Shown piece by piece: positions 1 to 54,491 of a stretch of 54,491 nucleotides of DNA. How positions within the stretch are numbered: position 1 is the stretch's first letter; the number at the start of each line of letters is the position of its first letter. Source of the stretch: a virus (lineage: Duplodnaviria; Caudoviricetes); the IMG/VR virus record IMGVR_UViG_3300024433_000007, positions 1 to 54,491 of that record. One strand, given 5' to 3'. The notes beneath the pieces are model-generated. The model searched no databases, was not told where the DNA came from, and saw only the letters and a program-made list of their open reading frames with translations. Both the position numbers and the translations under genes were made by a program.

Positions 1-1595
1 GTAACTGCGATAGTACCAGCAAGTGCAATCTTTCCAACAAGACTGAGAGCACCGCTTATAGTCGATACTGCTGCGACAGCACCCGCAAATACTTTAGTAC
101 ATATAAGATCTGCTGATAAAGCTGATGCGCCCGCAACTGCTCCAATCAAAGACCGCAGCACATGTAGAGTACCTATAACTGATGTCGTAGACGAGAAACC
201 TCCTATAAGTGAACGCACAGCCTGTAATATACCTACAACTGCTGTTGAAGCTGCTGCTGTCCCTATGAGAGACCTCAGAGCTTGGACAATTCCAGACATC
301 GTAGAAACAGCTGACAAAGAACCCACAAGCGATCGTGCTGCACGCAGGATTCCAGAAACGGCGGACGTACCAGCCAACGAGCCAATGAGTGAACGGATCG
401 CAGAGAGAAAACCAGATGTTGATGCCAAAGCTGCGGAAGAACCTATACAACTACGACCCGCAATAAGAATTCCAACCAATGCCCCCTGGCCTGCAAACGA
501 GCCCTTAAGCGCATGGGTTTGCCCGCCTGCCGCCACATATTCACTTGCCCCCACGTCCCATATTGCATCTGCTACATTCCAATTTGGCCGTGCATTTCCA
601 GCAATATCAAGTCTAAATAATGGATCGCCATCTGTATCATTCTTCAGGAAATCGTCAAAATCTGTGGTAACTGTTACGTCATTATAAGGATTTCTCCCAC
701 ACCTGTCTCCGGCATTTCCATTGGCTGATATGTGGGCAGTGGCAAGGTAGTCAACATCTAAGCTGGCATCGTAATCAACACTATTCTTGTAATTATCTCC
801 TGCCGTTCCTCCAAGATCTGCTGTTGTATCATCAGCACCATTCCAGCCAGAAGGAGAATCCCAGTTAGCCTCAGCAAACTCAGAGCCAGTATTGTCCATT
901 CCATAGCATGAAAAAATTATTCCTGTCCCTGAAGCTAGTGTTGACGCAAATCCATCTCCAGCATTTCCAACCGAAGTGCAACAAATAGCCCCAAAGGTAT
1001 AGCCAACATTCGATCTTAACTTAAAGCCATTTCCTCCTCCCAACATCCCATAAGCTATACAATTATAATACAGTATATTAACATTGTAGGCAGAGTAGAA
1101 GCCACCACTTACATTACCCGCCCCCGAATTGCTAAAATCATGTGCTACCACATTAACAATCTTTTGATGATCGCCATGATAAAAGTATATACCACGTAGA
1201 TCAAGGTCATGTGATCCTATATGCTTAATAACAAGTTGTTCTACCCGACTCCAGTGTTCACCGGCTAAAACTATATCTCGATTTGTTCCACTATATTCAA
1301 AATTCGCTCCTGTTGCGGCTTTACCAGCAAAGGGCGTTACACACCCAGAAGCCGATCTTATCTTTCTATAATGAGTAGCGTCCATATTTGACGCACCATC
1401 TATATTTACGCAATTATTATGATTCTGGCTATCATAGCAATCAAGGGTAGTAACCCCTGTCCCACTCAGGTCATTATCAGAGACAGATTCCCAAATAGCC
1501 AAAGAACTGTAATCGGGATCACCACCACCTGGCAACGAACCATTACCACCAGAGTCATAGGTGCATGTATAGGGTGATTGATCGTAACAGGCCAT
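1..1595 (-). CDS. Large putative virion fibre/adhesin-like protein, 3'-truncated by the window edge (beta-helix-like N-part, ~20-aa Ala/Gly/Ser/Thr repeats)
   Basis: Not in the ORF track because it has no stop in the window. ATG at 1595 overlaps the upstream TAA (TAATG). Translates MACYDQSPYTCTYDSGG...DIAGNARP..WDVGASEY, then repeats like RSLIGSLAGTSAVSGILRAA. Confidence 0.8.
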   Translation of the reverse strand, partial: MACYDQSPYTCTYDSGGNGSLPGGGDPDYSSLAIWESVSDNDLSGTGVTTLDCYDSQNHNNCVNIDGASNMDATHYRKIRSASGCVTPFAGKAATGANFEYSGTNRDIVLAGEHWSRVEQLVIKHIGSHDLDLRGIYFYHGDHQKIVNVVAHDFSNSGAGNVSGGFYSAYNVNILYYNCIAYGMLGGGNGFKLRSNVGYTFGAICCTSVGNAGDGFASTLASGTGIIFSCYGMDNTGSEFAEANWDSPSGWNGADDTTADLGGTAGDNYKNSVDYDASLDVDYLATAHISANGNAGDRCGRNPYNDVTVTTDFDDFLKNDTDGDPLFRLDIAGNARPNWNVADAIWDVGASEYVAAGGQTHALKGSFAGQGALVGILIAGRSCIGSSAALASTSGFLSAIRSLIGSLAGTSAVSGILRAARSLVGSLSAVSTMSGIVQALRSLIGTAAASTAVVGILQAVRSLIGGFSSTTSVIGTLHVLRSLIGAVAGASALSADLICTKVFAGAVAAVSTISGALSLVGKIALAGTIAV

Positions 1596-2365
1596 TAGAC
1601 TTTACCACCATAAATTATTGGCCTAATTAGATTAAGCCCATCAGATTCAAGAACATAACGACTGTTCATCTTATCAAAACTTTCAATCTTTTGAATGTCC
1701 CGTATATCAGGGACATATTCCAGTTGTTTATCCAGCATCCTGCCTTCATCAACTCCAAGCACTTTTAGATCATTCATAGGAATATGAAATCTTCGTTTCT
1801 TTAAATGCTCTGTTGGATATAATTCTTCTGGTTCCTCTGGAAATTCGGGAGGGATTTTATAGCTATCCAAATCCCATACAGATTCGCAAATTCCTTCTAT
1901 TTGCTTATTGTCAAGATTATCAAGAGTAATAATCAGAAATTCTTTTCTTTCTTTTTCTGTCCAAACATCCTTACCATAAGTGTGAAACTTTGAATAGCCG
2001 ACAATACCCTTCTGCATTCTGTAGCCTTTAAAGGCTATGATGTCTGTAGGCTCTGCCCGCTTTTCCCAACCAGTTACATTATAGATAAAGTATTTCTCAG
2101 TATCAAAACCAACAGGCATCTCCACATGACGACTTATAGTCTTATTGATTTCAGTATTAGCAGCCAGGTTAATGTCAGGAGTCATTTTATGATATCCTGT
2201 ACCAGCATATCCCTTGCCTACTTCTGAAAAAGAAGAAGCAAGGTAATAATAAGGCTCTCTATGATAGCCATGAGCTACTATCTGCTTAATTTTAGACAGC
2301 TCTTTCTCACGCAATTCAAAACGTGGTTTATGATGTCCAAACAATGCCACTGACCATTTAGCCAT
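1595..2365 (-). CDS. Hypothetical protein (late operon)
   Basis: 256-aa ORF with AGGAGG RBS, coupled to the next gene. Confidence 0.75.
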   Translation of the reverse strand: MAKWSVALFGHHKPRFELREKELSKIKQIVAHGYHREPYYYLASSFSEVGKGYAGTGYHKMTPDINLAANTEINKTISRHVEMPVGFDTEKYFIYNVTGWEKRAEPTDIIAFKGYRMQKGIVGYSKFHTYGKDVWTEKERKEFLIITLDNLDNKQIEGICESVWDLDSYKIPPEFPEEPEELYPTEHLKKRRFHIPMNDLKVLGVDEGRMLDKQLEYVPDIRDIQKIESFDKMNSRYVLESDGLNLIRPIIYGGKV

Positions 2366-2385
2366 TACTTATAATTCCTCCTAAA

Positions 2386-2700
2386 TTATTCTATACGCAC
2401 GTTTCCTGGTGCACCCGCCACTGCCTTGGTAAAATCGAAAGGGACAGCCACGCTCTCGCCCCATATATTCTTTGCCTTAATATCAATTTGATAAGTACCC
2501 CCCGAAATACCAGCAAGATCGAGCCATAGTTTGACAGTACCATCACCCAGATCAAGAGCCGGAATTGTAACATTTATATCACCTGTAATGACATAATGAG
2601 TCACATTTGTCTGCGGATCAGCTGTAAGATGTGGGTCTGCAAAGGCCAAAACTGGCAAAAGGCAAATAGCCAAAGCCATGCCTATTATTTTTCTGATCAT
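2386..2700 (-). CDS. Secreted small beta-sandwich (Fn3/Ig-like) protein
   Basis: Signal peptide ending LAFA-D; AKNIWGES..PFDF..APGNVRI resembles an Fn3 C-terminal pattern. Confidence 0.6.
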   Translation of the reverse strand: MIRKIIGMALAICLLPVLAFADPHLTADPQTNVTHYVITGDINVTIPALDLGDGTVKLWLDLAGISGGTYQIDIKAKNIWGESVAVPFDFTKAVAGAPGNVRIE

Positions 2701-2714
2701 AACTTTTCTCCTTT

Positions 2715-2897
2715 TTAATCTTTAGCAAAAAGCAATACCAAAGATTGTATCCCAATTATAACTATTGAAATCTCCTCAACATTGGTTTCAAACCCAAACC
2801 GAGATGCAATCAATGCTGCCGCTGCAATGATGGCAATTGAAGATGTTGCCCAATTCTTCACTACTCTCTTCCATATTTCTGTTATAAAATTCCACAT
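2715..2897 (-). CDS. Holin-like small membrane protein
   Basis: 60 aa, two hydrophobic segments, KNWATS..LLFAKD pattern. Confidence 0.55.
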   Translation of the reverse strand: MWNFITEIWKRVVKNWATSSIAIIAAAALIASRFGFETNVEEISIVIIGIQSLVLLFAKD

Positions 2898-2908
2898 AAC
2901 TTATCTCC

Positions 2909-3124
2909 TTAGCCTAAGTGTTTTTTGATTCTTTCTATCAACTTCTTAATTTCTTCTTCCGCTCCATCCTTGCAATAATCAAGGTACGCCTGAGCTTCAG
3001 CTATGTTCTTTTCTAATAGTTTAGTTCTAATGGTTATTCTTCTTTTCCCGAAAAGATAACCAATAAAACCTCCGAATAGAAAGATCGCCAGAGCTGCTAA
3101 TCCTGTCGCTGTTCCTGGACTCAT
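2909..3124 (-). CDS. Single-TM membrane protein
   Basis: N-terminal TM helix then basic/coiled region; AAGGAGG RBS. Confidence 0.65.
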   Translation of the reverse strand: MSPGTATGLAALAIFLFGGFIGYLFGKRRITIRTKLLEKNIAEAQAYLDYCKDGAEEEIKKLIERIKKHLG

Positions 3125-3169
3125 ACTTTATCACCTCCTTTGTAATTTCATCAACTGAAGATACGAAAC

Positions 3170-4471
3170 CTACTTTCTTATCTCAGAATATTCGGTCAAT
3201 CTTCCATACTTCCTCAAGAAAGACTTAATCTCCTCGTCTACATCAAGAGCATCAGCATCGACCAGAACCTTTACATATCCTGACATATCCTTCAAAGCCT
3301 GCTTCCGAACTTGGGTATGTACAATATAGGGAAGAGGACGATCCTTTACACCATTTAATGAAAACAGCGTTGAAACAGCCTGTCGATTGAACGTGCTTGC
3401 GATGGAATCTGCCCACCCTTCGAGGCTTAGATGAAACAAGTCCATAATATCCTTCGAGAGAGCATACGATCCTGTACGTTCCATTCCAAGCATAACAAAT
3501 TGGGCCAATAATGAGATGGCAATCTCTTTGCTATATCTGTTGATGATTGCTGTAGTATCAAATTGCTTTGCTCCTGGAGCAGATAACAGTGAAAGTTTCC
3601 ATCCATGCGGCTGCAATATTCCATCTTGCTCATCTACTCTAACATTTGTAACTATCTTCTTCGCCCAATCTAATACCGCTCTAGTTTCAGGCGAGTCATC
3701 ATCCATCTTCAGACCCTCTGGAAGATCCATTACAGGAAGCCCATTCACATCTCTCTCTACACCAATACCCTCAATCTCCTCCATATTCTTGCGAAAATAC
3801 CACGGTCGATAACAGTTTCGTAGGAGACTTCTTCCCTCCGGATTATTTGCCCACGGATCAGTTCTAAAATGGATTAGTTTCTTTATCGGAATATAAACAG
3901 TTCTTCCCTCCAAGGGAGGCCTCTGCCACATACCTATCATATCCCCTACATCGTCTATATCCCATCTCTCCAAAGAACTCTGTGCCCTAAGAGGAAGCTT
4001 CTTCCAAACAACTTTCCCATCATCTCTCCGCTTATAAACCTGCTCAAAACTTGCCCATCCGTAAATGAACTGACTCATTGACTCTGCAATAAATTCCGAC
4101 CATGTATGAGTCATAGAGCGCATGCAATCTTCAAGAAATAAACCATCAGCATCTAACTCTTTTGCCTCCGAATTAGCCGATCTAACCGACCATCTAACCT
4201 CCTTCAAAATCTGTCTAATAGCAAGTAGACATCCACCAACGATGGGATCATTATCAGACATCTCACGGTAGACTGCAATCCCCCGTTTCCCTCGTAGATC
4301 AATGAAGAACTCTTCCAGAATTTGTCCGTAACTCCACTTCAATCCAGATTTGCCTACCTCAGTCAGCATGAGATTCCTTCTCGTAGGCTTTTTGTACTCT
4401 CCTGCAGGATAGTCTAAATCTCTTTTTCTGTCGATTGGTACTTGAGAACGTGCCTTCTTAAACCATGCCAT
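3170..4471 (-). CDS. Portal protein (DUF935/Mu gp29-like)
   Basis: Follows terL; NPEGRSLLRNCYRPW..K..E.IGVERD..GLP and GSYALS motifs; start moved to MAWFKK (GGAGA RBS). Confidence 0.9.
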   Translation of the reverse strand: MAWFKKARSQVPIDRKRDLDYPAGEYKKPTRRNLMLTEVGKSGLKWSYGQILEEFFIDLRGKRGIAVYREMSDNDPIVGGCLLAIRQILKEVRWSVRSANSEAKELDADGLFLEDCMRSMTHTWSEFIAESMSQFIYGWASFEQVYKRRDDGKVVWKKLPLRAQSSLERWDIDDVGDMIGMWQRPPLEGRTVYIPIKKLIHFRTDPWANNPEGRSLLRNCYRPWYFRKNMEEIEGIGVERDVNGLPVMDLPEGLKMDDDSPETRAVLDWAKKIVTNVRVDEQDGILQPHGWKLSLLSAPGAKQFDTTAIINRYSKEIAISLLAQFVMLGMERTGSYALSKDIMDLFHLSLEGWADSIASTFNRQAVSTLFSLNGVKDRPLPYIVHTQVRKQALKDMSGYVKVLVDADALDVDEEIKSFLRKYGRLTEYSEIRK

Positions 4472-5957
4472 AGAATCTCCTTCTCCTTGCATGAGGACTA
4501 AAATTCCTTGAACTCCAGACGGACTTTTTCGTCATGTCTCCCGTATTCCTTATTACATTCCCCGGAAATTCATATATAACAACTCTTATTCCCCGACAAG
4601 CATCTGGACTAAGAAATGCCATGTAGGTTGCATCAGCATAGTCGGGAGACTTCATTGCACGAGCCAACATATCCTCTTTAGACTCGATCTTAATCTTGAG
4701 ATTTGATGTTGGTTTAGTTCTTATATCTCCCAATTCCATTATTACTCTATTAGGCCAATCCTTACAATATAAAGATGGAATCATCTCTCTAAGTTGCCAA
4801 TATCCCTGAGCTCTTAAATTTAAGTATCTTTCCTTTACTTCTGTCTCTGGAGCCATACTTCCTACAACTGGGACAATCATATCTCCGTAAATATCGTGGA
4901 GGCCATCATATACTCCTGCACCAATTCCAATAGCATCAACTTTTATATTAGTAGGCCCAAATTCATTGATGTACTCTATAGTCCACTGACAAATCTCTGA
5001 TGTATCTGTAACTGAACCTTTCTTATGCCTTTCATCATATTTCAGAACTTTGTTTCCCTGACGGATACATAATACACTAGATGCTCTTGCCCTCCCAACA
5101 TCAAGACCGAATTCTACAGGAAAACCTTTTACATCTGGAGGACTGTTATTTTCCATAGTATCAAGAAAGGAAGGAGGAACAAGATAAGTCGCATCGCCGG
5201 TTGCGAACTCGCCCAAAACCTTAATCATGAAGATCGGGTGATTCTCTCCATACCGTTCTGCCATCATCTCAATATATCTCTTACCAACTCTTGGTGAATC
5301 ATAACACGAAACATGCATATGGTGATACATTCTTTTCAAAGCTGGGTTGTTGAAGGTATCATAAAAGTACCCGTTTGTACGAGTAGGATTTCCTGCAAGG
5401 ATACAATATGAACCATCACCAGTAAGAGCTCCTTCCATAGCAGGAAAGATCGCATCAGGTACACCTGAAGCCTCATCCACGATGAAAAGAATATTTTCCT
5501 CATCATGAAAGCCCTGAAGTCCCTCAGCAACCTCTGCTCCAGGTCTAACTTGTGCAGTTCGAGCAACTGCATGCCATGCAGGTTCATGTCCCTTAACACC
5601 AACTCTCGTCTGCGTCCAAATAAAAAGATTACTTAATATTGGACTATTGTTGATTCTTTTGAAATGCTCTGACCATAAAACATCATGTAACTGATGCTGC
5701 GAAGGTGCTGTAGAAGGAACTTTAGAACCAGGTCTTGTAAAGAGGAACCATCTCGAAGCAAGGCCCAAGAGGAAAGTTTTTCCAACTCCAGAGCCTGAGC
5801 GAAGTGCAAGAAAATGATGCTCAACTAAGTTTTCCAGAGCTTCTATCTGCCACGGATCTAGTGCAACTCCTTCAATTTCCTCCGCATAAGCGACAGGATC
5901 ATTGTAATAATGTTGAATTGCATCTATAACTTCTTGATTTTCATGTACTGCTTCCAC
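4458..5957 (-). CDS. terL: Terminase large subunit
   Basis: Walker A SGSGVGKT, Walker B IVDEASG, GNPT motif, nuclease GLDVGR / VDAIGIGAGV / SPDYADA. Confidence 0.95.
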   Translation of the reverse strand: MEAVHENQEVIDAIQHYYNDPVAYAEEIEGVALDPWQIEALENLVEHHFLALRSGSGVGKTFLLGLASRWFLFTRPGSKVPSTAPSQHQLHDVLWSEHFKRINNSPILSNLFIWTQTRVGVKGHEPAWHAVARTAQVRPGAEVAEGLQGFHDEENILFIVDEASGVPDAIFPAMEGALTGDGSYCILAGNPTRTNGYFYDTFNNPALKRMYHHMHVSCYDSPRVGKRYIEMMAERYGENHPIFMIKVLGEFATGDATYLVPPSFLDTMENNSPPDVKGFPVEFGLDVGRARASSVLCIRQGNKVLKYDERHKKGSVTDTSEICQWTIEYINEFGPTNIKVDAIGIGAGVYDGLHDIYGDMIVPVVGSMAPETEVKERYLNLRAQGYWQLREMIPSLYCKDWPNRVIMELGDIRTKPTSNLKIKIESKEDMLARAMKSPDYADATYMAFLSPDACRGIRVVIYEFPGNVIRNTGDMTKKSVWSSRNFSPHARRRRFYGMV

Positions 5958-6217
5958 TAGATATCCTTACTGACGTTATTTGAATCTCCTCCGGTTTCTT
6001 TCATGTAATCTTTCATGCTTGTCCATCCTCCAACTTTATCTCTATTTTCTTCATTAAAGAATCCTTTAGGAATACGAGCTCTCATAGGAAAAGGAACTCC
6101 AGGATGAAACGCCTCATATACAACATCCTCCGATGGACAGTCCTTTGTAGGACAGGTATCACATCCAAGGATGAGAAAGCAAGAAAGTATCACAGCAGTT
6201 AAAACTAACTTTTTCAT
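5957..6217 (-). CDS. Small lipoprotein
   Basis: Start MKKLVLTAVILSCFLILG-C has a signal II/lipobox pattern. Confidence 0.65.
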   Translation of the reverse strand: MKKLVLTAVILSCFLILGCDTCPTKDCPSEDVVYEAFHPGVPFPMRARIPKGFFNEENRDKVGGWTSMKDYMKETGGDSNNVSKDI

Positions 6218-6345
6218 TTTACTCTCTATCTGTATTCTAGTTAAAGAAAAAGAGCTGGTTAGCGAAAAGATCTGAACAGGACTTTGGGGAGCCGACAGCC
6301 TCACAGGGAAAGACCGGCCTTGCGGCCGGAGAGGACAGGGCAGGC

Positions 6346-6810
6346 TCACTGCTCTCCGCCAGCCCTAGTGACCTCGATAGGTTTATCATTCTCCTTCTCA
6401 GCCTCCCGTTGTTTCCGTGCTTCGATGATGAGATCAGACAAGTTTATATGCCCCACAAGCTTTTTATCTGTAGGCTTAAGCCCTCCACGATCAAGAACGT
6501 CCCAAGCAGACTTCAGTCTAAGACTTCGATCAATAAGTGGATTTCCTACCGTCTCTCGACAGAGGATAGCTGCATCTTTCATTGTATTGGTTATGACTTC
6601 TAAGGCTTCGACCCTCCCATCTCCGCCAAGGATTTTCGTCCTTGTTTCATATTCAAGCTCACTTAGCGTGCTGGCAAACAAAGGATCATGTAGCCACCCA
6701 TTAATCGTAGCAGTTGCTAAGTTTAATTCTTCTGCTATCTCCTTTGGCGTTTCGGCTACGAGCAGCCTTCGCATTACTTCCTTGTGTCTGATTGTTATTT
6801 TTTTCAGCAT
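6346..6810 (-). CDS. terS: Terminase small subunit (HTH)
   Basis: N-terminal HTH (PKEIAEELNLATATINGWLHDPLF), RLKSAWDVLDRGG; upstream of terL. Confidence 0.8.
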   Translation of the reverse strand: MLKKITIRHKEVMRRLLVAETPKEIAEELNLATATINGWLHDPLFASTLSELEYETRTKILGGDGRVEALEVITNTMKDAAILCRETVGNPLIDRSLRLKSAWDVLDRGGLKPTDKKLVGHINLSDLIIEARKQREAEKENDKPIEVTRAGGEQ

Positions 6811-6966
6811 TTAGTTTCTCATCTCGCCGTAAGGCGTTAAGTTTCTCTACAAGATGTTTTAAACGATTTTTATCGTGCATTATTTTGTCTCTGGGCATTG
6901 GGGGATATATATATGCTTCATCTGTCATAGATTCATGTTTCATTGTTTAGAGCTTCCATTCCTTAA

Positions 6967-6995
6967 ATTTTATGCCTTTATAACTCAAAAGTCAA
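6967..6995 (-). promoter_or_regulatory. Sigma70-type promoter for the terS/terL operon
   Basis: TTGACT-N17-TAAAAT on the minus strand. Confidence 0.65.
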
Positions 6996-7342
6996 ACACT
7001 TTTACGATCTTAATTTACTGTGTTTAATATTTCTTGATAATCACTCTCATCACTTCCACATATGTATCAATCAGGCTCATCCAGTTTTGCTGCTTTTTGA
7101 TAATCACCTAATTAAGTTCAGGAAAATGATTATCATTCTATATGCAACTTTATTGCTGCGAGCTTGCTCGGCTCTGCCAAACGATTATCACGTTTGAAAA
7201 TTGGGCGAGTTTAGAGAGCGACCCGCATAAACTTCAGAGCATCTAATTTTGCATGATATTTCAAATAAACTTCATGTAGGCCTACAAAGTTGTAGCCTGC
7301 TAACATTGTTAGGCTTATAGAATGTTCTCAGATTGTTTTAGC

Positions 7343-7358
7343 TGGCATGGTTATTGCT
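7343..7358 (+). promoter_or_regulatory. Sigma54 -24/-12 motif
   Basis: TGGCAT-GGTTA-TTGCT. Confidence 0.55.
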
Positions 7359-7360
7359 AT

Positions 7361-7376
7361 TGCAAAGTTTGTGCCA
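7361..7376 (-). promoter_or_regulatory. Sigma54 -24/-12 promoter facing the late operon
   Basis: TGGCAC-AAACT-TTGCA matches TGGCAC-N5-TTGCW exactly. Confidence 0.7.
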
Positions 7377-7389
7377 AAAGGAAAAGGAT

Positions 7390-7421
7390 AAAAAAAGAGG
7401 TGCAAGTATAACCTTGCACCT
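7390..7421 (-). terminator. Rho-independent terminator
   Basis: AGGTGCAAG/CTTGCACCT stem followed by a U-tract on the minus strand. Confidence 0.75.
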
Positions 7422-7471
7422 TCATTGAGTTATCTCATTTCTTTTTCCTTTCATTTTAAATTGTTAACCTT

Positions 7472-7501
7472 AAAAAGAGGTGCACCCTCCAAAGTGCACC
7501 C
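7472..7501 (-). terminator. Rho-independent terminator
   Basis: GGGTGCAC/GTGCACCT stem plus CTTTTT right after the 7512-7826 stop. Confidence 0.75.
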
Positions 7502-7511
7502 TATTTTAAAA

Positions 7512-7826
7512 CTAACCTTTGATACCCCACTTTACCCGCAACGCCTTGATCTCTGTTGCAAACTCGGTGTTACTCTTTTCAAGCGCCTTACTTTGTGCCT
7601 GCGTACTCTTGACACGAGCAAGGTCATTGCGAGCATCCGTTTTTATTTGACGATTGATTAACTCCATTACACCTTTGCAAGTGTAACGTTTGGTTGCCTT
7701 TTTCAAACCCTCCTCATTAAGTGAGTAAGCAGGACAACTCCCCTTGCCTAAGACGTTCCCGTCCTTGTCTTTTGCGGTAACTTCAACCTTAAATTCAGTT
7801 ACCTTATTACCGTTAGCATTTTCCAT
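7512..7826 (-). CDS. Monocistronic basic protein, paralogue of 19117-19392
   Basis: AGAGGAG RBS, own sigma54 motif upstream and two terminators downstream. Confidence 0.8.
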   Translation of the reverse strand: MENANGNKVTEFKVEVTAKDKDGNVLGKGSCPAYSLNEEGLKKATKRYTCKGVMELINRQIKTDARNDLARVKSTQAQSKALEKSNTEFATEIKALRVKWGIKG

Positions 7827-7938
7827 AATTCAACTCCTCTTGCTTTAGGTTTTGATTGCAAGGCTTTTCTGGTAGCCTTTAACCATTTCAATTTTCAAAA
7901 AACGTGTGTGCAATTTGTTTGTAACTACCTTATAATGT

Positions 7939-7954
7939 AGCAATTCCTATGCCA
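7939..7954 (-). promoter_or_regulatory. Sigma54 -24/-12 promoter
   Basis: TGGCAT-AGGAA-TTGCT about 110 nt upstream of the 7826 ATG. Confidence 0.65.
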
Positions 7955-8333
7955 AACAGAAATAATTACTACAAAAAATATAGCCTTAAAACCTTACTGG
8001 TATTGAGTTTGTAAGCATTTAATTATTAGTTGCTTTTAACCTTAAAAAGCTGTGTCAAATTTAACGCAGTTGTGAAAATATAACACACTAAAAATGTAAT
8101 GATATTAAATAGTTAGCCTACTGTGTTTTAGTTTCACACTATGTAATATGAGCAAGCAATAATTAAGTAAAAATTACATAGTCTTATGAAAAAATTGCGT
8201 AGTAGAAACGTAAGCATTTCAATATATTAGCCTTACTATGTAAAAAGTACATAGTATAGATAGAGTATATAACTTATAGCATATTATATCAAATTATATT
8301 AATCTATATGATCTGACTTCTCTATCAATTATT

Positions 8334-8498
8334 TGTCGGATGATCTACTGTCCTTGTCGGGTACCCTAATGGAATATTTTACATTTCTTGGATGATGCTA
8401 CCGTTCTGTCGGATCATCTCGTGGAATATTTTTCGACTTGTCGAATGATTCTGTCGTAACTTCATTCGATGAAATTACTAAGGCTGTGTCGGATGATC
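8334..8498. repeat. Degenerate direct repeats TGTCGGATGATC
   Basis: Copies at 8334, 8407, 8439, 8487; partial at ~8355 and ~8387. Confidence 0.7.
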
Positions 8499-8501
8499 GT
8501 A

Positions 8502-8517
8502 TGCAAGAATTGTGCCA
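8502..8517 (-). promoter_or_regulatory. Sigma54 -24/-12 promoter
   Basis: TGGCAC-AATTC-TTGCA matches the consensus exactly. Confidence 0.65.
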
Positions 8518-8556
8518 AATATATAGGTGGATATTAAAGAGTTTTTTCCTCAATAA

Positions 8557-9237
8557 AATCAAACACTTAACAGTTATCCCTGAAAGTTTTTTGAGGGATA
8601 ATTGTTAAGTTATTGAGATCACTAAAGAAACAAGAAAAATTTGCTTTTGGGTTATCCTTGCAGGGATAACCGTTAAGTTATTGAAATAACTGAATAATTA
8701 GCAATTATCCCCCAATTATCCCGTTATCCCAACACTCGTTATAGGTTTCCGGTGAAGTTACGCAGCATTTTAGAGTTATGGACTTCTCTTAGTGAATAAA
8801 TATATATATATATACATATATAAAGATAGATACATAATTTCACCACTAAACAAAAAGGCGTATGTCAGGATAAGGGATAATTGGATAACCCAAACGAATT
8901 GTTCAATAATTTCAATAACTTACGTCAACTTTTGCGTTATCCCCTCTCGGATAATTCTATCGACAATTTCAAAAAAGTCAAGTAATTTCAAGGACTTATA
9001 CCCGCTTTTGACTGGATAACCGCATTCGTATTTTCACCGACTGAAATTACACAGCCAGACAAGCTGGCTCCAACAAAGCTGGGATCAGCGGGGAACCAGA
9101 ATCAACAGAGAAAATATGGAACCTTAAATTTTCAAGTTATTTCAACCACTTACAACACAAGGAAATTACTTACAGTAAAATTTACAGTCAAGCAATTTAC
9201 ATACCAAACAAGAAAATTGTCGCCTAACCTATTGAAA
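8557..9237. promoter_or_regulatory. Cluster of IHF-like sites with TTATCC/GGATAA repeats and a (TA)n tract (putative origin/packaging/enhancer region)
   Basis: WATCAAN4TTR-like sites at 8557, 8606, 8674, 8910, 8986, 9140, 9225; many TTATCC(C)/(G)GGATAA copies; TATATATA run at ~8800-8822. Confidence 0.6.
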
Positions 9238-9277
9238 TTACTAAAGAAAAATCTTTTTTTAACTAAAGTGGAAAAAA

Positions 9278-9309
9278 GACTTGACAAGTCTATTTGAAAA
9301 TGTTAGTAT
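9278..9309 (+). promoter_or_regulatory. Strong sigma70 early promoter with overlapping palindrome
   Basis: TTGACA-N17-TAGTAT with extended -10 TG; GACTTG-A-CAAGTC palindrome over the -35. Confidence 0.8.
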
Positions 9310-9369
9310 CCCCATAGCGGTTGATGGAGATATAAGTAAAATCAGGATCAACGTTTAAAGGAGAATGAC

Positions 9370-9549
9370 ATAGAAAACTCAATTTCAGGATTACTGCTTA
9401 AGAAAGCAGAACAGTATCGAATCGACCTAATTTGGCGTGGCAAGTTGAAGGTCGATGAAGAATATCTCGTACAGTTTAGAATGCACACAGAGCAAATAGT
9501 ATTCTACAGAGAAGAAGGAGAAGAACTTATAGAATCATTTAACTTTTAG
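9370..9549 (+). CDS. First early gene with ATA (mutated or non-canonical) start
   Basis: AAAGGAG RBS then ATA GAA AAC..., 59 open codons ending in TAG at the next RBS. Confidence 0.5.
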   Translation: MENSISGLLLKKAEQYRIDLIWRGKLKVDEEYLVQFRMHTEQIVFYREEGEELIESFNF

Positions 9550-9558
9550 GAGGATAAC

Positions 9559-10107
9559 ATGGCAAGACCGAAAGGAACAAACAAGAATGTAAGAATCAAA
9601 GAAGTTGGTGATTTTTTAGAGCATCACCAAAAGATGGATAAGGCTATGGACAGGATCGGAAAGCCCAGATCAAAGCATTCCGATCCAATAGACGCAATCA
9701 AGATTTTTGACAAAGCCCTGCAAGCAGGTACAGATGCCCTCAAAGCCTGCATACCCACTCCGATGGTCGTTCAATTACACAAAGACGTAACTGATGACCA
9801 TTCAGATGTCATCAAATCCTACCACATTTCAGACGGAGTATGTGGCTTCGCCTGGATCAACATTAAACTCACAAATATACCATCCAGACAATTTATCAAT
9901 GCCTTAAAAAAGGCAAAATTAGCGACCGCTGACATCAATTCATTCAATCATGAGCCCTTTAAAAAAAGTTTATATTATGGAGGATACATGTATTGGATTC
10001 ATCAAGGCAACCAAAGCATGCAAAAGAAAGAAGCATTTGCACGTGCATTCGCAGCTGTTTTGATCAATGAGGGAATTAAGGTCCGGACAGGATCAAGGAT
10101 GGATTAA
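9559..10107 (+). CDS. Hypothetical early protein
   Basis: 182 aa, AGGAGG RBS, GVCGFAW motif. Confidence 0.8.
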   Translation: MARPKGTNKNVRIKEVGDFLEHHQKMDKAMDRIGKPRSKHSDPIDAIKIFDKALQAGTDALKACIPTPMVVQLHKDVTDDHSDVIKSYHISDGVCGFAWINIKLTNIPSRQFINALKKAKLATADINSFNHEPFKKSLYYGGYMYWIHQGNQSMQKKEAFARAFAAVLINEGIKVRTGSRMD

Positions 10108-10135
10108 ACATTTAACCAAGTAGGAGAGCAGAGTT

Positions 10136-10324
10136 ATGAATAAAGAAGAAAGATGTGAAACATGCCACTTTCATGATGGTGTTTTCTGCCGCAAGAATGC
10201 TCCACTTCCGCTTCTCACTTTTAGAGATGTTATGCACGAAGAGAATTGGAGACCTACCGCATGGTGGCCTGAAACTGGAATAGAAGAATGGTGCGGAGAA
10301 TATAGGAAGAAATCGGATGATTAA
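10136..10324 (+). CDS. Small Cys-rich hypothetical protein
   Basis: CETCHF..C..WP....WCGEY pattern. Confidence 0.7.
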   Translation: MNKEERCETCHFHDGVFCRKNAPLPLLTFRDVMHEENWRPTAWWPETGIEEWCGEYRKKSDD

Positions 10325-10370
10325 TCCTTGACAATGCCTCCTGTCGTCGGAGGTATTAATGAAGGATTAA
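10321..10370 (+). other. Long intergenic hairpin (possible RNA processing site)
   Basis: TTAATCCTT..AATGCCTCC / GGAGGTATT..AAGGATTAA inverted repeat with no U-tract. Confidence 0.55.
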
Positions 10371-10391
10371 CCTAAAACGTAGGAAGATAGA

Positions 10392-10577
10392 ATGAGATTC
10401 ATATACAGTACAGAGGAATGTATTGGTAAATATTCAACAATGAAAGATGCAGAGAAGTTAGCAGAATCAGAAACGAAACGAACAGGCCGAATGCATCATC
10501 CGTTTCTGACACATTACCATTGTCCTTACGGATTTGAGGATATAATACATTGGACTATTATAGTAAGTAGAATATAA
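10392..10577 (+). CDS. Hypothetical protein
   Basis: ORF with RBS in the early operon. Confidence 0.6.
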   Translation: MRFIYSTEECIGKYSTMKDAEKLAESETKRTGRMHHPFLTHYHCPYGFEDIIHWTIIVSRI

Positions 10578-10604
10578 TTAACATTTAATAAGGAGGATAG
10601 AACA

Positions 10605-10802
10605 ATGCAAAAAAAGATTAAGAATGCTGCGGAAATATTCGCAGACCATGTGCTCAAGATGAAAACATGGTGGATAGTTAAAGTACATGGATACAATCCA
10701 ATAATAACGGTTGTAAATTTAGGGCAGTTTTATCAAAATGCAATCGGGCCTTACTTCAGCTACAAAGAGGCAATGCAAGTGCTCCACAGATGGAGCAAGT
10801 GA
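10605..10802 (+). CDS. Hypothetical protein
   Basis: AAGGAGG RBS. Confidence 0.7.
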   Translation: MQKKIKNAAEIFADHVLKMKTWWIVKVHGYNPIITVVNLGQFYQNAIGPYFSYKEAMQVLHRWSK

Positions 10803-10824
10803 CAATTTAACTTAGGAGGATAAA

Positions 10825-11409
10825 ATGATACTTACAGGCAAAGCAGCCAAATTCGCAGAGAACGTGGAAGATCTTGAAGAAAGGCTGAATCCACCGGAAC
10901 AGCAAGAATTTACTGAAGGTGAGCAGATAGCATTTTTTACGTTCAATAAAATGTTCTCAAAGGATGATACGTTTAGGAAAGTAATGGTAAGTGTTATACA
11001 GTTGTACTCAACAGCATACACCAGAAAGTTTTTAGGAGGTATCAACTTTAGCAAATCTATTAAACCTTTAAAGGAGGATAAAATGCAATACAAAATAAAA
11101 TCATGGATTCCTTGTGAAGAGGAAGAACCTCAATTCTATCCATCTCTGGAAGCTGCCAGAAGAGATCTTCAAGAACTTAAAGGAATGCAACCAGAAAATC
11201 ACTATGAGATTCATGCTGTCGAAGGTAGCCAAGAAGTTGAATGCTTCTTTTGTGGAAAGAAAGAAAAGATGTCTGTCGCTCAGGATACTTGGATCGCCTC
11301 TTTCTGGCACAACGAGTTTGTCAAAGAAGAAGGACCAGCATGCGAAGTCTGCTCCAAAAGACTCGTAGTTGATCCAAGTGGCGAATACTTTTTACCATTA
11401 GGAAGATAA
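10825..11409 (+). CDS. Hypothetical protein; probably two in-frame units (second start 11083, CxxC..CxxC)
   Basis: Internal AAGGAGGATAAAATG in frame. Confidence 0.65.
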   Translation: MILTGKAAKFAENVEDLEERLNPPEQQEFTEGEQIAFFTFNKMFSKDDTFRKVMVSVIQLYSTAYTRKFLGGINFSKSIKPLKEDKMQYKIKSWIPCEEEEPQFYPSLEAARRDLQELKGMQPENHYEIHAVEGSQEVECFFCGKKEKMSVAQDTWIASFWHNEFVKEEGPACEVCSKRLVVDPSGEYFLPLGR

Positions 11410-11410
11410 C

Positions 11411-11548
11411 ATGCCAAAAAGTAAAGAAACTAAAAGAGAAGAAGCAGCTAAAAGGCAAGAATATTATAACGGTTTAACAACAAAACAGAAAATCAAAAAA
11501 CTTGGCGAGCATAAAGCATCCAAGCAAAGGAAGAAGTTAGGAGGATAA
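11411..11548 (+). CDS. Small basic protein
   Basis: 45 aa MPKSKETKREEAAKRQ..., fills the gap between neighbours. Confidence 0.6.
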   Translation: MPKSKETKREEAAKRQEYYNGLTTKQKIKKLGEHKASKQRKKLGG

Positions 11549-11549
11549 A

Positions 11550-11984
11550 ATGGTAATAAGATATAAAGTAACAAAAAGTAGAAGAAGTTATCCAGGAAAT
11601 ATACATCCTTTAAACTATCCTAAAGATGAAACAGTCATGTCGCCAAATGGATTTGGAATTTTTGTATACAAAAGAAGAAAGGATGCTGAAGATTATCTAC
11701 AACACTCTACAAAAAATGCAGGCTACACTCAAAGAGAGAGATCAAGAATTTTCCAGATTCTCAGAGTAAAAACCATCGGAAAAGGTAAAAAACTAACACT
11801 TTGTCCAACTGCGGATGAGTTTTCTAAAGGTATTGAGGTAGATAAAATTCTACGTTTATCGAGGAGGTATAGATATTATCCCCTTTTGTGCATTGCAGGG
11901 ACAGTTAGTGAACGTAAAGGTACAAAAGTATAGCTATGCGCTCCAGGCACAATGGTTTATCCTGGAGTTAAGGTGCTAACATAG
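11550..11984 (+). CDS. Hypothetical protein, apparently with a premature TAG at 11931
   Basis: Frame continues past the TAG as LCAPGTMVYPGVKVLT* up to the next RBS. Confidence 0.5.
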
Positions 11985-12242
11985 ACAAGAAGGAGGATAA
12001 CATGTTCTACGCAATATTAGCAATTTGTTTATTAGTATGCATTATAGACCCCTTCATAGTCGGACTGTGTGCAATAAACAAAAGGAAGGAGATGAAAGAT
12101 GATCTTTCTTGCTTTGATAATGACCATTTTAACTCTACACTGGATGTGTAAAAATCCTACGTTAATCAGACTTTTAGGGGGATTGGGGATGACGTTCATG
12201 GATTTAATCGTTGTAGGACAAACTTTAGATTAGGAGGATAAA

Positions 12243-12419
12243 ATGGATAAAGTAAAAGTTTTTGAGATAACTTGCAAAGGTTGCAGAAGCCACAATGTAG
12301 AGATCAAAGCTACTGCTGTCGAGTATGGAGCAAGAGTAAGATGCAAGCTGCATTGTAAAGATTGCGGAATAGTTGGAGAACTTGACAAAAACGAAGTTTC
12401 GATATCTATAGAGGGATAA
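12243..12419 (+). CDS. Small zinc-ribbon protein
   Basis: CKGC..CKDCG; AGGAGGATAAAATG RBS. Confidence 0.7.
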   Translation: MDKVKVFEITCKGCRSHNVEIKATAVEYGARVRCKLHCKDCGIVGELDKNEVSISIEG

Positions 12420-12420
12420 A

Positions 12421-12657
12421 ATGAGCTATAAATATAATAAAAAGTGGAGATTATTACATACTAAGCTCCGGAATGAAGAAAGAAAAAGGTACTACGCCCG
12501 ATTTCGTTATCCCAATATAAGACGTAGACGGTGGAGCATTGAGGATAGTGATCTTATTATCATGTCCAATCTCAAGGATAGGATTCTTTCTATTATTCTC
12601 GAACGTTCCGTTCAGGCGATACAGGTGAAACGATGCAGTTTAATGAAAACATTTTAG
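12421..12657 (+). CDS. Small basic putative DNA-binding protein
   Basis: RRRWSIEDSDLI..LSIILERSVQAIQVKR HTH-like pattern. Confidence 0.55.
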   Translation: MSYKYNKKWRLLHTKLRNEERKRYYARFRYPNIRRRRWSIEDSDLIIMSNLKDRILSIILERSVQAIQVKRCSLMKTF

Positions 12658-12669
12658 GAGGATAAGGAT

Positions 12670-12897
12670 ATGGAGAAAAAATTTCGTGTATGGAAAAACA
12701 GCACGGGCATGATGTTTATAGAATGGACAGAACTTCATAGTTCAGTGATTGATCCTAATGAGCCAGATAATGTAGAAACCTTTGCAAACATAATTGGGAC
12801 AACAGCTAAGGATATACGTTCTGCTATAGAAGTGTATGAAGAAAGCGAGAAGAGAAAAATACAGGCATATAATGATATGTTCGCAAGGAAAGGATAA
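12670..12897 (+). CDS. Hypothetical protein
   Basis: RBS and ORF. Confidence 0.7.
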   Translation: MEKKFRVWKNSTGMMFIEWTELHSSVIDPNEPDNVETFANIIGTTAKDIRSAIEVYEESEKRKIQAYNDMFARKG

Positions 12898-12898
12898 A

Positions 12899-13102
12899 AT
12901 GCCCCAATCAGAACAACAATTTAAGTACATCGGCGATTGTGAAGAATGCGGGGCAGCATGCTATTCAGATGGTGAAGAGTTCCGATCTACGAGTAACTTG
13001 CCAGGATGTTTGTGCTGGGTGAAGGGATATGGAGAAGATGCCGATAGAGGAATGATAGGTGATGATGTTGATTTTGGTTTAGAAGATATAGGCAATAAAT
13101 AG
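12899..13102 (+). CDS. Small Cys-rich acidic protein
   Basis: AAGGATAAAATG start, CEECG. Confidence 0.6.
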   Translation: MPQSEQQFKYIGDCEECGAACYSDGEEFRSTSNLPGCLCWVKGYGEDADRGMIGDDVDFGLEDIGNK

Positions 13103-13119
13103 AAGGATTACAAAATAAA

Positions 13120-13554
13120 ATGGTAAAATTGTTTATAGATCAGAAAAAAGATTGTGAAGAGAATGAGACAAGGTACGAGAAAGGCATGATGGATATGGTA
13201 AGCCATCGAATGAGCATTCCTTACACTTGGATGTGCAAACGCTATGGAGGTCTTTGTATGTCCTGGAAGTGTCTTGATGAAAGACGTGAAATAAAAATAG
13301 AGGAGGATAAAATGGAATATTCAGAAACGACTGCGGAGGATGTATATTCTGTCTTTCGCACGATCATAGCTCAACAACTACCGAGAACCAGAGCATTCGA
13401 GCTTGCCCATGCGTATGCAAGGGTAGGATTGGAACTATCAGCAGATCACTTAAGAACTCATGTACTCTATTTGTTAGCAAATCTTCAAGAATGGAGAGGT
13501 GTCGAAGCAAGAGAATGCAAAAGGATTTTGGGGAATTTTATCAGTAAAGCATAA
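13120..13554 (+). CDS. Hypothetical protein (in-frame second start at 13312)
   Basis: Internal GAGGAGGATAAAATG. Confidence 0.6.
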   Translation: MVKLFIDQKKDCEENETRYEKGMMDMVSHRMSIPYTWMCKRYGGLCMSWKCLDERREIKIEEDKMEYSETTAEDVYSVFRTIIAQQLPRTRAFELAHAYARVGLELSADHLRTHVLYLLANLQEWRGVEARECKRILGNFISKA

Positions 13555-13585
13555 AGGATTAACTTAACATAAAGGAGAAAGGACT

Positions 13586-14095
13586 ATGAAAATCATCGAG
13601 GCATTGAAACAAGTGAAGGATCTCCAAAGGAAGGCAGATGATCTGAAAATTTTAGTTAAAAATCACTGTGCCATCTCCTCATTGGAGACGGAGAAATATC
13701 CAGATCAGAAAAGGCAGGTGTCGGAATGGATACAGGCTCATTCAGATATATTGAAGGAGATTCTGAGACTTCGGATAGCCATCCAAAAGACGAATCTTGC
13801 TCATGAGGTTATAATCGGGCTTGGTGGAAAGCAGGTAACTAAGACGATAGCTGAGTTGATACATAGAAGAAGAGATCTGGCAAGGGAGGAATTATCCATG
13901 TGGGACGTTTTGGGAGATCGGGGCGTTAAGGAAGGCATGGGCACAGGGCCGACAGGTGACAAAATCGAGATCAAGATAAATAGATTCTACGATCCTGTCG
14001 AACGGGACAACAAAAAGGATCTTTTTGGAAGTGAGCCTTCCATTGTAGATTCGAAGCTTGAAGTAGTTAATGCGGTGACGGATCTTATCGAATAG
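13586..14095 (+). CDS. DIP1984-like coiled-coil protein
   Basis: MKIIEAL..KDLQRK..I.KTN..TIAE...RR..D.KL...NA.TDLIE matches the family pattern MKLAEAL..INRTN..N..TEL (recognised by eye). Confidence 0.7.
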   Translation: MKIIEALKQVKDLQRKADDLKILVKNHCAISSLETEKYPDQKRQVSEWIQAHSDILKEILRLRIAIQKTNLAHEVIIGLGGKQVTKTIAELIHRRRDLAREELSMWDVLGDRGVKEGMGTGPTGDKIEIKINRFYDPVERDNKKDLFGSEPSIVDSKLEVVNAVTDLIE

Positions 14096-14115
14096 AATAA
14101 TTGTTCTTTGAAAAC

Positions 14116-14422
14116 TTATCCTACAAGCAGAGATAAAAACTGGCAAAGGAGACGTGATTCATAGACGATACATATGATAACGCTATGCAAATAGCACTGG
14201 AATGCTAATCCAGCTAAGAATGCTCGGCTATGGTCGAGCTGAATCTCAAGGCAGCAAGGATCAAGCGTAAAGGCAGCAAGATTCAGGACATTCAAGGCAG
14301 AACGGTGCAAGGTAGTAAGGCAGAATCTCGATGCGAAAGCGGAGAGAATGTCCTAACAAAAGTTATGTTTTTCTCTTGTAGTTCATCCAGAAGCTCGTTA
14401 GGCTTCCTGTTTGGGAGGATAA
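14116..14422 (+). ncRNA. Putative ~300-nt structured ncRNA with an internal (N)AAG repeat tract
   Basis: Closing stem 14116-14130/14407-14422; hairpins GCTAT-GCAA-ATAGC, CTGGA/TCCAG, GCTCGGC/GTCGAGC, TCTC..GC-GAAA-GC..GAGA; ten 7-9-nt repeat units. Confidence 0.65.
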
Positions 14423-14423
14423 A

Positions 14424-14470
14424 TAATTATTTATCCTGCTACTTTTGAGGGTGGCAGGAATAAGTAATTA
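14424..14470 (+). other. Long hairpin after the putative ncRNA (processing/termination)
   Basis: TAATTA-TTTAT-CCTGCTAC / GTGGCAGG-A-ATAAG-TAATTA. Confidence 0.55.
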
Positions 14471-14479
14471 AACCTTTAA

Positions 14480-14701
14480 ATGGAGAATAAAATGACAAAA
14501 TTTAGTAAGAAGCATTACAAACTGTTGGCAGAAGTTTTGAAGAAAAGGGTCGAAGAAATACGAGGAATGCACATGACCTCAGAAAACATAGGAGCAATGA
14601 AAGAGGTGCATAAAATCTTTGATACATTAAGTAATCTCTTCAAGGCAGATAACAAGAAATTCGATCCAGAAAAATTCAAAAAGGAAGTCTGTGGAGGATG
14701 A
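14480..14701 (+). CDS. Hypothetical protein
   Basis: FSKKHYKLLAEVL..LFKADNKKFDPEKF pattern; real start may be 14492. Confidence 0.75.
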   Translation: MENKMTKFSKKHYKLLAEVLKKRVEEIRGMHMTSENIGAMKEVHKIFDTLSNLFKADNKKFDPEKFKKEVCGG

Positions 14702-14702
14702 T

Positions 14703-14900
14703 ATGAATTCAGGAAAAGCAAAGCGCATTCGCAAAAAGGTTTATGGCGAGATGTCGAGCAAGAATCCTCAATACAAGGCAGAGGATCATGTTTCGCTTGT
14801 CAAGGTAAAGGATAAGCTCAAAAGAGTAAAAACGAGTACCATTAGTTGTATTGGCCTGAGAGCAGAATATTTAAAAGCCAAAAAGGAGGCAATATTATGA
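14703..14900 (+). CDS. Small basic protein
   Basis: MNSGKAKRIRK start with GGAGG RBS. Confidence 0.7.
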   Translation: MNSGKAKRIRKKVYGEMSSKNPQYKAEDHVSLVKVKDKLKRVKTSTISCIGLRAEYLKAKKEAIL

Positions 14901-15058
14901 AACTAACTAAGCCTGCATCTGTCTTTATGCAAATAGTAGGTGCTTTGTTCATTATAGCGGGATTCAATCCTCCTATCAACTACATTGCAATTTTCTTCGG
15001 TATAGGATTTGTAGTTGTCGGAGGAAGGGCTATACGTGATAGACTTGAAAAGGACTGA
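14897..15058 (+). CDS. Two-TM membrane protein
   Basis: Two hydrophobic helices, AAGGAGG RBS. Confidence 0.7.
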   Translation: MKLTKPASVFMQIVGALFIIAGFNPPINYIAIFFGIGFVVVGGRAIRDRLEKD

Positions 15059-15061
15059 TGT

Positions 15062-15212
15062 TGTAGACGTGCTACAGCTGACCATCACGTGTGGATTCGT
15101 CTAACTAACAGTTGTATTCGAATCCCAAAAAGGTCGCTGCGGCTGAGGCATCGGGAGATAATTTGACCGCATTCAGCAAATACTGATCTTGTGAGCAGAA
15201 ACTCCCGATGTC
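15062..15212 (+). other. Structured intergenic RNA element upstream of HNH gene
   Basis: Stems TGTAG/CTACA, GACC/GGTC, GGATTCG/CGAATCC, GGCATCGGGAG/CTCCCGATGTC. Confidence 0.5.
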
Positions 15213-15241
15213 CTTACTATCATATTCTAAGGAGATATAGA

Positions 15242-15763
15242 ATGGAACGAACAGAAAAAGAGATCTGGAAACCAATTAAAGATTTTCCTGATTATGAAGT
15301 ATCTAATTTAGGAAGAATAAAATCTTACAAAAGAGTTGCTCCTTGGAAAGATCCTCTCATTTCGGATGGATCTATAAGTAAAGAGGGATATTATAGAGTT
15401 ACACTTTTTAGACAGAGTAAACCATCCCATTTTCTTGTACACCGTCTTGTCTTGGAGACTTTTGTCGGACCATGCCCTTTGGGATGTCAAACGAATCATA
15501 AAAACGGCATTAAGATAGATAACAGACTTAAGAATTTAGAGTGGGTCACATTCGGCGATAATATAGAACATGCCTATCGAATTGGTCTGAAAACTAATAG
15601 AGGTATCATGAATTCCAATGCGAAGTTACGAAATGAGGATGTTTTAGAGATACGAAGATTAGCTAAGAAGGGTATTAAAAAGACTATAATCGCCGAAATG
15701 TTCAAGATAAGTTCAGAGAATGTATATACAATAGCGTATCAATTAAGTTGGAGACATATATGA
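15242..15763 (+). CDS. NUMOD4-HNH homing endonuclease
   Basis: EIWKPI..YEVSNLGRIKS (NUMOD4); VHRLV..NHKNGIKIDNRLKNLEW (HNH); C-terminal HTH. Confidence 0.92.
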   Translation: MERTEKEIWKPIKDFPDYEVSNLGRIKSYKRVAPWKDPLISDGSISKEGYYRVTLFRQSKPSHFLVHRLVLETFVGPCPLGCQTNHKNGIKIDNRLKNLEWVTFGDNIEHAYRIGLKTNRGIMNSNAKLRNEDVLEIRRLAKKGIKKTIIAEMFKISSENVYTIAYQLSWRHI

Positions 15764-15784
15764 ATACATGAAAGGAGGATAAAA

Positions 15785-16000
15785 ATGAAACGTAGAAAAA
15801 GATCCAAAAGCAAGCCCATCCGATGGGAAGGCAACTATAGAACGATCCAGGATTCAGGATACATATCAGACAACATTCTGGAGCACCTTCTGTCGAATGC
15901 TCGCAAGGTCGCATTGTTGATTCCAGTCTTGGAGGCTTTTAAGATGAAGATTGGAGAGTTCGGAGGAAGATTGACAGTAATCTCTAAAGCAGGAGGATAA
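15785..16000 (+). CDS. Hypothetical protein
   Basis: AGGAGGATAAAAATG RBS. Confidence 0.65.
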   Translation: MKRRKRSKSKPIRWEGNYRTIQDSGYISDNILEHLLSNARKVALLIPVLEAFKMKIGEFGGRLTVISKAGG

Positions 16001-16001
16001 A

Positions 16002-16193
16002 ATGAAAGCAGTATTTACGCTAAAGTACGATTGTAAACACTCTCGCAGATATGGAACTGACGATGAGGAATTTCCAATCAAAGATGTTTATGTCCAGCGT
16101 CCGTTTTCGGACGGAAAGGACAAGATTGAGATTGAAGTAACTGTTCCATCCACTAAGCCGAATGCGGCTGTGATTCATGGGGATGAATTATAG
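16002..16193 (+). CDS. Hypothetical protein
   Basis: AGGAGGATAAAATG RBS. Confidence 0.7.
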   Translation: MKAVFTLKYDCKHSRRYGTDDEEFPIKDVYVQRPFSDGKDKIEIEVTVPSTKPNAAVIHGDEL

Positions 16194-16586
16194 TTTGATG
16201 AAAGATTATATAGAAACATGGATTGTTTTAGAAGAAGTAGATAGGCTAACTCTTAAATGTAAATGTAAATTATGCGGTCAAGAGTTTACAGCTGATGGAC
16301 TTGAGCATATAAATGTCAAGATGCATTGGCATCCTAAATCTAATCAAGACTGTTAGATGCCTCAATGTCCAAATGAATGTAGTCAGACGATGTCTACTAA
16401 TAAGGAGAAAGATTAAATGAACCGATCCTTCAATAAAGATCATATCCGCTGTCGTGGAGAGAAGCCATGTTCTCTCATTCTAAGCGGCCATTGGAGGATA
16501 TAGATCTTGCCTTCGATCCTGTTTGTTTATCCTCCGCAGGAGAGAAGGCATTGGAGGATCACCTTAAGAGTTGAAAGGAGAACAAT

Positions 16587-16799
16587 ATGGAAATCATACA
16601 ATTTGAAGGCGGAAGGAGGCCCGCATCGTACCTTGGAGACGGGGTTTATGCTATCTTTGATGGATACGGAATTTGGCTCCATGCAAACGATCATGAGCAT
16701 CCTACTGATAGAGTATATCTTGAGCCTTCCGTTTATCAGGCATTGATCAACTTTGAGAAGGAATCTAAAAGTGAGGAGGTAATAAAGTTATGTCAATAA
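16587..16799 (+). CDS. Hypothetical protein
   Basis: YLGDGVYAIFDGYGIWL..VYLEP motif; AAGGAG RBS. Confidence 0.75.
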   Translation: MEIIQFEGGRRPASYLGDGVYAIFDGYGIWLHANDHEHPTDRVYLEPSVYQALINFEKESKSEEVIKLCQ

Positions 16800-17054
16800 C
16801 AGAAAGAACTTTAAGGAAATGGAGGAAGGAAGCACTTAGACTTGGAAAGGATGCACAGGATAGTCTTCCTAACGGGGATGCAAAGAGTGTAGCCATCGAG
16901 ATAAACAGTCGCATCCTCAAAATGACTCAAGAGCTTCTCGATCAGCACCTTTTGAGGAGGAAGAAATAGATATATTTCTGTTCGTTGTCGGAGTACTTGC
17001 AGCAGCATCGTTTGGTGTTATTGTTACGGTTTTAATTGCAAATGAGGAGGATGA

Positions 17055-17252
17055 ATGAGATTTCGAGGAACATTTACATGGATGGGGATGTCCTACACAC
17101 TCTATACAGAAACAACAAATCGTACTAGGGCATTCAACAACTTTCTGCATCAAATAGCGAAGAAGGTAGGTTATTCGTATCAATACGTTTTTCGTTATTT
17201 TATGAGTGGGAAGGATAATTACTTAATTGAGGAAGTAAAAAGTGACGGATAA
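17055..17252 (+). CDS. Hypothetical protein
   Basis: GAGGAGG RBS. Confidence 0.65.
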   Translation: MRFRGTFTWMGMSYTLYTETTNRTRAFNNFLHQIAKKVGYSYQYVFRYFMSGKDNYLIEEVKSDG

Positions 17253-17463
17253 AATAAGATTTGGACAATCTTTTTCTATCAAGGCCGATGGACCAGCTTC
17301 ATGTGGCAAGTCTACTTTCCTATATGCTATAAAGGATGCAGTAATAAAGCTCAATCTTCCATTTGCTGTCGAGCAAGTGGGAGATCATATCCTTAACATT
17401 AGATGTATAGAAATTAGAAAGGAGAATAAAAAATGCAAGGAGCAAGAGAATACGCAAAATTAA
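17242..17463 (+). CDS. Small protein containing an isolated P-loop
   Basis: DGPASCGKST Walker A, too short for a full kinase. Confidence 0.5.
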   Translation: MTDKIRFGQSFSIKADGPASCGKSTFLYAIKDAVIKLNLPFAVEQVGDHILNIRCIEIRKENKKCKEQENTQN

Positions 17464-17813
17464 TACCAACAGGTCAGTATGGAAGGCTGTATTGCACAAG
17501 TGGTACGCATGCGAGAGGCAGAACATTTCGTATACAAGTATTACCTAAAGGCGAAAAAGCGATAGAAAATGGACCAAGTAATCTGTGTATCAATGAAGAT
17601 GCAGTTGAAGTCTATGGAATTATAGGAGGTAATCCTGGATGGTCCGAGTGGTATGGTTGGCTACACTTAGGAAAGTGGCAAGATGATTTTATGGTTTTGG
17701 TTAACTCCAAAAAAAGAGAATATGAGCAGAAGAAGGCAGAGGAAGAAAAACAAAAGACGGATGCACATATGAAAGAAGCAGATAGAGAAGCAAGATTATT
17801 GAGTAATTATTAG
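17433..17813 (+). CDS. Hypothetical protein
   Basis: AAGGAG RBS, 126 aa. Confidence 0.75.
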   Translation: MQGAREYAKLIPTGQYGRLYCTSGTHARGRTFRIQVLPKGEKAIENGPSNLCINEDAVEVYGIIGGNPGWSEWYGWLHLGKWQDDFMVLVNSKKREYEQKKAEEEKQKTDAHMKEADREARLLSNY

Positions 17814-17984
17814 GAGGATAAAAATGGATGAACCAACTTATGATGAAATACAGCAGGTAAAAGAAGGTGTTTGTGATGGATGTAAAGGCTTATTCACCTT
17901 GCATGAAACAGGATGCTATGAACGATGCAAGCCGTTTCAGGAGGAATTAAAAGAAATGAAGGAACTGTCGGAAGGAGGATAAAA

Positions 17985-18242
17985 ATGATCAGCGAAAACG
18001 AAGCATCGAAGTACGTTCATAAGGAATGGAAAAAGGTTGAGAACTTAAGGATGCACAAAGCTCTAACGATTCCTGTCAGATCGAAGCTAAGGAAGATCAA
18101 AAATGAACTTGAGAAGAGAATCATTCTTGTTGATATACTTCTCGATAAACCTATAAAGGAGGATAAAAATGGGACAAGAAGAAAAGGAAGAAATAGAAAG
18201 ATTACTTCTACAAATATCGAAGGCCGAGAGACAAAAACTTAG
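17985..18242 (+). CDS. Hypothetical basic protein
   Basis: AAGGAGGATAAAAATG start; overlaps the next gene. Confidence 0.5.
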   Translation: MISENEASKYVHKEWKKVENLRMHKALTIPVRSKLRKIKNELEKRIILVDILLDKPIKEDKNGTRRKGRNRKITSTNIEGRETKT

Positions 18243-18567
18243 AGATAGAATCTTTGGCGTACCGAAGAAGAAAAAAACATGGATCGATTTTCCAAGGGTC
18301 ACAGTCAGGTATCAAGGTGCGGCAGGATTATGTACCACAAAGAAGGCAGCTTTGCAACATCTCGGAGAGATTCTTCTTCTGGATATTGAGAAGAAATCTT
18401 CATCAACTATTAAGGCTCATGTTGTCGAAGCATTGGGTACACTGGCCGAGTTGGAGGATAACGCAGCAGAGAAAAAGGCAACGCTGATGAGAGCCGCAAA
18501 GATAGTTCTTGAGGAGGATAGATTGAGACTTTTCAATAAGGTTGCGTCATTAGCGGCTATAACATAG
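18169..18567 (+). CDS. Hypothetical protein
   Basis: AAGGAGGATAAAAATG RBS. Confidence 0.7.
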   Translation: MGQEEKEEIERLLLQISKAERQKLRDRIFGVPKKKKTWIDFPRVTVRYQGAAGLCTTKKAALQHLGEILLLDIEKKSSSTIKAHVVEALGTLAELEDNAAEKKATLMRAAKIVLEEDRLRLFNKVASLAAIT

Positions 18568-18577
18568 GAGGATAAAA

Positions 18578-19021
18578 ATGAGAACAGTAGTAAGACATAC
18601 TAGATTAGGATGCTACGATATTATGAGTCCAACAAAGAAAAGTGAGACATATACATTCTTCTTTGATACGAATGACAAGGAAAATAAGACAGTTACGTTC
18701 GACTATGGTGAAGAGAATGCTCCGCAACTCAATGTCCACGACTTTCGGGTAGACGAACTAATCGAGGAATTGGAAGGATGTATAAGTAAAAGATATTTAT
18801 TTTCAAGCTCTTACAATCATGTCGGACAGAAATCTCACGAAGAAAGGATCTACATAGCAAAGATGTTGGCAGAGGAAAATCTGCTTGATGATTTACAGGC
18901 TTATAGAGAACGCCTCTTTACCAGAAAGGATCGTCTCGATAAGCAGATAGATAGGATTAATTTAGAAATAGAAAGGTTAGATCGTGAAGTCTATGATCTA
19001 AAGGCTGAGGAGAATAAATGA
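18578..19021 (+). CDS. Hypothetical protein with C-terminal coiled coil
   Basis: RBS; heptad pattern at C-terminus. Confidence 0.7.
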   Translation: MRTVVRHTRLGCYDIMSPTKKSETYTFFFDTNDKENKTVTFDYGEENAPQLNVHDFRVDELIEELEGCISKRYLFSSSYNHVGQKSHEERIYIAKMLAEENLLDDLQAYRERLFTRKDRLDKQIDRINLEIERLDREVYDLKAEENK

Positions 19022-19116
19022 AACCGTCAACCTTTAGATTGAATCGGAGGAAAGGAGGGTAAATGATATCCGATCCAAAAATAATATTAACATCAATAAA
19101 CTAAAGGAGTAACATA

Positions 19117-19392
19117 ATGAAAAAACTTACAGTAGAAGTAAAGAGCAAGGGCACTGTCGTTGATACAGTTACAGTATCAAAGTATGAGACCATCAAGGAA
19201 GCTACGGATGCTATCGGAGCAGAAACAGCATTGGCTCATATCAACAAGTGTGTATCTGACGGTGTTACCAATGCAGCCCGTGCCGCAAAGGTGCGTCCAT
19301 CTACACCTCAGGCACAGCTTACACGGATGGCCAAAGCTGATCCAAAGGTCAAGGCCGAGATCGATGCTCTTATTGCGAAGTACCAGAAGTGA
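19117..19392 (+). CDS. Basic protein, paralogue of 7512-7826
   Basis: Shared VEV.K..G.V / K.AT / IN..N..R / QAQ / EI.AL..K[WY] pattern. Confidence 0.8.
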   Translation: MKKLTVEVKSKGTVVDTVTVSKYETIKEATDAIGAETALAHINKCVSDGVTNAARAAKVRPSTPQAQLTRMAKADPKVKAEIDALIAKYQK

Positions 19393-19403
19393 GATCCTGG
19401 TAA

Positions 19404-19434
19404 GGAGTAGCCATCTTAAGTGGATGGCTACTCC
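19404..19434 (+). terminator. 12-bp hairpin, terminator or processing site
   Basis: GGAGTAGCCATC/GATGGCTACTCC, weak U-tract. Confidence 0.55.
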
Positions 19435-19511
19435 ACTTCTCAAACTTCATATTTTCAGTCGGTGAAATTACGAAGATACAATCAATACATAATCCAACAA
19501 AGGAACAAAAA

Positions 19512-19679
19512 ATGATCCCTTTTTTAATAAGAGACGTACCCTCACAGCTCCACACGGAGTGGGCATTCTTTGCAAAACTTAGAGGAATGAGTATGAGGAA
19601 GTACGTTCTACATGCTTTGTATACGCTGATAGAAAAAGACAAGGAGAATGTTCCTTTGAAGAAGGGAGCACTCAAATGA
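19512..19679 (+). CDS. Ribbon-helix-helix (Arc-like) DNA-binding protein
   Basis: FLIRDVPSQLH..AKLRGMSMRKYVLHAL; ATGA overlap with next gene; below the ORF-track length cutoff. Confidence 0.7.
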   Translation: MIPFLIRDVPSQLHTEWAFFAKLRGMSMRKYVLHALYTLIEKDKENVPLKKGALK

Positions 19680-19942
19680 CCAAAGTAGTTCACTGCAAAA
19701 AAGAAGCCTATGATGTCTATATAAGAAGACCCTCGAAGTGGAGTAATCCTTTTAAGATTCCCTGGGATGGTTCCAGAGAAGATGTTATAAACAAATATGA
19801 AGCCTACATTATGTCCCATCCAGATCTTATTAATTCACTCCCAGAGCTTCAAGGAAAGATTCTCGGCTGCTGGTGCAAGCCAAAAGCCTGTCATGGAGAT
19901 ATCTTGGTTAGAATGATAGAGGATGAGATTTGGCTTAAATGA
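19676..19942 (+). CDS. DUF4326 family protein
   Basis: VVHCKKEAYDVYI.RPSKW.NPF..LGCWCKPKACHGDIL. Confidence 0.88.
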   Translation: MTKVVHCKKEAYDVYIRRPSKWSNPFKIPWDGSREDVINKYEAYIMSHPDLINSLPELQGKILGCWCKPKACHGDILVRMIEDEIWLK

Positions 19943-19955
19943 GAGGATTATCTAA

Positions 19956-20159
19956 ATGAGCGCAGATACTTTTAACATAGGAAAGGCCACAAAGGAGCAA
20001 CTTGAGGAATGGCTAAAAGATTTAAGAGAACAGCGTAAGAAAGGCTATGAAGCTCCTAAAAAAACATCAAAGAAGAAATCAGTTAATCCTTTCGAGGGTC
20101 TCGATCCGGAAGTTGCAGAAAAGGTTTTGAGAGACATGATGAAAGGAGATGGAGGATAA
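19956..20159 (+). CDS. Hypothetical protein
   Basis: ORF with RBS. Confidence 0.65.
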   Translation: MSADTFNIGKATKEQLEEWLKDLREQRKKGYEAPKKTSKKKSVNPFEGLDPEVAEKVLRDMMKGDGG

Positions 20160-20162
20160 ATT

Positions 20163-20423
20163 ATGCAATCAATACATTCAATATTACTTACAGGTGGAAC
20201 CATAGGCTTCGCTGTCGGGATAATTGCAGCAACCTTATTACTTGCATGGGGAAAGAAGAATACCTTCAAAAGATTGAGGGATATAGTAGGAGCAGGGTGG
20301 GAGATACGTTTAGAAGCTATAAGACAGAAATATTGCAAGATGCATCTTTCCTATCGTGACCCTTTTCCTTCGGAAGATATAAATTTCCTGCTTCAAGTAA
20401 TAGATATAATAAGGAAGAATTAA
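20163..20423 (+). CDS. Single-TM membrane protein
   Basis: N-terminal hydrophobic helix. Confidence 0.65.
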   Translation: MQSIHSILLTGGTIGFAVGIIAATLLLAWGKKNTFKRLRDIVGAGWEIRLEAIRQKYCKMHLSYRDPFPSEDINFLLQVIDIIRKN

Positions 20424-20440
20424 TACAAAAGGAGGATAAA

Positions 20441-20659
20441 ATGAGTTGCCAGGAATGCGAAAAAGTTAAATCTGTTTTAGCTAGATTAGTTAATTTGTAT
20501 GTTGCGAATATTGGAACAGATAGTGAATTTATAGCTTGTATAACACCTAAATCCGGAATGTCATACTTTCAACGTAGACGATCCGCTGTCTGGTCTGCAT
20601 GGGATGATGCAAGAGCTATCTTAGGCGGTAAGTATACAGCTGAAAAAGGAACGGACTAA
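20441..20659 (+). CDS. Hypothetical protein
   Basis: GGAGGATAAAATG RBS. Confidence 0.65.
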   Translation: MSCQECEKVKSVLARLVNLYVANIGTDSEFIACITPKSGMSYFQRRRSAVWSAWDDARAILGGKYTAEKGTD

Positions 20660-20660
20660 T

Positions 20661-21536
20661 ATGGAAGAACGTGAATTCTCCTTTTCTAAAATCCTTACTT
20701 ATAGTACCTGCCCTGAAAAGTACCACCTCTGTTATGGCAATCCGAGAATACTTCCTGTCCAAAAACCCAAACCTCTCGCAATGGGATCTTGCTTGGCAAA
20801 GGGTTTTGAAGGATACCGCACTACAGGCACCTTGAAAGGCGCATCTGATGCCTTCCAAAAAGAATGGATAAAAGATGGCAAGGTGCTTGGTATAAGACCC
20901 GATCCGAACAATCCAAAAGATTTCCGTACTGTCGAGAGAGGGTTAGAAATAATGAAAGATTACATTCGTCAGTATCCAAATGATAAGGATCAAATGATCG
21001 AGCCAGAAGTTAGATTTCGCCTTAAGATAGGTGAGATCAATGGAACTGCTATCTTCCTTGTCGGAAGGATCGACGGTGTATTTCTTCTTGGGAAAGATAT
21101 CTGTGTTATTGAGGATAAAAGCACAGCTGCACTCGGCCCTACATATCTACAAAATCTTCGAGATTCTCTACAGATTGGACTTTATCTTTATGCCGCTGAA
21201 AGAGATGGGCTTTTCGATGTTGGAGGTAAAAAGAAAACTCCGAAATGTCTAATGAGTGTGGTTAAGGTTCATCCAAAAGAATTTAAATATGACAGAGACC
21301 TTGCAATCAAATCGAGATCCAGTCTTGAGAAGTATAAAGACAACGCCATGGATTGGATCAGGAGAATAATGTCGTCGGAGGAAACCGGAGTTTTTCCCAA
21401 GAATGATGCAGATAACTTGACTTGTACTAAGTATGGAGGATGCGAGTATTTGCCCCTAAGATATACAGAGGGAAGTATTCGAGAAAGACTTTTGAAGAAT
21501 GAATATAAGATTTTAGATGGAAAGGAGAAAAACTGA
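20661..21536 (+). CDS. PD-(D/E)xK Cas4/RecB-like exonuclease
   Basis: SFSKI..CP..; E..GRIDG..IEDKST..Q..Y; C-terminal C..GGCEY. Confidence 0.88.
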   Translation: MEEREFSFSKILTYSTCPEKYHLCYGNPRILPVQKPKPLAMGSCLAKGFEGYRTTGTLKGASDAFQKEWIKDGKVLGIRPDPNNPKDFRTVERGLEIMKDYIRQYPNDKDQMIEPEVRFRLKIGEINGTAIFLVGRIDGVFLLGKDICVIEDKSTAALGPTYLQNLRDSLQIGLYLYAAERDGLFDVGGKKKTPKCLMSVVKVHPKEFKYDRDLAIKSRSSLEKYKDNAMDWIRRIMSSEETGVFPKNDADNLTCTKYGGCEYLPLRYTEGSIRERLLKNEYKILDGKEKN

Positions 21537-21749
21537 GTGGCCGATTTATCACAAACTAATGATTTTCTCTGCTGGCTAAAAAATATACATCCTGAAATAC
21601 ATCTTTTACCTTGGCAGGAAGATTTTGTAGGAATGTTCTTTAAAAACAAGGAAAGAGAAACATGGAATAAACATCTTTTAGTTACACCTCTTTTAACAGG
21701 CAGAACTTTCATTAAAAACCTAATTAGTGAATTTGAAAGGAGGATATAA
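21537..21749 (+). CDS. Hypothetical protein
   Basis: Abutting ORF. Confidence 0.55.
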   Translation: MADLSQTNDFLCWLKNIHPEIHLLPWQEDFVGMFFKNKERETWNKHLLVTPLLTGRTFIKNLISEFERRI

Positions 21750-22169
21750 ATGCCAGCACAAAATGATATGGAAGATCTCTACTTAACGAATCTTCAATAT
21801 GTAGAGATTCTTCTCAAGATCCAAAAGGTAGTTAATGCACCAGATTTTCAACCAACCTTCTATGACTGTACTGAGCCAGGAAATCATCATACTGACTCAA
21901 ACTGCGGATTCTGCAACGAGGGTTTTACAACTAAAGAAACAGCCTACTTTCCTGAATACTTTCCAAGCAGAACATCAATGAAGTACCGCCAAGATCACCA
22001 TCGCTGCCCTTTTGATATGGGGCCAGCAGGAATCCTAGGTTGGGGATCGGGATGCTTTTATAGATGCTATCTTTTCAACAATAAGGAACATGATATAGAT
22101 CTTATGAGAAGGATGGTAAGTAATCTTATTGAGGATGGAAACTTTTATGGAGAAACGGAAGGAGAATAA
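21750..22169 (+). CDS. Cys-rich hypothetical protein
   Basis: CGFC..CPFD..GCFYRC. Confidence 0.7.
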   Translation: MPAQNDMEDLYLTNLQYVEILLKIQKVVNAPDFQPTFYDCTEPGNHHTDSNCGFCNEGFTTKETAYFPEYFPSRTSMKYRQDHHRCPFDMGPAGILGWGSGCFYRCYLFNNKEHDIDLMRRMVSNLIEDGNFYGETEGE

Positions 22170-22955
22170 ATGAATTTTTTACTGATATCGCCTCCAGGTG
22201 GAGGTAAAACAACATCTGCCTGTTCAGGCAGACATCCGACGTTGATCGTAGATGTCGATGGTAAAGCTCATGAAATGATGAACATCAAACCTCTAATTGA
22301 TAAAGGCGATGTTGTAGTCAAAGCCTTTGAAGATCGCCTTGTCGAGGATAAGATGTCGTATCGAGCACTTCATCCTGATGAACCTCCGAAGAAGCAGCCC
22401 ACAGGTTTCATCTCTGTCGTAGATTTTCTAAATGAAATCCTCGATGGCAGTGCCGAGCTTGACAAATTCAATACTGTTGTTTTGGATTCACTAACAAGAT
22501 TGAGCGAGCACCTGAAAAGCCTTCTGGTCTATCTTCGTGGACAAGGGAAGTTCGGAAAGAAGATTGAGGGCGACTTAAACTGGCCAAGTTGGGGATCATA
22601 CTTGAAAAACTGGGAGGAATTATTCTCCAACATGTGTACCTACTTTCAGAGGGACTTTATCTGTACAGCTCATCTAAAGATTATGACAGAAAATACAACT
22701 ATGATGGTAGGGCCTCAAGTTGTTGAGACGGAGGTCGTAGTAGGCTATAAACCTCTCATTGATGGACAGATGCGAGACAAACTTTCCGGATACTTTAATG
22801 AATGTTATTTTCTAGAGGCTAAAACTTCAGGGAAAAATCCTAAGTATCAGTTTCGTACAAGGGGAACAAAATACGACGCAAGAACATCATTACCACTTGA
22901 TGAGTTCGAGGATGCAGATATTATGAAGATATTAAGGAAGGCAGGAATCTCATAA
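22170..22955 (+). CDS. AAA_24/Sak4-like ATPase recombinase
   Basis: PPGGGKTT Walker A, VVLDSLT Walker B, ICTAH motif; context between exonuclease and SSB. Confidence 0.85.
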   Translation: MNFLLISPPGGGKTTSACSGRHPTLIVDVDGKAHEMMNIKPLIDKGDVVVKAFEDRLVEDKMSYRALHPDEPPKKQPTGFISVVDFLNEILDGSAELDKFNTVVLDSLTRLSEHLKSLLVYLRGQGKFGKKIEGDLNWPSWGSYLKNWEELFSNMCTYFQRDFICTAHLKIMTENTTMMVGPQVVETEVVVGYKPLIDGQMRDKLSGYFNECYFLEAKTSGKNPKYQFRTRGTKYDARTSLPLDEFEDADIMKILRKAGIS

Positions 22956-22959
22956 AGAA

Positions 22960-23112
22960 ATGAAAAAAGAAATGTGTAAAATCTGCGAAGGGAAAAAATA
23001 CATAAAATATTTTTTGGAGTGTGATGATGCCCCAAGTATAGCATGCCCAAAGTGCAATGGCGGAAGTTGGAAAAAATATAGATATTATGAAAAGCGCATA
23101 AGAAAAATCTAA
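22960..23112 (+). CDS. Cassette 1: CxxC..CxxC zinc-finger protein (50 aa)
   Basis: MKKEMCKICEG..ACPKCNGG; stop TAA lies within the R'' box ATCTAAC. Confidence 0.65.
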   Translation: MKKEMCKICEGKKYIKYFLECDDAPSIACPKCNGGSWKKYRYYEKRIRKI

Positions 23113-23163
23113 CAAGCCTCATGCATCCGACCCCCAAAGTTGCGGCTGATTGAGGCGTTAGGA
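23107..23163 (+). other. attC site 1
   Basis: ATCTAAC-AAGCCTC-ATGCATCCGAC...GCGGCTGAT-TGAGGC-GTTAGGA. Confidence 0.8.
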
Positions 23164-23169
23164 GGAAAT

Positions 23170-23367
23170 ATGTTAATAATTCTAATGTATGTTGTTATGG
23201 CGTTCATTATTTTTATGTGCGTTGATACCGTGCTTTATGTAAAAGCCCCATGGCCTGAACGTACAAAACACTTTTATTATAAATTGCCTGGTGGAGGAAT
23301 AGTGGCATATTTCCACCTATCAAGCACACAGAACCGACCGCAAAAGCCAAGCAAGATTGAAGAGTAG
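23170..23367 (+). CDS. Cassette 2: membrane protein
   Basis: AGGAGG RBS formed from R'; N-terminal TM helix. Confidence 0.65.
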   Translation: MLIILMYVVMAFIIFMCVDTVLYVKAPWPERTKHFYYKLPGGGIVAYFHLSSTQNRPQKPSKIEE

Positions 23368-23396
23368 TCTGTGTGCGGCTGATTAGGGCGTTAGAT
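23315..23396 (+). other. attC site 2 (degenerate R'')
   Basis: ACCTATC-AAG..CCGACCGCA...TGCGGCTGAT-TAGGGC-GTTAGAT. Confidence 0.65.
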
Positions 23397-23404
23397 TTTT
23401 TGTT

Positions 23405-23554
23405 ATGAAAATATCCATATCTTGTCCAGTATGCAGAATTAAATATTGTCTACTTCGTGATGGCATACAATTTATTTGTACGTCATGTGGAAGCTCTTTT
23501 TCTTTTGACGATTTACGCAAAAAATCTAACAAGGCCATCGAGCCGACCCGATAA
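23405..23554 (+). CDS. Cassette 3: zinc-ribbon protein (49 aa)
   Basis: MKISISCPVC..FICTSCGSSF..; runs into attC3. Confidence 0.6.
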   Translation: MKISISCPVCRIKYCLLRDGIQFICTSCGSSFSFDDLRKKSNKAIEPTR

Positions 23555-23582
23555 ATCGTGCGGCTCATAGGCAGCGTTAGAT
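23524..23582 (+). other. attC site 3
   Basis: ATCTAAC-AAGGC-CATCGAGCCGAC...GCGGCTCAT-AGGCAGC-GTTAGAT, canonical layout. Confidence 0.88.
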
Positions 23583-23599
23583 TTTTAGGAGATATAAAA

Positions 23600-23779
23600 A
23601 TGAAATATAGAAATTCAGTATCATTAGAAGAATGGTTCGAAAGAGCGAGAAGAGGAACATCTGGTGATATGGTATTTGATATTCTTTCCGATTGGAAATT
23701 AGATCGAGATGAATTACTTAAACAAATAAAAAATCTAATCAGTAAATCCAGCCGACAGGATAAACCTGCGGCTGATTAG
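23600..23779 (+). CDS. Cassette 4: hypothetical protein
   Basis: AGGAGA RBS; reads through attC4. Confidence 0.65.
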   Translation: MKYRNSVSLEEWFERARRGTSGDMVFDILSDWKLDRDELLKQIKNLISKSSRQDKPAAD

Positions 23780-23789
23780 GGCGTTAGGC
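23733..23789 (+). other. attC site 4
   Basis: ATCTAAT..ATCCAGCCG-A-CAGG-ATAAA-CCTG-CGGCTGAT-TAGGGC-GTTAGGC. Confidence 0.82.
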
Positions 23790-23794
23790 AGAAA

Positions 23795-24037
23795 ATGAAA
23801 GAATTATCACAAGCGGATAAAATAGCTATTGAAGTTGCAGGTATATCCATTGGTGATTTACCTAAAGGTTGTCATAATTTTTGCATATTAATTTGGAAAG
23901 TCTTTAATCTGGGCAGAGAGTATGAAAAAGCATTTTCTGCCCAACAAGCCAATAGAGCTGACTGTGAGATACCAGGCGAATTAGACATCTGCAAAACCTG
24001 TGCTGCAAAGAAATTATTTGATGAATCTTTGAAATAA
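23795..24037 (+). CDS. Cassette 5: hypothetical protein containing a half attC
   Basis: Starts right after R'; internal GCCCAAC-AAGCC-AATAGAGCTGAC at 23939. Confidence 0.6.
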   Translation: MKELSQADKIAIEVAGISIGDLPKGCHNFCILIWKVFNLGREYEKAFSAQQANRADCEIPGELDICKTCAAKKLFDESLK

Positions 24038-24125
24038 GCCCGCCCGTTGGATAGGCCAACAAGCTGAATAAACGTCTTCATTCGACCAGCTAAAGGCGGG
24101 CTAAACCTAAAAGAAAGGAGTAATT

Positions 24126-24311
24126 ATGTGTAATAATCCAGCAAAGTACAGATATACTTGGCCTGGAACAGATGAAGCATTCATTTGCGAAGATCATGTT
24201 GATAGACTTCGAGGAATAGCAAATGTGATAGGGCTGCACCTTCAAGTTATTTTATTAACAAAAGAAGAACTGATGGTAGAGTTGATTTGTAATCAGAAAG
24301 ATAGTCCATAG
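24126..24311 (+). CDS. Small Cys/His protein
   Basis: CNNPAKYRYTWPG..CEDH. Confidence 0.7.
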   Translation: MCNNPAKYRYTWPGTDEAFICEDHVDRLRGIANVIGLHLQVILLTKEELMVELICNQKDSP

Positions 24312-24334
24312 ATCACCATAAGAAAGGATCAACT

Positions 24335-24952
24335 ATGAAAAAATTATTCGTTTTTTTATTCTTATTAATCCTGATTTCAATTACTCCAGCCAATGCCTTT
24401 GAATTAGAAGTCAAAGGATCGCAGATGATTTATAATGACAAAGAGACAAAGGCTGGTCCTGGCATTGAATTAAAGGTTAAGATAAATGATCTATATGGTT
24501 ATCTATCAGAAAGCCGAATCTGGCTCTATGGAGACTGGATAAGGCTTAACGGGTTTGGGGTAGGTTTTGAGTATTCAATTACAAAGAGGATCTCCTTTTG
24601 GTCTCAAATTGGATACTATGTACCTGATTATAGAGAAGACCAGTTTTGTATTGAACAGTTAGGGGGATACCAGAATAAGTATTTGGCTGGAGTTGCTGAT
24701 ACACCCACTTGGTGGCCGAGGTACACTGCTAACTGGGCAAGCGACTTTGGTGGTGAGCTTGGGATTGACTATCATCGGCGAATCTATTGGAAAATTTCAT
24801 TTGGAGGCTTTATTAGCTATCGTTGCCTACGTTTAAACGAAATGGTAACGAGCTATAAAGAGATAGACAGTGACGACGTTGCCTGGTTCGTAGAACAGAA
24901 CCGAGGCTTCGGCGGCTTCAAAGTAGGATTCCAAATATCATACGAATTTTAA
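24335..24952 (+). CDS. Outer-membrane beta-barrel protein
   Basis: Signal peptide ending PANA-F; alternating amphipathic strands; C-terminal GFQISYEF. Confidence 0.75.
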   Translation: MKKLFVFLFLLILISITPANAFELEVKGSQMIYNDKETKAGPGIELKVKINDLYGYLSESRIWLYGDWIRLNGFGVGFEYSITKRISFWSQIGYYVPDYREDQFCIEQLGGYQNKYLAGVADTPTWWPRYTANWASDFGGELGIDYHRRIYWKISFGGFISYRCLRLNEMVTSYKEIDSDDVAWFVEQNRGFGGFKVGFQISYEF

Positions 24953-25043
24953 GAAGGAAAGTTATGAAAGGAGGTGAATCGCAAAGCACACCAGGCTAAG
25001 GAAAGTATTATCAACTATTAACTTTAAATGAAAGGAAAGTCTG

Positions 25044-25418
25044 ATGACAAGAATAAACGTGCATCTTGACGATGTTGAAAGTGGGTTCGAGTTATTCCCT
25101 GATGGCACTCATCTCGTCACAATTCAACCATCTTCAAAGTTGAAGAAGTCCGATGCAGGAGCCTACATCCAAGTCATTTCCAAGTGCGATGAGGGCGAGA
25201 TGGAAGGAAAGATGATTGGATGGAACTGTTCTCTGCTTCCACAAAGCCTCTGGGTTTTGAAGAGCATGCTCGAAGCTCTCGGTCAGAAATGGGATGAGGA
25301 TGGATTTGAGCTTGAAGATATTTTCGAGCAGCAGCTGATGATAGATGTTACCTCAAGAGAGTATCCGGAAGGAAGTGGAGAGTATCGGAATCAGGTTGAT
25401 GGTTATCATGCAGCGTAA
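25044..25418 (+). CDS. Single-stranded DNA-binding protein (DUF669-like)
   Basis: FELFPDGTH..V.I; LWVLKSMLEALG; EY..RNQV pattern; Sak4 module context. Confidence 0.75.
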   Translation: MTRINVHLDDVESGFELFPDGTHLVTIQPSSKLKKSDAGAYIQVISKCDEGEMEGKMIGWNCSLLPQSLWVLKSMLEALGQKWDEDGFELEDIFEQQLMIDVTSREYPEGSGEYRNQVDGYHAA

Positions 25419-25424
25419 GTAGTT

Positions 25425-25547
25425 TGGGAGAGTGGCGGTATGATAAGTGTCCTAACAGAACCTATCATTATTGATGCACGGATGGCGGAACGTTACGTCA
25501 TCTGTGGAGAGCTCGCACACGGTGTTGAGTAACCTCTCACTCTCCCA
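25425..25547 (+). ncRNA. Putative four-way-junction structured RNA
   Basis: Perfect 10-bp closing stem TGGGAGAGTG/CACTCTCCCA enclosing three hairpins, one of 11 bp with two GU pairs. Confidence 0.5.
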
Positions 25548-25706
25548 TCATCCAAATTTCCAAAGTCATTTTACAGTTTTTTAAACCGTGAAAAAACCTT
25601 TTCTGGCCGCCAAACGCCCGTCCCGTGCGGCTTTCACAAGGCCACTAAGGGCATAGCCTTAAAAACCTTTTAACTTACCACGTGTGGCCTATTTTGGCCT
25701 TTTAAA

Positions 25707-26015
25707 ATGAAAGAAAAAACAATGGAAAATCTGCCTCTTAAAGATCGTTTTCACTTAGTTAGACTCTCAAAAGATATGAATAAAAATGGAATGGCCAAAA
25801 TGCTTCGCATTTCTCCCTCATATTTAACAAGACTGGAGAATGGAGAGAGGCCCATACCGCAGTACATTATAGATCTGCTTGAGTTAGATCGTTCTGTAAC
25901 TTTCAGGTGGTATTATAATATTATGCATGCCTTAAAACCTTTCACAAAGCATTATTTGTCACAGGAAGAGATAGAAGAATCCAAAAAAGTTTTAAAAGTA
26001 GTTTTGGGAATCTAA
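25707..26015 (+). CDS. XRE-family HTH regulator
   Basis: RLSKDMNKNGMAKMLRISPSYLTRLENGERP. Confidence 0.85.
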   Translation: MKEKTMENLPLKDRFHLVRLSKDMNKNGMAKMLRISPSYLTRLENGERPIPQYIIDLLELDRSVTFRWYYNIMHALKPFTKHYLSQEEIEESKKVLKVVLGI

Positions 26016-26473
26016 TGCGTAGTCCATGTTATGAATGCAAATTAAGAAATGAAGATAAAAATAATGAACGATGCCGGAGTTGTGAGAGGCGTATTGCATA
26101 TGCACAGGCGACGCAACTAATCTCATCTGAGACTTCCGATAGTATAGAAGAAGAGAGAATGACCGATGGAGCAGCCGAGAAAATAATGACTGTTCAAGAG
26201 ATGGATGTAAGTTACAAAGAAGTCCTCCAAGATATTGAAGATCTGAGAAAAGAGATTCCAAGACGAAAAGGAAAAAAGAGAGGACGAAAGTCCTTAGAAA
26301 GTCCAAGTCCGATTAGGAGGCCCCAGATGTATATAAAGTTCGGGCCTAAGTATTTCGATATTCATCGAGACTTAGTAAATATAGCTGAGTTAGAGCATTG
26401 AACAATAGTGCTACAAGCTCTTTACTTTATAAAAGAAGGAATCGCTAAATACAAGGAGAATTCTAATGAATGA
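26015..26473 (+). CDS. Cys-rich N-terminal / RHH-like C-terminal protein with apparent premature TGA at 26399
   Basis: SPCYEC..CRSC; frame continues TIVLQALYFIKEGI to a TGA overlapping the next ATG. Confidence 0.55.
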
Positions 26474-27824
26474 TAAAGAAGTAACAGTTCCTGTTGAAAG
26501 CATCACTGTCGAGGGTCGAGCTAGAATAGAGTTAGGCAATTTAGAGGAATTGCAAGGCAGTATCGAAAGGGTAGGTCAACTTAATGCTATCATCATAAAC
26601 AAAAAGGATAACAGTCTTGTCGCAGGCTATCGACGTTTAACCTGCTTTAAGAATTTAGGATTAAAAAAGATAAGAGTACTATATAAAGAAGATCTTTCTC
26701 CTTTAATGAAAAAGGTAATCGAACGTGAAGAGAATCTTCATAAGGAATTAGAATGGAATGAGCATGCCAAACTACGTGCAGAAATACATGTTCTTCTTCA
26801 AGAAGAGCATGGAGCAGCAGTTAAAGGTCACAAAAGTGGAGGGTGGTCTTTGGAAGATAGTGCTAACTATTTAGGAGTTTCTATAGGAACACTGTCGCAG
26901 GACATCTCCTTGATCGAGGCGATGGAAGCTCTTCCCAAGATTGCCGAATTCAGCTCGAAGAAACAGGCTCTAAAGAGCCTTGGTAAAATAAAAGAGATGG
27001 CCATTTTGACGGAGTTGGCTAGGAGAGATAAGGAGGAAGGATTTGCACTGACTAAAAGTTCTGATCCTTATATGCTCTTTCAAAAAGATAGTGTAGAATA
27101 TGTTAGGGAAAGTATAGATAATGAAACTATAGACTTAATAATCTTCGATCCTCCTTGGGGAATAAATGCAGATGATATAGCAGACGCTCGTGGCCCAAGA
27201 GGAGAAAAAACATTCTACGATGATTCAGAGGAAACCTCCAAAAACCTTATCCACAAATTGATGCCCGAACTGTATAGAGTAATGAAGACTGATTCGCACA
27301 TGTATATGTTTATAGGATCACAATTTGGTAGTTATTATGTAAATCTTCTACAAAATCAGAAACCCATTGTCGATGCTCTCGGTGTTATTACAGATTATGA
27401 AGTTCTCGATCCAAAACGTAAATGGCGATTTGATGTTAGACCTTTTCCTTTAGTTTGGGTCAAGGAGGGAGGTGGATATACAGATTTTGAGTATAAGTTC
27501 ATGCCACGTTATGAAAATATTCTCTTCTGTACTAAAGGCCGTCGGCCCCTAAACTATGTTACTTCAGATGTATTTATCTTTAATCGTCCTCTTTCTACAG
27601 AAAGAATTCATCCACAACAAAAGTCTCTTGAACTCCTTAAAGAATTTATCAAGTTGTCATCTCATCAGGACGAGATCGTTCTTGATCCCACGATGGGAAG
27701 CGGAGCGGTCATAGTCGCTGCTATCTTAACAAGTCGGAGATCAATAGGTGTTGAGAAGGATGCAGAACAATTTTTGAAGGCGGAGAACTGGATTAAGGGA
27801 ATACAGCATGAGAAAGGAGAATAA
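26466..27824 (+). CDS. ParB/Srx domain fused to beta-class N6-A/N4-C DNA methyltransferase
   Basis: LVAGYRRL and EREENL (ParB), HTH, DPPW (motif IV), HPQQK, DPTMGSG (motif I). Confidence 0.9.
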   Translation: MNDKEVTVPVESITVEGRARIELGNLEELQGSIERVGQLNAIIINKKDNSLVAGYRRLTCFKNLGLKKIRVLYKEDLSPLMKKVIEREENLHKELEWNEHAKLRAEIHVLLQEEHGAAVKGHKSGGWSLEDSANYLGVSIGTLSQDISLIEAMEALPKIAEFSSKKQALKSLGKIKEMAILTELARRDKEEGFALTKSSDPYMLFQKDSVEYVRESIDNETIDLIIFDPPWGINADDIADARGPRGEKTFYDDSEETSKNLIHKLMPELYRVMKTDSHMYMFIGSQFGSYYVNLLQNQKPIVDALGVITDYEVLDPKRKWRFDVRPFPLVWVKEGGGYTDFEYKFMPRYENILFCTKGRRPLNYVTSDVFIFNRPLSTERIHPQQKSLELLKEFIKLSSHQDEIVLDPTMGSGAVIVAAILTSRRSIGVEKDAEQFLKAENWIKGIQHEKGE

Positions 27825-27826
27825 GA

Positions 27827-28210
27827 ATGAATACAGAACAACAGTTTGTATATAATTTTCACAAATTCTTTAATGTTCATATAGAGCCTCATCCAAAAGT
27901 TCCTCCTACAGAAGTAGTTGAGCTAAGGATAAGGTTGATGCTTGGAGAGTTGAATGAACTTATAGATGCTCTGCGAGATAAGAATCTAATAGAGATAGCT
28001 GATGGCATTGCTGATCTATTATATGTCGCATATGGAACTGCTGTATCTTGTGGATTGAATATGCAGTATATTCTTGATGAAGTACATACATCTAATATGA
28101 CAAAAGGAGGTAGAAGGAAAGATGGTAAAATATTAAAACCAATCACTTTTCGTCCCCCAGATCTGAATGGAATATTTAGACTCGGCCTTCATAGAATAAA
28201 GGAGAAATAA
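27827..28210 (+). CDS. MazG-like NTP pyrophosphohydrolase
   Basis: E..EL..EIADGIADLLYV..VHTSNMTK..DGKILKP. Confidence 0.88.
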   Translation: MNTEQQFVYNFHKFFNVHIEPHPKVPPTEVVELRIRLMLGELNELIDALRDKNLIEIADGIADLLYVAYGTAVSCGLNMQYILDEVHTSNMTKGGRRKDGKILKPITFRPPDLNGIFRLGLHRIKEK

Positions 28211-28620
28211 TGAAACAGAAACCAGGATCTCATAACTGTGTAGCAGTTGTAGCTGCTATGGCTACAGATAGTACACCGGAGGAATTTGAGGAATTCATAG
28301 GAAGTTCTCCTCCTTATGGTGATTATGATTTTTATAGATTTCTATTATCTAAAGAATATGTAGTAGGTGTCGGAGTAGATATCAAAGAAAACCCCATTCA
28401 AGACGGTACTATTAATTTATGGTTCGAGATAACTGCCTATCCTGCCCTTGTCGTTGTTAAGTCAGAAACTTATAAAGAAAAGGAGCATGTTATTTATTGG
28501 GATGGTAACAGGATTTACGATCCGAACCCAAATGTGGAGGATGGTAGACCTCTATCAGATTATGAGATTCATCTATGGTTTCCAATTAATAAGGTAGATA
28601 CAGAAAAGAAGCTAATATGA
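28210..28620 (+). CDS. Papain-fold (C39-like) peptidase
   Basis: Q..NCVAVVAAM, HVIYWDG..IYDP triad pattern. Confidence 0.6.
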   Translation: MKQKPGSHNCVAVVAAMATDSTPEEFEEFIGSSPPYGDYDFYRFLLSKEYVVGVGVDIKENPIQDGTINLWFEITAYPALVVVKSETYKEKEHVIYWDGNRIYDPNPNVEDGRPLSDYEIHLWFPINKVDTEKKLI

Positions 28621-28710
28621 ACAGCGTTCTATGGTCAATATTCACATGGATACTAATGATAGCAGCTTTAGTCGGTGTCATCCTGAACATCAAAAAGAAA
28701 GGAGATAAAG

Positions 28711-29280
28711 ATGATCAAAAAACTGTTCCTAGATCTTGAGACCTCAGGTCTCGATCCTCAGCTTAATGCAATCCTTGAAATAGGATGCGTTATAGAGTAT
28801 AGAAATATTTACAAAGAATTAACTTTTAACTGCCAGCCCTTTCCAAATGATTTAGTCGATTCGGAGGCACTTGAAGTAAACAAAATTACAGAAGAAAAGA
28901 TCAGCTCTTTTTCTACTCCAAGACAGGTTTATAACGATCTTACTGCTGAGTTATCTATGCATGTCGATAAGTACAATCCAAAAGATAAATTCGTCCTTCT
29001 TGGATACAACGTCGGTTTTGATGCTCAGTTTCTGAGAAGTTTCTGGCAGAAGAACCAGGACAAATATTTCAGTTCGTGGTTCTGGTACCCGCCGCTGGAT
29101 GTTATGGCCTTAGCCATGTATATTCTCAAAGACAAAGTACGTCCTCTTATGGAAAATTTCAAGCTGATGACCGTTGCTAAGGAAATCGGACTGAGTGTAG
29201 ATCTAGAGCAAGCTCACGGTGCACTGTATGACGTAAAATTGACAAGAGAAATCTATAATGCGATAGAAAATTGGGCCTAA
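28711..29280 (+). CDS. DEDDh 3'-5' exonuclease
   Basis: DLETSG, GYNVGFD, AHGALYD. Confidence 0.92.
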   Translation: MIKKLFLDLETSGLDPQLNAILEIGCVIEYRNIYKELTFNCQPFPNDLVDSEALEVNKITEEKISSFSTPRQVYNDLTAELSMHVDKYNPKDKFVLLGYNVGFDAQFLRSFWQKNQDKYFSSWFWYPPLDVMALAMYILKDKVRPLMENFKLMTVAKEIGLSVDLEQAHGALYDVKLTREIYNAIENWA

Positions 29281-29383
29281 GAAACTTCAAAGCGATTAAG
29301 AAACGCAGGAAGATCGAAGAAAAGAAAGGTAAAGGAAAGTTTCATATCAAGAAATATATTTCCACGATATGTAGGAGGTTCAA

Positions 29384-29536
29384 ATGATATTTAAGGATGA
29401 AGTTTCAAGAAAGGCATTTGCAGAGTTTAAAAAATGGAGAGAGTCCTTAGATTACGATCTTGGAGAAGCAGAGGAGGACTGGAAGGTGTGGTGGTACTGC
29501 TTTCTCGCAGGATTTAAGGCAGCTCAAGAGGATTAA
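29384..29536 (+). CDS. Small hypothetical protein (50 aa)
   Basis: AGGAGG RBS; MIFKDEVSRKAF..WWYCFLAGF. Confidence 0.6.
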   Translation: MIFKDEVSRKAFAEFKKWRESLDYDLGEAEEDWKVWWYCFLAGFKAAQED

Positions 29537-29537
29537 T

Positions 29538-31814
29538 ATGATAAGAGTTCCACCTGCCGGCCCAACCTCCGCAGAGATTGTACTGATCGGTGAAGCACCG
29601 GCTTCAGAGGAAGTCAATTATAATCCACCTACTCCGTTTGTGGGTTCGGCTGGCCAGCATCTAAACCGCTTTCTCAAGATGGCAGATCTTTTCAGAGGTG
29701 AACTATATCTGACCAATATTCTGAAATACCAAGCGCCTGGCAACAAAATCTCTCGTGTTGGGCCAGAGACTCTACGTATGAGTGAGTTGGAACTCGTAGA
29801 GGAAATAAATAATCTTGAAAACCCCAAAATTCTTGTCCCTTTAGGGGAATATCCTTTACGAGCTATTACAGATAAAAGAGGAATAGGAAACTTCCGAGGA
29901 TCGGTTCTAAGACCAAAAGAGTCAATCAGACAAGATTGCATTGTTATCCCTTCTTATCATCCTTCCATAATGCATTACAATCATGATGTCTGGCCTCTCA
30001 TTGTAGCTGATCTCATCCGTGTCAGAAGGCTTAAAGATAAAGATTTTGAGTTTGAGTTTCCTACATATAACTTTATCATCCAACCAAGACTATCTCAAGT
30101 CCTCGAAACTCTGGATATGTTAGAGAAGAAACTTCATCCTCTCACTGTCATTGATGTCGAGACACCCCATGAACTTCTCTCATGCATCGGTATTGCCTGG
30201 TCAAGACAGGATGCGATTTGCATTCCTTTTTATTGGGGAAATGGAGCTAACTATTGGAGCTTCGCTGAGGAACTCGTCATCTGGAAAAGGCTATCTGAAG
30301 TCCTTCCTCAATTGAATCTCGCAGGACAGAATGTTTTCTTTGATTGGGAAGTAATGCATAATCATGGAATCGACTTAAAGATTCCTCGATGGGATTCGAT
30401 GCTTATGCATAGCTGCCTTTACAGTGAGCTTCGTCATAATCTCGAAACTATTGTAAGTATTTATACAGATATTCCATTCTATAAGAGAGATGAAGATGAA
30501 GAAGTCAAAAGATCAGCTATCAAAGCAGGAAAGGAGAGAGATCATTGGGAATACAACATGCTCGATTGTGTTAGCACTCTCTGGGCTATCGAAGAAGAAA
30601 AGGTAGAATTAGAAGAAGATAACATGCTTTCTGTTTATGACGATCTCTATGCTGAGCTAATTGAGCCTGTCTATCAAATGAATCTACGAGGCGTTCCTGT
30701 CGATATGAAGAGACTACCAGAGGTAAGAAAAGATTTAGATGATATTATAAAAGCTAAAGAGGCACATATATTTGGGGCGGCAGGTTATGAGTTCAATGTC
30801 AGATCTCATACGCAGGTAAAAAAGCTTCTCTATGATGACTTCAAATGGGTTCCTTACTTAGATAGAAAAACAAGGAAAACTTCCTCAAATAAGAAATCTC
30901 TTGAAAAGCTCGCATATAAGTACCAATCTGATATACCTACGCTTATTCTGGAAGTGAAAGAAGATTACAGCTTTCAGAGTATATTCGATGACGAAAATAT
31001 CGAAGATGGAAGATTTAGATGCAGCTATGGATTAGCCAGAACTAAGACAGGACGCTTATCCTCCAGAAAGACATATTCCGGTAGGGGGAGAAATCTCCAT
31101 AATGTAAAGCGAGGCCCAACGAGGACATTCTTTATTGCCGAAAAAGGTCATATACTAGTCGGAGCTGACCAAAAACAGGCAGAGGCCAGACTGACTGCAT
31201 ATTTCTCTCAAGATGAAAGTTATATTAGAGCTGTAGATAGTGGAAGAATTCACTTTGAGACTGCCAAAGGCATCTTCGGAGAGGAAGTTACAAAAGCTGA
31301 TAAAAGGTACATTATCGCTAAGAATATGGGTCATGGATCAGATTATGGTGTCGGGCCTTGGACTCTCGCACATGAAGCCAACATTCCTTTTAGTGATGCG
31401 AAGATATTTCTTGAAAAGTTCCATGAACTGTATCCAGGAATTAGGAGCACATACTACAAATATGTCGAGGACTGTATCAGAAAAGATAGAACTATTATTA
31501 ATCCGTTTGGTCGAAGGCAGATTTTTATTGGGCATATAAATGAAACTCTCTTTAGGGCAGGTTATGCTTTCCTTCCTCAAAGCACATCAGGAGATCTTAC
31601 CAAGAAAGCAATGAAGAAACTTTACAAACATTACATTGTGCTTATGGATCAACATGATGGTCTCATCTTGTCTGTTCCTGAAAAGGAAGTTAAGTATGGT
31701 ATAGAAGCTTTACAGGAGGCATATGATATTCCTATTATGATTTGGGATACTGAAAGAAAGATTCCCATTGATATTTCGGTGGGCGAAAACTGGGGAAGCA
31801 TGAAAGAAATATAA
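29538..31814 (+). CDS. polA: Family A DNA polymerase with N-terminal UDG family-4-like domain
   Basis: GEAP..PFVG..YLTN..YHPS (UDG4); DVET / QNVFFD / YNMLD exonuclease; TGRLSS, DQKQAEAR, AKNMGHGSDYG, QHDG. Confidence 0.93.
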   Translation: MIRVPPAGPTSAEIVLIGEAPASEEVNYNPPTPFVGSAGQHLNRFLKMADLFRGELYLTNILKYQAPGNKISRVGPETLRMSELELVEEINNLENPKILVPLGEYPLRAITDKRGIGNFRGSVLRPKESIRQDCIVIPSYHPSIMHYNHDVWPLIVADLIRVRRLKDKDFEFEFPTYNFIIQPRLSQVLETLDMLEKKLHPLTVIDVETPHELLSCIGIAWSRQDAICIPFYWGNGANYWSFAEELVIWKRLSEVLPQLNLAGQNVFFDWEVMHNHGIDLKIPRWDSMLMHSCLYSELRHNLETIVSIYTDIPFYKRDEDEEVKRSAIKAGKERDHWEYNMLDCVSTLWAIEEEKVELEEDNMLSVYDDLYAELIEPVYQMNLRGVPVDMKRLPEVRKDLDDIIKAKEAHIFGAAGYEFNVRSHTQVKKLLYDDFKWVPYLDRKTRKTSSNKKSLEKLAYKYQSDIPTLILEVKEDYSFQSIFDDENIEDGRFRCSYGLARTKTGRLSSRKTYSGRGRNLHNVKRGPTRTFFIAEKGHILVGADQKQAEARLTAYFSQDESYIRAVDSGRIHFETAKGIFGEEVTKADKRYIIAKNMGHGSDYGVGPWTLAHEANIPFSDAKIFLEKFHELYPGIRSTYYKYVEDCIRKDRTIINPFGRRQIFIGHINETLFRAGYAFLPQSTSGDLTKKAMKKLYKHYIVLMDQHDGLILSVPEKEVKYGIEALQEAYDIPIMIWDTERKIPIDISVGENWGSMKEI

Positions 31815-31830
31815 AAGGAGGTAGAACAAT

Positions 31831-32349
31831 ATGAATAAAGAGATTTGGAAACCTGTTAAAGATTTTTCTAAATATGAAACATCGAATTTTGGAAATGTAC
31901 GATCTTATAAACAATCAAGCATAATTAACAGTTTTCAGTCTAAGCTATTAACACCTAATTATGGAAGCTATGGACATGCAGCAGTATCTTTACGCAAAGG
32001 AAATAAAACATATACTAAATCTATACACAGATTGGTACTAGAAGCTTTTGTCGGTTCATGTCCATCTGGACATGAAGCAAACCATAAGGACAGTAACCCT
32101 CAAAATAATAGATTAACAAACTTAGAATGGACTACACCATCTAAAAATATTAAGCATTCTTTCAAATACGGATATAATTCTAACGCAGGTGAATGTAGTC
32201 CTACCGCAAAACTACGAGATGAGGAAGTTTTAGAAATAAGAAGATTAGCTAAGCAAGGTGTCAAACTAATTACAATCGCCAAAATGTTTAAGATAGATCG
32301 AGGACATACAAGTGCTATAGTAAATCGTAAGAAGTGGAATCATATATAA
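31831..32349 (+). CDS. NUMOD4-HNH homing endonuclease (paralogue of 15242-15763)
   Basis: EIWKPV..YETSNFGNVRS; IHRLV..NHKDSNPQNNRLTNLEW; shared AKLR.E.VLEIRRLAK. Confidence 0.92.
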   Translation: MNKEIWKPVKDFSKYETSNFGNVRSYKQSSIINSFQSKLLTPNYGSYGHAAVSLRKGNKTYTKSIHRLVLEAFVGSCPSGHEANHKDSNPQNNRLTNLEWTTPSKNIKHSFKYGYNSNAGECSPTAKLRDEEVLEIRRLAKQGVKLITIAKMFKIDRGHTSAIVNRKKWNHI

Positions 32350-32379
32350 AAGTCTGTAACGAAATAGGAGAAACAGCAT

Positions 32380-33555
32380 ATGTCACGGCGTTGTATTGGG
32401 GGTTGGTTACAGACTTATAGAAGGTACATACATAAGCAAGAGGCTCCAGATATATTTCATTTTTGGATTGGATTATCAATGATCTCAGCTACCCTCAAGA
32501 GAAACATTTGGATCGATCAAGATGCTTACACAATCTATCCAAATCAATATGTCATCCTAGTCGCTGAATCAGCTTCCTGTCGCAAAAGTGTAGCTATGGA
32601 ATTGGGCCTCGATCTCCTGCTTGTCAATAAGGACATTCGTGCTGTCCATGAAAGGACTACTGTCGAGGGATTGACCGACTTAATGAATCGAGCTACTGTA
32701 TCTCCTACGGGCAGAGTTAGACCCGATGGAAGTGTATTGTTACATGCCGATGAGCTCTCGAATATGTTCAGCAAAGCTTCGTACATCACCGATCTCGTTT
32801 CCTTTTTGACAGCTGCATACACAGCGAAGTCTAGACTCGATTTTCTGACAAGAAATAAAGGATTCGTTCAAGTCCGAAATCCCTGCCCATCTCTTCTGGC
32901 AGGAACTACTCCAGGACAGATGGGAGAAATTTTTCCTGTTCTAGCACTCTCTAGTGGATTCCTGGGTAGGATACTCATGGTCACAGCAAAGAAAGGACAT
33001 AAGGAACCAGAACCTAGACTGAGAAAGGAGCTGAGACAGGGCTTGATAGATGACCTATATGACATGAGTCTACTCCAAGGAGAGATCAAGCTTACACCTG
33101 AGTGTCGTAAAGATTTCAATAAGTGGTACATAAAATTGGAAGGATCACCTTCACCGAATCTAGATTCCTTCTACGAAAGAAAGCATGACCATGTTTTGAA
33201 GTCTGCTATGCTCCTGTCGGTATCGGAGTCGAATGATATGATAATTACGAAAGATCACTTTTGGAGTGCAGTGGAAGCTATAGAATTTCTAGAACAAGGC
33301 ATGACTAGAACCGTAGACTTTATAGGAGCAACTGCTAGGAGTGATATAGGAGAGCTGCTTGTTAGAATGATTAGGAAGAATGCACCTGAACCCATGTCAC
33401 ATTCAGTTCTTATGAGGAGGGTATATAAGAGAATTCAGGATGGAGAAGAATTCAACAAAATTATTGAGACCCTTATGGATAGCAAAAGAATCGAGCCAGT
33501 TACCTCCAAGCAAGGAATATTTTATAAATTAACAAAGGAGAAAGATGATGGATAA
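32380..33555 (+). CDS. DUF3987-type AAA+ putative replicative helicase
   Basis: Variant Walker A AESASCRKS, Walker B HADEL, GTTP, GFLGR; C-terminal winged-helix-like region. Confidence 0.7.
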   Translation: MSRRCIGGWLQTYRRYIHKQEAPDIFHFWIGLSMISATLKRNIWIDQDAYTIYPNQYVILVAESASCRKSVAMELGLDLLLVNKDIRAVHERTTVEGLTDLMNRATVSPTGRVRPDGSVLLHADELSNMFSKASYITDLVSFLTAAYTAKSRLDFLTRNKGFVQVRNPCPSLLAGTTPGQMGEIFPVLALSSGFLGRILMVTAKKGHKEPEPRLRKELRQGLIDDLYDMSLLQGEIKLTPECRKDFNKWYIKLEGSPSPNLDSFYERKHDHVLKSAMLLSVSESNDMIITKDHFWSAVEAIEFLEQGMTRTVDFIGATARSDIGELLVRMIRKNAPEPMSHSVLMRRVYKRIQDGEEFNKIIETLMDSKRIEPVTSKQGIFYKLTKEKDDG

Positions 33556-33739
33556 AAAACTAGATAAAGATATGTTAATATATCGAATTGCGAAGCTAAT
33601 AATTGAGCTTGCAAAAGTCTTTCACGATCCAGAAAAAGATCCTGCAGTGGAATTATATCGAACTGATCGGAGTATAAGTGAGCACATAGAAAAAGAAATG
33701 GAATGTATACGAATGAGAGAAAGAGGAGAAATAGCATGA
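33545..33739 (+). CDS. Hypothetical protein
   Basis: AAGGAG RBS, coupled. Confidence 0.6.
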   Translation: MMDKKLDKDMLIYRIAKLIIELAKVFHDPEKDPAVELYRTDRSISEHIEKEMECIRMRERGEIA

Positions 33740-34080
33740 CTTTCAAACTCCCGATACTTGATATCCTTGACCGTATGCAGGATGAGAAGCACGAAACCCT
33801 TCTCAACAAAGTAATATATTTTCTCTATATAGAAGAGAACCATTCAGCTAAAGTTACCGCTGCTTTACTAAGCATCAGCGAACCAACTGTCCTTATGAGG
33901 ATTCCTAAAGACGAGAAGAAGAGAGCTAAACGAGCACGTGATTACGAAGCGATGATTCCTGCAGTATTAGAGATGTATAAAGCTAAGGACAATCCAAAGG
34001 AGATAGCTTTTGATTTGGATATTCCTTTAGGGAAAGTATATGAAATTCTAAAAAAGGAGAAAGAAGATGACAAAACTTGA
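33736..34080 (+). CDS. Double-HTH DNA-binding protein
   Basis: SAKVTAALLSISEPTV and PKEIAFDLDIPLGKVYEIL. Confidence 0.65.
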   Translation: MTFKLPILDILDRMQDEKHETLLNKVIYFLYIEENHSAKVTAALLSISEPTVLMRIPKDEKKRAKRARDYEAMIPAVLEMYKAKDNPKEIAFDLDIPLGKVYEILKKEKEDDKT

Positions 34081-34399
34081 AGAACTAATGATGTATGGAT
34101 TTCCAAGAGCAGTAGGCCATACATGGACAGAATTGTATGGCGTAAGAGGCAATCCCAAGGCGGTTTTGATTGTAGCAACTGAGCGACATAGAGACTTCAT
34201 TGATTTGCCCAAAGAGCAGATGATTAGTATTTCTAATTTGAGAGAAAAGCTAGCAGGAAGAGGATGCCCTGTTGTAGTAGATCATTTTGCCTTAAGTATA
34301 CTAGTCGGCGAATGCGTAAGACATTATAAACAGCAGATCGATACGCTCATAGAAGAGAAAACAAATCTCGAAGCGGAGCTTCGTAATTTCACCAAGTGA
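34067..34399 (+). CDS. Hypothetical protein (last plus-strand gene)
   Basis: AAGGAG RBS; RAVGHT..PVVVDH. Confidence 0.7.
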   Translation: MTKLEELMMYGFPRAVGHTWTELYGVRGNPKAVLIVATERHRDFIDLPKEQMISISNLREKLAGRGCPVVVDHFALSILVGECVRHYKQQIDTLIEEKTNLEAELRNFTK

Positions 34400-34491
34400 A
34401 AATACAAAGGAGACAAAGGACGATGCAACTCTCTTACTCTCTGACCCTCTGAGCTGGCCCTGGCCCTCCTAGTCTTGAAGCTTCTCCTTGC

Positions 34492-35091
34492 CTAACCAGC
34501 TCTTTTTTCTTTCCTTTGATAATATTCCTGCATCAGATTTTTAATGGTTGCTATATTTTCGCTTAACTGATCTTTGATCTTCTCAAGAGGGTAAGCTTTC
34601 TGTAAATTAGGTAAAATATCATCTAGAAAGGCGGCAACTTTAGGATCGTTGGTGCGCATAAAAATAATGATCAATGATATAAGCTTCCATGCATCCGCCA
34701 AGAGATCCTCAATATCACCAGTATCCCTTTTGAATACCTGTCGAAGCTGGTTCCTAGTCATAGATTCCTGTTCTACCTTCATCCCATTTTCTATTTCTAA
34801 GGCAGTCTTTACTCTGATAGTTCCATCTTCTATGATTAGATTCTTCCGATCTCTATATGTCATTTGGACTTTCTGCGTATCCAGTACCTTAACAGCATGC
34901 AGCTCATAAAAATTGTTACTCACCGACTTTACCCATATTTCGGACATATCTGCTAGATCAACAATTTTCGTTCCATTCCATCTAAGACGTTCGAGGCCAA
35001 CATCCTTTTTATTTGATGGAATCGTGCCGATCTCAGTATCACCTTTTTCCGTGATATAGATAATTATGTCCTGATCGAGTATGGCTTTCAT
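34492..35091 (-). CDS. Hypothetical protein (possible tail-fibre assembly)
   Basis: End of tail operon, ATGA coupling. Confidence 0.65.
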   Translation of the reverse strand: MKAILDQDIIIYITEKGDTEIGTIPSNKKDVGLERLRWNGTKIVDLADMSEIWVKSVSNNFYELHAVKVLDTQKVQMTYRDRKNLIIEDGTIRVKTALEIENGMKVEQESMTRNQLRQVFKRDTGDIEDLLADAWKLISLIIIFMRTNDPKVAAFLDDILPNLQKAYPLEKIKDQLSENIATIKNLMQEYYQRKEKRAG

Positions 35092-35474
35092 AGAGGCAAG
35101 TTAATAATTCTTTGTTTTAAAGGAGTCTGAGAGTTTTCGATATACCTTATCGTATCCGAAAGCTTAGCTATGTTCTTCGCTGAATTTTCCATTGATATAA
35201 GAGCCTCACCGACTACTTTCAGAGCGTTGTTATTTGCAACGAGATTGTTTTTCGTATGATCTAAATCCTCTTGCATACCCCGCAGAGCCGCCTCGATCTT
35301 TGGCAGATACACACAAAGGAAATCTAGTACGTTCCATTCTTCTTCCTTGATGACCTTTTCCGGATCTCCCTGGTTTCGCGGTCCGTGCTCAATGGTAATC
35401 TTACGGTAAAGAGCTGCCTTGAGTTCCTGCTGGATCATTTCCCGCAGGCGGTTTTCATCTTTTTTGCTGATCAT
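35088..35474 (-). CDS. Coiled-coil hypothetical protein
   Basis: AAGGAGG RBS. Confidence 0.65.
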   Translation of the reverse strand: MISKKDENRLREMIQQELKAALYRKITIEHGPRNQGDPEKVIKEEEWNVLDFLCVYLPKIEAALRGMQEDLDHTKNNLVANNNALKVVGEALISMENSAKNIAKLSDTIRYIENSQTPLKQRIINLPL

Positions 35475-35483
35475 AAATCCTCC

Positions 35484-36185
35484 TTATAGATCTAAATATT
35501 GCAAGGTGCCCACTGCAGCAGCCGGCCGATATGTGTTTGCAGTGGCTCCGCCGCCGGTTGCTCCGGTGCCTTCGGCTCCGGTTGCTCCGGTGCCTTCGTT
35601 TGCGGTCCACATATCACCAACGGGCCGGGCGGCTTTATTGGCATCATACTGGATTGTTTTATGATCATAAAACTTGGCTCCCGCCCCAGCCGGAATGCTT
35701 ATCTCTGCGCCCGCTTCATCATATGACTTATCCGCCACGGTATATATATTTGCCTCATACCATTTATGATTGTGGCTTGGTCCGGTGTGCGTATGGCTCG
35801 GTCCTGTGTGCGTATGGTCTGGCTGTGTCCAGGTGCCGGCACTCGCTGCGCCGGTGGTATAAATGGCTCCTCCCTTGAGGCCTAATACCTTGTCGCTGAC
35901 TCCAGAATCTATCGCCCAGCCGCTCATTGCTGCATTTCGATAGATCCATATCTTCTGACTGACATCTCCATGCATCAGACCTATCCAAACAGAATCGTTG
36001 TCGTTTCTGACTTTCAATACATGCTTAACGGCGTCAAACCAAGGATGACAAGCCGCCATAGATGCAGGTTGTGCAGCCCCAGAAAATAGCGATTTTAAGG
36101 TTGCAAAATTATTCTCCATATTTTGGAGATCTGTTGATCCTATATGTCCTGCAGCATATACATTATCTGTCCAGTCTTGGCTCAT
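35484..36185 (-). CDS. Tail fibre/receptor-binding protein
   Basis: HTHTGPSHTHTGPSHNH and GTGATG repeats; after tail-tip gene. Confidence 0.7.
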   Translation of the reverse strand: MSQDWTDNVYAAGHIGSTDLQNMENNFATLKSLFSGAAQPASMAACHPWFDAVKHVLKVRNDNDSVWIGLMHGDVSQKIWIYRNAAMSGWAIDSGVSDKVLGLKGGAIYTTGAASAGTWTQPDHTHTGPSHTHTGPSHNHKWYEANIYTVADKSYDEAGAEISIPAGAGAKFYDHKTIQYDANKAARPVGDMWTANEGTGATGAEGTGATGGGATANTYRPAAAVGTLQYLDL

Positions 36186-36198
36186 TTTTGTACCTCCT

Positions 36199-38691
36199 CT
36201 ATTGGCAAAATTTCATTGTAAAATTTTCTACTAATGCGTTGACCGCATCGCTGGGATCTGTAATCTCTATTTCTAACTGAAAATATCTACCTATAACAAT
36301 AGTTGAGAGAATTTCCATCATTTTGACTTCGCTCGTTGGAGGACTTGATTCTCCATGTTTGAGCATCATTTTTACAGATGGACCTGCTTCCAAAGCAAAT
36401 ATTTCCGTCCATTGTCTGACTGTAATTCCGATATTTGACCATTTGCAAGCTATTAGATCTGATGCCTTGAGAACATCATCCCAGGTAGTACCTGTACCAG
36501 TAACTACAATATCTGCTAGGACATAGACCAGGTACCGTGCTGATGCTCCTCTATCATAAATTGGTGATTTATAAGTACCGACTAATACATCTCCACTATG
36601 CGAGCATTTGAGATAGTCATCTTCACTATAAATTACATGCTCAGTATTATCATGAGTACCTATTCCGTTATAGTCACAAGTCTCAATATTTTGTACAGCC
36701 CAGCCATCCGGTGGATCTTTCAGAGCAACTGATGCGGACCTAGGTGTAACACCATACATTCCATTATTACCTAGGGTATTAGCCATAAATGTATGGTCTC
36801 CAGGTTTAGCACCGTAGAGAGACAGATTCGGAGAACGCAAAGCTGCTAGAAATACAGCACCTGACCAAGATCCTCCTAAACGAAATTCGTAAAGTTCGAC
36901 ATCGGGATCAGATACTTTTTCTGCGTAGAGATTGATACAATTAGCATTAACTATGGCATTTAATGATGCAAGAGATTCCGGAGGCGATATATGACCTCCG
37001 ACTGTCCAAAAGATTTTATAATCATTACTATCTTTCTGTTTTGTGTCCCAGATAGAGACTACTTTTAATCTAAGATAATAAGTAACACCTTCTTCTACTG
37101 GATCAAGTGTAAAGTCCGTGTTAACATCATAGAGATATTCCCAAGTTGCATCATCAAAACTGAGACGCACCTCCACGTGTGAAAACCATGCGTAATTCAT
37201 TGGCGGATCAAAGGTGACTTTCAATCGAGTAAAAGTACGAAGTCGGTAGTCGTATGTCTCCTCCGTTTTATGCACGTTCGACAAGCTGGGAGGCTCTGCT
37301 GTAGGATCGGGCAAAGAGCATCGATATATCCCTTCTGCATCGAAGTCGTAATCATCATTATAAAGAAGTATACTCTCATATGCCAGCACCAATTCTACCG
37401 TACCATTTTCCTGAATGTTGGTCTCTCGTACCCGCATCAACAGATTACCGATTGCAAGAGCGGACGTATTCAAAGTAATAGGATCGTGTACTTCAAGCTT
37501 TAATGCATCATCCCTAAAGATTCCGACTATTGTACGATCTAACAGCATTCGTTCGAGGTAATAAACTCCGAGATCTGCAGCCTGTTGTCGAGAGGTACAT
37601 CCAATTAGACTTAACTTTCTAATAACACCTAATGTATCTCCGACAGGAAATGAATTAATTATGTAATCACTATTAGGATCTGTGTAGTCGACATTTAGTC
37701 CATCAGGTTTATCGAAGCGTGGCGGCTCATTGACAGTGATCATCATTTTGCCGCTCTCTTCTTGAGCGATATGCTTGTCTTCAAGAGTCATTACAGATGA
37801 TTCCAGGTTCAAATCCGCATATCTAAGGTAGAATTTGCCGTCCCACCAAACGAGTTCGCTTCTAAAGTGAGCAAGCATTGTATCAATAATATTCTGTGCC
37901 GCCTGATCACTTGTTAAGGCTATATCTAAAGTCCATCCTTTAGTATCGCAATAATTAGCCACTGTAGTCCAAGATGGTATATCAATCTTGGATGAATCCA
38001 TACCCAAGCCATACCTAGCATTGGTCATATAATCGTACAAACATAGAACAGGATTGTTAGAATATGCAGTAGAATCGTCCCTGAAGTCAAATAATTCTTT
38101 ACCTTTAAGTATGAGCGTCCGCCTTGGAATTGACTGAAAGTAGTCTCTATTATAAGTGAGTTTCCAGACTATGTAGCATGTATGATGAAGTGGGTCAGTC
38201 CACTCTGCGAGGGCTGCATTAAGATTTGCATCAACAACCTGATCCGATGCTCCATCATGAAAGTAGTATGCCGCATTACCGCCATACTGATTATAGAGCA
38301 AATCTCCTAGGAATACCTGATCTATACCTGCATCTTGATATATACTATCACATACACCTTCACTAAGAGTCTGAACAATCCAGAGGATTTCGTTATCAGT
38401 TCCTGATACCCCTATGTAAACGTCATTACCGCCTATCCTTAACTGACCATATACAACTTTTATTAATTCTTGAGTCGATCTGGTATTCGCTCTAAGTCCT
38501 GCTCCACCTGCCAAGGGTGCTGCGCTGACGACGTCTTTTCTGAGGGATTCAGCTATGTAATACTGTATAACTGCTCCGCCAGCCATAACTGCCATACCCC
38601 AATATATGCCATAATATTGTTGAGTAGCAATGGCAGCAAACATTATACCAATCCCAAAAGCAGTCTGTATTACCTCTGCAGCATCACCCAT
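36199..38691 (-). CDS. Tail tip/central fibre protein (lambda J / GTA megatron-like)
   Basis: VVYGQLRIGG, LSEG, SNNPVLCLYDYMTNARYGLG, Fn3-like region. Confidence 0.88.
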   Translation of the reverse strand: MGDAAEVIQTAFGIGIMFAAIATQQYYGIYWGMAVMAGGAVIQYYIAESLRKDVVSAAPLAGGAGLRANTRSTQELIKVVYGQLRIGGNDVYIGVSGTDNEILWIVQTLSEGVCDSIYQDAGIDQVFLGDLLYNQYGGNAAYYFHDGASDQVVDANLNAALAEWTDPLHHTCYIVWKLTYNRDYFQSIPRRTLILKGKELFDFRDDSTAYSNNPVLCLYDYMTNARYGLGMDSSKIDIPSWTTVANYCDTKGWTLDIALTSDQAAQNIIDTMLAHFRSELVWWDGKFYLRYADLNLESSVMTLEDKHIAQEESGKMMITVNEPPRFDKPDGLNVDYTDPNSDYIINSFPVGDTLGVIRKLSLIGCTSRQQAADLGVYYLERMLLDRTIVGIFRDDALKLEVHDPITLNTSALAIGNLLMRVRETNIQENGTVELVLAYESILLYNDDYDFDAEGIYRCSLPDPTAEPPSLSNVHKTEETYDYRLRTFTRLKVTFDPPMNYAWFSHVEVRLSFDDATWEYLYDVNTDFTLDPVEEGVTYYLRLKVVSIWDTKQKDSNDYKIFWTVGGHISPPESLASLNAIVNANCINLYAEKVSDPDVELYEFRLGGSWSGAVFLAALRSPNLSLYGAKPGDHTFMANTLGNNGMYGVTPRSASVALKDPPDGWAVQNIETCDYNGIGTHDNTEHVIYSEDDYLKCSHSGDVLVGTYKSPIYDRGASARYLVYVLADIVVTGTGTTWDDVLKASDLIACKWSNIGITVRQWTEIFALEAGPSVKMMLKHGESSPPTSEVKMMEILSTIVIGRYFQLEIEITDPSDAVNALVENFTMKFCQ

Positions 38692-39116
38692 CGGTACGCT
38701 CTCCTTATTTCTACTGATTTTGAGGGAATTAAATCTACACCTATATCAGTAAAGGCGGACAGAATCAGGCCATTACCAGCATTGATTCCAACCACAAACG
38801 ACGTAGGACTTTTCTTATTCACGATAACTAATAAATCCCATGCGGAGGAGAAATTTGGTTTGATTTCCCTTCCAAGTGAAGCTACAAATTCAAGCATCAG
38901 CTCCTTGGCCTTAGAAGGTTCTTCCATCCAGATCTTCATATAATTGCTACGATCATATCCCCCAAAATTCTTCGGCATCTCAAGCCCGATATCCTCTCCT
39001 ATAGTAACTATTAGTGAGATACAGTCAAATCCCTCCTCAACTGACCATCCCCCAAGCTTATATGGTGCTCCAACATACTTGCTTGTAACTTTAACTAAAC
39101 TAGGTTTCATCCTCAC
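38670..39116 (-). CDS. NlpC/P60-like tail protein
   Basis: YVGAPYKLGG..GFDCISL; canonical position in the tip module. Confidence 0.8.
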   Translation of the reverse strand: MRMKPSLVKVTSKYVGAPYKLGGWSVEEGFDCISLIVTIGEDIGLEMPKNFGGYDRSNYMKIWMEEPSKAKELMLEFVASLGREIKPNFSSAWDLLVIVNKKSPTSFVVGINAGNGLILSAFTDIGVDLIPSKSVEIRRAYRWVMLQR

Positions 39117-40113
39117 CTCTTAGCCTTCCCCACCAAACTTCCTTGTCAATAATACTTGGGAGCCATCTGAATCCTCCAAAATTGTCTGTATTTCCAAGGA
39201 CTGTACATCGTGCGTATGTACGATCACACCATGTCTCTGCTCCTGCATACAAACACTGATTCGTAGCTACATCATATAGAACTACATCATCTATACTACC
39301 AATAAAATCTGCATCACCAGCAATATAAAAGGTAGTATTCCCCGCACAAGTTAATGTTTCATGATAAGTGCCGTTTGCACCTCTCCACGGTGACCATGCA
39401 CCGTCTCCACATCCACAGGCGGCATTGCCAGCATTGTAATTCGATACTGTGAAACTTACCCTATAAATACGCCCTATAACTAATGGTATATTCTGATACA
39501 GATGGGTATTAGCCGCCTGAGAACCATCGCAATGAGCTTTTCCAGCATGGGTAACTCCAATATCCCATCCAGTTTGTTTTGTCCATATTGTATCAGAATC
39601 GAAAGTGCCGTTAGTAACCCAGTTTGTCCCTTTAAAAACTTTCCATCGGCAGGATGCACTATGTATAGCCAATGTACGCTGCGCCCATTTTGCAAGCTCG
39701 CCGGTTACTATAACTGATAGCTTTTCCTCATCTAGGCTCCAACTGTCAATTTCACCTTCAAAAACGGTCACAGATGTACTTGCATCTGGAATAAGATTAT
39801 AGTCGGAATCCAGTACGACTATTTCGAGAATTACATCTTCACCTTGAGGAGTTCCTCCTACAAAGGCAGCAGTCATAACTTGATCTAGATTGTCTACATC
39901 AATTTGTACCTGGTCTACAATATTTGTGGCACTATATCTGATCGGACTGATGCGGAATCCGAGAGGTTCGTATCTATTTCCATTGAGTACGATAGGAACA
40001 TCACAGTCGGTTCTCCGATAATGTGTGCTATTGATATTCATATCCAGCAGCATGAAGGGACGTAATTCCTTTGCTTCAAACTGCGCTAAAATATCTGTAT
40101 CAATGCTACGCAT
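39100..40113 (-). CDS. Baseplate hub (DUF2163/BR0599, lambda L-like) with inserted domain
   Basis: CRW..FKG / C..CDRTYARC..NFGGF Cys motifs. Confidence 0.82.
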   Translation of the reverse strand: MRSIDTDILAQFEAKELRPFMLLDMNINSTHYRRTDCDVPIVLNGNRYEPLGFRISPIRYSATNIVDQVQIDVDNLDQVMTAAFVGGTPQGEDVILEIVVLDSDYNLIPDASTSVTVFEGEIDSWSLDEEKLSVIVTGELAKWAQRTLAIHSASCRWKVFKGTNWVTNGTFDSDTIWTKQTGWDIGVTHAGKAHCDGSQAANTHLYQNIPLVIGRIYRVSFTVSNYNAGNAACGCGDGAWSPWRGANGTYHETLTCAGNTTFYIAGDADFIGSIDDVVLYDVATNQCLYAGAETWCDRTYARCTVLGNTDNFGGFRWLPSIIDKEVWWGRLRGEDET

Positions 40114-40693
40114 TAAGTAAACCTTTTAGTCTTATGCCCATATGGATGAGCAATAAATAAAACGTATCGAAGTCCTGTATATCCTGAGCAAACCTACTTC
40201 TAACTTTCAGAATTCCTGTAAAGTCACAGATAATACGATCTCCGTCACCTGGAGCAGCCACGAACGTAACTTTATCGGCTCCGTCGGCACCGCTTCCCGA
40301 ACCGAATGTATAGTCAACTCCACCGGCTGATTGCTCAACCCCATTCTTATAAAGTACAAAGCCTGTAGCACTCTTAGCTGGTAAATTAAAGACTGTAGTC
40401 GAGTCGTCTCCAGTTCCAACATATTCACCTTCGTAGGTATCACTACGAGAATAGAAAAGATTGAAAGCTTCAAACGCACCTTTTCGATCTAGATAGAACT
40501 GCCATATTGTTCTTCCATCAGTTAGAGTAAGCCATTTATAACCAATATTTACATGTCTCTTTGGATACAGCCACTTCTGTTTCCTTTTCTCTTCGCCTGA
40601 TTCACCGAATCTCGATACGAGAGTTTTAAACTGAATCTGCTCTGAGAAGGGACTGATATAGAGTACAGATGTTAATGAAGGAAATGCTGCCAT
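40106..40693 (-). CDS. Distal tail protein (DUF2460-like)
   Basis: FYLDRKGAFEAF, VGTGDDSTTVF; after TMP. Confidence 0.82.
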   Translation of the reverse strand: MAAFPSLTSVLYISPFSEQIQFKTLVSRFGESGEEKRKQKWLYPKRHVNIGYKWLTLTDGRTIWQFYLDRKGAFEAFNLFYSRSDTYEGEYVGTGDDSTTVFNLPAKSATGFVLYKNGVEQSAGGVDYTFGSGSGADGADKVTFVAAPGDGDRIICDFTGILKVRSRFAQDIQDFDTFYLLLIHMGIRLKGLLNA

Positions 40694-42975
40694 TATACTG
40701 TATTCCTTATTGCACCACGAAGTTCACGATCACCACTCCGAAGAGCCTTCTTGAACGGATTTAATATTGCTTGGGGATTACGGTTTGTTAGATCTGCAAA
40801 AGATTTCGCATCCACAGCATTAATAACAATATTGTAATTGTCTCCCTCAGACTTCCCAAGAGCCTTCATCTGTGCAGGTGTAAAAATACCTTCATCTCTT
40901 CTAGCTATTATAGGAATTTCACTTGGTAGTAGTCCTGTATGTGCTCGTGGAACGTCAGCAAATGTAGAGATGGGTACTGTTCTAAAAGGACCACGATCTT
41001 GGCCTATGATGCCACCGCCATGCATCGATGCCCCAAAAGATGTTCCGCCAGCCCACATTTTAGCTGTTTTCTTCATAATTTCTAATGCTACCATTTGAGC
41101 ATATAAGTCCGTCAGTGCACGCAAGATGCTATCCAATATCGCAAGAACGTAATCCTTCCAATCTTCAAATTTGCCTTTCATGGCATCGAAGAATAGATCA
41201 GAGAAAGCATCAGCAAAGGCGCTCTGCACATTTGCGAGGTAGTTTTTATATAATTCCTCCATCAAGGAAAGATCTCTCTTTATTGATGGTAGCCACTCCT
41301 CCCAATCGAACGGAGGGGCATATTCAAGGGCAGCCAGTTCCTTCGCTTTCGCAATGTAAGCCTCCATAGTATCAATCCCTAAATCTAGCCACTCCTCCCA
41401 ATCAAAAGGTGGAGCATACTCAATAGCAGATCGCAATTTCGCTATCTCGATATAAGCTTCCTTTACGGCTTCTGTCCATGCTTCTAATGTCTTTTTACCT
41501 TTTTTTCCAAATATCTCTACTGCCTTGTTCAGCACCTCCATTTCAAGTCTATACTTTTTTGCATAGTGTGTTAGATCTACCCAAAACTCCTCTGTAATCT
41601 TTTCCTCTCCCCATTTTATCTCAAATTCTATGTCCTTTGTTCCTGTCCGGAGATCTTCAAGGAATTTCCTTAATTCTTCTAAATCAGTTTTCAAACCTTT
41701 CATATACTTTTTACGAAATTCTTCTTGAGTTATAAATATATCCGTAAGAGCCTTATCCATCCTTGTATTAATGTCAAGGAGTCTATTATAGAGTGCTAGG
41801 GGATCATAGAGATCCTGCATAATAAGAGCATTTATCTTTTCCATCCCAGCTGAAATTATAACTATCAGACCTGCCCATCCTTTAAGAATAGCCGTGAAAC
41901 CCAAAAGTTTATTACTCCAATAGACAATGTCTGCTAATATTAATGCGATAGGTTTTATAGCATTCCAAGTTGTAGCCCATGCTTTATGATAAGTCCATGC
42001 TATTACAGTAGCTTGTTCTGTTAGACCATTTTGATCCATTAAGGTGTCTCTAATACCTATCATCAGACTTAGCAGGTCTTCGTACATCTGTAAAAGTCCT
42101 GCTCTCTGAATTTTATTCAGAACTGCCATCAACGTAGTCCACAGAGCAGTATGAGTCTTCTGTATATCCTTAGAGACAGATCCTACAGCATCCAAGACTT
42201 TACCTATACCTTCAAACATTATCTTTGTCTTTTCAGCGACATCTGTCTCTTCTTCCATCCTCTCAATAAGATCGTCAAAGTTTGCAATCCTTTGACTCAT
42301 CATTCGTGCTACGATGGCACCTTGTCTCATCTCACCTAAAACAAGAGCTTGTATTTCTGTTCTGAGCTGTCTCTGTTTATCAAGTCCTTTCGTTTGAATT
42401 ATAACTAAGTCCACGAGACGAGCCATCTGCTCCAGTTGTACTTCCGTCTGGGGAACTATTCCCATCGTAGCTAACTTAGCGTAGGCATTTCTAAGATCTT
42501 CGCCAGTAGAGATATGCTTGGCAGCTATTATTTCGAGATCCTCAAATACAGCCTTAGCAAATTTATAGTAAGCTTCAAGCCCTTCTATTGATGGCTGTTC
42601 AGTAAGCATCTGAAGGGAGGCTGCAACCTCCACAATGGCCATTCTGAAGTCATCTATTACTTGCCTACCCGACACGAATGTTCTAATTAGGGCTTTAAGA
42701 CCTTCCTCGAAGGCATTCATAGCACGATACGCAATCGTAAAACCAACAGCTACTTTTCCAAAGGTCTTCCACCAACCCTTAGCCATTCTATTTCCTGCGG
42801 CCACAGATCTCCTGCTGAAGTCATCGTAGGATCTCCCCATACTTCGAGAAGATTCTCTAGCAACCTTTTCTGTCATACCAAAAGCTGCTTTCGCCTCCTG
42901 AGAGGATTGCCTAAGAGCCTTCTTGAATAGCTTATTATCAAGTCTTAGATGCGATATTAGATCGCCTACGTCCAT
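40693..42975 (-). CDS. Tape measure protein
   Basis: 760 aa helical; C-terminal HGGGIIG..PRAHTG..INAVDAKSF. Confidence 0.9.
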   Translation of the reverse strand: MDVGDLISHLRLDNKLFKKALRQSSQEAKAAFGMTEKVARESSRSMGRSYDDFSRRSVAAGNRMAKGWWKTFGKVAVGFTIAYRAMNAFEEGLKALIRTFVSGRQVIDDFRMAIVEVAASLQMLTEQPSIEGLEAYYKFAKAVFEDLEIIAAKHISTGEDLRNAYAKLATMGIVPQTEVQLEQMARLVDLVIIQTKGLDKQRQLRTEIQALVLGEMRQGAIVARMMSQRIANFDDLIERMEEETDVAEKTKIMFEGIGKVLDAVGSVSKDIQKTHTALWTTLMAVLNKIQRAGLLQMYEDLLSLMIGIRDTLMDQNGLTEQATVIAWTYHKAWATTWNAIKPIALILADIVYWSNKLLGFTAILKGWAGLIVIISAGMEKINALIMQDLYDPLALYNRLLDINTRMDKALTDIFITQEEFRKKYMKGLKTDLEELRKFLEDLRTGTKDIEFEIKWGEEKITEEFWVDLTHYAKKYRLEMEVLNKAVEIFGKKGKKTLEAWTEAVKEAYIEIAKLRSAIEYAPPFDWEEWLDLGIDTMEAYIAKAKELAALEYAPPFDWEEWLPSIKRDLSLMEELYKNYLANVQSAFADAFSDLFFDAMKGKFEDWKDYVLAILDSILRALTDLYAQMVALEIMKKTAKMWAGGTSFGASMHGGGIIGQDRGPFRTVPISTFADVPRAHTGLLPSEIPIIARRDEGIFTPAQMKALGKSEGDNYNIVINAVDAKSFADLTNRNPQAILNPFKKALRSGDRELRGAIRNTV

Positions 42976-43255
42976 CTAACCTTCTCCTCGCTCTGAGTGT
43001 GGACCATGCCCTATTTATTCTCTCTTTGTAAGTAAGTTCTGTACCTTCTGCGATGGTTACATAACGTTGCCTTACTCTTTCTTGGTCTATTTTCTTCATT
43101 TGCGGAAAGGATGTAGCTTCGAGAGCCAAAATCTGTATATAAGCTTCTAACTTATCTATATTACGCAAATATAGAAAGAACTGACGAGTAGTAAGCCCTA
43201 GAATTTCCTTATGAGTCCAACCAAATTCCTTCGCTATGCGGACAAAACTAAACAT
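42938..43255 (-). CDS. Tail assembly chaperone, frameshift extension (gpT-like)
   Basis: In the -1 frame from the slippery site of the upstream gene. Confidence 0.8.
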   Translation of the reverse strand: MFSFVRIAKEFGWTHKEILGLTTRQFFLYLRNIDKLEAYIQILALEATSFPQMKKIDQERVRQRYVTIAEGTELTYKERINRAWSTLRARRRLDGRRRSNIASKT

Positions 43256-43260
43256 CAGAT

Positions 43261-43572
43261 CTAGAGGTTTTTTAGGTCTGTATCCTCAGTTTCATTAATA
43301 TCTTTAAGACCTTCTACATCGAAGATCCACTTTCGGATCTCTCTTAGTGCTAAGCCGACAGCCCTGAATCCTATACCTTCAATTTCCTTTACGTCAGCTC
43401 CTAAAATGGCAGCAAGCTGTTTATGAAGAGTTTTCTCATTCTTCTTATCAATCTTCCTGGTTTTAAGAAAGACCTCCAGTGGAACATCTTCGACTCTGTA
43501 CATCTTACCTTTTAAGGTAATCTCCAATGCATCGTCTGCTAACAATACATCGACATCAATTTTTGTTGCCAT
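43261..43572 (-). CDS. Tail assembly chaperone (gpG-like)
   Basis: Between major tail protein and TMP. Confidence 0.8.
   Translation of the reverse strand: MATKIDVDVLLADDALEITLKGKMYRVEDVPLEVFLKTRKIDKKNEKTLHKQLAAILGADVKEIEGIGFRAVGLALREIRKWIFDVEGLKDINETEDTDLKNL
43267..43273 (-). other. -1 programmed frameshift site A AAA AAC
   Basis: CTA AAA AAC CTC TAG; -1 frame reads KKPLDL-MFSFVR into the next ORF. Confidence 0.8.
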
Positions 43573-43583
43573 AAATTATCTCC

Positions 43584-44090
43584 TTATGAGGGTTCATCTC
43601 CTATGTAATATAGGTTATCAAGACTATCTGGAAAAGCTGTAAAAACTATCTCAATGATTCTCTGATCAGACTTACTGAACCTGATCGTCGGACTCCCTTG
43701 AGGTGCAGCATTGGGAAATCTCATTCGGTCACTTTCATTAACGGAGGGAACTCCATTAACATACTTTATCAAAAGCAAACTCTCAGCCAGAGTAGTCATC
43801 TTCGTGCCAACTATACTTGCACCATCTATTATAGATCCATCAAGGGTCTGATTCAACGCCTTGGCTAGATTGGCCAAGGTGTATTCTGCCAAAGGAACTG
43901 TAATTGTAGCTCCCTGACCAGTAATTACTTGATCCTCTGGCGAAGTGCCATGCTGATCTGATAACAGGTCGGCGACATCAGTAACAAAAGCAACTTCTAC
44001 ACCGCCCTCTGTCCTTCCAAGATCAACTTCGGCACCCTCAGTCCCGAACAGCACTTGACATGGACCAAGATCCAAACCTACCATAGCCAT
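43584..44090 (-). CDS. Major tail tube protein
   Basis: LGPCQVLFG..DLGRTEGGV..TVPLAEYTL..F.AFPD. Confidence 0.85.
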   Translation of the reverse strand: MAMVGLDLGPCQVLFGTEGAEVDLGRTEGGVEVAFVTDVADLLSDQHGTSPEDQVITGQGATITVPLAEYTLANLAKALNQTLDGSIIDGASIVGTKMTTLAESLLLIKYVNGVPSVNESDRMRFPNAAPQGSPTIRFSKSDQRIIEIVFTAFPDSLDNLYYIGDEPS

Positions 44091-44111
44091 AACAAAACCT
44101 CCTTTACAATT

Positions 44112-44498
44112 TTAACTTTCTTCTTTCTGTCTCTTCCTTATAACAAAATTTGAGCTGAAGATATATCTACCTCTTCCATCTCTCTCGACGGGAAAAGGAG
44201 AACTTATAACTTCGCAATAGAAAACATTCTCCAACCCACTAAATCCAGGTTTGTTTGCTAACAAATCATGCACCGTCTGTGCCAGATCCTCTGCAGCAAT
44301 AAAAGATTTTCCCTTAGCTAACACCTGTAGAATCTGCACATCCATACCAGATTCGGTTCTAAGCGAACCAGGTGAGGTAATCAAAGTAACGCACTCGTCG
44401 GGAGAATCAACTTCTTCCTCACCTAAAAACAGATCAGTATCAAGCGTCAATATAGTATTTAGTGCGATATAATCAGCTAGATCTAATATGAAACTCAT
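44112..44498 (-). CDS. Tail terminator/completion protein
   Basis: QILQVLAKG..RDGRGRYIFSSNF; start MSFILD. Confidence 0.75.
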   Translation of the reverse strand: MSFILDLADYIALNTILTLDTDLFLGEEEVDSPDECVTLITSPGSLRTESGMDVQILQVLAKGKSFIAAEDLAQTVHDLLANKPGFSGLENVFYCEVISSPFPVERDGRGRYIFSSNFVIRKRQKEES

Positions 44499-44962
44499 CG
44501 TGCAGTCCTTATTCTTGCTGCAATTAAACCAAAATATTTGAGACCGAATCTTATTAACTTTGATTCGACCCACTTTCGTCCTGTGCCTGGGGTTTTATAG
44601 ATGTATGCCGTACCCCAACGACTAATGCCTTCATGTATTGAAGTAGCATAAGGTTTATGTACTACCAGAGTACCTATCAGCTCCTTAGTAATCTTTGGCA
44701 TGAATGTCAATGGAGTAGCTTCACCCTTTCCAGTAACAGGTCTGCCTGCTGAAGTTCCGACGAGCTTACTATCTACAAATATAGAATGACTCGCAGCCAT
44801 AGCTCCAGATTCTCTTGGACAGGCCGGCGGCAGATCTAAGCAATCGTCCATAAATGTCTCAACTGCTCTTTCCATTCCCTTCTGGGATGCTCCTTCAACC
44901 TTTCCAATCGCAACAATTACGCCTCGCTTAAACTTGGATGTATCAAGTGTAATCTTGATCAC
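44495..44962 (-). CDS. Neck protein (HK97 gp10-like)
   Basis: PRESGAMAAS..PYATSIHEG..KWVE. Confidence 0.75.
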   Translation of the reverse strand: MIKITLDTSKFKRGVIVAIGKVEGASQKGMERAVETFMDDCLDLPPACPRESGAMAASHSIFVDSKLVGTSAGRPVTGKGEATPLTFMPKITKELIGTLVVHKPYATSIHEGISRWGTAYIYKTPGTGRKWVESKLIRFGLKYFGLIAARIRTAR

Positions 44963-45267
44963 TTAAGCAGCACCTCCAGATGACTCGCATTTGACGATCT
45001 CGTAGATCTCGGAGCTCTTATCTCTGCTATAGGACTCGCAACACTGCCAACTTTGATTTCATCCTGCTCTGTTACATCAGTATCATGTTCCAGCATAATA
45101 AGTGTTTTATCTACGAAATGATCACCTGATACATCTCTGATAACGGTTCTTATCGAAGTAATAAATGCTGGAACATCATCAATTTCTGTTACAGTTCTCT
45201 CACCTCTAGCAAGAGTCACCTTTACAATAGTTACTGTATGTGTTAGATACTTACTAATCCCTGACAT
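44959..45267 (-). CDS. Head closure protein
   Basis: Position, size, beta-rich, HLEVLL end. Confidence 0.7.
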   Translation of the reverse strand: MSGISKYLTHTVTIVKVTLARGERTVTEIDDVPAFITSIRTVIRDVSGDHFVDKTLIMLEHDTDVTEQDEIKVGSVASPIAEIRAPRSTRSSNASHLEVLLK

Positions 45268-45276
45268 TACTCTCCT

Positions 45277-45690
45277 CTATGGATGACGGAGATTATCCAT
45301 CTTACCCCGTTGGAACTTAGGCTTGACCAGAACACCATCAGCATAATCTTTCTTAGTAGCATCCTTATCGTCTACATAAATAGATCCACTCCAAGGATAA
45401 TTCAATCCAGATTGAGCCTCATAGTACGCAGTCATCTTCAAATATCTTTCATAGACAATCTCTGCATTTTCAGTGAATGTGGAAAGTTTCGAGTCAACAC
45501 GTCTAGCTAACTTCGAGCAGATTAGCCGACAGCACGATGCACACCTTCTAAGGAACGTCGTGCTGTCAGCCTGTACTTGTGCTATTTCCTCATCTGCAAG
45601 AAGAACATCGTCTTCATCTACATCTCCAATATACAGACGTATCTTGTTTAGCTCGGTATTCAGAGCACTCGCATCATAACTAAAAGTCAT
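45277..45690 (-). CDS. Head-tail adaptor
   Basis: MTFSYD..IRLYIGD..LLADEEI. Confidence 0.8.
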   Translation of the reverse strand: MTFSYDASALNTELNKIRLYIGDVDEDDVLLADEEIAQVQADSTTFLRRCASCCRLICSKLARRVDSKLSTFTENAEIVYERYLKMTAYYEAQSGLNYPWSGSIYVDDKDATKKDYADGVLVKPKFQRGKMDNLRHP

Positions 45691-45728
45691 TTATCTGCCC
45701 TCCTCTGCCGTATTTTCAGTCGTTGAAA

Positions 45729-46718
45729 TTACGACTCCTCACTTACCTCAATAGCCTCACTAAAGAAAACGCCGCAACTGGATGCAACGAGCTTGATGTC
45801 CTCATAGACCGATCCTTCCACACGCTCGCCAGCGATTAATTCAAGCCTCATCTTCCGGACAGTGGTCTCTAACCTCTCACCTGTACGACCAGCCTGTATA
45901 GGCCGATTCCATCTGAAGGTATATCCTCCAGAGGGGCTTCTCTTTGAAGGTCTCGGAGCTGCGTAGACGAGCAATGCATCATTCTCGTTAAGAATATATT
46001 CCAGATTTTCGGTGTCACCTTCCTTATTGGTAGCATATATCGCAGAAGCCTTTACATATCTCTCAACTTCAAAGACTTGGGCAAGCAACTTCTCAGTTAT
46101 GATGCCCGTCTGCGTATACTTAAACCTATCCAATACGCTGGCGTGATTCTTAAGAGTTTGATGCACTCGTTCTGCAACAACGAGTGTATTAGGCATTAAG
46201 CCTGTAGCTAGCCTAATGAGAGCTTTGGCACTGTCTATATCGTCTATAGGAGTACTCAAAAGAGTGGACCACGCAGTAAAGTCCGTACCTCCTACAAGGT
46301 CATTACCCCAAACCCCTGTTCCGAAATAGGCAGCTGCCCATCTTCGCTCTCTACCTAATCGAAGCTTTTCAATGGTAAATGCCAAAGCATCATCTTCAAG
46401 ATCAAATACATCATCAGCATTCCAAATGTCCTCATCTGGAATGTCCTTATGGAATGCCCACTCATGAGCATAAAATGTTCCAGGATCTTCTAACTCATAC
46501 CCGCCCCCCTTGCTTTCAGTCAAAGGGGCACGCTTCTCAGCTTCATCACGGAACCAATAATCTTTCGCATATATCGGATACAGATCAGATTGTTTATTGG
46601 TTAAAACAACGGGGAATACCTGTGTAGCGATGTAACTGGAAGGTTCATTCATGTATGCTATACCTAAATTACTTAGATATGTATCAATATGAAGATCCGC
46701 ACCTGTTGGTTGTGGCAT
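45729..46718 (-). CDS. Major capsid protein (lambda gpE-like)
   Basis: HIDTYLSNLGIAY.N..IATQVFPVV; TGLMPNTLV; PSGGYTFRW. Confidence 0.9.
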   Translation of the reverse strand: MPQPTGADLHIDTYLSNLGIAYMNEPSSYIATQVFPVVLTNKQSDLYPIYAKDYWFRDEAEKRAPLTESKGGGYELEDPGTFYAHEWAFHKDIPDEDIWNADDVFDLEDDALAFTIEKLRLGRERRWAAAYFGTGVWGNDLVGGTDFTAWSTLLSTPIDDIDSAKALIRLATGLMPNTLVVAERVHQTLKNHASVLDRFKYTQTGIITEKLLAQVFEVERYVKASAIYATNKEGDTENLEYILNENDALLVYAAPRPSKRSPSGGYTFRWNRPIQAGRTGERLETTVRKMRLELIAGERVEGSVYEDIKLVASSCGVFFSEAIEVSEES

Positions 46719-46745
46719 GATTCATACCTCCCTTGTTTTAAAGAT

Positions 46746-47123
46746 TTAAGATGCTGCAGGTGCATAGCCAAACTCCATTACAAGGCTAATGACTCGGTCC
46801 TCTACACCAGGCTCTAGAGCGATGCCTACGTAGCGTTCTCCCTCCGCAGCAACTACTCCGTGTGAATTTGCATCTGCTGTGATATGATCACCGACCTCTA
46901 TTGCTCCTCCACAGACTACTTTGGAGATACCCACTCTGCGGTTCTCGCAGGACTTCCCTTCCTCATCGGGTTTATTTTGTAAAATACCCACAAGCATTTG
47001 GTCTCCGCCTGTGGCCTTATCAGCTGTATATTCAGCTGACAACTGCAGGATATGAAACTGATAACTCTCAAGATCTCGGGCCGCATCCAGACTCATATCC
47101 CATATTCTTAACTCTAGGGCCAT
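46746..47123 (-). CDS. Capsid decoration/cement protein (DUF2190-like)
   Basis: GILQNKP..GISKVVCGGAIEVGD..GIALE. Confidence 0.8.
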   Translation of the reverse strand: MALELRIWDMSLDAARDLESYQFHILQLSAEYTADKATGGDQMLVGILQNKPDEEGKSCENRRVGISKVVCGGAIEVGDHITADANSHGVVAAEGERYVGIALEPGVEDRVISLVMEFGYAPAAS

Positions 47124-47126
47124 TAT

Positions 47127-47753
47127 CTATTTCCTCCCGTCTACGTAGGTTTTATACAATTCCGGATTCTCTTTAACAGCACGTTTCCATGCTTCAGGGG
47201 GTTTGACTCCCTCTTTTATAAGAGCATCCACCTTAGCCTTTAATTTATCAAGAGCCGTAGCACTTTCCTGTGTTGGCCCATGACCGCTACTTCCGATCTC
47301 AGTAAAGAAACCAGAAGCATTCAATGCCTCACCATTCTCTTTGAGCTGTTCCATCATTTCTTTGGCAAGATCAGGATTCATCTTTTCGACGCTGAATATG
47401 ATACGGACCTGTTTCTGTACATCTCCAACTACTCCGATGGCCTCAATCTCCTGTGTCAATTCCAGCCGCCTTCGAGCATCCTTTTCTGTCTCAGTCTCTT
47501 TCTTGGACTCAGCTACTTCGCCTCTGAGGACTTCTATTTCCTGCCGCAGATCAGCGACCTCCTGTGTTTCTTGTCCATCACCCGCATGTTGCTCCTTATA
47601 CTCCTTAAGAGCATCTTTCTTTGCTTCAGCCTTTATAGCCTCTACATCCGGAAGATTCTCTTTAGAGACGTAACCTAACTGCTCGAAAGCTTCGGTTACT
47701 TCCTCATCGGGAACATCTGCAAGTAATGCATCAAGACTCTCTTTAAAGCCCAT
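47127..47753 (-). CDS. Nested scaffolding protein (lambda Nu3-like internal start)
   Basis: In-frame AAAGGAGGTACTAATATG; acidic coiled coil. Confidence 0.7.
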   Translation of the reverse strand: MGFKESLDALLADVPDEEVTEAFEQLGYVSKENLPDVEAIKAEAKKDALKEYKEQHAGDGQETQEVADLRQEIEVLRGEVAESKKETETEKDARRRLELTQEIEAIGVVGDVQKQVRIIFSVEKMNPDLAKEMMEQLKENGEALNASGFFTEIGSSGHGPTQESATALDKLKAKVDALIKEGVKPPEAWKRAVKENPELYKTYVDGRK

Positions 47754-49022
47754 ATTAGTACCTCCTTTATCAGTTGTAATGGTTTTCATGATCTGATTCC
47801 AAGAAAGAATCTGATCTACTAAACCAACCTCTAGCCCTTCCTCACCCAGGAATATTCCGGCTTCTGTAGCCTTTACATCATCAGGATTTAAATTTCTATT
47901 TCGTGCTACTGTCTTTACGAACAGATCGTACACGCTGTCAACCTTACTCTGGACATCTCCAAGAGCTTCGACGGAAATTTCCTCATGCGGAGAGAAAGCA
48001 TTCTTCTTTGCTCCAGCATAGATAGCTGTATACTTCATCCCTGCCTTTTCGTTGTACTTGCTCTGATCAGTATGAACCGCAATAACTCCAATCGATCCAG
48101 TTCCGCCAGTTCGGGGAACATAGATCTTATCCGCAGCGGATGCGATTGCATAAGCTGCAGAGTATGCGATGTCATTAACAGCAGCAATGATGGGCTTAAT
48201 CCCACGTGCATTGTAGATCTCATCTACCAGATCAAACACTCCAGAAGCCTCTCCTCCAGGACTGTCTATATCCAGCACAATCTGAGTGACCTTCGGATTT
48301 GCCAATGCACCTCGGAAACTTTCCCCGATCTGCTCATATGTCGTAAGACCAGACAGAGCAGAAATGCCTCTACCACGATGAACCAATGTATCATGAATAG
48401 GAATTACTGCGATATGAGGTTCATCCTTTTTCTTCTCTCTCGAAGAAAGCTCAAAATCGACTGCGTTGTCATCAGTCTCTAACCCGATACGATCTCCTAT
48501 CACGTTAATGATAGCATTCAACTTGTCAGGAGCAATCATTAGAGGCGTATTTACTATTCTCGTCGCAAAGCGAACAAGAAGAGCATTCTTATTTGTGGAT
48601 TCTCCTTTACCAGGACCAGGACGTTCAGCTCTCCTCATCTGCCCTCCACATTTAGGGCACTTTATCTTATCACAATGCTCTTCTGATGTTACTTTATGTC
48701 CACACTTTGTGCATTCACAATTATATGTCTCCGTTTTCATTTTTTGGCTTCCTTCTATAAGTGCATCCATCTTGATAACCTCAGCAGCGGCTTCGTATGA
48801 ACCTCCATGAGCCTTACAGTGACTTCTCGCCTCCGAAGCTGACCATGTACTCTTCGGATATCTATATGCCTGATCCTCATATTTGCCAGTAGCCTTTAGT
48901 GTTCCCCGAATGACAGAGTAGGTTTTCCCTTTGCTCTTACTCTTACGCTTGATCCTAGCCCAGGGATCTCTAAAGTCATTCGGATTGCGTAGCCTACAAG
49001 AGAATTCGTTTGGGTATGGCAT
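47127..49022 (-). CDS. S49 head maturation protease with N-terminal extra domains and C-terminal scaffold
   Basis: DIDSPGG, AYSAAYAIAS, GSIGV; zinc ribbon CECTKCG..CPKCGG. Confidence 0.92.
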   Translation of the reverse strand: MPYPNEFSCRLRNPNDFRDPWARIKRKSKSKGKTYSVIRGTLKATGKYEDQAYRYPKSTWSASEARSHCKAHGGSYEAAAEVIKMDALIEGSQKMKTETYNCECTKCGHKVTSEEHCDKIKCPKCGGQMRRAERPGPGKGESTNKNALLVRFATRIVNTPLMIAPDKLNAIINVIGDRIGLETDDNAVDFELSSREKKKDEPHIAVIPIHDTLVHRGRGISALSGLTTYEQIGESFRGALANPKVTQIVLDIDSPGGEASGVFDLVDEIYNARGIKPIIAAVNDIAYSAAYAIASAADKIYVPRTGGTGSIGVIAVHTDQSKYNEKAGMKYTAIYAGAKKNAFSPHEEISVEALGDVQSKVDSVYDLFVKTVARNRNLNPDDVKATEAGIFLGEEGLEVGLVDQILSWNQIMKTITTDKGGTNMGFKESLDALLADVPDEEVTEAFEQLGYVSKENLPDVEAIKAEAKKDALKEYKEQHAGDGQETQEVADLRQEIEVLRGEVAESKKETETEKDARRRLELTQEIEAIGVVGDVQKQVRIIFSVEKMNPDLAKEMMEQLKENGEALNASGFFTEIGSSGHGPTQESATALDKLKAKVDALIKEGVKPPEAWKRAVKENPELYKTYVDGRK

Positions 49023-49045
49023 AATTTTACCTCCTCTCTATCAGG

Positions 49046-49570
49046 TCAATCCTTTGCCTTAGTGGACTCACCACTTTTCTTTGGCTGCTCTTTAGTTGAT
49101 TTCTTTTTTACTTTAGGCTCATCTACACATTCCCCATCAGGAACATTACCCCTTTTCTTAGCAGGGATACCAAAATGAATTTCCTTATCAGGAACATCAT
49201 GAACTATCAAAGCACCTGTACCAACCAGTGCATTCCTACCAATTTTGATTCCAGAAAGTAGAATAGCTCCAGGTGCTATTCGTGCTCCCCTCTTGATATG
49301 AGGCCCTATCAATTTCTCCTCATATTTGCGCATGTGTGCAATTTTCTCCGTATTTATCATTAGAACTTTTGCACCAATATAGACAGAATCCTCTATAATA
49401 GTTCCCGCAGTAACATGTGCATACTCACCGATGAAGCAGTTGTTGCCTATTACTACACCATCCTCAATAATTACTCCATGACGGATATCACAGTTTTTGC
49501 CAATCTTGGCCGTTTCAGACTTGTACCATGTTTGACTTGTACCAGTCTCCTTCACGTTTTCTTTTTCCAT
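49046..49570 (-). CDS. Hexapeptide (LbH) sugar N-acyltransferase
   Basis: [IV]GxxxxI repeats; IGRNALVGTGA..GIPAK. Confidence 0.88.
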   Translation of the reverse strand: MEKENVKETGTSQTWYKSETAKIGKNCDIRHGVIIEDGVVIGNNCFIGEYAHVTAGTIIEDSVYIGAKVLMINTEKIAHMRKYEEKLIGPHIKRGARIAPGAILLSGIKIGRNALVGTGALIVHDVPDKEIHFGIPAKKRGNVPDGECVDEPKVKKKSTKEQPKKSGESTKAKD

Positions 49571-49594
49571 TTTTCTCCTAATTATTATATTTTA

Positions 49595-50425
49595 TTATCC
49601 AAAAGTAAAACAGCTTTTAAATGGACGCTGCGTATATATTCGGATACCCCATTTGCGTATATAGTCCCTAAAGTCATCTGTCTCTTTATCTTCTACTCCT
49701 TCATATTTGAAGGTTTCTACATTAATCCTAAACTCATTAATCTCTACATAGGGATAGTCGATCCTTATTCTTGGACTAATATCATGATAACTGGCTATAT
49801 GGATATAATTTTCAATAATCATATTTACCATTTTTAATCTGTCCTCAGTAGGTAGAGACTCAATTTTCCTCACAAAGTGTGCAGGATTTCCGACATAGAT
49901 ACCCATCTTTAAAAGACTTACTGCTACCACAGAGTTTGCTCCAACTACTATATTATCAGCAATTAACACACCCATTAATATAGTGCTTCTATATCCAACA
50001 AGGACTCCGTTTCCTATCTTAATTCCAGTGAACCTTGCTGGATAACCCTCTAATACAGATAACCAATAACCATGAGTAATTAAGGATACATCAGGGGACA
50101 ATCCAACATCGTCGCCAATCATAATAGGCTCACATACATTTATGAAATTGTTATGTATTGTACATCGGTCACCTATTTGAAGGTTTGCTCCTGGATGCTG
50201 GCGACCACCTCCGCCTATCCTTAGTCCTGAACTGTTAAAAAGGTGCTTGCCGAAAATTATGTTATTCCCAAATATCTGAGTATTGCTACCTAATCTGCTA
50301 TAATCACCGATTCTGAATTCACCCTTTACTTTAATTAAGATGTTTTGACCGAATGTTACAGAACTGCCTATGCTGATCTGCCTTCCTATAATTTCAACAT
50401 TCTTCTTCTTATCTTCGTACTTCAT
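49595..50425 (-). CDS. Hexapeptide (LbH) acyltransferase
   Basis: IGDRCTIH..LITHG..VGANSVV..GNPA; ATGA coupling gives start 50425. Confidence 0.85.
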   Translation of the reverse strand: MKYEDKKKNVEIIGRQISIGSSVTFGQNILIKVKGEFRIGDYSRLGSNTQIFGNNIIFGKHLFNSSGLRIGGGGRQHPGANLQIGDRCTIHNNFINVCEPIMIGDDVGLSPDVSLITHGYWLSVLEGYPARFTGIKIGNGVLVGYRSTILMGVLIADNIVVGANSVVAVSLLKMGIYVGNPAHFVRKIESLPTEDRLKMVNMIIENYIHIASYHDISPRIRIDYPYVEINEFRINVETFKYEGVEDKETDDFRDYIRKWGIRIYTQRPFKSCFTFG

Positions 50426-51129
50426 ATAATACCGCCATTCAGATCGATACAAGTACCATTAATATATTCTGTCTTTCTAATAAAATCCACTAATCCAAAT
50501 ATATCTTCAGGATTGCCAAAGTATCCTAAAGGAATCTTTGATTTAATTATATTCTGCATATCTTTTGGAACTTCAGTAATCATACCGATGTTGAAATATC
50601 CCAATCTGATATTATTTACAGTAATTTTATATTTAGCATTCTCTACTGCAATGCTTCTGATCATTCCTGACAGACCAGCCTTCGATGCTGCATAGGCACT
50701 GGTTCCAGGAATACCTATCTGAGATACTACAGAAGAAAAATTAATAATCCTACCAAATTTATTTCCTCTCATAGCAGGCAATACTGCATGAATTACGTTA
50801 AATGTACCTATCAGATTCACATTAATTACACGTGCCCATTCGTTAACATCAGCTTTATGCAAGAATGAGCTATAGTTAATTCCCGCACAGTTAATTAAGG
50901 TTATTTCATTTATATCCTTCCTAATATTTAGAGTCTCTGAAATCCACTTCTGGACATCTGTATAATAAGATACATCAACCTTCCTGTAGTAATCGATCTT
51001 GTCGATATCAGGATATGTCACATTATAAGTTCCATATACAGATAGTTTACCATCCGAAAATCTGTTAAATAAATATTTACCGATACCTTTTGAAGCACCT
51101 GTAATCAAAATTACTACTTCATTACCCAT
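50422..51129 (-). CDS. SDR oxidoreductase (FabG/PhaB-like)
   Basis: TGASKGIG, NCAG, SS, YAASK. Confidence 0.92.
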   Translation of the reverse strand: MGNEVVILITGASKGIGKYLFNRFSDGKLSVYGTYNVTYPDIDKIDYYRKVDVSYYTDVQKWISETLNIRKDINEITLINCAGINYSSFLHKADVNEWARVINVNLIGTFNVIHAVLPAMRGNKFGRIINFSSVVSQIGIPGTSAYAASKAGLSGMIRSIAVENAKYKITVNNIRLGYFNIGMITEVPKDMQNIIKSKIPLGYFGNPEDIFGLVDFIRKTEYINGTCIDLNGGII

Positions 51130-51749
51130 CTTATTACTTCAAAAGCTTCGGCATATCTACTACCGATTTGAACTCCTCGCATTCTTACTATGCTCCTTAC
51201 ATACTCCTCATTAGCATAGGCTTTACCCTTTTGTGAGTTGTATGCATTTAACGCATTTAGTTTTGTAATTACGTTCTCTTCAGATAGTACAATAAAAGAC
51301 TCAGCTTGAAAACTTATATTATTCCAAGGATTTTCATATCCAAGAATCGTTATAGTTTTAAAAGCCCTTATTCCCTCCTCTGTGACAGTTGAATGATCCT
51401 GATGCAGATCATTTGTAGAGGGCAAAAGGACAAGATCAGGGCAAATATCTTTTTTGATCTTTATCAACTCATCTAGAACCTCCTGACGATGGTAGCTTAG
51501 TTCTCTGACCTTAAAATTAAAGATGATCAGATTCTCTTGGGAAATGCCCAGTTGCTTCGTTGCCTCCTTTACCTCAGTTTTCAGAATATCCTTGGGCCAC
51601 GGAGCAGGCACAGACTCTTCTGCAGTTGAGAAAGCTACATAATATATCTCCTTCTCTTCCTCTACAAATCTTGCAATACTTCCTCCGCAGCCAAACTCTC
51701 CATCGTCAGTGTGCGGAGAAAGGATTAGAAATCTGTTTATATCACACAC
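51114..51749 (-). CDS. PIG-L/LmbE family N-deacetylase
   Basis: SPHTDDGEFGCGG, DLHQDH. Confidence 0.92.
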   Translation of the reverse strand: MCDINRFLILSPHTDDGEFGCGGSIARFVEEEKEIYYVAFSTAEESVPAPWPKDILKTEVKEATKQLGISQENLIIFNFKVRELSYHRQEVLDELIKIKKDICPDLVLLPSTNDLHQDHSTVTEEGIRAFKTITILGYENPWNNISFQAESFIVLSEENVITKLNALNAYNSQKGKAYANEEYVRSIVRMRGVQIGSRYAEAFEVIRWVMK

Positions 51750-51754
51750 TTAGG

Positions 51755-52669
51755 TTAATTCCTTATTAGCCTTTTCAATATGTCCTTAAATTGAAATGCT
51801 CTACTTACATCACTATGATTCTTTTGAACAAACTCCATAGCATCCTTCCTCATTTCAGCATAATCTTCTGGATGACCTAGGACTTCTCTTATCTGTTCAA
51901 TTACATTCTCCCTTGTTATTGGGACATAGTGGACGTAAGGCCCAAAGCCCAATATATCAAGCTCTTTCTTCCTTTCAGCTAACAGTAATGTACCTGCAGC
52001 TGGAATCTCAAAATACTTTGACACCATGCCACCGTACATTCCTGATGTTGCAATAGCACAAAAATAACTATTAAGAAACCTTGGATACTTTTCAAAGGGA
52101 ACGAAACTTCGTCCCTCAATATCAATTAGTTCAGAGATTCCATCCACATTCTTTTGACAAAGTCCTTTAATATATTCTCTGAAGGGATAATAACGATTTA
52201 TGCTTCCTGATAACAAACATTTCATTTTAGGTTCCAGATTCATTTGCAAATCCACATAGCTCTCATAAGGATGGCAGAATCCGGAAAAGAGCTCATATTT
52301 GTGGACATATTGTGGATACCATTTTGTAAATGCCTCATAAAATCCGCCCATAATTATATCACATTTCTCAAACATTTTCTTCTTGTTTTTCTCACATTCC
52401 TTATTATGATGGCATTGCAAATCCCCAAAGTAGAGGATAAGACTCGTATCTGAATCGAGCAGACCTGAAGGTATCTTAGGTCTATTATGATAAGGTATCG
52501 CATAGACAAGTGCTACATCCAATTCCTTCAGATTGGGCGTATCTGTATATATAGATGGAAAGCCGCAGATCTTTTCTATCCTATCAAACAGAGTCTTAGA
52601 TACCATACTTCTCAAACCCTGCATATGTCTCCTCTTATAAAATGTAGGTACTATAATTGCACCCTTCAT
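51755..52669 (-). CDS. GT-B glycosyltransferase (CgeB/Glyco_trans_1_2-like)
   Basis: Y..FLN..KYFEIPAAGTLLLA..F.P.VHYV. Confidence 0.8.
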   Translation of the reverse strand: MKGAIIVPTFYKRRHMQGLRSMVSKTLFDRIEKICGFPSIYTDTPNLKELDVALVYAIPYHNRPKIPSGLLDSDTSLILYFGDLQCHHNKECEKNKKKMFEKCDIIMGGFYEAFTKWYPQYVHKYELFSGFCHPYESYVDLQMNLEPKMKCLLSGSINRYYPFREYIKGLCQKNVDGISELIDIEGRSFVPFEKYPRFLNSYFCAIATSGMYGGMVSKYFEIPAAGTLLLAERKKELDILGFGPYVHYVPITRENVIEQIREVLGHPEDYAEMRKDAMEFVQKNHSDVSRAFQFKDILKRLIRN

Positions 52670-53364
52670 TTCCTTGTTCCATATGCCAAGAAAAAGTAAA
52701 TCTTTCTTCTACCCCTATATATAGAAAGAATCTTATCAAAATCAATAAGAGATTCATAACGCAATCTAACCTCTTCCTGACCTCCAAATATTCTGATATG
52801 ACCAGGTGCAGCATTATTAGGCACAGAAAATATGACCTTTCTTCCGGAAGGAATTGCTTCAAGTACGGCCAAATCATTTTCTAGATGCTCAAGCGTTTCC
52901 AAAGAGATGAAAACATCATAGTTAGCAAACTCATTTTGTATTCCCCGATCATAGAGATTACCTACAAAGAAGTCAAGATAAGGCACTCGTTCTCTGGCCA
53001 GCTTTATACAAACCTCAGAAAAATCGATTCCATGATAGTTTGTATATCCTTCATCATACAGAATCTTGGCAAGATATCCTGGCCCACATCCCAACTCGGC
53101 TATTGCTACGCCAGAATCGGCGGGAGGTAAAAGCGACAGCACCTTGTCATATAGCTTCTTCCAGTAAGTATCAGCACTTAGATCTTTGGGTATATGTACA
53201 TCATAGTATTCCGGACCCTCTTCGGGAAATACAGTAGGTCTAGATGCCACTGGTGTAGGTTTTACAGGTGCATGTTTTACAGGTGCATGTTTTATGGGAG
53301 GCAGTCCTTTTCTCTTCCTCATTCTATTTCTTGCAGCAAACTTTCTTTTTCCTATACTTACCAT
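52666..53364 (-). CDS. Class I SAM-dependent methyltransferase
   Basis: ELGCGPG, GIDFS, ETLEHLEND..FSVPN. Confidence 0.9.
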   Translation of the reverse strand: MVSIGKRKFAARNRMRKRKGLPPIKHAPVKHAPVKPTPVASRPTVFPEEGPEYYDVHIPKDLSADTYWKKLYDKVLSLLPPADSGVAIAELGCGPGYLAKILYDEGYTNYHGIDFSEVCIKLARERVPYLDFFVGNLYDRGIQNEFANYDVFISLETLEHLENDLAVLEAIPSGRKVIFSVPNNAAPGHIRIFGGQEEVRLRYESLIDFDKILSIYRGRRKIYFFLAYGTRK

Positions 53365-54206
53365 TATATCCCCTTTTTTTCTAAAGCATCTCGATAAAAT
53401 TTACTGATCTTATATCCCGAACCTTCATAGTACGCATCGGGATTCTTTGTATAGCCTATCCTTTTTAAATTTTCAAACTTACGTACACGGCGATCATATT
53501 TAGAGTCTTTTTTTACGCTGGCTATATTGAATCTACTTCTATAGTAACCTTCATATTTAGGATTTCCAAATTCACAATCCTGAAATAATAAACATGGTTT
53601 ACCTAGCTCTGTGCATCTCAAATGCATCATAAACAGCGTACTGCAAACACCCGTATAGATGCTTCTCCGCAACCAGGTTGAGTATCCTTCAGCGAACTGT
53701 ATGCCGCTTCTATTTATTAAACTTTTCTTTACAGCTAGGCCACCTCCAAAAGGATAACCTAACTCCCACTTTCCAGTTCTCGTTACAAAAGATCCTCCAT
53801 TCTTGGTCTCATGTGGTACTCTTTTAGCAAATCCTGGCATACGAAGTACGCAGAAAACGTAATCAGGTTTGAGACTGCTCTGCACAATAAGTTTAAAGTT
53901 TTCAAACCATCCTTCCATACAGAACATGTCGTTGCTTAAAACTATGATCCAATCTGCATCGATGTCTGCCAGCTTCCAAGCATCATTGATGGCTTTTCCT
54001 AAACTGTTCGTGTGTTTTAGCACTAACTTATCAATAACACCTTTAGCTTTAAAATTCTTCAACATTGGCACTGTGCCATCAGTCGAGCGATTGTCTATTA
54101 CGATAAGCTCATATTCATCTCTAGGCGTCCGATCACGAATAGTTTCAATACAGAATTTAGACAATTTCTTTCTATTGTATGTAGTTACACTGATGGACGC
54201 AAACAC
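53364..54206 (-). CDS. GT2 glycosyltransferase
   Basis: VTTYNR, IVIDNRSTDGT, SND. Confidence 0.88.
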   Translation of the reverse strand: MFASISVTTYNRKKLSKFCIETIRDRTPRDEYELIVIDNRSTDGTVPMLKNFKAKGVIDKLVLKHTNSLGKAINDAWKLADIDADWIIVLSNDMFCMEGWFENFKLIVQSSLKPDYVFCVLRMPGFAKRVPHETKNGGSFVTRTGKWELGYPFGGGLAVKKSLINRSGIQFAEGYSTWLRRSIYTGVCSTLFMMHLRCTELGKPCLLFQDCEFGNPKYEGYYRSRFNIASVKKDSKYDRRVRKFENLKRIGYTKNPDAYYEGSGYKISKFYRDALEKKGI

Positions 54207-54218
54207 CTTACTCCTGAT

Positions 54219-54491
54219 CTAAGTCTTGTCTCCATTTTTAATCTCCTCTTTAATCTTAGTTGAAGATTGTCCTTGATAGTAAGGTAATATTATCAGTCTA
54301 CCGCCAAGGCTTTCCATTAATGATTTACCATAGGCGAGTAATTTCTCACTATGGCTCGTACTTTCTACAAGAATATTAGCACCTAAACACTTAACATTCT
54401 CATGAGGAGCATAAGTGCTCTGAGGAACAGCTAAATCTACACATTCCAATGCACTTATTAAAGCTAACCGTTCAGGGAACGATATAACGGG
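54219..54491 (-). CDS. Cytidylyltransferase (TagD/RfaE-like), 5'-truncated
   Basis: Frame open to the edge: PVISFPERLALISALECVD..; C-terminal PY..GQSSTKIK. Confidence 0.8.
   Translation of the reverse strand, partial: PVISFPERLALISALECVDLAVPQSTYAPHENVKCLGANILVESTSHSEKLLAYGKSLMESLGGRLIILPYYQGQSSTKIKEEIKNGDKT

What the first reader, a model, noticed from the sequence alone, without database searches (positions are those of the whole stretch)
13586..14470. DIP1984-like protein followed by a structured, repeat-containing ~300-nt RNA: candidate ribonucleoprotein system
Seen: 20 nt after the stop, a 7+7 bp stem (14116-14130 with 14407-14422) encloses several hairpins, two with GNRA loops (GCAA, GAAA). 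It also encloses a purine-rich tract of ten 7-9 nt units (CAAGGCAG, CAAGGAT, CAAGCGT, AAAGGCAG, CAAGATT, CAGGACATT, CAAGGCAG, AACGGTG, CAAGGTAG, TAAGGCAG; 14247-14323) bracketed by GAATCTC direct repeats. A separate hairpin follows. This is an unusually long gap in a tightly packed operon. The protein resembles the uncharacterised DIP1984 family (by eye). Inference: an oligomeric coiled-coil protein binds the repeated AAG units one per subunit. It may act as an RNA-scaffolded complex, a type-III-TA-like pair or a decoy.
Basis: partly seen in the sequence, partly recalled or inferred. Interest (0 to 1): 0.85.

Follow-up and report, generated by a model that had tools for sequence, protein, structure and literature searches.

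The report
New phage RNA with partner protein
The long gap after this phage gene encodes a conserved, intricately folded RNA of about 310 bases with a regular row of AAG triplets, found next to the same unstudied protein gene in over a hundred uncultivated phages, so the two probably work together as a new RNA-protein particle.

Summary
Window 14116-14422 (+) is one member of a conserved RNA family that Rfam 15 does not contain.

- **Structure:** on 50 distinct homologues, the closing helix P1 and the 3' helix P3 are 91% paired against 69% in shuffles, and 21 of 28 pairs show compensatory changes. A pseudoknot joins the invariant 5' block to the P3 loop. A second 5' pseudoknot also covaries.
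- **AAG tract:** it is about 84 nt long, with a mean of 8.3 AAG spaced 7-8 nt apart.
- **tRNA cassette:** relatives carry a tRNA, a circularly permuted tRNA, or nothing between the 5' domain and the tract. The window keeps only a cloverleaf relic.
- **Linkage to the gene:** it holds both ways, in 76 of 80 gene loci and 28 of 30 RNA-pattern hits. The strand is always the same, and the RNA can lie on either side of the gene.
- **Protein:** it has the fold of 3KDQ (Z 12.8). The model supports a homodimer (0.80 against 0.00 for controls).

That the two form a ribonucleoprotein is inferred, not shown. A type III TA reading is not supported. The scan noted the same pattern on another genome (e1-6262185).

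The parts
13586..14095 (+). Gene for a 169-aa DUF6847/DIP1984-like protein, the partner of the RNA
   Evidence: ORF. NCBIfam DIP1984_fam E 2.7e-10, below cut-off. Pfam DUF6847 E 3.7e-5, below cut-off. AF2 model pLDDT 93.9. Best solved fold 3kdq, Z 12.8 over 148 residues, Foldseek E 4.8e-4. Homodimer supported by the model, ipSAE 0.80 against best control 0.00.
14116..14422 (+). The whole structured RNA element, from the 5' strand of P1 to the 3' strand of P1
   Evidence: Homologous element in relatives (nhmmer). Alignment A2 of 50 distinct elements. Covariation. No Rfam family.
14116..14130 (+). P1 5' strands: outer 14116-14122 and inner 14124-14130, pairing with 14416-14422 and 14407-14413
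   Evidence: All 14 pairs show changes on both sides; 89.3% of cells are paired (helix 1).
14129..14143 (+). Nearly invariant A-rich block (AGAGAUAAAAAC). It ends in the 5' strand of the pseudoknot, CUGG at 14140-14143, which pairs with CCAG at 14387-14390.
   Evidence: Invariant and near-invariant columns. Pseudoknot 81.0% paired against 59.1% in shuffles; 48 compensatory cells against 14.3; slid partners 23-53%.
14153..14177 (+). 5' domain pseudoknot around a conserved RCGAUA motif. S1 is 14153-14155 with 14165-14167; S2 is 14159-14163 with 14173-14177.
   Evidence: S2: a sequence's own flanks pair at mean -5.56 kcal/mol against -2.48 for flanks swapped between sequences; 0 of 1000 permutations were as low, on the 27 of 50 elements with the motif. 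S1's CGU/ACG versus CGC/GCG switch was read by eye from the same output.
14182..14239 (+). Three hairpins in cloverleaf order: a 5-bp stem with GCAA loop, a 5-bp stem with a 7-nt loop, and a 7-bp stem with UAUG loop. They sit where relatives carry a tRNA or permuted tRNA and look like a degenerate relic.
   Evidence: Fold. No tRNA by ARAGORN or Rfam at E up to 10. In A2 the hairpins align under the D and anticodon arms of relatives' tRNAs. tRNAs in relatives.
14247..14323 (+). AAG array: about ten units of 7-9 nt, each built round AAG or a one-base variant
   Evidence: Per-column conservation of the A-A-G positions. Across 50 tracts: modal length 84 nt, 6-11 AAG (mean 8.26), 413 observed against 138.5 expected, spacing 7 nt (133 cases) or 8 nt (107 cases).
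14327..14344 (+). Hairpin P2: CUC ... GAG closing a GC-GAAA-GC hairpin, directly before the conserved GAAUGUCC block
   Evidence: Fold. By eye on A2, relatives keep a hairpin of variable length and sequence here. No pair count was made.
14346..14406 (+). P3, a long irregular helix. GAA 14346-14348 pairs with UUC 14404-14406; CCUAAC 14352-14357 with GUUAGG 14397-14402; AAGUU 14360-14364 with 14392-14396. It encloses a U-rich loop that holds the pseudoknot 3' strand 14387-14390.
   Evidence: Helices 2 and 3: 93.3% and 92.5% of cells paired; 7 of 11 pairs in helix 3 have changes on both sides, with up to 6 pair types per position.
14407..14422 (+). P1 3' strands: 14407-14413 and 14416-14422
   Evidence: helix 1.
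14424..14470 (+). Separate strong hairpin after the element with no U tail. It is specific to this window and may stabilise or end the transcript.
   Evidence: -23.1 kcal/mol, z -7.30. Not called as a terminator. Not seen as a conserved feature in relatives (by eye).
14230..14448 (+). 72-aa open frame inside the RNA, judged not to be a gene
   Evidence: No Pfam, NCBIfam or PHROG match. 33 of 50 homologous elements have no + strand ORF of 60 aa or more. Weak tblastn matches follow the nucleotide conservation.

Best explanation
Window 14116-14422 (+) encodes a member of a previously undescribed family of phage non-coding RNAs, about 270-400 nt long.

**Architecture (shown).** A 14-bp helix P1 joins the two ends. 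From 5' to 3' it encloses:
- an invariant A-rich block whose last four bases form a pseudoknot with the loop of the 3' helix P3;
- a small second pseudoknot;
- a variable cassette (a tRNA, a circularly permuted tRNA with a capped acceptor stem, or a relic as in this window);
- a single-stranded array of about 84 nt carrying roughly ten AAG triplets every 7-8 nt;
- hairpin P2 and helix P3.

**Linkage (shown).** The RNA and the adjacent 169-aa DUF6847/DIP1984-like gene form a two-part module. It has moved together through very different phage genomes, always on one strand and in either order.

**Mechanism (inferred).**
- The RNA is co-transcribed with the gene.
- The pseudoknotted core and P1 make a stable, nuclease-resistant scaffold.
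- The protein, probably a dimer or a higher assembly of dimers, binds this scaffold. The evenly spaced AAG triplets are the most likely repeated contact sites, either for the protein or for a host factor.
- In relatives, the tRNA cassette acts as a built-in RNase P / 3'-end processing signal. It would split the transcript between the 5' domain and the array, leaving two pieces held together by P1 and the pseudoknot.
- The particle acts early in infection on host RNA or translation machinery.

The cellular target is unknown.
For: **RNA family**
- The 384-nt gap finds homologous non-coding stretches next to the gene in relatives whose proteins are only 43-69% identical.
- A2 aligns 50 distinct elements.

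**Structure**
- P1 and P3: 91.0% of cells paired against 69.3% in shuffles (0 of 500 as high); 21 of 28 pairs have changes on both sides; 345 compensatory cells against 108.5; slid controls 33-51%.
- Pseudoknot: 81.0% against 59.1% (0 of 500), slid 23-53%.
- 5' pseudoknot stem: 0 of 1000 permutations as good.

**Strand**
- G-U/U-G cells 90 against A-C/C-A 40 in the 32 pairs.
- All profile hits lie on the gene's strand.

**Not coding:**

**AAG array:**

**Linkage, gene to RNA**
- 76 of 80 gene loci have the element at E <= 1e-3. 49 of the 80 supplied the profile, so the real test is 27 of the other 31.
- Of the 4 misses, L076 has the element 1.8 kb downstream (L120), L100 is cut 106 nt after the gene, L094 has a divergent upstream copy by eye, and L083 is unexplained.

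**Linkage, RNA to gene**
- 25 of 30 pattern hits have the gene on the same strand within the fetched locus.
- 2 more are cut loci of contigs known to hold the gene, and 1 has it about 1 kb upstream.
- Of the 13 contigs that the protein searches had not found, 11 have the gene.

**Other**
- No other protein family is shared by more than 6 of 25 loci within 3 kb.
- Order varies: the RNA lies upstream in a clade with SH-aLRT 99, plus L036 elsewhere on a quick tree.
- Protein dimer: ipSAE 0.80, best of 3 controls 0.00, at least 98% contact agreement, partner pLDDT at least 92. That mark was reached by 20 of 30 proteins solved as pairs of one chain and 1 of 23 solved as single chains.
Against: - Nothing shows that the RNA is made, or where it starts and ends.
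- Nothing shows that protein and RNA touch. Linkage could reflect co-transcription or a shared regulatory need.
- The protein is not basic (median pI 8.1, median net charge +1.5 over 24 members), and its fold has no known RNA-binding relative.
- A two-fold dimer does not by itself explain ten one-directional sites.
- L107 has a short upstream element without the AAG tract or the 5' strand of P3, yet keeps the gene.
- L113 has a partial 3' end and no gene in a record rated 95% complete.
- In L120 and L122/L139, other ORFs lie between gene and RNA.
- The dimer pass may lean on the solved 3KDQ crystal, which has several chains.
- I derived the helices partly from these same sequences, so the slid controls are generous to them.
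- The tree is the quick one; the careful search did not finish.
Confidence: 0.6

Rival explanations
1. The RNA works on its own, like the large ornate phage RNAs GOLLD and ROOL. It would be a self-folding, possibly self-assembling RNA of the phage tRNA region, and the neighbouring protein would be only a helper (chaperone, processing or stabilising factor) or a co-regulated passenger.
For: - In relatives the element sits at the head of tRNA clusters and often holds a tRNA.
- Two pseudoknots and long-range helices show an elaborate fold.
- The protein is not basic.
Against: - According to the same passages, GOLLD and ROOL have no identified protein partner. Here the gene accompanies the RNA in 28 of 30 RNA-pattern hits and survives at least one change of order.
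- No match to the GOLLD or ROOL models.
- The element is half their size or less.
- A long unpaired AAG array is an odd feature for an RNA-only assembly.
Confidence: 0.2
2. The AAG array is a sponge or decoy for a host factor rather than for the phage protein. About 59% of the triplets read AAGG and most are preceded by C or U, so the units resemble partial Shine-Dalgarno elements that could pair with the 3' tail of 16S rRNA. Alternatively they could titrate a host single-strand RNA-binding protein. In that case the DUF6847 protein would load, protect or deliver the RNA.
For: - In the 50 tracts AGG is the second commonest triplet (243) after AAG (413), and CAA (218) and UAA (198) follow.
- The module lies among early or middle small genes on the + strand.
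- The Kretsch preprint passages say ribosomes bound GOLLD in pull-downs.
- That YAAGG is complementary to the 16S tail is recalled knowledge, not a call.
Against: - Only A-A-G is near invariant; the following G is not.
- AT-rich members use UAAGU units (L016 and L026).
- The host and its 16S tail are unknown.
- No test of any host factor was possible.
Confidence: 0.12
3. The element is a cis-acting untranslated region that controls expression of the DUF6847 gene: an autoregulatory 3' UTR, or a leader where it lies upstream.
For: - It starts 21 nt after the stop in the window.
- Where it is upstream, it ends 15-35 nt before the start codon.
- No promoter or terminator of its own stands out.
Against: - The same RNA occurs on either side of the gene, and up to 1.8 kb away with ORFs between.
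- A fold of about 300 nt with two pseudoknots, a tRNA cassette and a fixed-length array is far more than known autoregulatory operators need (recalled).
Confidence: 0.05
4. It is a type III toxin-antitoxin-like pair, in which a repeat RNA neutralises a toxic protein.
Against: - No tandem repeats. The units are 7-8 nt, not whole duplicated pseudoknot units.
- The RNA is usually downstream of the gene.
- No PADLOC family.
- No nuclease-like fold.
- The family is in viral contigs: 1 locus in genome contigs, none in plasmids at E <= 1.
Confidence: 0.03

Closest known systems
GOLLD and ROOL RNAs (large ornate phage or prophage RNAs; Rfam families)
   Same: All are phage-encoded, elaborately folded with pseudoknots, of unknown function, and found at or near tRNA clusters. 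tRNAs are sometimes embedded in a variable region of GOLLD (passages of 10.1101/2024.12.08.627333; tRNAs inside this family).
   Different: There is no match to their covariance models. This RNA is 270-400 nt, against about 580 nt (ROOL; recalled) and over 800 nt for many GOLLD members. It has a long unpaired AAG array and a dedicated neighbouring protein gene, whereas no protein partner is known for ROOL or GOLLD (same passages).
TRAP and HutP with their NAG-repeat RNAs (Bacillus attenuation proteins; recalled, no call)
   Same: The RNA carries a row of NAG triplets at a fixed short spacing. As I recall it, TRAP reads 11 GAG/UAG triplets 2-3 nt apart and HutP reads UAG every 7 nt. Here there are about ten AAG every 7-8 nt.
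   Different: The protein here is a helical bundle with the 3KDQ fold, not the TRAP or HutP fold. Only a dimer was tested. The RNA is a closed, pseudoknotted particle in a phage, not a leader that switches a terminator. Binding was not tested.
Ro60 (Rsr) with bacterial and phage Y RNA-like YrlA (recalled, no call)
   Same: A protein gene lies next to a non-coding RNA whose ends form a long stem and which holds a tRNA-like module. As I recall YrlA, its acceptor-like stem is capped and the module joins the body through the anticodon-like stem. That is the topology of the permuted cassettes in L050, L052, L078, L087 and L108, and in L093 and L099 by eye.
   Different: There is no Y RNA match in Rfam. 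The partner is DUF6847, not a TROVE/Ro60 protein. The cassette is optional (about 17 of 50 lack it, as does the window). YrlA has no AAG array and no 3' pseudoknot core.
DIP1984 family / DUF6847 / PDB 3KDQ (uncharacterised bacterial protein, formerly annotated 'septicolysin')
   Same: Whole-length fold match (Z 12.8, 148 of 169 residues, 23% identity; Foldseek E 4.8e-4). End-to-end HMM alignment.
   Different: Scores fall below both curated cut-offs (40.6 against 70; 24.1 against 27). This is a phage-borne branch with an invariant MKIIEALK start. Whether cellular members have any partner RNA could not be tested. The equation of 'septicolysin' with DIP1984 is recalled; one paper in the listing holds the word DIP1984, and I did not read it.
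ToxIN-type (type III) toxin-antitoxin systems (recalled)
   Same: A protein gene lies beside a repeat-bearing RNA.
   Different: See the membership test. There are no tandem repeat units, no nuclease fold, the gene order is usually the opposite, and the carrier is a phage rather than a host.

Membership tests
DIP1984 family (NCBIfam NF038048) / Pfam DUF6847 (PF20935) | Score at or above the curated cut-off of the family model | tested here: not met
   NF038048: 40.6 bits against cut-off 70, E 2.7e-10, aligned 2-167 to 1-149 of 149. PF20935: 24.1 bits against 27, E 3.7e-5. Many close homologues carry a precomputed PF20935 hit.
DIP1984 family (NCBIfam NF038048) / Pfam DUF6847 (PF20935) | Same fold as the solved family member (3KDQ, Corynebacterium diphtheriae) | tested here: met
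   VIA-align Z 12.8, rmsd 7.3, 148 aligned, well above the next rows (Z <= 9.6, which cover only residues 1-74). Foldseek E 4.8e-4, TM 0.57-0.63. Verdict: a distant, phage-borne branch of the superfamily, not a member by the curated threshold.
Type III toxin-antitoxin (ToxIN-like) | Antitoxin made of tandem direct repeats of a whole RNA unit (tens of nt) | tested here: not met
   TRF finds none at score >= 30. The only repeat families are 20-nt, 80%-identical stretches caused by the AAG spacing.
Type III toxin-antitoxin (ToxIN-like) | Toxin is an endoribonuclease of a known defence family | tested here: inconclusive
   No PADLOC family at E <= 0.01. The best folds are 3KDQ and generic helical hairpins. 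Absence from a list does not exclude it.
GOLLD / ROOL | Match to the Rfam covariance model | tested here: not met
   No family at gathering score in the window or in 20 related loci, apart from tRNA, tmRNA and one sRNA model. Only chance-level hits at E <= 10 in 13900-14600.
GOLLD / ROOL | Phage location at tRNA clusters, with tRNA sometimes inside the RNA | tested here: met
   Met in relatives. The window phage itself has no tRNA.
TRAP/HutP-type NAG-repeat recognition | Regularly spaced NAG triplets in single-stranded RNA | tested here: met
   AAG at 7 nt (133) or 8 nt (107) of 363 spacings; tract length mode 84 nt.
TRAP/HutP-type NAG-repeat recognition | Ring oligomer of the TRAP or HutP fold that reads one triplet per subunit | tested here: inconclusive
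   The model is a helical bundle whose only whole-length fold match is 3KDQ. Neither TRAP nor HutP is among the listed rows, which does not exclude them. The model supports a homodimer. Larger assemblies and RNA binding were not tested.
Ro60-Y RNA (YrlA) | Y RNA model match and a neighbouring Ro60/TROVE gene | tested here: not met
   No Y RNA family in the Rfam scans. The only neighbour shared by all loci is the DUF6847 gene.
tRNA / tmRNA | Detected by ARAGORN or the Rfam tRNA or tmRNA models | tested here: not met
   Window: none. Relatives: the embedded tRNAs score 30-57 bits in Rfam, below the 58-72 bits of most free-standing tRNAs in the L010 array. Anticodons vary and include A34 forms (aat, agg, act) and odd loops.

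The most novel reading that the evidence does not exclude
This would be a new class of phage ribonucleoprotein. A double-pseudoknot RNA clamp presents about ten AAG triplets at a 7-8 nt pitch, and these order a chain or ring of DUF6847 dimers. That would be NAG-triplet reading of the TRAP/HutP kind, invented again by an unrelated helical fold. A tRNA or circularly permuted tRNA cassette would serve as a built-in RNase P / 3'-end processing signal that turns the transcript into a two-piece RNA. The particle would be an early host-takeover or counter-defence device acting on tRNA or ribosome function.
Probability: 0.25. Interest if true: 0.9.

Novelty: categorically new. Interest (0 to 1): 0.8.

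Why it matters
- **A new large RNA class:** elaborately folded RNAs of this size are rare finds. This one has clear covariation, two pseudoknots and an unusual fixed-pitch triplet array.
- **A candidate partner:** unlike GOLLD and ROOL, it comes with a protein of a family whose solved structure (3KDQ) has had no function since 2009. That makes both the RNA and DUF6847/DIP1984 directly testable by co-expression, pull-down and cryo-EM.
- **Abundance:** the family includes 1052 protein clusters at 90% identity with E <= 0.001 and 988 representatives at 50% identity. It is absent from 50,697 cultured-phage records at the sensitivity used, so it marks a blind spot of isolate-based phage biology.
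- **Natural experiment:** the normal, permuted and lost tRNA cassettes show what a tRNA shape is used for inside a larger RNA.

Tried and rejected
- **Expression:** The look-up of sequencing runs listed no RNA holder. It listed 8 DNA runs, one of them the likely source.
- **Cultured relatives:** no blastn match to the region. No tblastn match for three family proteins in the phage collection. None in plasmids at E <= 1.
- **Cellular genomes:** Genome contigs gave one locus, on a MAG contig of 39 kb.
- **Solved structures by sequence:** nothing but a chance lysozyme hit at E 0.076.
- **PHROGs:** only a weak 'tail fiber' hit over the N-terminal helices (E 0.0016). I read it as coiled-coil noise.
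- **Protein Atlas:** only unnamed or DUF6847 clusters.
- **BFVD:** only uncharacterised phage proteins.
- **Block A with the whole U-rich P3 loop:** a general duplex test gave a mean of -5.68 against -5.35 kcal/mol for shuffled loops. I rejected that pairing; only the 4-bp pseudoknot stands.
- **My first permuted-tRNA classifier:** it was too loose (17 calls). A stricter one replaced it.
- **Full covariance model:** not built. A 16-sequence seed already had 405 columns against the limit of 400, and a model of about 300 positions would exceed the calibration time.
- **Cellular DIP1984 genes:** whether they have a partner RNA stays untested. The control search showed only that Deinococcus radiodurans has a member, and gave no locus. 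The search of protein representatives lists only the best 150, all phage-like.
- **Promoter/terminator scan:** nothing telling.
- **Literature:** no paper with DUF6847 or PF20935. 'DIP1984' appears once, in a plasmid-epidemiology paper (listing only). '3KDQ' appears twice, in unrelated papers. The 35 papers concern 'septicolysin' annotations (listing only).
- **Virus RNA catalogue:** PMC10690425 holds 10,006 candidate structured RNAs of viruses. I read it only as find-passages. Its supplementary tables, which may contain pieces of this element, are closed.
Full report
**What is in the window.** The window is a 54.5-kb IMG/VR virus record. On the + strand, among small early or middle genes, lies a 169-aa ORF at 13586-14095. 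It is followed by a 384-nt gap before the next gene at 14480. The gap folds better than its shuffles on the + strand (z -3.31) and less so on the - strand (z -2.32). Rfam 15 has no family for it, either at gathering scores over the whole window or at E <= 10 over 13900-14600, where only chance-level snoRNA and miRNA rows appear. ARAGORN finds no tRNA or tmRNA in the window.

**The protein.**
- It matches NCBIfam DIP1984_fam end to end (E 2.7e-10, 40.6 bits, cut-off 70) and Pfam DUF6847 (24.1 bits, cut-off 27).
- An AlphaFold2 model built on 24 homologues is confident (pLDDT 93.9). It shows four long helices and a small sheet.
- The only whole-length solved match is 3KDQ, an uncharacterised Corynebacterium diphtheriae protein (Foldseek E 4.8e-4; VIA-align Z 12.8 over 148 residues, next rows Z <= 9.6 on the first helical hairpin only).
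- The complex model supports a symmetric homodimer: ipSAE 0.80, best of three controls 0.00, at least 98% contact agreement, partner pLDDT at least 92. That mark was reached by 20 of 30 proteins solved as pairs of one chain and 1 of 23 solved as single chains. It does not show binding, and the pass may lean on the solved relative.
- The family is large and unnamed: 1052 clusters at E <= 0.001 and 988 representatives at 50% identity.
- It is near neutral in charge and matches no PADLOC defence family.

**The gap is a conserved RNA family.** A protein-guided scan of viral contigs gave 26 loci with 27-69% protein identity. nhmmer with the window's gap then found a collinear stretch of about 310 nt beside the gene in 11 loci at E <= 1e-7, and in 5 more at E up to 0.11. 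A scan with the protein alignment found 95 relatives, of which 80 loci were kept. Reading them shows one architecture, from 5' to 3':
- the outer and inner strands of P1;
- a nearly invariant A-rich block;
- a small hairpin or pseudoknot round an RCGAUA motif;
- a variable cassette;
- the AAG array;
- hairpin P2;
- a conserved GAAYGWCC block leading into the long helix P3;
- the 3' strands of P1.

**Covariation.** I aligned 50 distinct elements: the window plus 49 loci chosen by two sequence anchors, leaving out four anchor mis-calls, L039, L046, L057 and L066.
- For P1 (14 pairs) and P3 (14 pairs), 91.0% of cells are standard pairs against 69.3% in shuffles (0 of 500 as high). 21 of 28 pairs have changes on both sides. 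There are 345 compensatory cells against 108.5. Sliding the partner by 1-3 columns drops pairing to 33-51%.
- The four bases that end the A-rich block (14140-14143) pair with the four bases just 5' of the P3 3' strand (14387-14390). Pairing is 81.0% against 59.1%, with 48 compensatory cells against 14.3, and slid partners at 23-53%. This pseudoknot would stack on P3 and lay the invariant A-run along it (inference).
- A broader pairing of the block with the U-rich loop is not supported.
- Round the RCGAUA motif, each sequence's own flanks pair far better than flanks swapped between sequences. The means are -5.56 and -2.48 kcal/mol, 0 of 1000 permutations were as low, and 27 of 50 elements have the motif. 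The crossing 3-bp stem switches CGU/ACG to CGC/GCG by eye in the same output.
- G-U cells outnumber A-C cells 90 to 40, and every profile hit lies on the gene's strand. The + strand RNA is therefore the functional form.
- Caveat: I read the helices from these sequences, so the slid controls flatter them. The many pair types per position do not depend on that.

**Not a gene.** The 72-aa frame 14230-14448 has no family. 33 of 50 homologous elements have no + strand ORF of 60 aa or more, and the weak tblastn matches track nucleotide conservation.

**The AAG array.** Across the 50 elements the tract has a modal length of 84 nt (46 of 50 lie between 75 and 88 nt). It holds 6-11 AAG (mean 8.26), 413 in all against 138.5 expected. 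Successive AAG starts are 7 nt (133 cases) or 8 nt (107 cases) apart, with 15-16 nt as the next class. The A, A and G columns are individually near invariant. TRF finds no tandem repeat. These are fixed sites at a fixed pitch, not slippage products.

**The cassette.** Between the 5' domain and the array, relatives carry one of the following.
- **A tRNA:** ARAGORN of 50, and 2 more are visible by motif order, L073 and L097. Anticodons vary widely and include A34 forms and malformed loops. Rfam scores are mostly 30-57 bits.
- **A circularly permuted tRNA:** the T arm is followed by the acceptor 3' strand, often CCA, a short loop, the acceptor 5' strand and the D arm. The two acceptor strands are complementary (L050 6 of 7, L052 7 of 7, L078 7 of 7, L108 5 of 7; L087, L093, L099, L084 and L120 by eye).
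- **A lone T arm:** 5 elements.
- **No detectable tRNA:** about 17, including the window.

In the window, three hairpins in cloverleaf order remain. Both tRNA forms would be cut by tRNA-end processing at the same place in the larger RNA, so the cassette may be a processing signal. This is inference.

**Linkage.**
- **Gene to RNA:** a profile of A2 finds the element in 76 of 80 gene loci at E <= 1e-3. 49 of these loci supplied the profile, so 27 of the remaining 31 is the test, and some of those are near-duplicates. The four misses are L076 (element 1.8 kb downstream in L120), L100 (locus cut 106 nt after the gene), L094 (divergent upstream copy by eye) and L083 (unexplained).
- **RNA to gene:** a pattern drawn only from the 3' domain hit 30 viral stretches. 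25 hold the gene on the same strand within the locus. L128 and L129 are cut loci of contigs already known to have it. L122 has it about 1 kb upstream. L119 lacks the rest of the architecture and looks like chance. L113 has a partial 3' end, and its record has no gene.
- **Neighbours:** no other protein family is shared by more than 6 of 25 loci within 3 kb.
- **Order:** in a clade with SH-aLRT 99, and once elsewhere (L036), the RNA lies upstream of the gene. This rests on a quick tree, because the careful search did not finish.

**What it is not.**
- It is not a type III toxin-antitoxin pair.
- It is not GOLLD, ROOL, Y RNA, tmRNA or any other Rfam family.
- It is not found in cultured phages or plasmids at the sensitivity used.

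**What it most likely is.** It is a two-part phage module that forms an RNA-protein particle. That step rests on linkage alone. Expression, ends, binding, stoichiometry and target are all untested. The closest analogies are:
- GOLLD and ROOL, for setting and embedded tRNAs;
- TRAP and HutP, for spaced NAG triplets (recalled);
- Ro60-YrlA, for a protein gene beside an RNA with a capped-acceptor tRNA mimic (recalled).

None of these passes a membership test. The scan's index holds a first-reader note of the same pattern on another genome (e1-6262185), which fits the family being widespread.

Noticed in passing
L050, L052, L078, L087 (= L020), L108, L093, L099, L084, L120: Circularly permuted tRNA-like modules inside the element. 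The T arm is followed by the acceptor 3' strand (often with CCA), a 3-7 nt loop, the acceptor 5' strand and the D arm. The anticodon-stem position joins the rest of the RNA.
   Followed up: partly
L012:2306-2661 (+): A phage-encoded tmRNA (tag ANPDLALQAA, Rfam 116 bits) lies just upstream of the DUF6847 gene. tRNAs lie further upstream at 797-957 and more tRNA-like sequence between the gene and the element.
   Followed up: no
L010:3594-5626 (+): An array of 17 tRNA genes starts right after the DUF6847 gene, and the element is embedded near its start. The module heads a tRNA island.
   Followed up: no
L107:1371-1480 (+): A short upstream element that keeps the A-rich block, the pseudoknot strands and the 3' end but lacks the AAG array and the 5' strand of P3. 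It is either a decayed copy or a minimal form.
   Followed up: no
L113:4763-4807 (-): A partial 3' end of the element (AAGUU ... AACUU ... GGCUUCC) at the end of an ORF, in a record rated 95% complete that has no DUF6847 gene. It may be a remnant.
   Followed up: partly
window 15191-15763 (+): An HNH homing-endonuclease gene (PHROG 59, E 8.6e-44) lies about 0.7 kb downstream of the module.
   Followed up: no
window 14424-14470 (+): A very stable hairpin (z -7.3) without a U tail lies between the element and the next gene's ribosome-binding site. It was not seen in relatives.
   Followed up: partly
L009:2281-2385 (-): An Rfam match above gathering score to HPnc0580, a Helicobacter sRNA model (49.6 bits against 37), in an environmental phage contig. 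It is probably a low-complexity artefact.
   Followed up: no
L030, L053, L037, L072 and others: Embedded tRNAs with A at position 34 (anticodons aat, agg, act, att) or with 2- and 4-base 'anticodons'. This is unusual for decoding tRNAs and suggests the anticodon is not under selection.
   Followed up: partly

What the first reader, a model, noticed from the sequence alone, without database searches (positions are those of the whole stretch)
22960..24037. Integron cassette array (attC sites, no integrase) inside a phage recombination module
Seen: four 57-82 nt imperfect palindromes with RYYYAAC...GTTRRRY-type ends and inner L-box stems (23107, 23315, 23524, 23733). They share AGCCGAC...GCGGCTSAT-like cores and separate five promoterless 49-80 aa co-oriented ORFs; one stop codon falls inside R''. 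No tyrosine recombinase is visible in the window. Known: this is integron cassette architecture, normally found on chromosomes or plasmids. Inference: the phage captured the cassettes, or still exchanges them via a host IntI, and expresses them from its own operon. That would make the locus a plug-in cargo slot between Sak4 and SSB.
Basis: partly seen in the sequence, partly recalled or inferred. Interest (0 to 1): 0.9.

Follow-up and report, generated by a model that had tools for sequence, protein, structure and literature searches.

The report
Integron gene cassettes inside a phage
An uncultured phage carries a short row of tiny genes separated by the folded DNA sites that bacterial integrons use to swap genes, with no integrase of its own; this is a clean new example of a phenomenon first described in 2023.

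Summary
Four imperfect palindromes (23107-23163, 23315-23396, 23524-23582, 23733-23789) are integron attC sites. One half-site recurs in an attC of a Shewanella cassette array whose genome has an IntI gene at another contig end. A model built from the phage sites picks the aadA1 attC as top hit in 50 kb of plasmid R100. A model built only from 12 dissimilar Shewanella attCs ranks three phage sites first in the window. Each cassette's R'' pairs with its own 5' end, not its neighbour's, as in the Shewanella array.

No tyrosine or serine recombinase was found in the window or in four relatives. So this is a CALIN. It lies in a 2.0-kb block (22959-24963) that three close relatives lack. The Sak4-to-DUF669-like gap is hypervariable in 11 relatives.

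Phage CALINs are published (Qi et al. 2023, PMC9892861), and this scan has noted them on other DNA, so this is a new member of a known kind. New here: very small cassettes (186-233 bp), and two related phage contigs carry arrays elsewhere. Ongoing exchange is not shown.

The parts
22170..22955 (+). Sak4-like ssDNA-annealing ATPase; conserved left flank of the slot
   Evidence: phrog_124 E 1.7e-17; PF13479 E 9.3e-12; 89 homologues at E<=1e-10
22959..24963 (+). 2.0-kb block absent from the three closest relatives found (Sak4 79-87% aa identity)
   Evidence: blastn homology to L090, L091 and L092 stops at 22915-22958 and resumes at 24964-24966; junction sequences read
22960..23112 (+). cassette ORF c1, 50 aa, CxxC...CxxC zinc-ribbon-like; its 5' cassette boundary is not identifiable
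   Evidence: stop TAA 23110-23112 lies inside R'' of attC1; no Pfam or PHROG hit
23107..23163 (+). attC1 (57 nt), ATCTAAC...GTTAGGA
   Evidence: R2 (bacterial-only model) 16.3 bits, E 0.09, second-best hit in the window; bottom-strand fold z -2.4; right half 19/21 identical to the attC2/attC4 21-mer, and this variant of the 21-mer occurs in a Shewanella attC at L001 2394-2414
23170..23367 (+). cassette ORF c2, 65 aa, N-terminal hydrophobic helix; AGGAGG lies 4 nt upstream of the ATG
   Evidence: weak phrog_18969 'membrane protein' hit, E 0.003
23315..23396 (+). attC2 (82 nt); weak local hairpin because its R'' matches its own cassette's 5' end
   Evidence: R'' extension pairs 14/16 with the cassette's own 5' end (23157-) against 6/16 with the next cassette; missed by R2; fold z -0.4
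23405..23554 (+). cassette ORF c3, 49 aa, zinc ribbon; reads through R'' and L'' of attC3
   Evidence: sub-threshold zinc-ribbon Pfam hits; the contig piece 23416-23537 has depth 89.8 against 20-24 for its neighbours in run X1
23524..23582 (+). attC3 (59 nt), the best-formed site
   Evidence: R2 25.1 bits, E 5.9e-4, top hit in the window; bottom-strand fold -20.6 kcal/mol, z -6.8, with a bulged T in GTCGGCT
23600..23779 (+). cassette ORF c4, 59 aa; member of an uncharacterised small-protein family (EW..A.RGTSGDMV.DIL.DWK.DR)
   Evidence: 122 representatives at E<=1e-3; alignment A9; AF2 model of two helices, pLDDT 79.8; no Pfam or PHROG hit for the core
23733..23789 (+). attC4 (57 nt), ATCTAAT...GTTAGGC
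   Evidence: R2 15.0 bits, E 0.2, third-best hit; fold z -3.95 with a bulged T; right-half 21-mer identical to that of attC2
23795..24037 (+). cassette ORF c5, 80 aa, chimeric. Residues 1-48 are homologous to P0093. Residues 58-80 are identical to the C-termini of three otherwise unrelated small proteins
23939..23961 (+). R''-L'' half of a fifth attC (GCCCAACAAGCC...GCTGAC) with no recognisable R'
   Evidence: its R'' extension pairs 14/16 with the 5' end of cassette 5 (I7); no R1 or R2 hit here; fold of 23925-24062 no better than shuffles
24038..24110 (.). GC-rich compound hairpin (AGCCCGCC...GGCGGGCT) of unresolved nature
   Evidence: bottom-strand fold -17.3 kcal/mol, z -4.4; terminator-like call on the minus strand
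24126..24311 (+). 61-aa ORF inside the inserted block, no attC after it
   Evidence: no family hit; absent from relatives
24335..24952 (+). 205-aa ORF inside the inserted block. From reading the sequence it has a signal-peptide-like N-terminus and ends in ...SYEF, suggesting an outer-membrane beta-barrel (inference)
   Evidence: only 1 other homologue, 73% identical; no Pfam or PHROG hit
   Evidence: PF05037 E 0.0068, 17 bits, below the 21-bit cut-off; 40-87% identical homologues directly after Sak4 in 11 relatives

Best explanation
The locus is a genuine integron cassette array without an integrase (a CALIN), carried inside the early/recombination operon of an uncultured tailed phage of about 60 kb.

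Layout: at least three complete cassettes (23158-23390, 23391-23576, 23577-23783). Before them lies a first cassette whose 5' edge is lost. After them lies a fifth whose attC is cut off after L''. They are in canonical orientation: ORF, then R''-L''-loop-L'-R'.

How it was built (inferred): the cassettes were assembled by an integron integrase cutting between G and TT of R'. This is why each R'' still matches the 5' end of its own cassette. The array then entered the phage as part of a 2.0-kb block in a hypervariable gap between the Sak4-like gene and the DUF669-like gene. The entry was probably by short-homology or illegitimate recombination at a ribosome-binding-site-like repeat, not by IntI.

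How it works now (inferred): the tiny genes are transcribed by read-through from the phage operon. Two of them carry their own Shine-Dalgarno sequence just after R'. The attC sites could be cut, excised or exchanged only by an IntI supplied by an integron-bearing host.

Shown: identity of the sites, the cassette boundaries, absence of a recombinase gene, and the block's presence or absence among relatives. Inferred: expression, the route of entry, and present-day mobility.
For: (1) Homology to a real integron.
- The 21-mer TGCGGCTGATTRRGGCGTTAG has one exact hit in 185,579 species genomes. It lies in an attC of a Shewanella jiangmenensis array of 14 attC-separated cassettes at a contig end.
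- That genome has an IntI (TIGR02249, 298.7 bits, cut-off 265) at the end of another contig, in an orientation that fits a join.

(2) Model R1, built from the 4 phage sites.
- It hits Shewanella attCs at 52.9, 40, 26.8, 21 and 18.4 bits, all on the array strand.
- Its best hit in 50 kb of R100 is the aadA1 attC, directly 3' of aadA1 (19.6 bits, E 0.0076).

(3) Model R2, built from 12 Shewanella attCs of a different, longer type.
- It ranks sites 3, 1 and 4 first, second and third in the 54-kb window, on the right strand (25.1, 16.3 and 15.0 bits).

(4) Crossover signature.
- The R'' extension pairs with the cassette's own 5' end in 14, 13, 10 and 14 of 16 positions. It pairs with the next cassette's 5' end in 6, 12 and 6 of 16.
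- The bona fide Shewanella array shows own greater than next in 12 of 13 cassettes, with 1 tie.

(5) Base pairing over 23 phage and bacterial sites.
- 89.8% of cells are paired, against 27-47% when partners are slid by 1-3 columns.
- 6 of 16 pairs change on both sides.
- The covariation score is 0.203 against 0.095 in shuffles; 0 of 500 shuffles reach it.

(6) A bulged T in GTCGGCT on the bottom strand appears in the folds of sites 3 and 4.

(7) No recombinase. TIGR02249, PF00589 and PF00239 gave 0 hits in the window. PF00589 and PF00239 also gave 0 in 4 relatives, one of them CheckV-100% complete at 60,270 b.

(8) The block is absent from L090, L091 and L092. The slot length is 60-1490 bp in 11 relatives.

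(9) It is not an assembly chimera. In run X1 one contig joins Sak4 to attC1 and another joins c5's tail to the DUF669-like gene. The unique cassette pieces have the backbone's depth (20.3-22.3 against 22.2-24.3).
Against: - Site 2 folds no better than shuffles and is missed by R2.
- Two of the three R2 hits are individually non-significant (E 0.09 and 0.2).
- R1 and its derived alignment are fitted to my own structure, so the pairing percentages lean towards it.
- IntegronFinder's own attC model was not available.
- The left edge of the block has no GTT, and the fifth attC lacks an R', so the array is damaged at both ends.
- The three closest relatives differ by the whole block, not cassette by cassette. 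That gives no sign of IntI activity within the phage lineage.
- The record is a linear fragment (CheckV estimate 50%), so a recombinase gene in the missing part cannot be excluded.
- Expression was not tested; no RNA run holds the stretch.
Confidence: 0.85

Rival explanations
1. Live exchange. The array is not only a captured relic. Cassettes are still excised, inserted or swapped in this phage by the IntI of integron-bearing hosts during infection. Phage single-stranded DNA and the SOS response would favour attC folding and intI expression.
For: - attC1, attC3 and attC4 are intact and close to bacterial attCs.
- In the probable source run, the contig piece 23416-23537 (ORF c3 plus R'' of attC3) has depth 89.8 against 20-24 for its neighbours.
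- Contigs sharing attC1, cassette 3 or attC3 run on into other sequence at 23162, 23388 and 23537. So the same cassette and sites exist in other contexts in that community.
- Two related phage contigs carry attC sites at other genome positions. L025/L088 has them in the exonuclease-Sak4 gap (R2 34.1 bits). L038 has 7 R1 hits.
- Qi et al. 2023 (Results read) showed that 5 of 6 phage attCs recombine with IntI1.
Against: - No relative differs from the window by single cassettes. L090, L091 and L092 lack the whole block.
- The outer junctions are not at G|TT.
- The only joint seen inside the array (23591 to 23965, depth 5.9, 20 letters on the shorter side) is weak and not at an attC crossover.
- Only contigs, not raw reads, were available, so rare excision products could not be seen.
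- The host, and whether it has an integron, are unknown.
Confidence: 0.3
2. Assembly or binning artefact. A fragment of a bacterial integron was joined into a phage contig through repeated attC sequences.
For: The contigs of run X1 break at attC1, attC3 and two other points inside the array, and one piece is about 4-fold deeper. Repeats of this kind can mislead assemblers.
Against: - Contig 1 (14,322 b) runs from the phage backbone through Sak4 and c1 into attC1. Contig 8 (6,179 b) runs from c5's tail through the 61-aa and 205-aa ORFs into the DUF669-like gene. Both outer junctions are therefore spanned.
- The unique cassette pieces have backbone-like depth.
- Cassette coding parts are 30-35% GC, close to the phage's 39.8%.
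- Relative L025/L088 has attCs well inside a 60.6-kb phage contig.
Confidence: 0.04
3. Phage-intrinsic hairpin repeats (terminators, RNA processing sites or T4-type promoter-stem-loop shuffling elements) that merely resemble attC sites.
For: - The elements sit between small early genes, as such repeats do.
- Terminator-like sites in 20000-26500 are about twice the number in shuffles (10 against 4.6 +/- 2.3), and one lies in attC3 on the minus strand.
- attC sites are said to act as weak terminators (Qi et al. 2023, Results).
Against: - The sites are homologous in sequence and structure to attCs of an integron array and to the aadA1 attC.
- R'' pairs with the cassette's distant own 5' end rather than with the adjacent sequence. 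A local hairpin function does not predict this.
- Promoter-like sites are not enriched.
- No Rfam family matches in 22000-25600.
Confidence: 0.03

Closest known systems
CALINs (clusters of attC sites lacking an integron integrase) in bacteriophage genomes; Qi, Rajabal, Ghaly, Tetu and Gillings 2023, Front Microbiol 14:1091391 (PMC9892861; outline and the whole Results and discussion read; supplements not seen)
   Same: - Co-oriented small ORFs separated by attC sites, with no integrase gene, inside a phage that has no tyrosine integrase.
- That paper reports 17 CALINs in 10,705 phage genomes, including virulent phages of marine hosts (Pseudoalteromonas PH101, Polaribacter P12002L). It showed that 5 of 6 phage attCs recombine with IntI1.
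   Different: - This phage is an uncultured metagenomic one with no close isolate; its capsid protein is below 40% identical to any INPHARED phage.
- The cassettes are very small (186-233 bp).
- The attCs match a bacterial integron array at near-identity.
- Two related phage contigs carry attC sites at other positions.
- I could not see the paper's Supplementary Table S1, so I cannot say whether a relative is among its 17 cases.
Sedentary chromosomal integron of Shewanella (here S. jiangmenensis, NZ_JAHEPS010000007.1 = L001; IntI on another contig end)
   Same: - The same attC sub-type occurs there: ...CAGCCGAC-loop-TGCGGCTGATTGAGGCGTTAG, 52.9 bits with the phage model.
- The ORF-then-attC orientation is the same.
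- The own-5'-end complementarity of R'' is the same.
   Different: - The bacterial array has an IntI in the genome, and mostly longer attCs (57-127 nt; 12 of 14 are not the phage type).
- Its cassettes are larger (331-977 bp, median 427, from the G positions).
- The sub-type is not specific to Shewanella. R1 hits 40 of 148 Shewanella genomes and 28 of 151 genomes sampled from the whole order. It therefore does not name the host.
attC of the aadA1 cassette of class 1 integron In2 (plasmid R100, NC_002134)
   Same: TCTAACAA...AAGCCGAC...GCGGCT...GCGTTAGAT with the same spacing. It is the phage model's only hit with E<1 in 50 kb, both strands.
   Different: The score is only 19.6 bits and the spacer and loop differ. 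The aadA1 attC sits next to intI1, attI1 and a resistance gene, none of which is present in the phage.
Short-homology module shuffling at conserved gene boundaries in phages (recalled general concept, not from a call)
   Same: The 2.0-kb block, and an unrelated 132-bp insert in relative L090, both sit at the repeat (GTAA)ATGAAAGGAGG between the Sak4 and DUF669-like genes.
   Different: This explains only how the block as a whole entered the slot. It does not explain the attC-bounded structure inside the block.

Membership tests
integron attC recombination site | Inverted outer cores R'' (RYYYAAC) and R' (GTTRRRY) | tested here: met
   Read. Sites 1, 2 and 4 each have one core with a single mismatch. 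Site 3 matches both cores perfectly.
integron attC recombination site | Inner L''/L' stem with extrahelical base(s) on the folded bottom strand, and an unpaired spacer between the R and L stems | tested here: met
   Sites 3 and 4 show a bulged T in GTCGGCT. Sites 1 and 3 show an unpaired spacer next to the R stem. Site 2 does not form this structure locally. The names of these features are recalled from the literature, not from a call.
integron attC recombination site | Match to an attC covariance model | tested here: inconclusive
   IntegronFinder's model was not available. Substitute R2 (12 Shewanella attCs, no phage-like ones) ranks sites 3, 1 and 4 as the top three of the window. Only site 3 is significant on its own (E 5.9e-4, 0.09 and 0.2), and site 2 is missed.
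integron attC recombination site | Homology to sites in arrays belonging to an integron with IntI | tested here: met
   The comparators are the Shewanella array (IntI 298.7 bits, on an adjacent contig end) and the aadA1 attC next to intI1 in R100.
integron attC recombination site | Crossover at G|TT, so that a cassette's R'' matches its own 5' end | tested here: met
   own 14, 13, 10 and 14 of 16; next 6, 12 and 6 of 16. Control: 12 of 13 Shewanella cassettes show own greater than next.
integron attC recombination site | Recombination by an integron integrase | not testable with these tools
   This needs the attC x attI conjugation assay.
CALIN (cluster of attC sites lacking an integrase) | Two or more attC sites close together with no intI nearby | tested here: met
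   Four sites lie within 683 bp. There was no TIGR02249 or PF00589 hit in the 54.5-kb record. The record is a fragment, so a distant intI is not excluded.
complete integron | intI gene | tested here: not met
   0 hits. The controls matched in 14 of 14 genomes.
complete integron | attI site and Pc promoter at the head of the array | tested here: not met
   The Shewanella-type attI motif quoted in PMC9892861 gave 0 matches at up to 3 mismatches. There is no GTT at the left edge. Other attI types were not tested.
T4-type promoter-stem-loop shuffling elements (name recalled, not from a call) | A promoter joined to each stem-loop | tested here: not met
   promoter-like sites are below the number in shuffles, and none lies at the repeats.

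The most novel reading that the evidence does not exclude
This lineage of roughly 60-kb phages keeps part of its small early accessory genes (possibly host-takeover or anti-defence genes) as unusually small integron cassettes. It uses the host's IntI in trans to shuffle them. Phages and bacterial integrons would then draw on one common cassette pool, and phages could be a source of new cassettes.

Observations that leave this open:
- Arrays or attC sites occur at three different genome positions in three related contigs (window, L025/L088, L038).
- The cassettes are about half the size of those in the Shewanella array.
- Cassette c3 is about 4-fold more abundant than the phage in the same sample.
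- Proteins of the c4 family, one of which is fused to the DUF551 domain, often end in peptides that read like translated attC sequence.
Probability: 0.2. Interest if true: 0.8.

Novelty: new member of a known kind. Interest (0 to 1): 0.5.

Why it matters
Integron cassettes are now known to hold many anti-phage defence genes. That phages themselves carry attC-bounded genes is a recent and thinly documented observation. This locus is a clean case. The sites can be tied by near-identity to a real bacterial integron, and the cassette boundaries carry the crossover signature. The array sits in a defined hypervariable slot whose empty state is seen in close relatives.

It gives a concrete substrate for testing whether a host integrase can move genes into and out of a phage that has no recombinase gene in the recovered record. 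It also offers five tiny early proteins of unknown role as candidates for host-takeover or counter-defence functions. It does not establish a new kind of system.

Tried and rejected
Searches that led nowhere:
- megablast of 20000-27000 against phage isolates: no match.
- blastn of 23100-23800 against plasmids: only chance AT-rich hits, E 0.05-8. BLAST is too insensitive for attCs.
- The exact 21-mer in IMG/VR: 0 contigs.
- Sak4 as a single query in IMG/VR: none. The alignment A7 was needed.
- Rfam on 22000-25600: nothing relevant.
- Shewanella-type attI motif: 0 matches.

Host assignment to Shewanella is rejected. The attC sub-type is about as common in an order-wide sample (28 of 151) as in Shewanella (40 of 148). 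The capsid protein has only relatives below 40% identity, on many hosts. The 205-aa protein has a single unnamed homologue.

A complete long fifth attC (23939-24056, R' GTTGGAT) was considered and rejected. Its fold is no better than shuffles (z 0.15) and it gets no model hit.

The palindrome at 8563-8612 gets weak R1 and R2 scores (11.7 and 13.9 bits) but is a perfect 17-bp hairpin in the AT-rich control region. I do not take it for an attC.

Function of c4: no Pfam or PHROG hit for the core, and no Foldseek match at E<=0.001 in BFVD.

c4 homologues in 15 viral contigs: none has a strong attC next to it. The own-5'-end test on L038 could be parsed reliably for only 2 of 7 sites.

Run X2 (marine sediment) holds only the flanks and scraps of the block. 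Its uncovered parts say nothing. The joint 23591 to 23965 in X1 is too weak (20 letters on the shorter side) to count as excision.

Supplements of PMC9892861 were not seen.
Full report
**What the window is.** It is a linear IMG/VR virus record of 54,491 b with a CheckV completeness estimate of 50%. It encodes a portal, large terminase, prohead protease, major capsid protein and a J-like tail protein. It also encodes a family-A DNA polymerase, a primase and a ParB-methyltransferase fusion. Around the finding lie a PD-(D/E)XK exonuclease (20661-21536) and a Sak4-like annealing protein (22170-22955). Relatives found through Sak4 lie on contigs of 46-63 kb, one rated 100% complete at 60,270 b. I therefore infer that only a few kb are missing here. 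No isolate is close: megablast found nothing, and the capsid protein is below 40% identical to any INPHARED phage.

**The observation.** Their cores fit RYYYAAC/GTTRRRY with at most one mismatch per site. All share CCGAC...TGCGGCT(G/C)AT...GCGTTAG. The five ORFs are co-oriented, and the stop of the first lies inside R''. As single-stranded DNA the bottom strands of sites 3, 4 and 1 fold better than shuffles (z -6.8, -3.95, -2.4). Site 2 does not (z -0.4). Sites 3 and 4 show a single bulged T in GTCGGCT opposite AGCCG-C. Sites 1 and 3 show an unpaired spacer next to the R stem. I recall these as the extrahelical base and unpaired central spacer of attC sites.

**Are they attC sites?** Four lines of evidence bear on this.

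- *Link to a real integron.* The 21-mer TGCGGCTGATTRRGGCGTTAG has a single exact match among one genome each of 185,579 species, in Shewanella jiangmenensis. Read on its minus strand, that 7.3-kb locus is a textbook cassette array. It has 14 ORF-plus-palindrome units ending in ...GCGTTA. Two of the palindromes closely resemble the phage sites. The locus is the end of a 183,267-b contig. The same genome has an integron integrase above the curated cut-off (TIGR02249, 298.7 bits against 265) 300 b from the end of another contig. That gene is oriented so that a join would give intI, then attI, then cassettes.
- *Phage model against bacteria.* Model R1, built from the four phage sites, scores Shewanella attCs at 52.9, 40, 26.8, 21 and 18.4 bits, all on the array strand. 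In 50 kb of plasmid R100 its best hit is the attC of aadA1, starting 3 nt after the aadA1 stop (19.6 bits, E 0.0076). The next hit has E 1.3.
- *Bacterial model against the phage.* Model R2 was built only from the 12 Shewanella attCs that do not resemble the phage sites. It ranks sites 3, 1 and 4 first to third in the whole window, with the right coordinates and strand (25.1, 16.3 and 15.0 bits; E 5.9e-4, 0.09 and 0.2). Site 2 is missed. The fourth hit is an unrelated perfect palindrome at 8564-8610.
- *Covariation.* On 23 sites from the window, 12 Shewanella loci and the related phage contig L038, 89.8% of cells pair, against 27-47% when partners are slid. Six of 16 pairs change on both sides. 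No shuffle out of 500 reaches the covariation score. This alignment is fitted to my structure, which favours it.

**The crossover signature.** I tested this. Integron recombination cuts between G and TT of R'. The bases after that G therefore belong to the next cassette, and a cassette's R'' should match its own 5' end. Over 16 nt, R'' of attC2 pairs 14/16 with its own cassette's start and 6/16 with the adjacent sequence. For attC3 the figures are 13 against 12, and for attC4 10 against 6. This explains why site 2 is a poor local hairpin. The same test on the Shewanella array gives own greater than next in 12 of 13 cassettes, with one tie. The test also reveals a fifth R'' (GCCCAAC, 23939-23945) that pairs 14/16 with the start of cassette 5. 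It is followed by an L''-like stretch but by no R'.

**What is missing.** The window has no hit for the integron-integrase family, the tyrosine-recombinase family or the serine-recombinase family. For the last two, four relatives also have none, including the complete one. The controls matched in 14, 14 and 12 of 14 genomes. A Shewanella-type attI is absent. The locus therefore meets the definition of a CALIN, not of a complete integron.

**Context among relatives.**
- Eleven related loci keep the order exonuclease, Sak4, DUF669-like gene, ParB-methyltransferase. A twelfth, L032, matched only Sak4.
- The Sak4-to-DUF669-like gap is about 60, 74, 95, 228, 295, 300, 357, 470, 870, 920 and 1490 bp in these relatives, against 2088 bp in the window.
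- None of c1-c5, the 61-aa ORF or the 205-aa ORF has a tblastn match in any of them.
- In the three closest relatives (Sak4 79-87% identical), nucleotide homology stops at 22915-22958 and resumes at 24964-24966. The inserted unit is thus the whole 2.0-kb block, including the two ORFs that have no attC.
- In relative L091 the Sak4 stop is followed directly by ATGAAAGGAGGTGA..., which equals window 24964 onward. Relative L090 has a different 132-bp insert there, flanked by a 15-nt direct repeat GTAAATGAAAGGAGG. The window's left junction reads ...CATAAAGAAATGAAAAAAG and its right junction ...GGAAAGTTATGAAAGGAGG.

I infer that the slot turns over by short-homology recombination at this ribosome-binding-site-like repeat. 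The array would then have come in as a block rather than cassette by cassette.

**Other phages with the same sites.**
- L025/L088 is the nearest IMG/VR relative (Sak4 65% identical). It has an attC at L025 5460-5522 (R1 23.4 bits, R2 34.1 bits) and a weaker one at 5223-5287 (R1 19.1 bits). Both lie after small ORFs in the exonuclease-to-Sak4 gap.
- L038 has a J-like tail protein 64% identical over 762 residues. It has seven R1 hits within 2.3 kb (51.9 to 13.9 bits; two also hit by R2 at 35.0 and 29.4 bits). The spacings are about 200-700 bp. This array lies at a contig end, so its position in that genome is uncertain.
- A strict pattern for this attC sub-type occurs in 56 IMG/VR contigs. An IntI homologue lies within the fetched flanks in 3 of them.
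- Seven other relatives' records have no R1 hit.

**The cargo.**
- c1 and c3 are CxxC...CxxC zinc-ribbon-like peptides. c2 has a hydrophobic N-terminus.
- c4 belongs to a family with 122 representatives and a conserved RGTSGDMV.DIL.DW motif. The family is not in Pfam or PHROGs. The c4 model is a two-helix hairpin, and no structural match reached E<=0.001.
- Several c4 homologues end in KSNK.IEPT or KNLTNKSS. These are what R''-L'' of this attC type encodes in the window's c3 and c4. This suggests that they too are followed by attCs, but it rests on protein sequence alone.
- c5 is chimeric. Residues 1-48 match P0093. Residues 58-80 are identical to the C-termini of three proteins with unrelated N-termini. 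The junction lies at the fifth R''.
- Cassette coding parts are 30-35% GC, the attCs 49-53% and the phage 39.8%.
- Cassette lengths are 233, 186 and 207 bp, against 331-977 bp (median 427) in the Shewanella array (G positions).

**Community data.** One run, a subsurface metagenome and probably the source sample, holds the stretch. It was available only as contigs.
- One contig runs from the backbone through Sak4 and c1 into attC1. Another runs from c5's tail to beyond the DUF669-like gene.
- The unique cassette pieces have depths of 20.3 and 22.3, against 22.2 and 24.3 for the backbone. This argues against a chimeric assembly.
- The piece 23416-23537 (ORF c3 and R'' of attC3) has depth 89.8.
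- Contigs sharing attC1, cassette 3 or attC3 continue into other sequence at 23162, 23388 and 23537.

The same cassette and sites therefore exist in other contexts in that community. This fits a mobile cassette pool but does not show exchange in this phage.

**Comparison with what is known.** Qi et al. 2023 screened 10,705 phage genomes. They reported 3 complete integrons, one In0 and 17 CALINs, some of them in virulent phages. They showed IntI1-mediated recombination for 5 of 6 phage attCs (outline and Results read; supplements not seen). Two literature searches turned up no other paper with primary results on attC sites in phage genomes. This scan has itself flagged many phage attC arrays on other DNA.

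The present locus is thus a new member of a known kind. It is noteworthy for four things: the near-identity of its sites to a bacterial integron array, the clear crossover signature, the very small cassettes, and a defined empty-site state in close relatives.

The host remains unknown. The attC sub-type is found in 40 of 148 Shewanella genomes but also in 28 of 151 genomes sampled across the same order.

**Verdict.** Observation confirmed and interpretation supported. Confidence that this is a genuine integron-type cassette array carried by the phage is 0.85. Confidence that it is still being exchanged through a host IntI is about 0.3. Interest is 0.5.

Noticed in passing
L025 4600-6010 (= L088, IMGVR_UViG_3300005613_000070): The nearest IMG/VR relative has attC sites after small ORFs in the exonuclease-to-Sak4 gap (5460-5522 strong, 5223-5287 weaker). 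By eye there are further R''-like remnants (TAACAAG) at about 4819, 5553 and 5962.
   Followed up: partly
L038 400-2320 (IMGVR_UViG_3300016457_000870): A contig with tail genes related to the window's (J-like protein 64% identical) starts with an array of seven attC hits of the same sub-type. Several spacings are only about 200 bp. The array is at the contig end, so it could also be a prophage-host junction.
   Followed up: partly
L103 2215-2911 (the same sequence in L102 and L104): Three attC-like sites lie just upstream of a c4-family gene. They have normal R'' (TCTAAC or CATAAC) but ATT in place of GTT in R'. Scores are weak (about 15 bits).
   Followed up: no
L090 1921-2070: A 132-bp insert carrying a roughly 35-aa ORF is flanked by a 15-nt direct repeat, GTAAATGAAAGGAGG. 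It sits at the same Sak4-to-DUF669-like junction where the window has its 2.0-kb block. Relative L091 has the empty site.
   Followed up: partly
window 8563-8612: A perfect 17-bp palindrome (ACTTAACAGTTATCCCT...AGGGATAATTGTTAAGT) lies in the AT-rich divergent control region. Fold z is -6 to -7 on both strands. It gets weak scores from both attC models only because of its TTAACA/TGTTAA ends.
   Followed up: partly
window 24038-24110: A GC-rich compound hairpin (stem AGCCCGCC/GGCGGGCT enclosing two smaller hairpins, z -4.4) follows ORF c5. It contains GTTGG-ATAGG-CCAAC and ends in GGCGGGCTAAAC, which looks like an R' region lacking GT. Its nature is unresolved.
   Followed up: partly
window 23795-24037 and proteins P0093-P0096: ORF c5 is a mosaic. 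Its last 23 residues (EIPGELDICKTCAAKKLFDESLK) are identical in three small proteins with unrelated N-termini. A contig encoding one such variant is present in run X1, seen as a loose end before 23965.
   Followed up: partly
G001:C30:233825-234857 (L002, L005): The Shewanella jiangmenensis IntI matches the family model in two pieces. Positions 1-269 lie in a 341-aa frame. Positions 268-315 lie in another stretch with one TAA. The gene may be frameshifted or truncated.
   Followed up: no
IMG/VR loci L033-L088: A strict pattern for the aadA1/Shewanella-like attC sub-type occurs in 56 viral contigs. Only 3 have an IntI homologue in the fetched flanks, one of them a class 1 IntI1 at 99.7% identity. 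Several contigs have 2-4 matches.
   Followed up: partly
whole window: CheckV rates the record 50% complete. However, it holds both the structural and the replication modules, and a relative rated 100% complete is only 60,270 b. The estimate looks too low.
   Followed up: no
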